Shown: one piece after another, positions 1 to 4,409 of the stretch | Layout of the letters: each line of letters begins with the position of its first letter | Numbering within the stretch: position 1 is the first letter of the stretch | IMG/VR virus record: IMGVR_UViG_2529292717_000009 | DNA length: 4,409 bases | From: a virus | Taxonomy: Duplodnaviria; Heunggongvirae; Uroviricota; Caudoviricetes | Strand: one strand, 5' to 3' | Made by a program: the position numbers and the translations under genes | Notes under the pieces: model-generated | Database searches by the model: none | The model's input: only the letters and a program-made list of their open reading frames with translations | Told to the model about the DNA's origin: nothing

Positions 1-350
1 CCTGCGATGCCCTGCAGATGGCGCTGTGGCGGCGTAAGAGGCCCCGGAACGTTATCGTTCACACGGACCGTGGAGGCCAGTACTGTTCAGCAGATTATCA
101 GGCGCAACTGAAGCGGCATAATCTGCGTGGAAGTATGAGCGCAAAAGGTTGCTGCTACGATAATGCCTGCGTGGAAAGCTTCTTTCATTCGCTGAAAGTG
201 GAATGTATCCATGGAGAACACTTTATCAGCCGGGAAATAATGCGGGCAACGGTGTTTAATTATATCGAATGTGATTACAATCGGTGGCGGCGGCACAGTT
301 GGTGTGGCGGCCTCAGTCCGGAACAATTTGAAAACCAGAACCTCGCTTAG
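1..350 (+). CDS. insF: IS3 transposase OrfB (InsF-type, DDE integrase core), C-terminal fragment; 5' end beyond the window edge
   Basis: The frame is open from nt 3 ([29 protein letters not shown]...), so the annotated ATG at 18 is internal. It contains the second catalytic Asp context (HTDRGGQY) and the catalytic Glu context ([14 protein letters not shown]) typical of IS3-family DDE transposases. Stop TAG at 348-350. Confidence 0.9.
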
Positions 351-380
351 GCCTGTGTCCATATTACGTGGGTAGGATCA
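342..380. repeat. IS3 right terminal inverted repeat (IRR), about 39 bp, overlapping the 3' end of orfB
   Basis: Terminal sequence ...GGCCTGTGTCCATATTACGTGGGTAGGATCA ends at 380 with CA. It matches the remembered IS3 IR when reverse-complemented. The exact inner limit of the IR is approximate. Confidence 0.7.
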
Positions 381-467
381 TGGAAAAGGCAAGTGTTATT
401 GCAAAACTGCAATCTCTCGGCTTTGTAATTGCTGGTTATGAAGAACTTGCGATCCCTACGACTTAAC

Positions 468-472
468 AAGGA
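468..472 (+). promoter_or_regulatory. Shine-Dalgarno (AAGGA) for the 343-aa ORF
   Basis: AAGGA at 468-472, 8 nt upstream of ATG 481. The in-frame upstream stop TGA at 439-441 prevents any longer N-terminal extension. Confidence 0.6.
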
Positions 473-480
473 AAATAATA

Positions 481-1512
481 ATGAATGATTTATCAACATA
501 TTTTGGCGTTAATACTGCGGTAGTAACTCCATTTGCTTATGAGAATGCACTTAATACCCTGATTACTAATCTCGATCTGTTCGATGTGCAATATCATACA
601 GAAAACAGCATTCTTCTTACCGACCTGATTGATCAGTTTGTGCAGGTAGCTGGGGAAACCTCGCCTTACGCTCAAAGCGACTGGAACGCCTCTAAACGTC
701 AGGAATGGTCAAACAAACTTTTCCAGATGAAACACGTCGGCAGTATTAACGCTGTTACTTCTCGTGACCTGGAACAATACAGCCGCCAATATCCAAACCG
801 TTCTGATGCTATGCTGGTAGCGGTTAATGATTTCTCTGAGGCTCATTACCGTTCACACGCAAACCGTGTTGAAGTGGATCTGATTACCGCGCTGCTGGGC
901 CTGAAAGTTGAATCTGAATATGCCGGACAAGGTGATCTCGACTTCCTCGACGGTCAGGCTAAAACCACGGTACCCGCTATCGACTTTGCATCGACTACTG
1001 TTAACCCGTTCCTTGCTATTCGTAAAGCGGTGCGCTTACAGAGTGAAAAGCTGGGGTCTGGTCTTGCTGCAAAGCGAACTGGTGTAATTATCTTTGCTGC
1101 TGGCACTGCTGCTGATGGTTTGTCATCTAACCCGCTGATCAGTGACATGGTGAAATATGCAGGCGATGCGAGTGCTACGGCCCTGTTTACCCGTATGGTT
1201 GATTCTAACCCAGCCTATGACTCTTTCCAGATTGGTGGGATCACTGTTATTGATGTGTCAATGTTTCCTGAGATTGTTGCTCACATCGGAGAGAACGGTT
1301 TCGCAATTGTTCCGGTAATGGATAAAGCGGCACAGTGTTACCAGCTTCACACAGGCGTTGGTGTGCGTCATGCTGAGTTAGGTCAAGATGCCGTGTTACA
1401 TCACCAATATCTAATCAAGGATGAATTCCAATTCCCATCTGTGGTTACTGAGACATCTTATCTGCCAGTAAACAACATTCCGCAAGCTATCATCTTCGGA
1501 TCTGCTGCGTAA
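481..1512 (+). CDS. hypothetical protein, 343 aa; function unknown (soluble, Ala/Thr/Val/Asp-rich; no Walker A or other catalytic motif seen)
   Basis: Long uninterrupted ORF with ATG start and good SD; stop TAA at 1510-1512 followed by a second TAA. No membrane-spanning segment is evident. Size and composition are compatible with a structural protein (capsid-like), but this is conjecture. Confidence 0.8.
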   Translation: MNDLSTYFGVNTAVVTPFAYENALNTLITNLDLFDVQYHTENSILLTDLIDQFVQVAGETSPYAQSDWNASKRQEWSNKLFQMKHVGSINAVTSRDLEQYSRQYPNRSDAMLVAVNDFSEAHYRSHANRVEVDLITALLGLKVESEYAGQGDLDFLDGQAKTTVPAIDFASTTVNPFLAIRKAVRLQSEKLGSGLAAKRTGVIIFAAGTAADGLSSNPLISDMVKYAGDASATALFTRMVDSNPAYDSFQIGGITVIDVSMFPEIVAHIGENGFAIVPVMDKAAQCYQLHTGVGVRHAELGQDAVLHHQYLIKDEFQFPSVVTETSYLPVNNIPQAIIFGSAA

Positions 1513-1653
1513 TAAAGCATTAATAGACGATTCCCCATAGGGGCAATAAGGGTAAGGGATAATCATATAAGCAAAATATGCGCTGTCTCTTGCCCTTTTT
1601 GTTTTTCTACTGTCTACAAACCCAAATAAAAATATATATGTGAGAGAAAACCA

Positions 1654-1851
1654 ATGAATACAGAAAACCCACAATCCTTTATTCTTAAGGCTGTAAAAGA
1701 ACTGGCAGCTATTAGCGAGGAATCAGTTATAAACACATCGGCGCTTTGCCGCCTTTTAGAAATTGATGCAAATAATGTGCGCCAGCGTGTCTTTCAGACT
1801 GGGTGCAGCACTTTCGAAGCAATTCAATACTATTGCTCTAAAAAACAATAA
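1654..1851 (+). CDS. small hypothetical protein, 65 aa; possible helix-turn-helix DNA-binding protein
   Basis: ATG at 1654 preceded by a weak SD (GAGAG at 1642-1646). The segment TSALCRLLEIDANNVRQRV has the hydrophobic/polar pattern of an HTH recognition unit. The short length keeps confidence moderate. Confidence 0.5.
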   Translation: MNTENPQSFILKAVKELAAISEESVINTSALCRLLEIDANNVRQRVFQTGCSTFEAIQYYCSKKQ

Positions 1852-1870
1852 TAAACAACAATCATAATAC

Positions 1871-1875
1871 AGGGA
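1871..1875 (+). promoter_or_regulatory. Shine-Dalgarno (AGGGA) for the 614-aa ORF
   Basis: AGGGA at 1871-1875, 10 nt upstream of ATG 1886. Only 34 nt separate it from the upstream 65-aa ORF, suggesting co-transcription. Confidence 0.55.
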
Positions 1876-1885
1876 AACAATTAGC

Positions 1886-3730
1886 ATGTTAGAACTTAAC
1901 GTCAGCCGCTTATCAAACGTTGTCACCTTCCAGGTTGATCGACCATCATTAGAGAAAGCAAAAGCAGAAGTAGAAAAACTTCGTAAACAAATGGCGGCTG
2001 TGAAAGATATAGAATTGCGTATTAAGACACATAAACAATCAACCGCTAAAGCAAAAAAAGACGTAGACGATATTGCTAAAAAGCAAGCACAGGCTGATAA
2101 AGCTAATGCTAAAGCACAATTAGCCGCTCAACGTGTAGTTGCAAGAGAACAAAAAGCCCTGGCAGCACGCAAAGAGAAGGCAGAATTAAAGCTTTTAGAC
2201 GTTGGATCAAGCATTAGTGCAATGCACCGTCTTTCTGTAGCGGAACAATATAAAGCTATTGCACAGGCTAGAGAAATTGCCCTCCAATATGAAAGAGGCG
2301 CTATTAGTCTGGCACGTATGAATAGCCAAATGAAACGCCTACAACAGCAACAACGTAAGATTAATGGCAATCGTAACGCTCACGCTAAAGCCTATGCACC
2401 TGTTAAGGGTAGCGGGAGTATTGGCGGCGGTGCTGCGGCTGTTATGCTGGGTGGCTTAGGCGCTGGCGCTACGTATATGGCTATGAGTAAAGCCTCTGAA
2501 TTTGTTACTAACAGCTTTGCGAATGCTGAAACAGAAGGAGAATTAATCCAACGTGCAAGGCTTGGTGGAGTTGATTACAACTTACTTAATAATCTTGAGC
2601 GTTGGGCATATGACAACGGGATCGATAGCCTCCAGGGTGATCAGGGACGCAGAAAAATACTAGATGCCATCGGTAAAGATGTAAAGGAACGCGCTACCAA
2701 AAGCTATGACGAGGCTGAATATGTAGTTGATAAGAAAACTGGTAAAGGAGAATGGAAGGGCGGCGATAGCGGCATCAATACTTTAATGAATGAAGGATTC
2801 TTAACTAAAAAGGATCTAAAAGACTTTGCTGATAATCCGGCTGGTCTGGTTAGTAAAGCAGTTCAGGGAATGGTAGCTAAAGGCTATTCAGATGCACAAA
2901 TCGGTAGTCGTCTGGAAGATCTGGCTGATGATTTGATGCTCACCTCTAAATACTGGACACGCTCCGCTAAAGAAGTGGAACAATCAGCACGAGAACAACG
3001 AGAATCAGGGCGCTGGGTAACACAGGCACAACAGGAAAGCGTTATTAAATTCCGTGAACTGAATAATGCACTTAGTGGGCTTTCTGACTCACAAGGGATC
3101 GCCTTTGTTGATGGCTTTATGAAATCTCTTGATCCGAAAGTGATTGAAGAGTTTAAAAAGAGCATGGTTGCAATGCTGCCAATGTTTACCAAATTAGGCG
3201 AGGCTGTAGGCGGTCTACTTAATGCGATCATGAAAACTATCAACTGGTTGATGAAAAACGACGAGAAGACGGCAGCTATTCAGAAGAATTTAGGGGATGC
3301 ACCGCCACTATCTAACGAAGGAATGAAGCAGAATCTTTCTAATCTCACTCCTGATCAATATAAAGGCGCTGGCACCGGAACAATTAAGCCAGATAACAGC
3401 AATTCCCTGGTTAACACTATTAAAAGCTGGTTTATGCCAGAAGAAACGGTAGGTGGGGCGCAGGCTGTAAATCAATACAGTCTCGAAGGACAAAACATTG
3501 CAAATCTGAAACAGAGTGCAGCACAACAAGCTTTCAAGGCTCCTTCTTACACCTTTGCACCTGTTATTAACTTCAATCCAGAATTACAAGTAAATGCAGA
3601 AGTGCCGCTAACTATCGAATCAGACACCGGACGATTGAGCGAATTTATCGACTTCAAATCAAAGGCATCCTCCGCTGAGTTTAGCAAGCTATTAACGCTG
3701 GGTGTTATGTCAGGCGGGTCAACCTATTAA
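1886..3730 (+). CDS. hypothetical protein, 614 aa: N-terminal Lys/Ala/Gln-rich coiled-coil-like region, single Gly/Ala-rich hydrophobic segment, large C-terminal domain; function unknown
   Basis: Longest ORF in the window, with ATG start and SD. Residues about 20-165 are low-complexity and charged (AKAKKDVDDIAKKQAQADKANAKAQLAAQRVVAREQKALAARKEKAELK). Residues 175-200 (GSGSIGGGAAAVMLGGLGAGATYMAM, nt 2408-2485) are Gly/Ala-rich and hydrophobic, transmembrane-like. Stop TAA at 3728-3730. Confidence 0.85.
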   Translation: MLELNVSRLSNVVTFQVDRPSLEKAKAEVEKLRKQMAAVKDIELRIKTHKQSTAKAKKDVDDIAKKQAQADKANAKAQLAAQRVVAREQKALAARKEKAELKLLDVGSSISAMHRLSVAEQYKAIAQAREIALQYERGAISLARMNSQMKRLQQQQRKINGNRNAHAKAYAPVKGSGSIGGGAAAVMLGGLGAGATYMAMSKASEFVTNSFANAETEGELIQRARLGGVDYNLLNNLERWAYDNGIDSLQGDQGRRKILDAIGKDVKERATKSYDEAEYVVDKKTGKGEWKGGDSGINTLMNEGFLTKKDLKDFADNPAGLVSKAVQGMVAKGYSDAQIGSRLEDLADDLMLTSKYWTRSAKEVEQSAREQRESGRWVTQAQQESVIKFRELNNALSGLSDSQGIAFVDGFMKSLDPKVIEEFKKSMVAMLPMFTKLGEAVGGLLNAIMKTINWLMKNDEKTAAIQKNLGDAPPLSNEGMKQNLSNLTPDQYKGAGTGTIKPDNSNSLVNTIKSWFMPEETVGGAQAVNQYSLEGQNIANLKQSAAQQAFKAPSYTFAPVINFNPELQVNAEVPLTIESDTGRLSEFIDFKSKASSAEFSKLLTLGVMSGGSTY

Positions 3731-3763
3731 TCATCGCTGTGGGGCTGTTTAGCCCCCTTAAAT

Positions 3764-3768
3764 AAGGA
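3764..3768 (+). promoter_or_regulatory. Shine-Dalgarno (AAGGA) for the 87-aa ORF
   Basis: AAGGA at 3764-3768, 9 nt upstream of ATG 3778. Confidence 0.5.
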
Positions 3769-3777
3769 TTACAAATT

Positions 3778-4409
<632 letters not shown>

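Follow-up and report, generated by a model that had tools for sequence, protein, structure and literature searches.

In bacteriophage lambda, gene D precedes gene E. The D product, gpD, and its counterpart SHP of phage 21 are trimers that bind and stabilise the mature capsid and, like the decoration proteins of PhiTE, Sf14 and Bas63, comprise about 100-150 aa. Capsid genes of their own are also carried by the capsid-forming phage-inducible chromosomal islands (cfPICIs), small integrative elements with an integrase and a replication initiator accompanied by iteron-like repeats, which Alqurainy et al. in 2023 reportedly described as being without tape-measure or Dit-like tail genes. Interruption of operon genes by the 1,258-bp IS3, in turn, is represented by the insertion mutations and 'mobile promoter' cases of Charlier, Piette & Glansdorff (1982), in which a 3-bp target duplication is formed and the right end of the element, which carries outward-promoter motifs, faces the downstream genes.

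Here, we analysed a DNA stretch of 4,409 nt (the window) from a Caudoviricetes record, IMGVR_UViG_2529292717_000009, which corresponds to the entire 4,409-bp contig AQDF01000040.1 of draft assembly GCA_000354815.2. Coordinates are those of the window and features lie on its plus strand, unless stated otherwise. We propose that positions 381-466 are, very probably, the dead 3′ fragment of a 127-aa gpD/SHP-like gene that was split by a simple IS3 insertion. As in the classical cases, the same 1,258-bp IS3 interrupts an operon gene, is flanked by a 3-bp duplication and directs its right end at the genes downstream; in contrast to them, the insertion lies within a coding region of a phage-like island rather than upstream of a silent gene, and any downstream activation would be a prediction from motifs. 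The split-gene product resembles the described decoration proteins in size, is likened to the trimeric gpD and SHP by its predicted fold and, as in lambda, is encoded directly upstream of a gpE-type capsid gene. The host island shares with cfPICIs its small size, integrative nature, integrase, replication initiator with iteron-like repeats and own capsid genes, but is without portal, protease, terminase and connector genes and carries tape-measure and Dit-like tail genes; any mobilisation by a helper phage would be hypothetical.

The frame at the IS3 boundary derives from the end of an annotated gene

The window opens with the right-hand 380 bp of IS3 (1-380). This part holds the C-terminal portion of the orfB transposase, with its stop codon TAG at 348-350, and, in roughly the last 40 bp, the right inverted repeat ending ...GGATCA; Pfam rve domains match this first gene of the contig. 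The repeat reads ...CGTGGGTAGGATCA at 367-380, with base 380 as the final base of the element. A first-pass annotation had pointed out a short frame reading out of this terminus, and its coordinates were all correct: starting from an ATG at 380-382, the frame encodes the peptide MEKASVIAKLQSLGFVIAGYEELAIPTT in 28 codons, stops at TAA 464-466 and is followed, after a gap of 14 nt, by a 343-aa gene at 481. In the program-made list of open reading frames (ORFs), the frame is extended in the 5′ direction to a GTG at 368 within the IS3 repeat, resulting in 32 aa.

Taken as a bare ORF, a frame of 28-32 codons is no more than chance would give and unremarkable, since the 4.4-kb window contains 53 ORFs of 20 aa or longer. 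That the frame is real follows from its homology to an annotated gene in IS-free loci. In E. coli EC13 (locus L002), where no IS is present, the 127-aa CDS WP_000013184.1 stops 14 nt upstream of the 343-aa gene and ends in precisely the 28 residues of the reported peptide, so the full-length gene that the first-pass annotation had anticipated does exist. At the nucleotide level, the final 86 nt of the 127-aa CDS annotated in the IS-free loci recur without change at 381-466. Megablast with positions 381-4045 located the region in 468 of 5,426 complete E. coli genomes, 141 of which matched over at least 80% of the length, and a 501-bp query spanning the insertion point was recovered uninterrupted, at 99% identity or more, from 230 of the 5,426, with O104:H4 strains among the carriers. 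The abundance of chance ORFs of 20-35 codons would be in keeping with a fortuitous frame in intergenic DNA, beside an IS3 that had landed between genes, but the DNA matches the end of an annotated gene base for base, is conserved as protein and, in those 230 genomes, belongs to a gene that is continuous through the insertion point. Refuted by these genomes, by the IS-free 127-aa gene and by the exact protein obtained upon rejoining the flanks (see below), a chance origin retains practically no probability.

The frame at 380-466 consists of a hybrid ATG, codons 101-127 and the stop codon of the split, putative head-decoration gene, with gene-derived DNA at 381-466. It appears to start at the IS3 end because the terminal A of IS3 (base 380) and the TG of the target duplication rebuild the codon for Met100. 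An ATG is thus present where the first-pass annotation had let the frame begin, but it is a hybrid codon at an internal methionine of the 127-aa protein and not the native start; judged from the sequence, the apparent start codon is a coincidence. The 14-nt spacer that follows (467-480) is native and identical in IS-free loci, and includes the Shine-Dalgarno-like AGGA (469-472) of the 343-aa gene, placed 8 nt upstream of its ATG exactly as in those loci.

A complete IS3 inserted at codon 100/101

Window positions 1-4027 are 100% identical to the complete genome of ETEC-2264 (locus L001), where the IS3 is present in full (L001 6743-8000, 1,258 bp), is co-directional with the operon and contains a CDS labelled 'IS3-like element IS3 family transposase, programmed frameshift' (orfA/orfB). 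The window includes only the last 380 bp of IS3, which are 100% identical to the ETEC-2264 element. Both termini fit the IS3 family, which starts with 5′-TGATC... and finishes with ...GATCA-3′; the left end, TGATCTTACCCAGC..., was found in ETEC-2264 and on contig AQDF01000009.1.

Comparing both junctions with the intact-gene sequence identified the target duplication as TGG, 3 bp long as expected for IS3. On the left, ...AACAGCATGG adjoins TGATCTTACCC and, on the right, GGATCA adjoins TGGAAAAGG, while the uninterrupted gene reads AACAGCATGGAAAAGG at the insertion point. TGG flanks both IS3 ends, its right-hand copy occupying 381-383 (no strand assigned), and occurs as a single copy in IS-free loci. 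After in silico removal of IS3 and one TGG from ETEC-2264, the remaining sequence differed from the IS-free locus by three mismatches in 1,200 bp. A simple insertion of a complete 1,258-bp IS3 at codon 100/101 has split the 127-aa gene. The earlier suggestion that IS3 had entered a pre-existing upstream gene of the same operon is borne out by the IS-free 127-aa gene and the TGG on both sides, and the duplication expected at the other IS3 end was found both in ETEC-2264 and in the assembly from which the window derives.

In that assembly, the contig of the window is bounded by collapsed IS copies, as is usual for short-read contigs, and the left flank of IS3 lies elsewhere. The 31-kb contig AQDF01000009.1 ends with a 65-aa gene, codons 1-100, TGG and the IS3 left end including orfA, and is 100% identical to ETEC-2264 over the last 3,137 bp compared. 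This identity to a complete genome suggests that AQDF01000009.1 and AQDF01000040.1 are adjacent. Joining the AQDF01000009.1 flank to window positions 384-466 restored the exact 127-aa protein; nothing was therefore deleted, and the 5′ genes were moved by one IS3 length. It had been claimed that the insertion displaced the native promoter and the 5′ genes, which is accurate insofar as they now lie 1,258 bp further upstream; being separated by a simple insertion, however, they were not lost. A deletion or rearrangement next to IS3, with loss of the 5′ part of the gene and of the upstream genes from this genome, might be considered given that the window begins inside IS3 and leaves the left side out of view, and that adjacent deletions by IS elements are known (PMC8860574). 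The 31-kb contig of the same assembly nevertheless retains codons 1-100, TGG and the left end of IS3 and, over the 3,137 bp compared, matches ETEC-2264, a genome with a simple insertion, at 100%, which renders such a loss extremely improbable.

In the sequence of events that we propose, a complete 1,258-bp IS3 would have transposed into codon 100/101 in the orientation of the operon, duplicating the target TGG. On its 5′ side would thereby lie codons 1-100 together with the upstream genes and the region of the native promoter, and on its 3′ side the last 27 codons, followed by the capsid, 65-aa, tape-measure and Dit genes. The remaining fragment would comprise codons 101-127 and the stop codon, preceded by two bases of codon 100. 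This event would have inactivated the decoration gene and turned its 5′ part into a 112-aa fusion into the IS3 left repeat, while the capsid gene presumably kept its own ribosome-binding site.

The IS3 junction was detected in 3 of the 5,426 complete E. coli genomes, namely ETEC-2264, the O114:H49 strain 90-9280 and LR882978, and can be used to recognise the lineage of a small clade related to ETEC. The 5′ fragment, consisting of 100 native codons and 12 codons from the IS3 left repeat, is present as a 112-aa fusion protein on 21 contigs. RefSeq lists this fusion (L001 6442-6780, WP_001388814.1) as a 'hypothetical protein' rather than a pseudogene, and leaves the 3′ remnant without annotation. 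The split gene is an ordinary IS-made pseudogene, a textbook gene disruption, and the main use of the finding is an annotation fix for the 5′ fusion and the 3′ remnant.

Transcription across the IS3 end and fate of the remnant

The transposase genes of IS3 point toward the capsid gene, and two motifs near the right end of the element are exact matches to published outward promoters. The first, TTTAAT-15 nt-TACAAT (255-281), is the motif that PMC12095673 gives for '3R(+)', the right end of IS3. The second, TTGGTG ... CAATTT (299-329), corresponds to the outward promoter of the IS3 right end from Charlier et al. (1982), as cited in PMC12095673 and given the name P3R in PMC8860574. According to PMC12095673, the right-end promoters of IS3 have low activity and are repressed to some extent by the last 50 bp, a segment that lowered expression by a factor of about 1.9, perhaps by acting as a pause or Rho site. 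A consensus promoter scan returned no sigma-70-like site on the plus strand between 242 and 1919, and a combined promoter and terminator scan gave counts no higher than those of shuffled controls; neither a signal at the IS3 junction nor an intrinsic terminator emerged. As the first-pass annotation had suggested, it is plausible from these motifs that the downstream genes are expressed by read-through or from an outward promoter of IS3. In our proposal, transcription of the capsid gene would now originate from the upstream or the transposase promoter, with read-through across IS3, or from the weak outward promoters of the IS3 right end.

The same motifs make transcription of the frame itself plausible, and could indicate that the insertion created a new small gene, with the hybrid ATG or GTG 368 yielding a peptide of 28-32 aa that has a role of its own, for example in translational coupling to the capsid gene. 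In line with this idea, the in-frame ATG is immediately preceded by an AGGA and the stop codon lies 14 nt before the capsid start. However, just 2 nt separate this AGGA from the ATG, too short a distance for normal initiation, and the capsid gene has its own AGGA as in IS-free loci. Neither the 28-aa nor the 32-aa version is a called protein among approximately 15 billion sequences. Moreover, in an AlphaFold2 model residues 100-127 contribute just a helix and a strand to a one-domain fold, and the junction is limited to one narrow lineage, comprising the three complete genomes and near-identical draft contigs. We consider a new small gene very unlikely and reject it, along with the adjacent deletion discussed above, on the evidence listed against each. 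The 28-codon remnant most likely has no functional product, since it makes up a fifth or so of a single-domain fold and the AGGA before it is just 2 nt from the ATG.

The split gene is predicted to encode a head-decoration protein

Close relatives of the 127-aa protein, with 70-99% identity, are found in E. coli. A profile search of 1.84 billion representatives extended the family to 24 related clusters, several of which consist of 115-125-aa proteins that align through the C-terminus and share the motif ...LGFxF...A[LI][PR]TT. The C-terminal segment, which includes the part cut off by IS3, is kept in relatives as distant as about 30-40% identity. A Klebsiella counterpart, 41% identical over the full length, occupies the same place upstream of the capsid gene.

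Including distant relatives, AlphaFold2 produced a model of the 127-aa protein with a pLDDT of 81 and a pTM of 0.70; it replaced a first model built from close relatives alone, which was unusable (pLDDT 48). When this model was compared with the PDB by Foldseek, decoration proteins ranked first, namely those of PhiTE (E = 7e-6), Sf14 (E = 3.8e-5) and Bas63 (E = 4.9e-5), followed by P21 SHP (E = 2.6e-3) and lambda gpD (E = 0.15). TM-scores were moderate, at 0.5-0.68, and in the structural alignments these decoration proteins share only 8-23% sequence identity with the 127-aa protein. Among the predicted viral structures in BFVD, the top Foldseek matches were likewise annotated as head decoration proteins, with a best E value of 3e-8.

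Sequence profiles pointed weakly in the same direction, without reaching curated confidence for the family as a whole: of 19 members, one matched phrog_2680 at 1.7e-5 and one matched PF02924 (HDPD) at E = 0.0094, while the PDB decorating protein 9zbi_G matched the decoration profile at a sub-threshold 0.14. The 127-aa protein itself had no Pfam match, no sequence library reached its curated threshold for a decoration family, and tblastn against 50,697 phage records returned no homologue. As no sequence match reaches a curated threshold, the assignment rests on predicted fold and gene order. The order decoration-capsid is common to E. coli, Klebsiella and one metagenome contig and, with a gpE-type capsid gene next to a gpD-like gene, the pair mirrors lambda D-E. 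Predicted fold and gene order suggest that the split gene encodes a head-decoration protein resembling lambda gpD and P21 SHP. A 'hypothetical' family that hundreds of E. coli genomes carry, O104:H4 strains among them, now becomes readable as a probable gpD-like decoration protein with a gpE-type capsid protein as its partner. The interest of the finding, which is modest, lies in the identity of this gene and in the island that carries it.

Downstream genes and a second insertion sequence

The gene following the remnant (481-1512) is intact and probably encodes a 343-aa major capsid protein of the lambda gpE type, as indicated by its homologues and by phrog_29. Homologues with 42-49% identity (E values from 1e-73 to 1e-91) belong to PF03864 and are named major capsid protein E; the match to the phrog_29 major head protein is weak (E = 5.8e-5). 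The protein had no direct match in Pfam, and sequence comparison with the PDB gave sub-threshold matches only. Next comes a 65-aa gene (1654-1851), which in Klebsiella relatives has a 62-aa counterpart between the capsid and tape-measure genes. It is followed by a tape-measure-like gene of 614 aa (1886-3730), matching phrog_16051, tail length tape measure, at E = 2.4e-29; its Klebsiella homologue matches the same family at E = 3.3e-101.

The last gene of the series, a Dit-like tail or baseplate gene (3778-4041), is truncated. Its 87-aa ORF has about 83 native codons and an IS-derived end, whereas the full-length 225-aa protein matches PF21821 (Dit_like) at 1.6e-27. Identity to ETEC-2264 ends at window position 4027, and the remainder of the window (4026-4409, minus strand) is the end of an IS100kyp element of the IS21 family, with the terminus TGTCAATGACGG..., the 3′ part of istB at 4092-4409 and a match to PF01695 (IstB_IS21). 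The element was identified by alignment to copies in two other genomes, and its junction is ambiguous by 2 bp (4026-4028). The junction was absent from all 5,426 complete E. coli genomes, including the three with the IS3 junction, and present on 14 near-identical draft contigs of 4.3-4.4 kb. As it is missing from all complete genomes and thus also from the three IS3 carriers, the IS100kyp insertion probably came after that of IS3. In the proposed sequence of events, IS100kyp would later have entered the Dit-like gene; with a second gene of the same operon interrupted, this copy of the island would appear to be decaying.

An independent IS100kyp was observed in E. coli IPCEC31 (L008 2644-3100), at another site of a 'phage baseplate protein' pseudogene beside a tape-measure gene. 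The L008 locus looks like a related island; IS100kyp may hit the Dit-like gene repeatedly, or decay may be frequent among such islands.

A satellite-like island in Enterobacteriaceae

The operon belongs to an island of about 12 kb, counted in 468 of the 5,426 E. coli genomes, which spans approximately 1260-13363 in L002 and 2700-14400 in L003 and of which the window covers 381-4025. In E. coli, the island starts with a resolvase, an ORF-poor stretch with an iteron-like array and two small ORFs. These are followed by an O-like replication initiator (phrog_270, 1.1e-8), two more small ORFs and an AT-rich, ORF-poor stretch of about 1 kb. The island ends with a 65-aa gene, the decoration and capsid genes, a second 65-aa gene, the tape-measure-like and Dit-like genes and an integrase of the tyrosine type (PF00589). 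A Klebsiella island has the same layout without Dit and is bordered on both sides by ordinary chromosomal genes; its proteins are about 41-47% identical to those of the E. coli island and the architecture is conserved. Named homologues of the capsid protein extend to Citrobacter, Cronobacter, Enterobacter and Pluralibacter.

Within the first ORF-poor stretch, a 1.8-kb region upstream of the O-like replication initiator (L002 2913-4692), the iteron-like array at 3429-3571 consists of five to six copies of ACCC(C/T)(C/A)ACAGAAnnCTGTTA; every copy contains an internal palindrome, and the array is probably the origin of the island. The second stretch, upstream of the head genes (L002 6503-7500), starts with two overlapping, near-consensus promoter-like sites with TATAAT -10 boxes and finishes, immediately ahead of the 65-aa gene, with a GC-rich, hairpin-like element and a T run (about 7423-7475). 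This stretch might represent a long leader or an antitermination-controlled late operon. An Rfam search of the IS-free island returned only the flanking tRNA-Leu, with no match for the ORF-poor stretches, and PADLOC detected no defence system among the island proteins, only a weak HTH match.

Neither the E. coli nor the Klebsiella island has, within its roughly 12 kb, genes or ORFs for a portal, protease, terminase or head-tail connector. Megablast of window positions 381-4045 against the phage collection gave no match and tblastn of the capsid protein against 50,697 phage records found no homologue; with both the nucleotide and the protein searches empty, no helper or parent phage can be named. 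A literature search retrieved no described satellite with this gene set. Speculatively, and going by gene content, the host island may be an uncharacterised satellite-like element. We raise, as a tentative and rather doubtful possibility, that it belongs to an undescribed family of integrative, self-replicating islands of about 12 kb in Enterobacteriaceae with a partial virion set, either a new kind of satellite or an element interfering with assembly. If true, such islands would supply their own shell and tail-length components and borrow the rest from a helper, and the IS3 and IS100kyp insertions would mark one decaying copy. The compact, cross-genus layout with its incomplete virion genes is suggestive of an uncharacterised element akin to phage satellites, and may be worth experimental study.

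The chromosomal surroundings of the island vary. In ETEC-2264, it adjoins paoD and a LysR pseudogene while, in EC13, it adjoins tRNA-Leu/ahr, and the integrases differ; the different chromosomal sites, taken with the different integrases, indicate that the island is mobile.

Follow-up and report, generated by a model that had tools for sequence, protein, structure and literature searches.

The 343-aa protein coded at positions 481–1512 of the window (the whole 4,409-nt stretch of DNA analyzed here) is, on the evidence of its predicted structure, an HK97-fold major capsid (shell) protein, and we favor, with some reservation, its serving as the major capsid protein in a phage satellite, i.e., a mobile island that integrates and depends on a helper. 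This island combines phi92-like shell and tail-core genes with a lack of DNA-packaging genes and is therefore probably a satellite of the phi92-type large lytic phages; we infer its helper dependence, particle formation and packaging. We found no published description of this island in the literature. The window displays the following features:

1–378, + strand: right end of an IS3-family element, with the transposase C-terminus at 18–350 (Pfam rve_2/rve_3/rve; RefSeq IS3 transposase)
379–466, + strand: 3′ end of the cement/decoration gene, i.e., the last 29 codons plus stop of a 127-aa gene cut by the IS3 element
468–472, + strand: Shine–Dalgarno core AAGGA, 8 nt 5′ of the ATG of the 343-aa gene, by direct reading
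481–1512, + strand: the 343-aa capsid gene, ATG start and TAA stop, intact
1548–1607, + strand: long hairpin (about 1548–1597) and, 3′ of it, TTTTTGTTTTT; terminator or attenuator-like element beyond the capsid gene
1654–1851, + strand: conserved 65-aa ORF, helix-turn-helix-like, found in 85 of 90 loci
1886–3730, + strand: 614-aa tape-measure-like gene, homologue of phi92 gp134 (phrog_16051, E = 2.4e-29)
3778–4030, + strand: first third (5′) of the gene for the 225-aa tube initiator (Dit_like domain; homologue of phi92 gp135), cut by the IS21 element
4031–4409, − strand: end of an IS21-family element with an istB fragment at 4092–4385 (PF01695 IstB_IS21, E = 9e-43); not island DNA

The ORF at 481–1512 goes well beyond what chance would produce; it is a genuine, uninterrupted gene subject to strong purifying selection. 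Its product belongs to a cluster of 494 member sequences, with homologues of 339–347 aa in some 12 genera; some 141 complete E. coli genomes contain 80% or more of the window, and 17 pairwise comparisons of the gene gave dN/dS values of 0.03–0.14. The cluster and the selection values bear out a preliminary description, made from the letters of the window, that had called this a well-formed gene; the AAGGA site is a decent one at 8 nt from the ATG, for which its word "strong" was slightly generous. The acidic, Ala/Thr/Val/Ser-rich composition reported there agrees with our figures (pI 4.84; 38 D+E versus 22 K+R; Ala 11.1%, Val 8.7%, Ser 7.6%, Thr 6.4%). The same holds for the absence of a P-loop, a His/Cys cluster and a transmembrane segment: direct reading found no GxxxxGK[ST] motif in the protein, there is one Cys and the nine His are scattered, and the hydropathy maximum of 1.45 in a 19-residue window indicates that it has no transmembrane segment.

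The AlphaFold (AF2) model of the protein (pLDDT 62.6, pTM 0.64) shows an N-arm, an E-loop, a P-domain with a long spine helix and an A-domain in the canonical order. It recovered 93 structural matches in the PDB at E <= 1e-3, the top 50 of which are all HK97-fold capsid or encapsulin shell proteins. The best of these are the capsid proteins of PhiTE (2e-12) and ICP1 (4e-12), followed by those of Bas63 and Sf14, with lambda at 2.5e-6; encapsulins and one GTA capsid are weaker matches (E ~1e-5 to 1e-4), and the cf-PICI capsid 9gyi is also a weak one. At the sequence level, the window's own protein has no Pfam match even at E <= 1, and thus lies below the threshold of PF03864 (Phage_cap_E); an NCBIfam scan likewise gave no match, PHROGs gave only a weak major-head match (5.8e-5), and phmmer against the PDB sequences gave only a marginal match to phi92 gp124 (E = 0.014). 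Among its relatives, PF03864 is matched by 11 of 16 aligned homologues (best 2.6e-9) and by nine of ten distant relatives (up to 1.7e-28), and hhalign of the capsid family against gp124 gave a colinear alignment over 233 columns (E = 1.8e-5). The capsid protein of the Yersinia island serves as a bridge, matching the 343-aa protein at E = 3e-32 and gp124 over its full length at E = 4e-12. Thus, as judged from these profile alignments, the capsid family is phi92-like rather than lambda-like, and the nearest phage relative of the 343-aa protein is gp124 of phi92, a 149-kb virulent myovirus. The preliminary guess of a capsid-like, beta-rich and perhaps HK97-like protein is upheld by the fold matches, by PF03864 in 11 of the 16 relatives and by the gp124 alignment; the structure prediction proposed there as a check returned, as top PDB matches, HK97 capsid proteins throughout.

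The resemblance to the phi92-type capsids of the Stephanstirmvirinae-type myoviruses extends beyond the fold and the length (333 aa in gp124 versus 343 aa in the island). They share an N-arm motif, TLIxxLxLFDVQYH; a β-tulip cement gene lies directly 5′ and a terminator directly 3′ of the capsid gene; and homologues of the tape measure and then of the tube initiator follow further 3′ in the same order. In contrast, the identity of these capsids to the 343-aa protein is only ~18–24%, phi92 has a 149-kb virulent genome versus the 13.5-kb integrated island, eight neck, sheath, tube and chaperone genes separate its capsid and tape-measure genes and are missing in the island, and so are its terminase, portal and scaffold.

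Genomes free of the IS3 element match the window only from 379/380 onward, and the stretch at 1–378 is an insertion in the cement gene rather than island DNA. The intact 127-aa cement ORF lies at 19705–20088 of locus L001, and in locus L002 the first 100 cement codons are found on the other side of the IS3 element. The end of this gene (466) is 14 nt from the capsid ATG. The AF2 model of the 127-aa protein (pLDDT 77) has as its best matches the Bas63, PhiTE and Sf14 decoration proteins, ahead of the phage 21 SHP and lambda gpD; these decoration-protein matches come from capsids that the 343-aa model also matches. By its model, then, the 127-aa protein is a gpD-like trimeric cement protein. At the other end, the similarity of the window to other genomes stops at 4030. 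Hence, this copy is damaged by the IS3 element in the cement gene and the IS21 element in the tube-initiator gene, with the capsid ORF intact. The preliminary description had the gene heading a cargo module; it is instead the second gene of a cement–capsid pair whose first gene is cut by the IS3 element, and the neighbors taken for cargo form a contracted phage morphogenesis module. Lambda gpE and gpD were also tried as models for the capsid and cement families and rejected (hhalign E = 0.68 and E = 0.37, respectively), the fold of the cement protein being gpD-like nonetheless.

The capsid gene is followed by a 141-bp, AT-rich spacer (1513–1653; 34.8% GC), exactly as described before. The RNA of the hairpin within it folds at −35 kcal/mol (z = −2.3), and the hairpin with its T-run recurs at the equivalent position in 9–10 of 12 islands with differing stem sequences; phAPEC8 has an annotated terminator 3′ of its capsid gene. 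A simple terminator scanner missed the element because its loop exceeds 8 nt. A sigma-70 promoter scan performed no better than on shuffled sequence and gave no promoter for the downstream genes. Of the suggestion that the capsid gene forms a separate transcription unit, the conserved hairpin and T-run support the ending of a transcript after the gene, whereas a start for the downstream genes was not found.

The 65-aa ORF beyond the spacer has a conserved L..L..LL.V....VRQR motif in its alignment and no match in Pfam, PHROGs or NCBIfam. It was considered as a homologue of gp133, and a 65–79-aa ORF 5′ of the cement gene was considered as a mini-scaffold; both were rejected after profile searches against the structural proteins of phi92, ZCKP1 and phAPEC8 were negative. 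A 96-aa ORF from Yersinia is the sole mini-scaffold candidate that matches gp122 (residues 6–91). The 614-aa protein aligns with phi92 gp134 colinearly over its full length (E = 1e-23), and its tblastn matches among 50,697 phage records comprise only 134, all from phi92/phAPEC8-type phages; all three tape-measure variants of the islands match these same 134 records. Homologues of this gene follow the capsid gene in 74 of the 75 loci with sufficient flanking sequence, which answers the question of their co-occurrence raised in the preliminary description. The intact 225-aa tube-initiator gene is found at 23410–24087 of L001 (PF21821, E = 1.2e-27), with its product showing 50% identity to phi92 gp135 (E = 8e-63), the hexameric tube initiator (PMC13450770, which is also our source for the virion roles of the other phi92 proteins used here).

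The capsid gene is part of a ~13.5-kb chromosomal island of E. coli. In L001, 25-nt direct repeats of the 3′ end of a tRNA-Thr gene (12058–12082 and 25583–25607) flank these 13.5 kb as att sites. The island codes for a tyrosine integrase (PF00589 + DUF6538) and a 208-aa HTH_36 Rep-like protein, a putative role based on matches to replication-initiator PHROGs at 1e-7, and features four to five 22-bp iterons (L001 15113–15222). It includes long ORF-poor stretches, an Rfam scan recovered only the tRNA, and RefSeq labels its genes hypothetical throughout. As judged from sequence comparison, its morphogenesis genes correspond, in colinear order, to part of the phi92 module, namely to gp123, gp124, gp134 and gp135, with the best phi92 match of each island protein being its positional counterpart. 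Across all island ORFs of at least 50 aa, Pfam and PHROGs searches found no terminase, portal, protease, sheath, tube or baseplate, and scaffold and neck genes are likewise absent from the gene set. Similarly, tblastn with the phi92 and lambda TerL, portal, sheath, tube and hub had no match in any of 101 loci, and the genes called in four lineages include no Pfam terminase or portal.

Some 100 loci, from about 12 enterobacterial genera and from Yersinia, have the capsid, cement and tape-measure genes together, and the core genes and their order are constant across genera. The cement gene is conserved in 97 of 99 loci, the tape measure in 74 of 75 and the integrase in 44 of 51, with the tube initiator in only 24 of 51. 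The islands occupy different tRNA or chromosomal sites across the ~12 genera, and about 2.6% of the complete E. coli genomes carry one. In locus L026 the capsid and cement genes are both 100% identical and the tape measure 28%, and in L006 the corresponding values are 57%, 71% and 85%, a pattern that shows the capsid and tail modules to recombine independently.

The links between the islands and helper phages are indirect, namely the protein homology to the 134 phi92-type phages and a shared DNA motif. This motif is a 40-nt non-coding stretch of the island (L001 14329–14368) that recurs without a mismatch, as a single copy, in 62 genomes of phi92-like phages; it is absent from a second E. coli lineage, the equivalent region of the Klebsiella island matches T5-like phages instead, and no phage match was obtained for a 1-kb non-coding stretch 5′ of the capsid module. 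No sequenced phage exceeds 54% identity in any of the island's proteins; likewise, tblastn of the 343-aa protein against the 50,697 phage genomes gave no match, and no helper can thus be identified through the capsid gene. In the metagenomes, we found no island-sized or circular contig and no whole contig with terminal overlaps; a 13,513-bp contig (L043) is a chromosomal fragment, and the IMG/VR matches are provirus predictions within genomes.

To our knowledge, the well-studied satellites of E. coli (P4, PICI and cf-PICI) all exploit temperate phages, those of large virulent phages are confined to Vibrio (PLE and PICMI), and tail genes are unprecedented among described satellites. Among the closest known systems are the cf-PICIs (e.g., EcCI2), integrase-bearing islands of ~10–17 kb with their own HK97-fold capsid that take the rest from a helper (PMC10085698), as the present island presumably would. 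The cf-PICI gene set, however, comprises the portal, protease, head–tail adaptor/connector, TerS, TerL and HNH, and tail genes are forbidden in it (PMC10085698). By the SatelliteFinder definition, the island differs in having no portal, adaptor/connector, TerS or TerL (Pfam and PHROGs; tblastn across the 101 loci) and in possessing tail genes (a tape measure matching phrog_16051 at 2.4e-29 and Dit_like at 1.2e-27). Further, the known helpers of cf-PICIs are temperate, whereas the phages related to the island are large virulent myoviruses. The SatelliteFinder definition of a PICI calls for int, an alpA-type regulator, pri-rep, and terS or a capsid-morphogenesis gene, and excludes tail, portal and connector genes; in the Pfam and PHROGs scans the island has no match to AlpA, the primase-replicase or TerS, and it has tail genes.

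Other satellites share single traits with the island. SaPIbov5, a satellite without portal or terminase, bears in its Ccm a homologue of the major capsid protein of its helper (PMC8569155). Ccm acts with the capsid protein of the helper phi12 in a Gram-positive cos-phage system; the island capsid is very divergent from that of its candidate helper and comes with its own cement and tail-core genes. The PLE of V. cholerae is, as the present island is presumed to be, an integrated island that parasitizes a large virulent myovirus, ICP1, and forms small capsids (PMC12846349); the ICP1 capsid protein, the second-best fold match, is in the same structural clade as the 343-aa protein. PLE, however, has no capsid gene, and its external scaffold TcaP remodels the coat protein of ICP1; the recombinase of PLE is a (large) serine recombinase, and the element occurs only in V. 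cholerae (PMC10085698), in contrast to the tyrosine recombinase, enterobacterial hosts and capsid gene of the island. P4 similarly supplies a capsid-decoration protein (Psu) and changes head size through the external scaffold Sid acting on the P2 capsid protein, but it uses the capsid protein of its helper; no island protein matched the P4 core genes psu, sid, delta, epsilon or alpha in Pfam and PHROGs. Thus, by gene content, the island fits none of the P4-like, PICI, cf-PICI and PLE definitions. We see about an even chance that it represents a new and widespread satellite family (in E. coli, Klebsiella, Citrobacter, Yersinia and relatives) preying on phi92/phAPEC8-type myoviruses. It would be the first known one with its own capsid, cement and tail-core parts (the tape measure, with or without the tube initiator), the helper giving the portal, terminase, sheath, tube and baseplate.

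Under such a satellite lifestyle, infection by a phi92/phAPEC8-like virulent myovirus would cause the island to excise and replicate. Capsid and cement proteins would be made in abundance, with the post-capsid hairpin limiting how much transcription reads on into the tail genes. On the portal and scaffold of the helper, the capsid protein may then assemble into a shell far smaller than the T = 13 head of the helper. If capsid volume scales as T^1.5 and a T = 13 head holds 148.6 kb, a T = 3 shell would hold ~16 kb and a T = 4 shell ~25 kb; the island measures 13.5 kb. The helper terminase would fill this shell with island DNA and helper tails would finish the particle, the tape measure and tube initiator of the island either joining these tails or interfering with them. 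The docking on a phi92-type portal and scaffold is made questionable by the ~18% identity of the 343-aa protein to gp124 outside the N-arm and by its lack of a tblastn match in the phage genomes.

The strongest competing explanation, which we regard as possible though unlikely, is an assembly-poisoning defense island, in which decoy capsid, cement, tape-measure and tube-initiator subunits would join the structural proteins of incoming phi92-like phages and abort virion assembly, to the benefit of the bacterial population, and the island would remain unpackaged. The proteins that the island retains (shell, cement, ruler and tube initiator) are just those that either polymerize with the structures of the helper or serve as templates for them, the independent swapping of the tail module relative to the capsid module is what an arms race predicts, interference with tail assembly is a known tactic of mobile elements (PMC11364771), and no packaged form turned up among the metagenomic contigs. 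Against it, PADLOC defense models match none of the structural proteins, and a decoy has no obvious need of a full-length capsid at a dN/dS of ~0.1, a matching cement protein and a phage-like post-capsid terminator. Moreover, the island's own integrase, att sites and replicon, and its spread over ~12 genera at different sites, indicate that it moves horizontally by some route. Defense and the satellite model can also hold together, as interference with the helper is usual among satellites.

Less probable still is that the 343-aa protein is a size redirector in the manner of Ccm, co-assembling with the helper capsid protein (e.g., at the pentamer positions) and forcing a smaller capsid. As in SaPIbov5, a capsid homologue is present where portal, terminase and protease are absent, and conservation with the phi92-type capsid proteins is highest in the N-arm (24–48% identity versus 14–22% elsewhere). 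However, an overall identity of ~18–24% to the phage proteins makes mixed lattices less plausible, and the island's own cement protein suggests a self-consistent shell surface; cement and capsid also stay paired in recombination (in L026 both at 100%, in L006 at 71% and 57%). A search for covariation of the N-arm with the capsid protein of the local phage gave no clear host-specific tracking.

That the capsid gene is the now functionless leftover of a complete phi92-like or lambda-like prophage is very improbable, for all the IS-littered surroundings with two disrupted island genes in the window, the uniformly hypothetical RefSeq labels and the long ORF-poor stretches. The hallmarks of a defective remnant, i.e., relaxed selection, lineage-specific decay and variable content, were not observed: dN/dS of the capsid gene is 0.03–0.14, and the same minimal core in the same order recurs in ~100 loci from E. 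coli to Yersinia. Two traits of a satellite are present in the island, namely an integrase with att sites of its own and an incomplete set of virion and packaging genes; its att repeats are clean, the integrase is intact and the intergenic structure tidy with a conserved terminator, and none of the 101 loci is an intermediate with more phage genes. The phi92-like phages are also virulent, 145–155 kb in size and not known to lysogenize. Finally, a helper-free cellular HK97-fold nanocompartment (encapsulin-like) or GTA-like particle is scarcely credible, as the encapsulin and GTA matches at E ~1e-5 to 1e-4 are surpassed by phage capsids by 6–7 orders of magnitude, no cargo-enzyme gene is present, cement, tape-measure and tube-initiator genes flank the capsid gene inside an integrase-bounded island, and a tailed particle is impossible without tube, sheath, portal and terminase.

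Five genes hitherto labeled hypothetical can now be named, namely the cement, major capsid, tape-measure, tube-initiator and Rep-like genes. Current satellite detectors would miss the island because they treat tail genes as disqualifying. Phages of the genera Phapecoctavirus and Justusliebigvirus are used against APEC, UPEC and Klebsiella. If the satellite interpretation is correct, the islands could both block phi92/phAPEC8-type phages and use them for gene transfer, a matter of relevance given the popularity of the related phages as candidates for therapy. It would also make the docking of a foreign capsid protein on the portal and scaffold of a helper accessible to study in a workable E. 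coli system, and would widen the known range of satellite strategies to one with its own shell, its own tail ruler and a borrowed packaging motor.

The open reading frame at 481-1512 of the window (+ strand, ATG to TAA) codes for a 343-aa protein; on direct reading, an AAGGA core lies 8 nt 5' of its start, and a 141-bp spacer of 34.8% GC follows its stop. Ala, Val, Leu, Ser and Thr are abundant in the product, an acidic protein (pI 4.84) with one Cys and nine scattered His; hydropathy analysis found no hydrophobic stretch of membrane-helix length. Several observations establish it as a real gene: its 90% cluster comprises 494 member sequences, 141 of 5,426 complete E. coli genomes contain 80% or more of the window, its homologues (339-347 aa, from many genera) share 62 invariant columns, and its dN/dS is 0.03-0.14 (Nei-Gojobori; 17 pairs, limited to those with unsaturated dS). 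The preliminary description of the frame, covering coordinates, acidity, spacer length and lack of a membrane segment, was reproduced throughout.

Direct profile scans of the protein gave almost no matches, and tblastn against 50,697 phage genomes returned none. PF03864 (phage major capsid protein E family) was found in homologues 42-49% identical to it and also in more distant relatives. An AlphaFold2 model computed from 16 homologues (pLDDT 62.6, pTM 0.64) displays the HK97 order of elements, and its best 50 Foldseek matches in the PDB are, without exception, HK97-fold shells, headed by PhiTE (2e-12) and ICP1 (4e-12), then Bas63 and Sf14, with lambda at 2.5e-6. The family is small (60 representative clusters among 1.84 billion proteins); its profile aligns colinearly with phi92 gp124 over 233 columns (24% identity, E = 1.8e-5). 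Lambda gpE was rejected as a counterpart, since the family profile does not align with it. A capsid copy from a Yersinia island bridges the window protein and gp124, matching the former at E = 3e-32 and the latter, along all of gp124, at E = 4e-12. The best-kept stretch relative to phage capsids is an N-arm motif, TLIxxLxLFDVQYH, with 24-48% identity versus 14-22% elsewhere. Model, family homologues and profile match thus bear out the earlier guess of a capsid-like structural protein, including the HK97 fold proposed for structure prediction: the protein almost certainly has this fold, and "major capsid protein" is a justified annotation for the gene.

In phi92, a large virulent myovirus, the scaffold (gp122), cement (gp123) and capsid (gp124) genes are followed by eight genes for neck, sheath, tube and chaperone, and then by gp133, the tape measure (gp134) and the tube initiator (gp135); the virion roles of these proteins and the T=13 capsid have been described (PMC13450770). 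Four island genes form a colinear subset of this module.

Island genes and their phi92 counterparts
127 aa: gp123, cement; phmmer 1.3e-4 in a 23-protein database, hhalign 1.2e-3
343 aa: gp124, capsid; profile alignment E = 1.8e-5
614 aa, window 1886-3730: gp134, tape measure; 1e-23, full length
225 aa: gp135, tube initiator; 50% identity, 8e-63

The model of the 127-aa protein (pLDDT 77, pTM 0.71), unbiased in that its alignment came from island sequences only, matches decoration proteins of Bas63, PhiTE and Sf14, the same virions that supply the best capsid matches, followed by phage 21 SHP and lambda gpD. Three divergent island tape-measure variants each match the same 134 phage records at 30-40% identity, all of them Stephanstirmvirinae-type myoviruses of 145-155 kb, and the island tube initiator is at most 54% identical to its counterparts in such phages. 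The homology of the tail genes is exclusive to phi92/phAPEC8-type phages. RefSeq naming of both tail genes misleads (records H14-H18): depending on the genome, the tape-measure homologue appears as "flotillin family protein" or as "hypothetical", and the tube initiator is labelled "phage baseplate protein" or, in phage entries, "tail fiber protein".

A 65-aa frame (window 1654-1851) separates the capsid gene from the tape-measure gene and bears a helix-turn-helix-like motif, L..L..LL.V....VRQR. No family match and no relative in phages could be detected for it; it is unrelated to gp133 and might serve packaging redirection or island regulation. In Yersinia massiliensis, a 96-aa frame adjoining the cement gene upstream (L019, 9148-9438) is 41% identical to gp122 residues 6-91 and may be a mini-scaffold; the equivalent 65-79-aa frame of E. 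coli islands has no significant similarity. The Yersinia branch is common in Y. enterocolitica and relatives.

The window is a fragment of an E. coli chromosomal island with an insertion sequence on either side: an IS3 end (1-378) interrupts the cement gene and an IS21 end (4031-4409) the tube-initiator gene, so that this copy is damaged, with the capsid and tape-measure genes between them intact. No complete E. coli genome of the collection carries both insertions, the best matches spanning 1-4030 only. In genomes lacking these two insertions, such as the reference L001 (NZ_CP024269), the island sits between tRNA-Thr and a reverse-strand tyrosine integrase.

Features of the reference island L001
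12058-12082 and 25583-25607: 25-nt direct repeats of the tRNA 3' end, enclosing 13.5 kb
13460-14011: 183-aa protein at the left end, with a signal-like N-terminal segment and several Cys
14329-14368: 40-nt stretch TTGCGAGAGGTGCTTAACGCGATTTTCAGCGCCCCCCGAT in an ORF-poor region, outside the window
15113-15222: iterons, four to five tandem 22-bp repeats GGTAGGTCACTGTGAGCTAGGG, within a 2.1-kb ORF-poor stretch
15872-15911 and 24091-24130: motif AGAGCGTTTTAG, related to the ~46-nt Klebsiella stretch discussed below, as an inverted repeat
16564-17190: Rep-like 208-aa HTH_36 protein, matching replication-initiator PHROGs
18519-19460: ORF-poor stretch of almost 1 kb, adjoining the capsid module upstream

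From left to right, the 183-aa gene is followed by the iteron-bearing stretch, small frames with the HTH_36 gene, four further small frames, the 1-kb ORF-poor stretch, genes of 65-79, 127, 343, 65, 614 and 225 aa, and the integrase; among the frames of the island, none looks like one for a terminase, portal, protease, or sheath, tube or baseplate protein. All matches of the 183-aa secreted-looking protein are to PHROGs without an assigned function (phrog_2578, 1.4e-17), and its gene may be an accessory or cargo gene. The iterons, about 1.3 kb upstream of the Rep-like gene, probably mark the replication origin. The stretch at 18519-19460 holds no convincing ORF and matches neither Rfam nor, at the DNA level, any phage; a comparable but shorter gap is seen in a Klebsiella island. 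Right after the right repeat, L001 25773-39911 carries a second integrase, an antirepressor, Icd-like, DUF4222, DNA primase, ProQ/FinO and PerC genes, and has the appearance of a P4/PICI-type satellite that has integrated in tandem, sharing the tRNA-Thr site.

Our survey drew on isolate genomes, IMG/VR and metagenomes, 101 loci in all, and counted each gene over loci with enough flank. The cement gene lies directly upstream of the capsid gene in 97/99, and co-occurrence with the 614-aa gene, a question raised in the preliminary description, is near-complete (tape-measure homologue downstream in 74/75). The small HTH-like frame is present in 85/90, the integrase in 44/51 and the tube initiator in 24/51; a phi92 or lambda terminase, portal, sheath, tube or hub in none of the 101. 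Hosts include E. coli (with at least two integration sites), Klebsiella, Citrobacter, Buttiauxella, Kosakonia, Kluyvera, Phytobacter, Scandinavium, Raoultella and Yersinia, to which source names of homologous proteins add Enterobacter, Cronobacter and Pluralibacter. Relative to L001, one locus (L026, 11418-14049) has a 100% identical cement and capsid, with a tape measure at 28% and a tube initiator at 54%; another (L006, 11398-13970) has a capsid gene at 57% and a tape measure at 85%. As read from these alignments, the capsid module recombines independently of the tail module. With the low dN/dS added, this makes a prophage in decay very unlikely and indicates a family of active mobile elements, in which the 343-aa gene is very probably functional rather than a remnant.

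RNA folding of the spacer after the capsid gene gives a long hairpin at about 1548-1597, with TTTTTGTTTTT next to it on the 3' side, and a hairpin with T-run recurs at this position in 9-10 of 12 islands with differing stem sequences; the phAPEC8 record likewise annotates a terminator 3' of its capsid gene. Such a hairpin would fit high capsid output with less read-through. Of the separate transcription unit suggested earlier, the downstream boundary thus gains support; on the promoter side, a simple scanner found promoters no more frequent than in shuffled sequence, and it detected no terminator.

Sixty-two phi92-like phage genomes (145-154 kb) carry the 40-nt stretch at 100% identity, once per genome and apparently outside coding sequence; in phage W22 it lies about 400 nt upstream of gene 1. 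Island and phage proteins, by contrast, are 25-50% identical. It might be a cis site for helper machinery (pac, promoter or origin). Three points weaken this reading. First, among the islands it occurs in L001, L002, L021 and L025 only, and is absent from a second E. coli lineage. Second, in the equivalent non-coding region of a Klebsiella island, a stretch of about 46 nt (L003, about 5956-6001) matches, at 83-97% identity, Salmonella, Klebsiella and E. coli phages of the T5-like group (~110-120 kb), often within or near their terminal repeats, and not the group that the island proteins resemble. Third, L001 and L002 differ by a one-base indel, a sign that an overlapping 127-aa frame (distinct from the cement gene) is no real gene.

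On balance we favor the island as a satellite of a phi92/phAPEC8-type phage with its own small capsid. Such a phage would induce it, the island capsid and cement proteins would assemble into a small head, using portal and scaffold from the helper, and the helper's terminase would fill it. With 148.6 kb taken for T=13, volume scaling predicts ~16 kb for a T=3 head and ~25 kb for T=4, and the island DNA measures 13.5 kb; a search for an excised or packaged form found none. The island tape measure and tube initiator could be part of tails, aid delivery or interfere with the helper. A defense role, poisoning helper assembly, is the main rival; it is compatible with satellite biology, and we regard it as unlikely in place of the full model. 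Less likely still is co-assembly in the manner of SaPIbov5 Ccm, a capsid-protein homologue in a satellite without terminase (PMC8569155).

Among known satellites, SatelliteFinder treats tail genes as forbidden in PICIs and cf-PICIs and requires portal, adaptor/connector, TerS and TerL in the latter (PMC10085698); the island, with tail genes and without those four components, fits neither, nor does it belong to the P4-like satellites or PLE. In function it most nearly recalls cf-PICIs, which make their own capsid, SaPIbov5 with its Ccm, and PLE, whose helper ICP1 is a virulent myovirus with a capsid protein of the same structural clade. No description of satellites of phi92, rV5 or phAPEC8-like phages was found in the literature searched, which left out most subscription journals. 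The islands apparently constitute a conserved, satellite-like and undescribed family with a phi92-type capsid and tail-core subset, a context of greater interest than the capsid assignment itself.

What the first reader, a model, noticed from the sequence alone, without database searches (positions are those of the whole stretch)
1654..1851. 65-aa ORF with helix-turn-helix-like segment immediately upstream of the 614-aa gene
A short protein whose central segment (SVINTSALCRLLEIDANNVRQRV) fits an HTH pattern, positioned 34 nt upstream of the large gene. This arrangement is typical of a small regulator or antitoxin-like partner controlling a potentially toxic downstream effector.
Basis: inference. 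Interest (0 to 1): 0.4.

Follow-up and report, generated by a model that had tools for sequence, protein, structure and literature searches.

The report
Small HTH gene before tape-measure gene
The 65-codon ORF is a real, conserved gene for a small helix-turn-helix protein that always sits just upstream of a phage tape-measure-like gene in a family of integrated phage-satellite-like islands of enterobacteria; it is not an antitoxin guarding a toxin.

Summary
The ORF is at 1654-1851 (65 aa), 34 nt upstream of the 614-aa gene, as described. It is a real gene. PGAP annotates it, dN/dS is 0.04-0.26, and a homologous 60-69 aa ORF holds the same position in every related island examined, from at least five enterobacterial genera. 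AlphaFold gives a confident four-helix model (pLDDT 87) with helix 28-34, a turn, and helix 39-49. Residues 27-65 match, profile to profile (98%, E 1e-13 to 1e-14), repeat modules that pass Pfam's I-HmuI NUMOD-like HTH model. Foldseek and direct Pfam searches find nothing significant. The neighbour is not a toxin. It is homologous to the tape-measure protein gp134 of phage phi92, and a gp135 homologue follows it. A lambda-E/HK97-type capsid gene lies upstream. All of this sits in a ~13-kb island with an integrase and att repeats at tRNA-Thr. The upstream spacer holds a conserved intrinsic terminator, not an operator or a promoter. In six of the eleven non-redundant lineages the ORF's stop overlaps the tape-measure start. 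Best reading: a small DNA-binding protein co-expressed with the tail genes of a satellite-like element. Its target is unknown.

The parts
1654..1851 (+). 65-aa ORF (stop included), a small four-helix protein and member of an unnamed enterobacterial family
1732..1848 (+). Residues 27-65, the region homologous to NUMOD-like HTH repeat modules. The HTH core (helix 28-34, turn, helix 39-49) is nt 1735-1800.
   Evidence: AF2 secondary structure; hhalign 98.2% / 98.1%; the repeat proteins pass PF22083
1642..1646 (+). GAGAG Shine-Dalgarno-like motif 7 nt before the ATG. A GAGA/GGAG motif is found at the same place in other lineages.
   Evidence: sequence; spacers listed
1840..1845 (+). A6 tract three codons before the stop. 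Its length is polymorphic. The A5 form changes the tail from SKKQ to SKNNNKQQS (70 aa) and is the variant seen on the most contigs.
   Evidence: P0001, P0011; sequence
1539..1606 (+). Long hairpin followed by TTTTTGTTTTT (1596-1606), an intrinsic terminator after the capsid gene and directly upstream of the ORF
   Evidence: z -5.5; an equivalent hairpin plus T-run folds in the six other lineages tested
481..1512 (+). 343-aa major-capsid-like gene (lambda gpE / HK97 fold)
   Evidence: phrog_29 5.8e-5; homologues carry PF03864; Foldseek to HK97-fold capsids E 1.5e-9, from a low-confidence model
1886..3730 (+). 614-aa tape-measure-like gene, homologue of phi92 gp134
3778..4041 (+). 5' part of a 225-aa Dit-like / phi92 gp135-like gene, cut off by an IS21-family element
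   Evidence: PF21821; 50% identity to phi92 gp135; full-length copy in L001
363..466 (+). 3' end of a 127-aa gene (possibly head decoration), truncated by IS3
   Evidence: only weak phrog_2680 support
1..362 (+). Right end of an IS3-family element (transposase rve domain)
4042..4409 (-). End of an IS21-family element (IstB on the minus strand, 4092-4385)

Best explanation
The ORF encodes a small stand-alone helix-turn-helix protein. Its C-terminal 39 residues form one NUMOD-like module, the kind of minimal DNA-binding unit found in homing endonucleases such as I-HmuI. It belongs to the late, morphogenetic gene block of a ~13-kb integrative, phage-satellite-like island (integrase, replication-initiator-like gene, capsid gene, tape-measure-like gene, gp135-like gene). 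It is transcribed by read-through of the terminator that follows the capsid gene. It is translated together with the tape-measure-like gene, often by stop/start overlap. I infer that it binds DNA and tunes transcription. The target could be the island's own late genes or genes of the phage that mobilises the island, in the way P4 delta sits inside the sid-delta-psu operon or PLE CapR represses ICP1 capsid genes. Shown: it is a real gene under purifying selection, with fixed synteny, a helical HTH-type model, homology to NUMOD-like modules, a conserved upstream terminator, no promoter motif of its own, and phage-tail neighbours. Inferred: DNA binding, a regulatory role, the target, and the satellite nature of the island.
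For: Gene reality. Synteny in all 13 further related islands retrieved (L003-L005, L009-L020), from at least five genera. AF2 pLDDT 87 with H28-34, a turn, then H39-49. A profile search of 1.84 billion representatives finds repeat proteins whose units match residues 27-65. These proteins pass Pfam PF22083 I-HmuI_NUMOD-like (42 bits against a cutoff of 27) and also touch NUMOD1, HTH_29, HTH_28 and Sigma70_r4_2. One of them (P0026) fuses the repeats to sigma-70 region 2, where region 4 would normally sit. hhalign of the ORF family against 25 repeat units gives 98.2% (E 3e-14) and 98.1% (E 8e-14). The control against phi92 gp133 gives 0.1%. Most sub-threshold Pfam hits of the ten family members (11 of 16 families, including the three matched by more than one member) are HTH families. 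The second-ranked PDB profile hit and the best single-stretch match is the HTH of an IS21-family transposase (E 0.18); the nominal top hit is a four-repeat summation artefact. V42 R43 Q44 R45 in the second helix are invariant within E. coli, and VRQR recurs in Enterobacter and Citrobacter. Terminator and missing promoter. Stop/start overlap with the tape-measure gene in six of the eleven non-redundant lineages.
Against: The ORF itself hits no Pfam, NCBIfam or PHROG family. Foldseek finds no significant structural neighbour in PDB or BFVD (best E 1.8 and 0.41). The link to NUMOD-like modules goes through repeat proteins of unknown function, whose library E-values are inflated by summing 5-8 weak units of 12-25 bits each. 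The hhalign result is the independent support. The family is near neutral (pI 6.1-7.9), which is unusual for a small DNA-binding protein. No conserved non-coding motif that could be its binding site was found across island lineages. Tight translational coupling to a structural gene fits an assembly partner as well as a regulator.
Confidence: 0.5

Rival explanations
1. It is a protein-binding assembly factor or chaperone for the tape-measure-like protein. It would use a small helical bundle that only resembles an HTH, and would fill the slot that tail-assembly chaperones (lambda G/GT, phi92 gp132/gp133) occupy just upstream of tape-measure genes.
For: It lies immediately upstream of the tape-measure-like gene in every lineage, and the two genes overlap in six of the eleven non-redundant lineages. 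phi92 has a 75-aa gene, gp133, in the same position. The pI is near neutral. No binding-site motif was found.
Against: It has no similarity to phi92 gp133 (hhalign 0.1%) or to any tail-chaperone PHROG or Pfam family. There is no frameshift extension: slipping on the A6 tract adds only a few codons (sequence; P0001). It has positive homology to HTH modules. The ORF stays 83-85% identical where the tape-measure protein is replaced by one only 27% identical (L003, L005), which is not expected of a co-evolving chaperone.
Confidence: 0.2
2. It is a packaging-specificity factor: a minimal small-terminase-like or Rpp-like DNA-recognition protein that marks island DNA for a helper phage's terminase.
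For: The island has capsid and tail genes but no terminase or portal. Small terminases use N-terminal HTH domains. There are weak, non-significant hits to the P22 gp3 packaging family and to small-terminase models.
Against: At 65 aa it has no room for the oligomerisation and TerL-binding parts of a small terminase. There is no significant similarity to any terminase family. Its place is between the head and tail genes, not at the start of a packaging module.
Confidence: 0.1
3. It is an excisionase or recombination directionality factor for the island's tyrosine integrase.
For: The size (60-69 aa) and an HTH are typical of Xis/AlpA/Vis-type factors. No other excisionase was recognised in the island. 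There are weak HTH_17 hits in 2 of 10 members.
Against: It is separated from the integrase gene by the 1.8-kb tape-measure gene. It lies in the late structural block behind a terminator and is translationally coupled to a structural gene. It is not basic. HTH_17 scores are far below threshold.
Confidence: 0.05
4. One reading: an HTH antitoxin or autorepressor controlling a toxic 614-aa effector.
For: A small HTH gene sits directly upstream of, and is co-expressed with, a larger gene.
Against: The downstream protein is a tape-measure homologue followed by a baseplate-type gene in phage order. There are no toxin or defence-model hits. There is no promoter or operator in the spacer, only a terminator.
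Confidence: 0.03
5. It is a decaying remnant of a homing-endonuclease DNA-binding domain, or a spurious ORF, with no function.
For: NUMOD-type modules come from homing endonucleases, which insert between conserved phage structural genes. The family has no annotation.
Against: There is purifying selection. Length and position are conserved across genera at 18-45% identity. There are at least 221 clusters; the 120 listed are nearly all full-length stand-alone proteins. There is no nuclease-bearing relative in the phage collection.
Confidence: 0.02

Closest known systems
NUMOD-like HTH modules of homing endonucleases (Pfam PF22083 I-HmuI_NUMOD-like; NUMOD1 PF07453)
   Same: It shares a ~40-residue helix-turn-helix unit with the pattern L-C-x-x-L-x-I-x(4)-V-R-x-R ... 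G-C-S-x-x-E-A-I-x-Y. Profile-profile match to modules that pass PF22083 is 98%.
   Different: It is stand-alone, with one module and no nuclease domain. The ORF itself does not reach any Pfam threshold. Its N-terminal 26 residues are modelled as a helix, in the place where the repeat units carry the F-x-Y-x-G-x-x-Y segment.
CapR of the Vibrio cholerae satellite PLE (PMC8096241)
   Same: Both are satellite-encoded DNA-binding proteins related to a homing-endonuclease DNA-binding domain. CapR is used to tune phage structural-gene transcription. This is an analogy of logic.
   Different: No sequence relationship was tested or found. The paper relates CapR to a domain of ICP1-encoded homing endonucleases. 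DNA binding and a target are shown for CapR and are unknown here.
P4 delta in the sid-delta-psu late operon (own knowledge of P2/P4 biology)
   Same: A small transcription factor is embedded between morphogenetic genes of a satellite's late operon.
   Different: Delta and Ogr are zinc-finger activators that work through RNA polymerase, not HTH proteins. There is no homology.
Tail assembly chaperones upstream of tape-measure genes (lambda G/GT; phi92 gp132/gp133)
   Same: It holds the same genomic slot directly before the tape-measure gene.
   Different: There is no sequence similarity, no programmed frameshift, and the predicted fold class is different.
HTH antitoxins of type II toxin-antitoxin pairs
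   Same: A small HTH protein is encoded just upstream of its partner.
   Different: The partner is a 614-aa phage tail protein homologue. There is no autoregulated promoter or operator.

Membership tests
HTH DNA-binding domain, NUMOD-like type (PF22083 / PF07453) | Direct match of the protein to the family model at the curated threshold | tested here: not met
   0 Pfam families at E<=1 for the ORF. The ten family members give only sub-threshold HTH hits.
HTH DNA-binding domain, NUMOD-like type (PF22083 / PF07453) | Homology to bona fide members through profile comparison | tested here: met
   hhalign gives 98.2% (E 3e-14) and 98.1% (E 8e-14) to units of repeat proteins that pass PF22083 at 42 bits against a cutoff of 27. 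Negative control 0.1%.
HTH DNA-binding domain, NUMOD-like type (PF22083 / PF07453) | Two helices joined by a tight turn, packed on a third helix | tested here: inconclusive
   The AF2 model (pLDDT 87) has H6-20, H28-34, H39-49 and H53-64. Foldseek has no significant neighbour; the top non-significant hits are mostly HTH regulators.
HTH DNA-binding domain, NUMOD-like type (PF22083 / PF07453) | Binds DNA | not testable with these tools
   Needs EMSA or DAP-seq. Near-neutral pI and the lack of a conserved candidate site are mild negatives.
Type II toxin-antitoxin pair | Downstream gene encodes a toxin domain | tested here: not met
   The downstream gene is a tape-measure homologue. No PADLOC or toxin Pfam hits.
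Type II toxin-antitoxin pair | Own promoter with an operator (inverted repeat) upstream of the antitoxin | tested here: not met
   No plus-strand sigma-70-like site lies upstream of the ORF; the only plus-strand site is at 1920-1949, inside the tape-measure gene. The only strong inverted repeat is the terminator hairpin. Other genera have about 15-20 nt between the T-run and the ATG.
Tail assembly chaperone (G/GT type) | Gene immediately upstream of the tape-measure gene | tested here: met
   True in all lineages.
Tail assembly chaperone (G/GT type) | Sequence or profile similarity to chaperone families | tested here: not met
   No PHROG or Pfam hit. hhalign to phi92 gp133 gives 0.1%.
Tail assembly chaperone (G/GT type) | Programmed -1 frameshift giving a long C-terminal extension | tested here: not met
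   The sequence shows that the alternative frames after the A6 tract close within 7-15 codons. The natural A5 variant adds only NNNKQQS.
Excisionase (Xis/AlpA/Vis) | Match to HTH_17/AlpA-type models and placement next to the integrase gene | tested here: not met
   HTH_17 reaches E 0.074 at best, in 2 of 10 members. At least 1.8 kb, with the tape-measure gene in between, separates the ORF from the integrase gene.
Phage satellite (island level) | Integrase and flanking att repeats at a tRNA gene | tested here: met
   Tyrosine integrase. A 21-bp repeat of the tRNA-Thr 3' end lies at L001 7584 and 20588. Other copies lie at tRNA-Gly and elsewhere.
Phage satellite (island level) | Only a partial set of virion genes, related to those of a candidate helper | tested here: inconclusive
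   Capsid, tape-measure and gp135-like genes are present. No portal, terminase, sheath or tube was recognised among the annotated ORFs. The tail genes are related to phi92/rV5-like phages. About 3 kb of the island is unannotated.
Phage satellite (island level) | Helper-dependent induction and transfer | not testable with these tools
   Needs infection experiments.

The most novel reading that the evidence does not exclude
The ORF could be the DNA-binding control or recognition factor of a so far undescribed family of ~10-13 kb tRNA-integrated satellites of Enterobacteriaceae. These islands carry their own lambda-E-type capsid gene plus homologues of the tape-measure and gp135 baseplate genes of large lytic phi92/rV5-like myoviruses. 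The protein would act on helper-phage DNA, repressing or redirecting late genes or packaging, and would link head and tail hijacking.
Probability: 0.15. Interest if true: 0.7.

Novelty: new member of a known kind. Interest (0 to 1): 0.33.

Why it matters
Taken alone this is a new, unannotated family of small HTH proteins, which is an ordinary kind of thing. The context gives it some value. It is an invariant fixture between the head and tail genes of a widespread enterobacterial island family that looks like a phage satellite. That family borrows tail genes from phi92/rV5-like lytic phages, and I found no description of it in the literature searched. If the protein binds DNA, finding its target would be a direct way to learn which phage the island exploits and how. 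It also gives Pfam-less 'hypothetical proteins' in hundreds of E. coli and Klebsiella genomes a testable annotation.

Tried and rejected
- Direct family searches of the ORF (Pfam, PHROGs, NCBIfam, PADLOC) found nothing.
- Foldseek of the AF2 model against PDB and BFVD gave no significant match.
- tblastn of the ORF against 50,697 phage records gave only two chance-level hits.
- PDB sequence-profile searches gave only sub-threshold HTH hits, plus repeat-summation artefacts with designed repeat proteins and an antifreeze tandem.
- The library hits P0019, P0025 and P0027 were rejected as junk tandem-repeat translations.
- A k-mer screen for a non-coding motif shared by eight island lineages found only coding or SD-linked words.
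- Rfam found nothing in the window, and only the tRNA in the island.
- Homology to the positional analogue phi92 gp133 is absent.
- Paralogy with the other small ORF at the head of the operon is weak (hhalign 32%) and left open.
- A frameshift G/GT-type product was rejected from the reading frames.
- Four literature searches for the island family found no description.

Full report
**Observation.**
The window is E. coli DNA, 100% identical over 3.7 kb to strain ETEC-2264. ATG is at 1654 and TAA at 1849-1851, giving 65 codons. It ends 34 nt before the 614-aa ORF at 1886. The quoted segment is residues 24-46. PGAP annotates the ORF as a hypothetical protein (WP_001387927).

**Is it a gene?**
Yes.
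- Its DNA occurs in 278 of 5426 complete E. coli genomes.
- E. coli variants differ by up to dS about 0.9, yet dN/dS is 0.04-0.26.
- Capsid-gene homologues at 42-57% identity led to islands in Klebsiella pneumoniae, K. oxytoca, Cronobacter, Enterobacter, Citrobacter and a second E. coli type. Each has a 60-66 aa ORF between the capsid gene and a 605-627 aa gene.
- These small ORFs align with the window's ORF at 18-42% identity.
- A profile of ten of them retrieves at least 221 clusters at 90% identity from 5.8 billion proteins. The 120 listed are 62-88 aa stand-alone proteins (nearly all 62-71 aa). Every named source organism is enterobacterial, and where a name is given it is 'hypothetical'. 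Their contexts repeat the same layout.
- An A6 tract at 1840-1845 is length-polymorphic. The A5 form, with tail SKNNNKQQS and 70 aa, is the variant seen on the most contigs. The last few residues are therefore dispensable.

**Fold.**
- AlphaFold2 on a shallow alignment gives pLDDT 87 and pTM 0.70. The helices are 6-20, 28-34, 39-49 and 53-64, so residues 28-49 form a helix-turn-helix.
- Foldseek finds no significant neighbour. The best PDB hit has E 1.8 and the best BFVD hit E 0.41. The non-significant top of the PDB list is mostly HTH regulators such as Rex, Ada, TetR and MntR.
- The ORF hits no Pfam, PHROG or NCBIfam model directly.

**Link to NUMOD-like modules.**
- An exhaustive HMMER search of 1.84 billion representatives found a distant 71-aa E. 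coli homologue, P0021. It also found proteins made of 2-9 tandem ~55-aa units with the pattern F-x-Y-x-G-x-x-Y-x-S-L-x-x-C-C-x-x-L-G-I-x(3)-S-V-R-x-R-x(4)-C-S-x-E-E-A-I-x-H-F. The named members of one cluster are from Blautia obeum. These units match ORF residues 27-65.
- Each unit scores only 12-25 bits, so the library E-values are inflated by summing repeats. Three other hits are junk repeats.
- The independent test is profile against profile. The ORF family against 25 extracted units gives hhalign 98.2% (E 3e-14). With the more diverse ten-member family it gives 98.1% (E 8e-14), over 39 columns. A control against phi92 gp133 gives 0.1%.
- The repeat proteins pass Pfam PF22083 (I-HmuI NUMOD-like) and touch NUMOD1, HTH_29, HTH_28 and Sigma70_r4_2. 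One carries the units after sigma-70 region 2, where region 4 would normally sit.
- Most sub-threshold Pfam hits of the family members are HTH families. The best single-stretch PDB sequence match is the HTH of an IS21-family transposase, at E 0.18.
- I rate 'HTH-type module' at about 0.8. DNA binding is not shown. The family's pI of 6.1-7.9 is a mild argument against it.

**Surroundings.**
- The 614-aa protein matches phrog_16051, tail length tape measure (2.4e-29).
- It matches the tape-measure proteins of Stephanstirmvirinae phages (phiWec188 full length, E 2e-37; phi92 gp134). It also matches PDB chain 21vq_V, Phi92_gp134 (1.2e-18).
- The next gene, cut by an IS21-family element in the window, is 50% identical to phi92 gp135. 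In phi92, gp135 directly follows gp134.
- The 343-aa upstream protein is a lambda-gpE-type capsid protein. Its homologues carry PF03864. A low-confidence model still finds HK97-fold capsids at E 1.5e-9.
- In intact copies these genes lie in a 13-kb element. It is bounded by a 21-bp repeat of the tRNA-Thr 3' end and has a tyrosine integrase and a replication-initiator-like HTH protein. Other copies sit at tRNA-Gly and elsewhere.
- No portal, terminase, sheath or tube gene was recognised.
- No known defence system matches.
- This is the profile of a phage satellite. I found no description of it. Its mobility is untested.

**Expression signals.**
- The spacer 1513-1653 folds into a long hairpin (1539-1606, z -5.5) that ends in TTTTTGTTTTT.
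- An equivalent hairpin plus T-run, with different stem sequences, follows the capsid gene in the six other lineages folded. The K. oxytoca spacer (L014), which was not folded, shows no obvious T-run.
- Outside E. coli only about 15-20 nt, holding a GGAG/GAGA motif, separate the T-run from the start codon.
- There is no sigma-70-like site on the coding strand upstream of the ORF and no other inverted repeat of note.
- So the ORF is expressed by read-through from the capsid transcript, not from an autoregulated promoter.
- Its stop overlaps the tape-measure start (TAATG, or an 8-nt overlap) in six of the eleven non-redundant lineages. The gap is 4 nt in one more, 18-34 nt in E. coli, and 115 nt with a hairpin in K. 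oxytoca.

**Modular behaviour.**
Compared with the window, L003 has capsid 99%, ORF 83% and tape measure 27% identity. L005 has capsid 20%, ORF 85% and tape measure 27%. L011 has capsid 57%, ORF 42% and tape measure 85%. The ORF is kept whichever head or tail module flanks it, and it does not co-vary closely with the tape measure.

**Interpretation.**
The 'antitoxin or regulator of a toxic effector with an operator upstream' is not. My best explanation, at 0.5, is a small DNA-binding HTH protein made together with the tail proteins, acting on island or helper-phage transcription. Two precedents in logic are P4 delta inside sid-delta-psu (own knowledge) and PLE CapR, a homing-endonuclease-derived repressor of ICP1 capsid genes (PMC8096241).

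The main rival, at 0.2, is a protein-binding assembly partner of the tape-measure protein. The position, the coupling and the neutral charge favour it. The HTH homology, the lack of similarity to chaperones and the lack of co-variation with the tape measure count against it. Lesser rivals are a packaging-specificity factor (0.1), an excisionase (0.05), an antitoxin (0.03), and a functionless remnant (0.02).

**Novelty and score.**
This is a new, unannotated family within a very well-known fold class, in an interesting and apparently undescribed island family. Interest for the finding itself is 0.33. The island context is the part worth following.

Noticed in passing
window 363-4041; intact copy L001 7584-20608 (NZ_CP051222): The whole window lies in a ~13-kb integrative island at tRNA-Thr, flanked by a 21-bp att repeat. 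It carries an integrase, a replication-initiator-like gene, a lambda-E-type capsid gene, and homologues of phi92 gp134 (tape measure) and gp135 (50% identity). No portal, terminase, sheath or tube gene was recognised. Related islands occur in E. coli, Klebsiella, Enterobacter, Citrobacter and Cronobacter at several tRNA sites. It looks like an undescribed phage-satellite family, possibly exploiting phi92/rV5-like lytic phages. No paper describing it was found.
   Followed up: partly
window 1539-1606; L009 11057-11114, L012 7084-7140, L016 7060-7120: The terminator hairpin after the capsid gene is unusually long (~55-65 nt). In Klebsiella, Cronobacter and L016 its apical stem-loop keeps the same sequence (GAGCGCAAAUCUC) while the lower stem differs. 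E. coli copies have GGCGCAAAU or AAGCAAAAU in the loop. It may be more than a terminator, for example a protein-binding or antitermination site. There is no Rfam match.
   Followed up: partly
window 1840-1845: The A6 homopolymer near the ORF's 3' end varies in length between strains. This switches the C-terminal tail between SKKQ (65 aa) and SKNNNKQQS (70 aa, the variant seen on the most contigs).
   Followed up: yes
L001 14503-14700 (WP_000807036), and the equivalent 64-80 aa ORFs in all lineages: A second conserved small ORF heads the decoration-capsid gene pair. Its segment 'IKVAALLGVTPESLRS' looks like an HTH and aligns weakly with the studied ORF family (hhalign 32%, E 5e-4). It may be a distant paralogue, so that one small HTH gene precedes the head genes and one precedes the tail genes.
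   Followed up: partly
L001 13518-14503 and 9517-11584; similar 0.5-1 kb gaps in L009, L012, L013, L015, L016, L019: Every island lineage has a conserved-position non-coding gap of 0.5-1 kb just upstream of the morphogenetic genes. In L001 a 10/12 sigma-70-like promoter lies at its start (13531-13560). A further ~2 kb near the tRNA side is unannotated. These could hold an origin, a pac/cos site or a non-coding RNA. Rfam finds nothing.
   Followed up: partly
window 1-362 and 4042-4409: An IS3-family element truncates the 127-aa gene upstream of the capsid gene. An IS21-family element (IstB on the minus strand) truncates the gp135-like gene. This copy of the island is therefore degraded. The closest complete genome (ETEC-2264) has the IS3 insertion but an intact gp135-like gene.
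   Followed up: yes
P0018, P0023, P0024, P0026, P0028 (Blautia obeum and gut metagenomes): These are uncharacterised proteins made of 2-9 tandem NUMOD-like HTH units with an invariant CC pair. One of them is fused to sigma-70 region 2 in place of region 4. This is an unusual multi-HTH architecture with no assigned function.
   Followed up: partly
window 1513-1653 compared with L003 9114-9266: There is a sharp recombination boundary. Between the window and L003 the capsid gene has dS 0.025, but the small ORF has dS 0.65 and the tape-measure protein is only 27% identical. Head and tail modules of these islands are exchanged around the terminator and small-ORF junction.
   Followed up: partly

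Follow-up and report, generated by a model that had tools for sequence, protein, structure and literature searches.

A tape measure protein gene on a small mobile element of Enterobacteriaceae and its possible role in a satellite of Stephanstirmvirinae phages

Introduction

P4, the satellite of P2, is an element of about 11.6 kb that is integrative or plasmid-capable; it alters the capsid assembly of its myovirus helper and has a decoration protein. The PLE satellites (PICI-like elements) of Vibrio cholerae carry a large serine recombinase together with replication and interference genes that are specific to Vibrio. PLEs also encode a tape measure protein (TMP), tail assembly chaperone (TAC) and hub of their own, at 20, 20 and 41% identity to those of the helper ICP1 (Mathur, Boyd et al., Nature 2026, PMC12987554). 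Their chimeric tails are 10 nm shorter, and transduction is reduced by 96–99.9% without tmp (PMC12987554). The EPIP satellites of Mycolicibacterium are reported to have a major capsid protein, head–tail adaptors and a TMP, while most tail genes are missing (bioRxiv 2025, PMC12822802), and some of the capsid-forming PICIs (cf-PICIs) of Enterobacteria have been reported with putative tmp genes (PMC12987554, Extended Data Fig. 10 legend). In phi92, an E. coli phage of the genus Justusliebigvirus, gp134 was seen by cryo-EM as a trimer with its C-terminus within the baseplate, residues 631–656 being the part resolved there, and was assigned as the TMP of Stephanstirmvirinae myoviruses (PMC13450770).

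Here we describe a relative of gp134 encoded in a stretch of DNA of 4,409 nucleotides, the window, in which the following features were recognized. The genes of this locus are all annotated as 'hypothetical'.

18–378, plus strand: 3' end of an IS3-family element
481–1512, plus strand: 343-aa major capsid protein homologue (HK97 / Phage_cap_E type), island allele 'A' (phrog_29, hhalign)
1654–1851, plus strand: 65-aa HTH-like ORF, found between the capsid and TMP genes in all islands examined
1886–3730, plus strand: 614-aa TMP homologue of the phi92 gp134 family, intact ORF
1886–2005, plus strand: N-terminal ~40 aa of the TMP, the region most conserved with phage TMPs
1940–2392, plus strand: helical, heptad-like, Lys/Ala/Gln/Arg-rich spacer, aa 19–169 (composition, AlphaFold2, heptad test, region-wise identity)
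2408–2485, plus strand: Gly/Ala-rich hydrophobic segment, aa 175–200, common to island and phage TMPs
2513–3070, plus strand: helical domain modelled with confidence, including a beta-hairpin, aa 210–395 (AlphaFold2, conservation)
3164–3232, plus strand: second hydrophobic helix, aa 427–449 (hydrophobicity, conservation, AlphaFold2)
3647–3724, plus strand: TMP C-terminal aa 588–613, aligned without gaps to phi92 gp134 residues 631–656
3778–4041, plus strand: 5' third of a tube-initiator gene, phi92 gp135 homologue, Dit_like PF21821 (Pfam, BLASTP, PDB 21vq chain N)
4029–4409, minus strand: end of IS100 (IS21 family), with the IstB C-terminus at 4092–4385

Results

The 614-aa ORF starts with ATG, has no internal stops and has its start codon backed by homology to phi92 gp134 that begins at residue 1; the product is 100% identical to WP_001387928 of E. 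coli ETEC-2264. That this protein is a TMP of the gp134 family is close to certain. It matched PHROG 16051, 'tail length tape measure protein', over aa 154–612 (E 2e-29), aligned with gp134 from end to end, both termini and the hydrophobic segment included (BLASTP E 1e-24), and matched chain V of PDB 21vq (E 1e-18). An earlier note on this DNA had offered a tape measure or other virion internal protein as one of two candidates, and these matches bear it out. The neighbours of the protein among the predicted structures of BFVD were TMPs, and Foldseek against the PDB with the 614-aa model gave no significant fold match, just generic helical bundles. No Pfam, NCBIfam or PADLOC family was matched, which leaves no enzymatic or defence-domain reading of the protein; with no significant solved-structure fold either, the note was right that a catalytic motif is not recognizable.

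Although homologous to gp134 from the first residue to the last, the protein is only 26% identical to it and 45 aa shorter. The order of parts is shared, with the N-terminal 40 aa followed by a helical spacer, the Gly/Ala segment, a central domain and the C-terminal baseplate anchor, and the long helical N-terminal part with its hydrophobic Gly-rich segment is as expected of a TMP. The layout had been thought unusual, yet it is the normal one for the gp134 family, in which the hydrophobic segment is conserved family-wide; it is no oddity, because homology to a characterized TMP family is confident, an outcome that the note itself had named as deciding against it. In phi92, as at this locus, the gene lies directly upstream of the tube-initiator / baseplate-core genes, a gp135-type tube initiator coming next. 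Upstream the two settings differ, in that the gp134 gene is preceded by the genes for tube, TAC and gp133, the order in phage-borne relatives being tube, TAC (PF21822), a small ORF of ~75 aa and TMP, whereas the island TMP gene is preceded by a capsid gene and the HTH-like 65-aa ORF; this difference concerns the gene context and not the protein fold. The phi92 gene is part of a 148 kb virulent phage and the present gene part of a 13 kb integrative island. The family is represented by only 70 sequences in 1.84 billion proteins, and all full-length members are of 584–668 aa, with island copies (599–624 aa) shorter than phage copies (642–659 aa). The closest phage TMPs are just 26–30% identical to the 614-aa TMP, and the true helper, if there is one, may therefore be outside the phage collection searched. 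Among the island alleles, dN/dS was 0.10–0.27 and none of the nine examined had a stop codon; the dN/dS values show that the gene is maintained. By itself, then, the 614-aa protein is an ordinary, if diverged, TMP.

The AlphaFold2 model was confident only for aa 19–169 and 210–395. Residues 1–165 are rich in Ala (17%), Lys (13%), Gln (10%), Leu (9%), Arg (8%) and Glu (7%), and helices were predicted at 19–37, 42–111, 118–136 and 142–169 with block-mean pLDDT values mostly of 60–92. Hydrophobic occupancy of heptad a/d positions was 0.69 compared with 0.61 in shuffled sequences (z 2.6, a value reached by 5 of 500 shuffles), so the heptad character is genuine yet moderate, and the charged, helical, Lys/Ala/Gln-rich N-terminus that the note had described was confirmed. 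Within it, the first ~40 aa have 35–72% region-wise identity to phage TMPs, depending on the allele, with 45% between aa 1–33 and the same residues of gp134 (BLASTP) and with N11 and D18 nearly invariant in the family; this region is probably a docking site for a helper-encoded partner. The spacer is weakly conserved (13–22%), and phage-borne TMPs have a ~40-aa Arg/Glu-rich insertion immediately before the hydrophobic segment that the 614-aa TMP lacks.

The Gly/Ala segment had been placed exactly (aa 175–200). Of 29 residues one is charged, small-xxx-small motifs are numerous, and a hydrophobicity peak occurs at the homologous position in 36 of 37 family members. By analogy with TMPs in general, the segment is a plausible candidate for a membrane-inserting element. 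Its insertion stays hypothetical because its Kyte–Doolittle 19-mer maximum of 1.28 is below the classical transmembrane cut-off of 1.6 and its part of the model is of low confidence (pLDDT < 50). Nor is it the single such segment, as had been claimed, since a second hydrophobic helix at aa 427–449, with a score of 1.31, an invariant G438 and a near-invariant G442, had been overlooked. Of the remaining C-terminal part, which had been described as globular, only aa 210–395 fold confidently (pLDDT about 90); they have 24–56% identity to phage TMPs and contain most of the invariant residues (D260, K264, D265, G293, P318 and E344). Residues 396–614 were modelled at low confidence. Towards the end of the protein, aa 588–613 share 10 of 26 residues with gp134 631–656, counted by eye on the BLASTP alignment.

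The TMP gene sits in an island of ~13 kb at a tRNA-Thr gene, with a tyrosine integrase (PF00589 + DUF6538) and a 21-bp att repeat found at the 3' end of the tRNA gene and again beyond the integrase, a span of 13.0 kb. It is one of a module of genes with conserved order: cement-like, major-capsid-like, 65-aa HTH-like ORF, TMP and tube initiator. Apart from the HTH-like ORF, the module proteins are homologues of proteins of Stephanstirmvirinae, that is, of the phi92 / phAPEC8-like virulent myoviruses of ~148 kb. The 343-aa capsid homologue matched phrog_29 (E 6e-5), has an N-terminal motif in common with phi92 gp124 and was aligned by hhalign with B- and C-type island capsid proteins and gp124 at a probability of 99.4% (E 5e-21, 320 columns). 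The tube initiator matched PDB 21vq chain N (E 2e-54); in intact copies it is of 225 aa and 50% identical to phi92 gp135, with up to 76% identity in other island types. The 65-aa ORF gave only weak HTH-type Pfam matches. It was considered as an equivalent of gp133, or a chaperone, and homology to gp133 was rejected (hhalign probability 0.2%).

In E. coli the same module also occupies another site, where the integrase is a different one. It was found as well in circular contigs of 13.2–13.8 kb that have no integrase and have 30-bp terminal overlaps, and in five further enterobacterial genera (Buttiauxella, Phytobacter, Kluyvera, Citrobacter and Enterobacter). In E. coli it was present in 468 of 5426 complete genomes (about 9%); strains of the SCZE5, XH993 and F8111-1SC3 type are examples with an intact copy. 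The structural alleles of the islands are highly variable next to a constant integrase, and the circular form carries a superinfection-immunity gene. With att repeats, integrases and circles, this is a discrete element with its own means of integration or maintenance, and the TMP gene belongs to this mobile element of ~12–14 kb of Enterobacteriaceae and not to a phage. When the circular element was compared by Megablast with collections of plasmids and phages, no equivalent record appeared, and searches of the openly accessible full-text literature, protein accessions included, yielded no account of these islands.

Virion genes of the element are limited to those for cement-like, capsid and TMP proteins and usually the tube initiator, beside the HTH-like ORF. 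The tube initiator is missing in two relatives (L052 and L053), and some relatives add an adaptor or baseplate plug gene, again homologous to those of Stephanstirmvirinae. Pfam and PHROG scans of the island ORFs, together with precomputed Pfam assignments for ten-plus loci, detected no terminase, portal, protease, tube, sheath, TAC, fibre or lysis gene. With no complete complement of genes for virions, packaging and lysis, the element would be unable to form particles alone. The genuinely unusual point of the locus, missed earlier, is that an island of 13 kb has a gene for a TMP and none for tube, sheath, portal or terminase.

The window itself holds a degraded copy. In the closest genome, an IS3-family element cuts the cement-like gene, which precedes the capsid gene, and homology of the tube initiator stops near nt 4028, where IS100 starts, the ORF continuing into IS100 to a stop at 4041. 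This junction was absent from all complete E. coli genomes searched. With the cement-like gene broken by IS3 and the tube initiator cut short by IS100, this copy is probably non-transferable now, even though its TMP ORF remains whole. Within the window, predicted promoters and terminators were no more numerous than in shuffles, and Rfam and tRNA searches found nothing in it or in one circular element.

Some island DNA is shared with phi92-like phages. A 55-aa island protein is 98% identical to the product of a gene of the Justusliebigvirus phages inny and muut, with DNA about 98% identical over 242 bp, and the gene adjoins a related replication-initiator-like gene in both settings. In addition, many phi92-like phages have a region of non-coding appearance that is 79–96% identical to an island sequence of 45–77 nt. 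Only about half of the thrW islands have this sequence, and it occurs in neither circular elements nor those of other genera; the idea that it is a universal mimic of pac or cos, a universal packaging signal, was therefore rejected, and it is retained as sequence evidence of DNA exchange with phi92-like phages.

Discussion

The few virion genes on a mobile island of ~13 kb suggest an undescribed satellite whose capsid and tail core are in part of its own making. We propose that the 614-aa protein is the TMP of such a satellite and would serve to build chimeric tails, as in the Vibrio PLEs, and we put the probability of this at about 0.6. The dependence on a helper is a deduction from the structural genes homologous to those of Stephanstirmvirinae and from the 98% identical gene common to inny and muut. 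The pattern of constraint on the TMP, in which similarity to phage copies is kept in the N-terminal 40 aa (72% phi92-like in some alleles), in the central domain and at the C-terminus and not in the spacers, is consistent with docking to helper parts. Against the proposal count the lack of the tube initiator in some relatives, the failure to recognize in the islands a TAC, which PLEs possess, or a packaging function (small terminase, shared pac/cos), the patchy occurrence of the 45–77-nt sequence, the low identity of the closest phage TMPs, the sub-threshold hydrophobicity and low model confidence of the Gly/Ala segment, and the IS disruption of the copy in the window.

If the proposal holds, the island would express its module when a phage of the Stephanstirmvirinae type infects. 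The island TMP trimer would dock its C-terminus in the baseplate hub of the helper together with the co-encoded hexameric tube initiator, and the tube and sheath of the helper might then polymerize around it, the N-terminal 40 residues contacting partners from the helper at the upper end of the tail. Because of the shorter island TMPs, the chimeric tail is expected to be shorter than that of the helper, perhaps by roughly 4–9 nm, a loss of about 1–2 of the 24 rings of phi92, and it would join capsids made of the island's own capsid protein. In the next infection the TMP would be expelled first, and its Gly/Ala-rich hydrophobic segments would probably enter the inner membrane and conduct DNA.

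Set side by side by description, the islands and the PLEs are alike in several respects. Each is a small mobile element parasitizing a virulent myovirus, a relationship that for the E. coli islands we infer; each has a diverged TMP of its own (about 20–26% identical to the helper's) with a better-kept baseplate-proximal partner (41% in PLEs, 50–76% in the islands); and in each the satellite TMP is the shorter one. The PLE set of tmp, tac and baseplate hub is not present in the islands, however, since the partner of the island TMP is a Dit_like tube initiator (sometimes with plug or adaptor) and not a hub, and no TAC family was detected. PLEs take the capsid protein of the helper, remodelled by TcaP, whereas the islands have capsid and cement genes of their own. 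Hosts and helpers also differ, and the islands, with a tyrosine integrase at tRNA sites or in circular form, belong to Enterobacteriaceae. The cf-PICIs of Enterobacteria resemble the islands in being integrative E. coli islands of ~10–15 kb with their own HK97-type capsid protein, the rest coming from the helper; they differ in their temperate helpers and in a full capsid and packaging module (portal, protease, connectors, small terminase), none of which was detected in the islands, where only capsid and cement homologues and, in relative L039, an adaptor were found. EPIPs, again set against the islands by description, are actinobacterial and siphovirus-type, with a serine integrase, a small terminase and a temperate prophage as helper. 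P4, unlike the islands, encodes neither capsid nor tail protein and makes use of the helper cos site and the external scaffold Sid.

Another explanation for the module is that it is an assembly-poisoning defence island, in which the diverged TMP, tube initiator and capsid are dominant-negative decoys that spoil phi92-like virions and protect the population without transfer of the island. Structural genes that are diverged versions of helper parts would fit this, as would their strong allelic variation, reminiscent of arms races, while the integrase stays constant, and the superinfection-immunity gene on the circular form; moreover, interference with tail assembly is a known defence strategy (PMC11364771; Rta in PMC12987554). 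We nevertheless regard it as unlikely, as no PADLOC family was matched and a pure decoy would have no need of a full-length, co-adapted TMP, tube initiator, capsid and cement protein under purifying selection in six genera, nor of integrases, att sites, replication-type genes and circular forms. Interference and transfer coincide in known satellites, and decoy activity would thus be better regarded as a by-product than as a competing explanation.

It is less probable still that the island is the inert remnant of a decayed prophage, with the TMP gene a leftover that has no present function. The IS3 and IS100 that flank and cut the window copy, the 'hypothetical' annotation of all its genes and the far larger genomes of the phage relatives could be taken in this way, but Stephanstirmvirinae are virulent, and the complete gene set was found in no prophage. 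A compact module of five to seven genes that recurs with constant order and gene sizes down to 25% TMP identity, in various integration sites and beside various integrases as well as in circles, is not what decay would leave, and neither are dN/dS values of 0.10–0.27 in the absence of stop codons from the nine alleles examined. The other candidate of the earlier note, a stand-alone membrane-disrupting effector or toxin whose coiled coil presents a glycine-zipper segment to permeabilize a target or host cell, now seems barely credible. TMPs have been reported to be toxic when expressed (PMC12987554), and the small-xxx-small motifs of the Gly/Ala segment and the second hydrophobic helix would suit such an activity; full-length homology to a structurally located TMP nevertheless largely refutes it. 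The hydrophobic segment is a feature of TMPs family-wide, the position of the gene between the capsid and tube-initiator genes of a virion-gene module is conserved, the protein matches no toxin or defence family, and no secretion system, immunity gene or toxin domain is nearby.

The wider form of the satellite proposal, to which we give slightly less than an even chance, is that the tRNA-integrated islands and the circular episomes of 13–14 kb make up an undescribed and widespread satellite family of Enterobacteriaceae that parasitizes virulent Stephanstirmvirinae of ~148 kb, bringing its own capsid, cement, TMP and tube initiator and using the portal, tube, sheath, baseplate and fibres of the helper. 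In E. coli it would be the first satellite to exploit a virulent phage, and it would also be the first to join capsid formation with chimeric tails. The Vibrio PLEs are as yet the only satellites for which the assembly of chimeric tails has been demonstrated (2026, PMC12987554); a second, unrelated family in E. coli would make takeover of the tail core a general satellite strategy, here in a family that also brings its own capsid protein and whose candidate helpers, such as phi92, with its full cryo-EM model, and PaulScherrer, are well studied. It would thus offer a tractable system for learning how a satellite TMP gets chosen over that of the helper, and would give names to several recurrent 'hypothetical' genes of E. 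coli. As the islands are common in E. coli genomes, they could then also affect therapy phages of the phAPEC8 / phi92 group.

Results

A tape measure protein of the phi92 type

The 614-aa ORF (1886-3730, + strand) was uninterrupted, and its product matched PHROGs family 16051, 'tail length tape measure protein' (E 2e-29); in a tblastn search of 50,697 phage records it hit only myoviruses of about 145-150 kb from the phi92/phAPEC8 group (Stephanstirmvirinae), at about 30% identity. Pairwise alignment with gp134 (659 aa), the tape measure protein (TMP) of phi92, started at residue 1 with 45% identity over the first 33 aa and continued via the hydrophobic segment and central domain to the final residues (E 1e-24), and gp134 as chain V of PDB 21vq was matched at E 1e-18. 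Cryo-EM has shown gp134 to be a trimeric TMP with residues 631-656 inside the baseplate (PMC13450770), and these align without gaps with aa 588-613 of the 614-aa protein. The structure search suggested in the earlier note was informative among viral predicted structures, where the neighbours were TMPs, but comparison of the model with PDB folds gave nothing significant. No family match was found in Pfam, NCBIfam or PADLOC, and when 1.84 billion cluster representatives were searched exhaustively with HMMER, only 70 relatives were returned, the full-length ones all being 584-668 aa. Judged by this homology, the protein adds a new, diverged sequence to an established TMP family, and the tape-measure or virion-internal role that had been offered as one alternative was borne out.

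The first 165 residues contain much Ala, Lys, Gln, Leu, Arg and Glu, and AlphaFold2, supplied with a family alignment of 40 sequences, predicted four long helices within aa 19-169 (block-mean pLDDT mostly 60-92). A test of heptad a/d positions in the N-terminal part gave z = 2.6 against shuffles, the observed value being reached in 5 of 500. The Lys/Ala/Gln/Glu/Arg-rich N-terminus first described from the sequence holds, with moderate heptad character. The Gly/Ala-rich hydrophobic stretch had been placed exactly, at aa 175-200; one of 29 residues is charged, small-xxx-small motifs are numerous, and the Kyte-Doolittle maximum is 1.28, below the classical transmembrane threshold. It is not single as claimed, a second hydrophobic helix at aa 427-449 (score 1.31), which includes the invariant G438, having been overlooked. 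The large globular C-terminal domain stands for aa 210-395, the sole confidently folded piece of this part (pLDDT about 90), but not for aa 396-614, where the predicted fold was not confident. The layout had been called unusual; it is standard for the gp134-type family, because both the homology and the hydrophobicity peak, found at the homologous position in 36 of 37 aligned members, run family-wide.

Surroundings of the gene and state of this copy

Features around the TMP gene in the window
18-350: end of an IS3 element (flanking stretch 1-378)
481-1512, + strand: 343-aa ORF annotated 'hypothetical', HK97-type major capsid protein homologue
1654-1851, + strand: 65-aa ORF between the capsid and TMP genes
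3778 onwards, truncated in the window: 225-aa ORF, tube initiator homologue
4029-4409: end of IS100, with IstB at 4092-4385

Positions 379-4030 matched the E. coli ETEC-2264 chromosome at 100% identity, and 468 of the 5426 complete E. coli genomes contained this region. A cement-like gene is interrupted by IS3 in the window and likewise in ETEC-2264. IS100 cuts the tube-initiator gene after about 83 codons, a junction absent from all 5426 complete genomes searched, which places the strain behind the window outside this set. The element in the window is probably disabled, with its TMP ORF intact.

In an intact copy (L002) the region lies inside a 13.0 kb island with a 21-bp direct repeat at both ends, one at the tRNA-Thr (thrW) 3' end beside proA and the second just past a tyrosine integrase. 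The island opens with small ORFs and then encodes a winged-HTH replication-initiator-like protein; after about 1 kb in which no genes were called come ORFs of 65, 127 and 343 aa, a 65-aa ORF, the TMP gene, the 225-aa ORF and the integrase. The 225-aa protein was 50% identical to phi92 gp135, a hexameric tube initiator (PMC13450770). The 343-aa protein had a weak PHROG 29 match and shared an N-terminal motif with the phi92 capsid protein gp124; its profile aligned with a second island capsid lineage plus gp124 at 99.4% hhalign probability (E 5e-21, 320 columns), and this second lineage matched Stephanstirmvirinae capsid proteins over their full length, as well as Pfam Phage_cap_E. On this evidence the 343-aa ORF encodes a diverged homologue of HK97-type major capsid proteins. 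The two island capsid lineages were only about 20% identical and were freely paired with different TMP lineages. The 127-aa protein has the position and size of the phi92 cement protein gp123, with faint similarity to it. The 65-aa ORF between the capsid and TMP genes, present there in all examined islands from six genera, gave weak helix-turn-helix signals; it was considered as a relative of phi92 gp133 and proved unrelated, and it may serve as a regulator, in packaging or in a chaperone-like way. Counterparts of the island genes are dispersed over 10 kb in phi92, where adaptor, stopper, terminator, sheath, tube and chaperone genes lie among them; none of these intervening genes is present in the L002-type island.

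A perfect short hairpin (CCCC-ATA-GGGG) lies at 1533-1543 of the window, just 3' of the capsid gene. Other islands have a stem-loop followed by an AT-rich stretch in most intergenic regions upstream of the two small ORFs, some including TATAAATA, and such sites could be candidate helper-dependent late promoters. A 1.5 kb island fragment containing the capsid gene and 65-aa ORF was also found on a 166 kb E. coli plasmid (NZ_CP126938.1, 34734-36256; 96.6% identical).

A recurrent, mobile module

The same module recurred as ORFs of about 65-79 aa, 115-128 aa, 342-347 aa (capsid), 62-85 aa and 600-624 aa (TMP), usually followed by a tube initiator of about 211-237 aa.

Settings of the module
thrW islands: integrase near-identical; TMP 61-69% or 95% identical; two capsid lineages
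Second E. coli site: near ETT2 secretion genes; different integrase
Contigs of 13.2-13.8 kb: from separate sequencing runs; broken at differing positions
Buttiauxella, Phytobacter, Kluyvera, Citrobacter and Enterobacter: TMP identity down to 25%

Among thrW islands in IMG/VR prophage calls from E. coli isolates (L007-L030), integrases were 98-100% identical, TMP and tube-initiator alleles differed by up to 40%, and capsid genes came from different lineages; differing structural alleles beside so uniform an integrase indicate, at the sequence level, module swapping within one integration site. The 13.2-13.8 kb contigs lacked an integrase and carried a 492-aa PHROG 2467 protein. Two Logan contigs, L031 (1-13846, SRR31140684_96) and L032 (1-13237, ERR11027388_9174), are circular, since their termini overlap by exactly 30 bp. 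A superinfection-immunity gene was found in L031 and in L004, a related contig. Both circular contigs have a gene-free stretch of about 2 kb, and iteron-like repeats occur in the corresponding stretch of L004; about a dozen similar contigs of about 13.5 kb were seen in separate runs. One relative additionally carried a gp126-like adaptor (39%) and a gp136-like plug (59%), and the tube initiators of some relatives were 76% identical to gp135. No recognisable terminase, portal, protease, tube, sheath, chaperone, fibre or lysis gene was found in any copy examined. TMP alleles are under purifying selection (dN/dS 0.10-0.27; stop codons in none of the nine alleles examined).

Relationship to phi92-like phages

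All family members with checkable context fell into one of two classes. Island TMPs are 599-624 aa with a capsid gene and 65-aa ORF upstream; phage TMPs are 642-659 aa with tube, TAC (tail assembly chaperone; PF21822) and about 75-aa ORFs upstream, and have an Arg/Glu-rich insertion of about 40 aa directly before the hydrophobic segment.

Identity of island to phage TMPs by region (numbering of the 614-aa protein)
N-terminal 40 aa: 35-72% for most alleles; 25% for one distant allele
Helical spacer, aa 41-170: 13-22%
Central domain, aa 206-395: 24-56%
aa 396-540: 14-19%
C-terminus, aa 541-614: 18-43%

Some E. coli alleles have a nearly phi92-like N-terminus (72%) on an island-type body. This is the pattern expected if the TMP ends and central domain fit helper-encoded partners and the spacers merely give length.

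By blastn against the phage collection, the non-structural half of the island matched only phi92-like phages. A 242-bp stretch (L002 16771-17012) was about 98% identical to Justusliebigvirus phages muut and inny; its 55-aa product was identical to inny_185 (L058 3001-3624) at 52 of 53 aa, and a related replication-initiator-like gene (HTH domain 36% identical) follows it in both the phages and the island. In the gene-poor region (L002 14825-14901), a 45-77-nt sequence preceded by tandem ATAAATA-type repeats had a counterpart, 79-96% identical, in many phi92-like phages, where it lies in a region whose ORFs are tiny or absent; in Klebsiella phage FKP3 this is close to the start of the record. 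A packaging signal was rejected, as only about half of the thrW islands have this sequence, which we take as a trace of DNA exchange.

Discussion

The carrier element seems to be a phage satellite of an undescribed variety, whose virion module is partial; full-text searches of the open-access literature, by RefSeq accession too, found no description of these islands. Homology, gene context, mobility signatures and selection were observed directly, and the module family fits a satellite. We propose that the island would be a satellite of Stephanstirmvirinae-type phages, in which the island TMP trimer and its cognate tube initiator may nucleate a tail on the helper's hub, to be finished by the helper's tube and sheath. 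Such a chimeric tail would fall slightly short of the helper's: with 35-60 residues fewer, each worth about 1.5 Å, the difference would be roughly 5-9 nm. The Gly/Ala-rich segments may take part in the DNA's passage across the membrane. We infer this mechanism because the chimeric tails of Vibrio PLE satellites provide a direct precedent: the TMP, TAC and hub that PLEs themselves encode share 20, 20 and 41% identity with their ICP1 equivalents and enter PLE particles selectively; PLE tails are 10 nm shorter, and tmp deletion lowers transduction by 96-99.9% (PMC12987554).

Another explanation is that the island virion proteins act purely as decoys in defence. This reading is hard to tell apart from satellite interference; it leaves the mobility and maintenance functions unexplained, and we consider it unlikely. 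Module recurrence together with purifying selection excludes a random prophage remnant as an explanation for the family, and an inert remnant conflicts with the dN/dS values and with the conservation seen across genera. The membrane-disrupting effector offered as the other alternative in the earlier note, acting on its own, is likewise contradicted: the confident, full-length homology is to a characterised tape-measure family, and the gene sits among virion genes.

As a satellite, the island would resemble PLEs in its presumed way of working and not in membership, as its integrase is a tyrosine recombinase, it lacks a TAC, a tube initiator replaces the hub, and it has a capsid gene of its own; classification as a PLE was rejected on these differences. 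Nor are the islands cf-PICIs, since they lack portal, protease and terminase. TMP and capsid genes have been reported in Mycolicibacterium satellites in a 2025 preprint (PMC12822802). The island context gives the newly found chimeric-tail strategy a counterpart in E. coli that can be put to the test.
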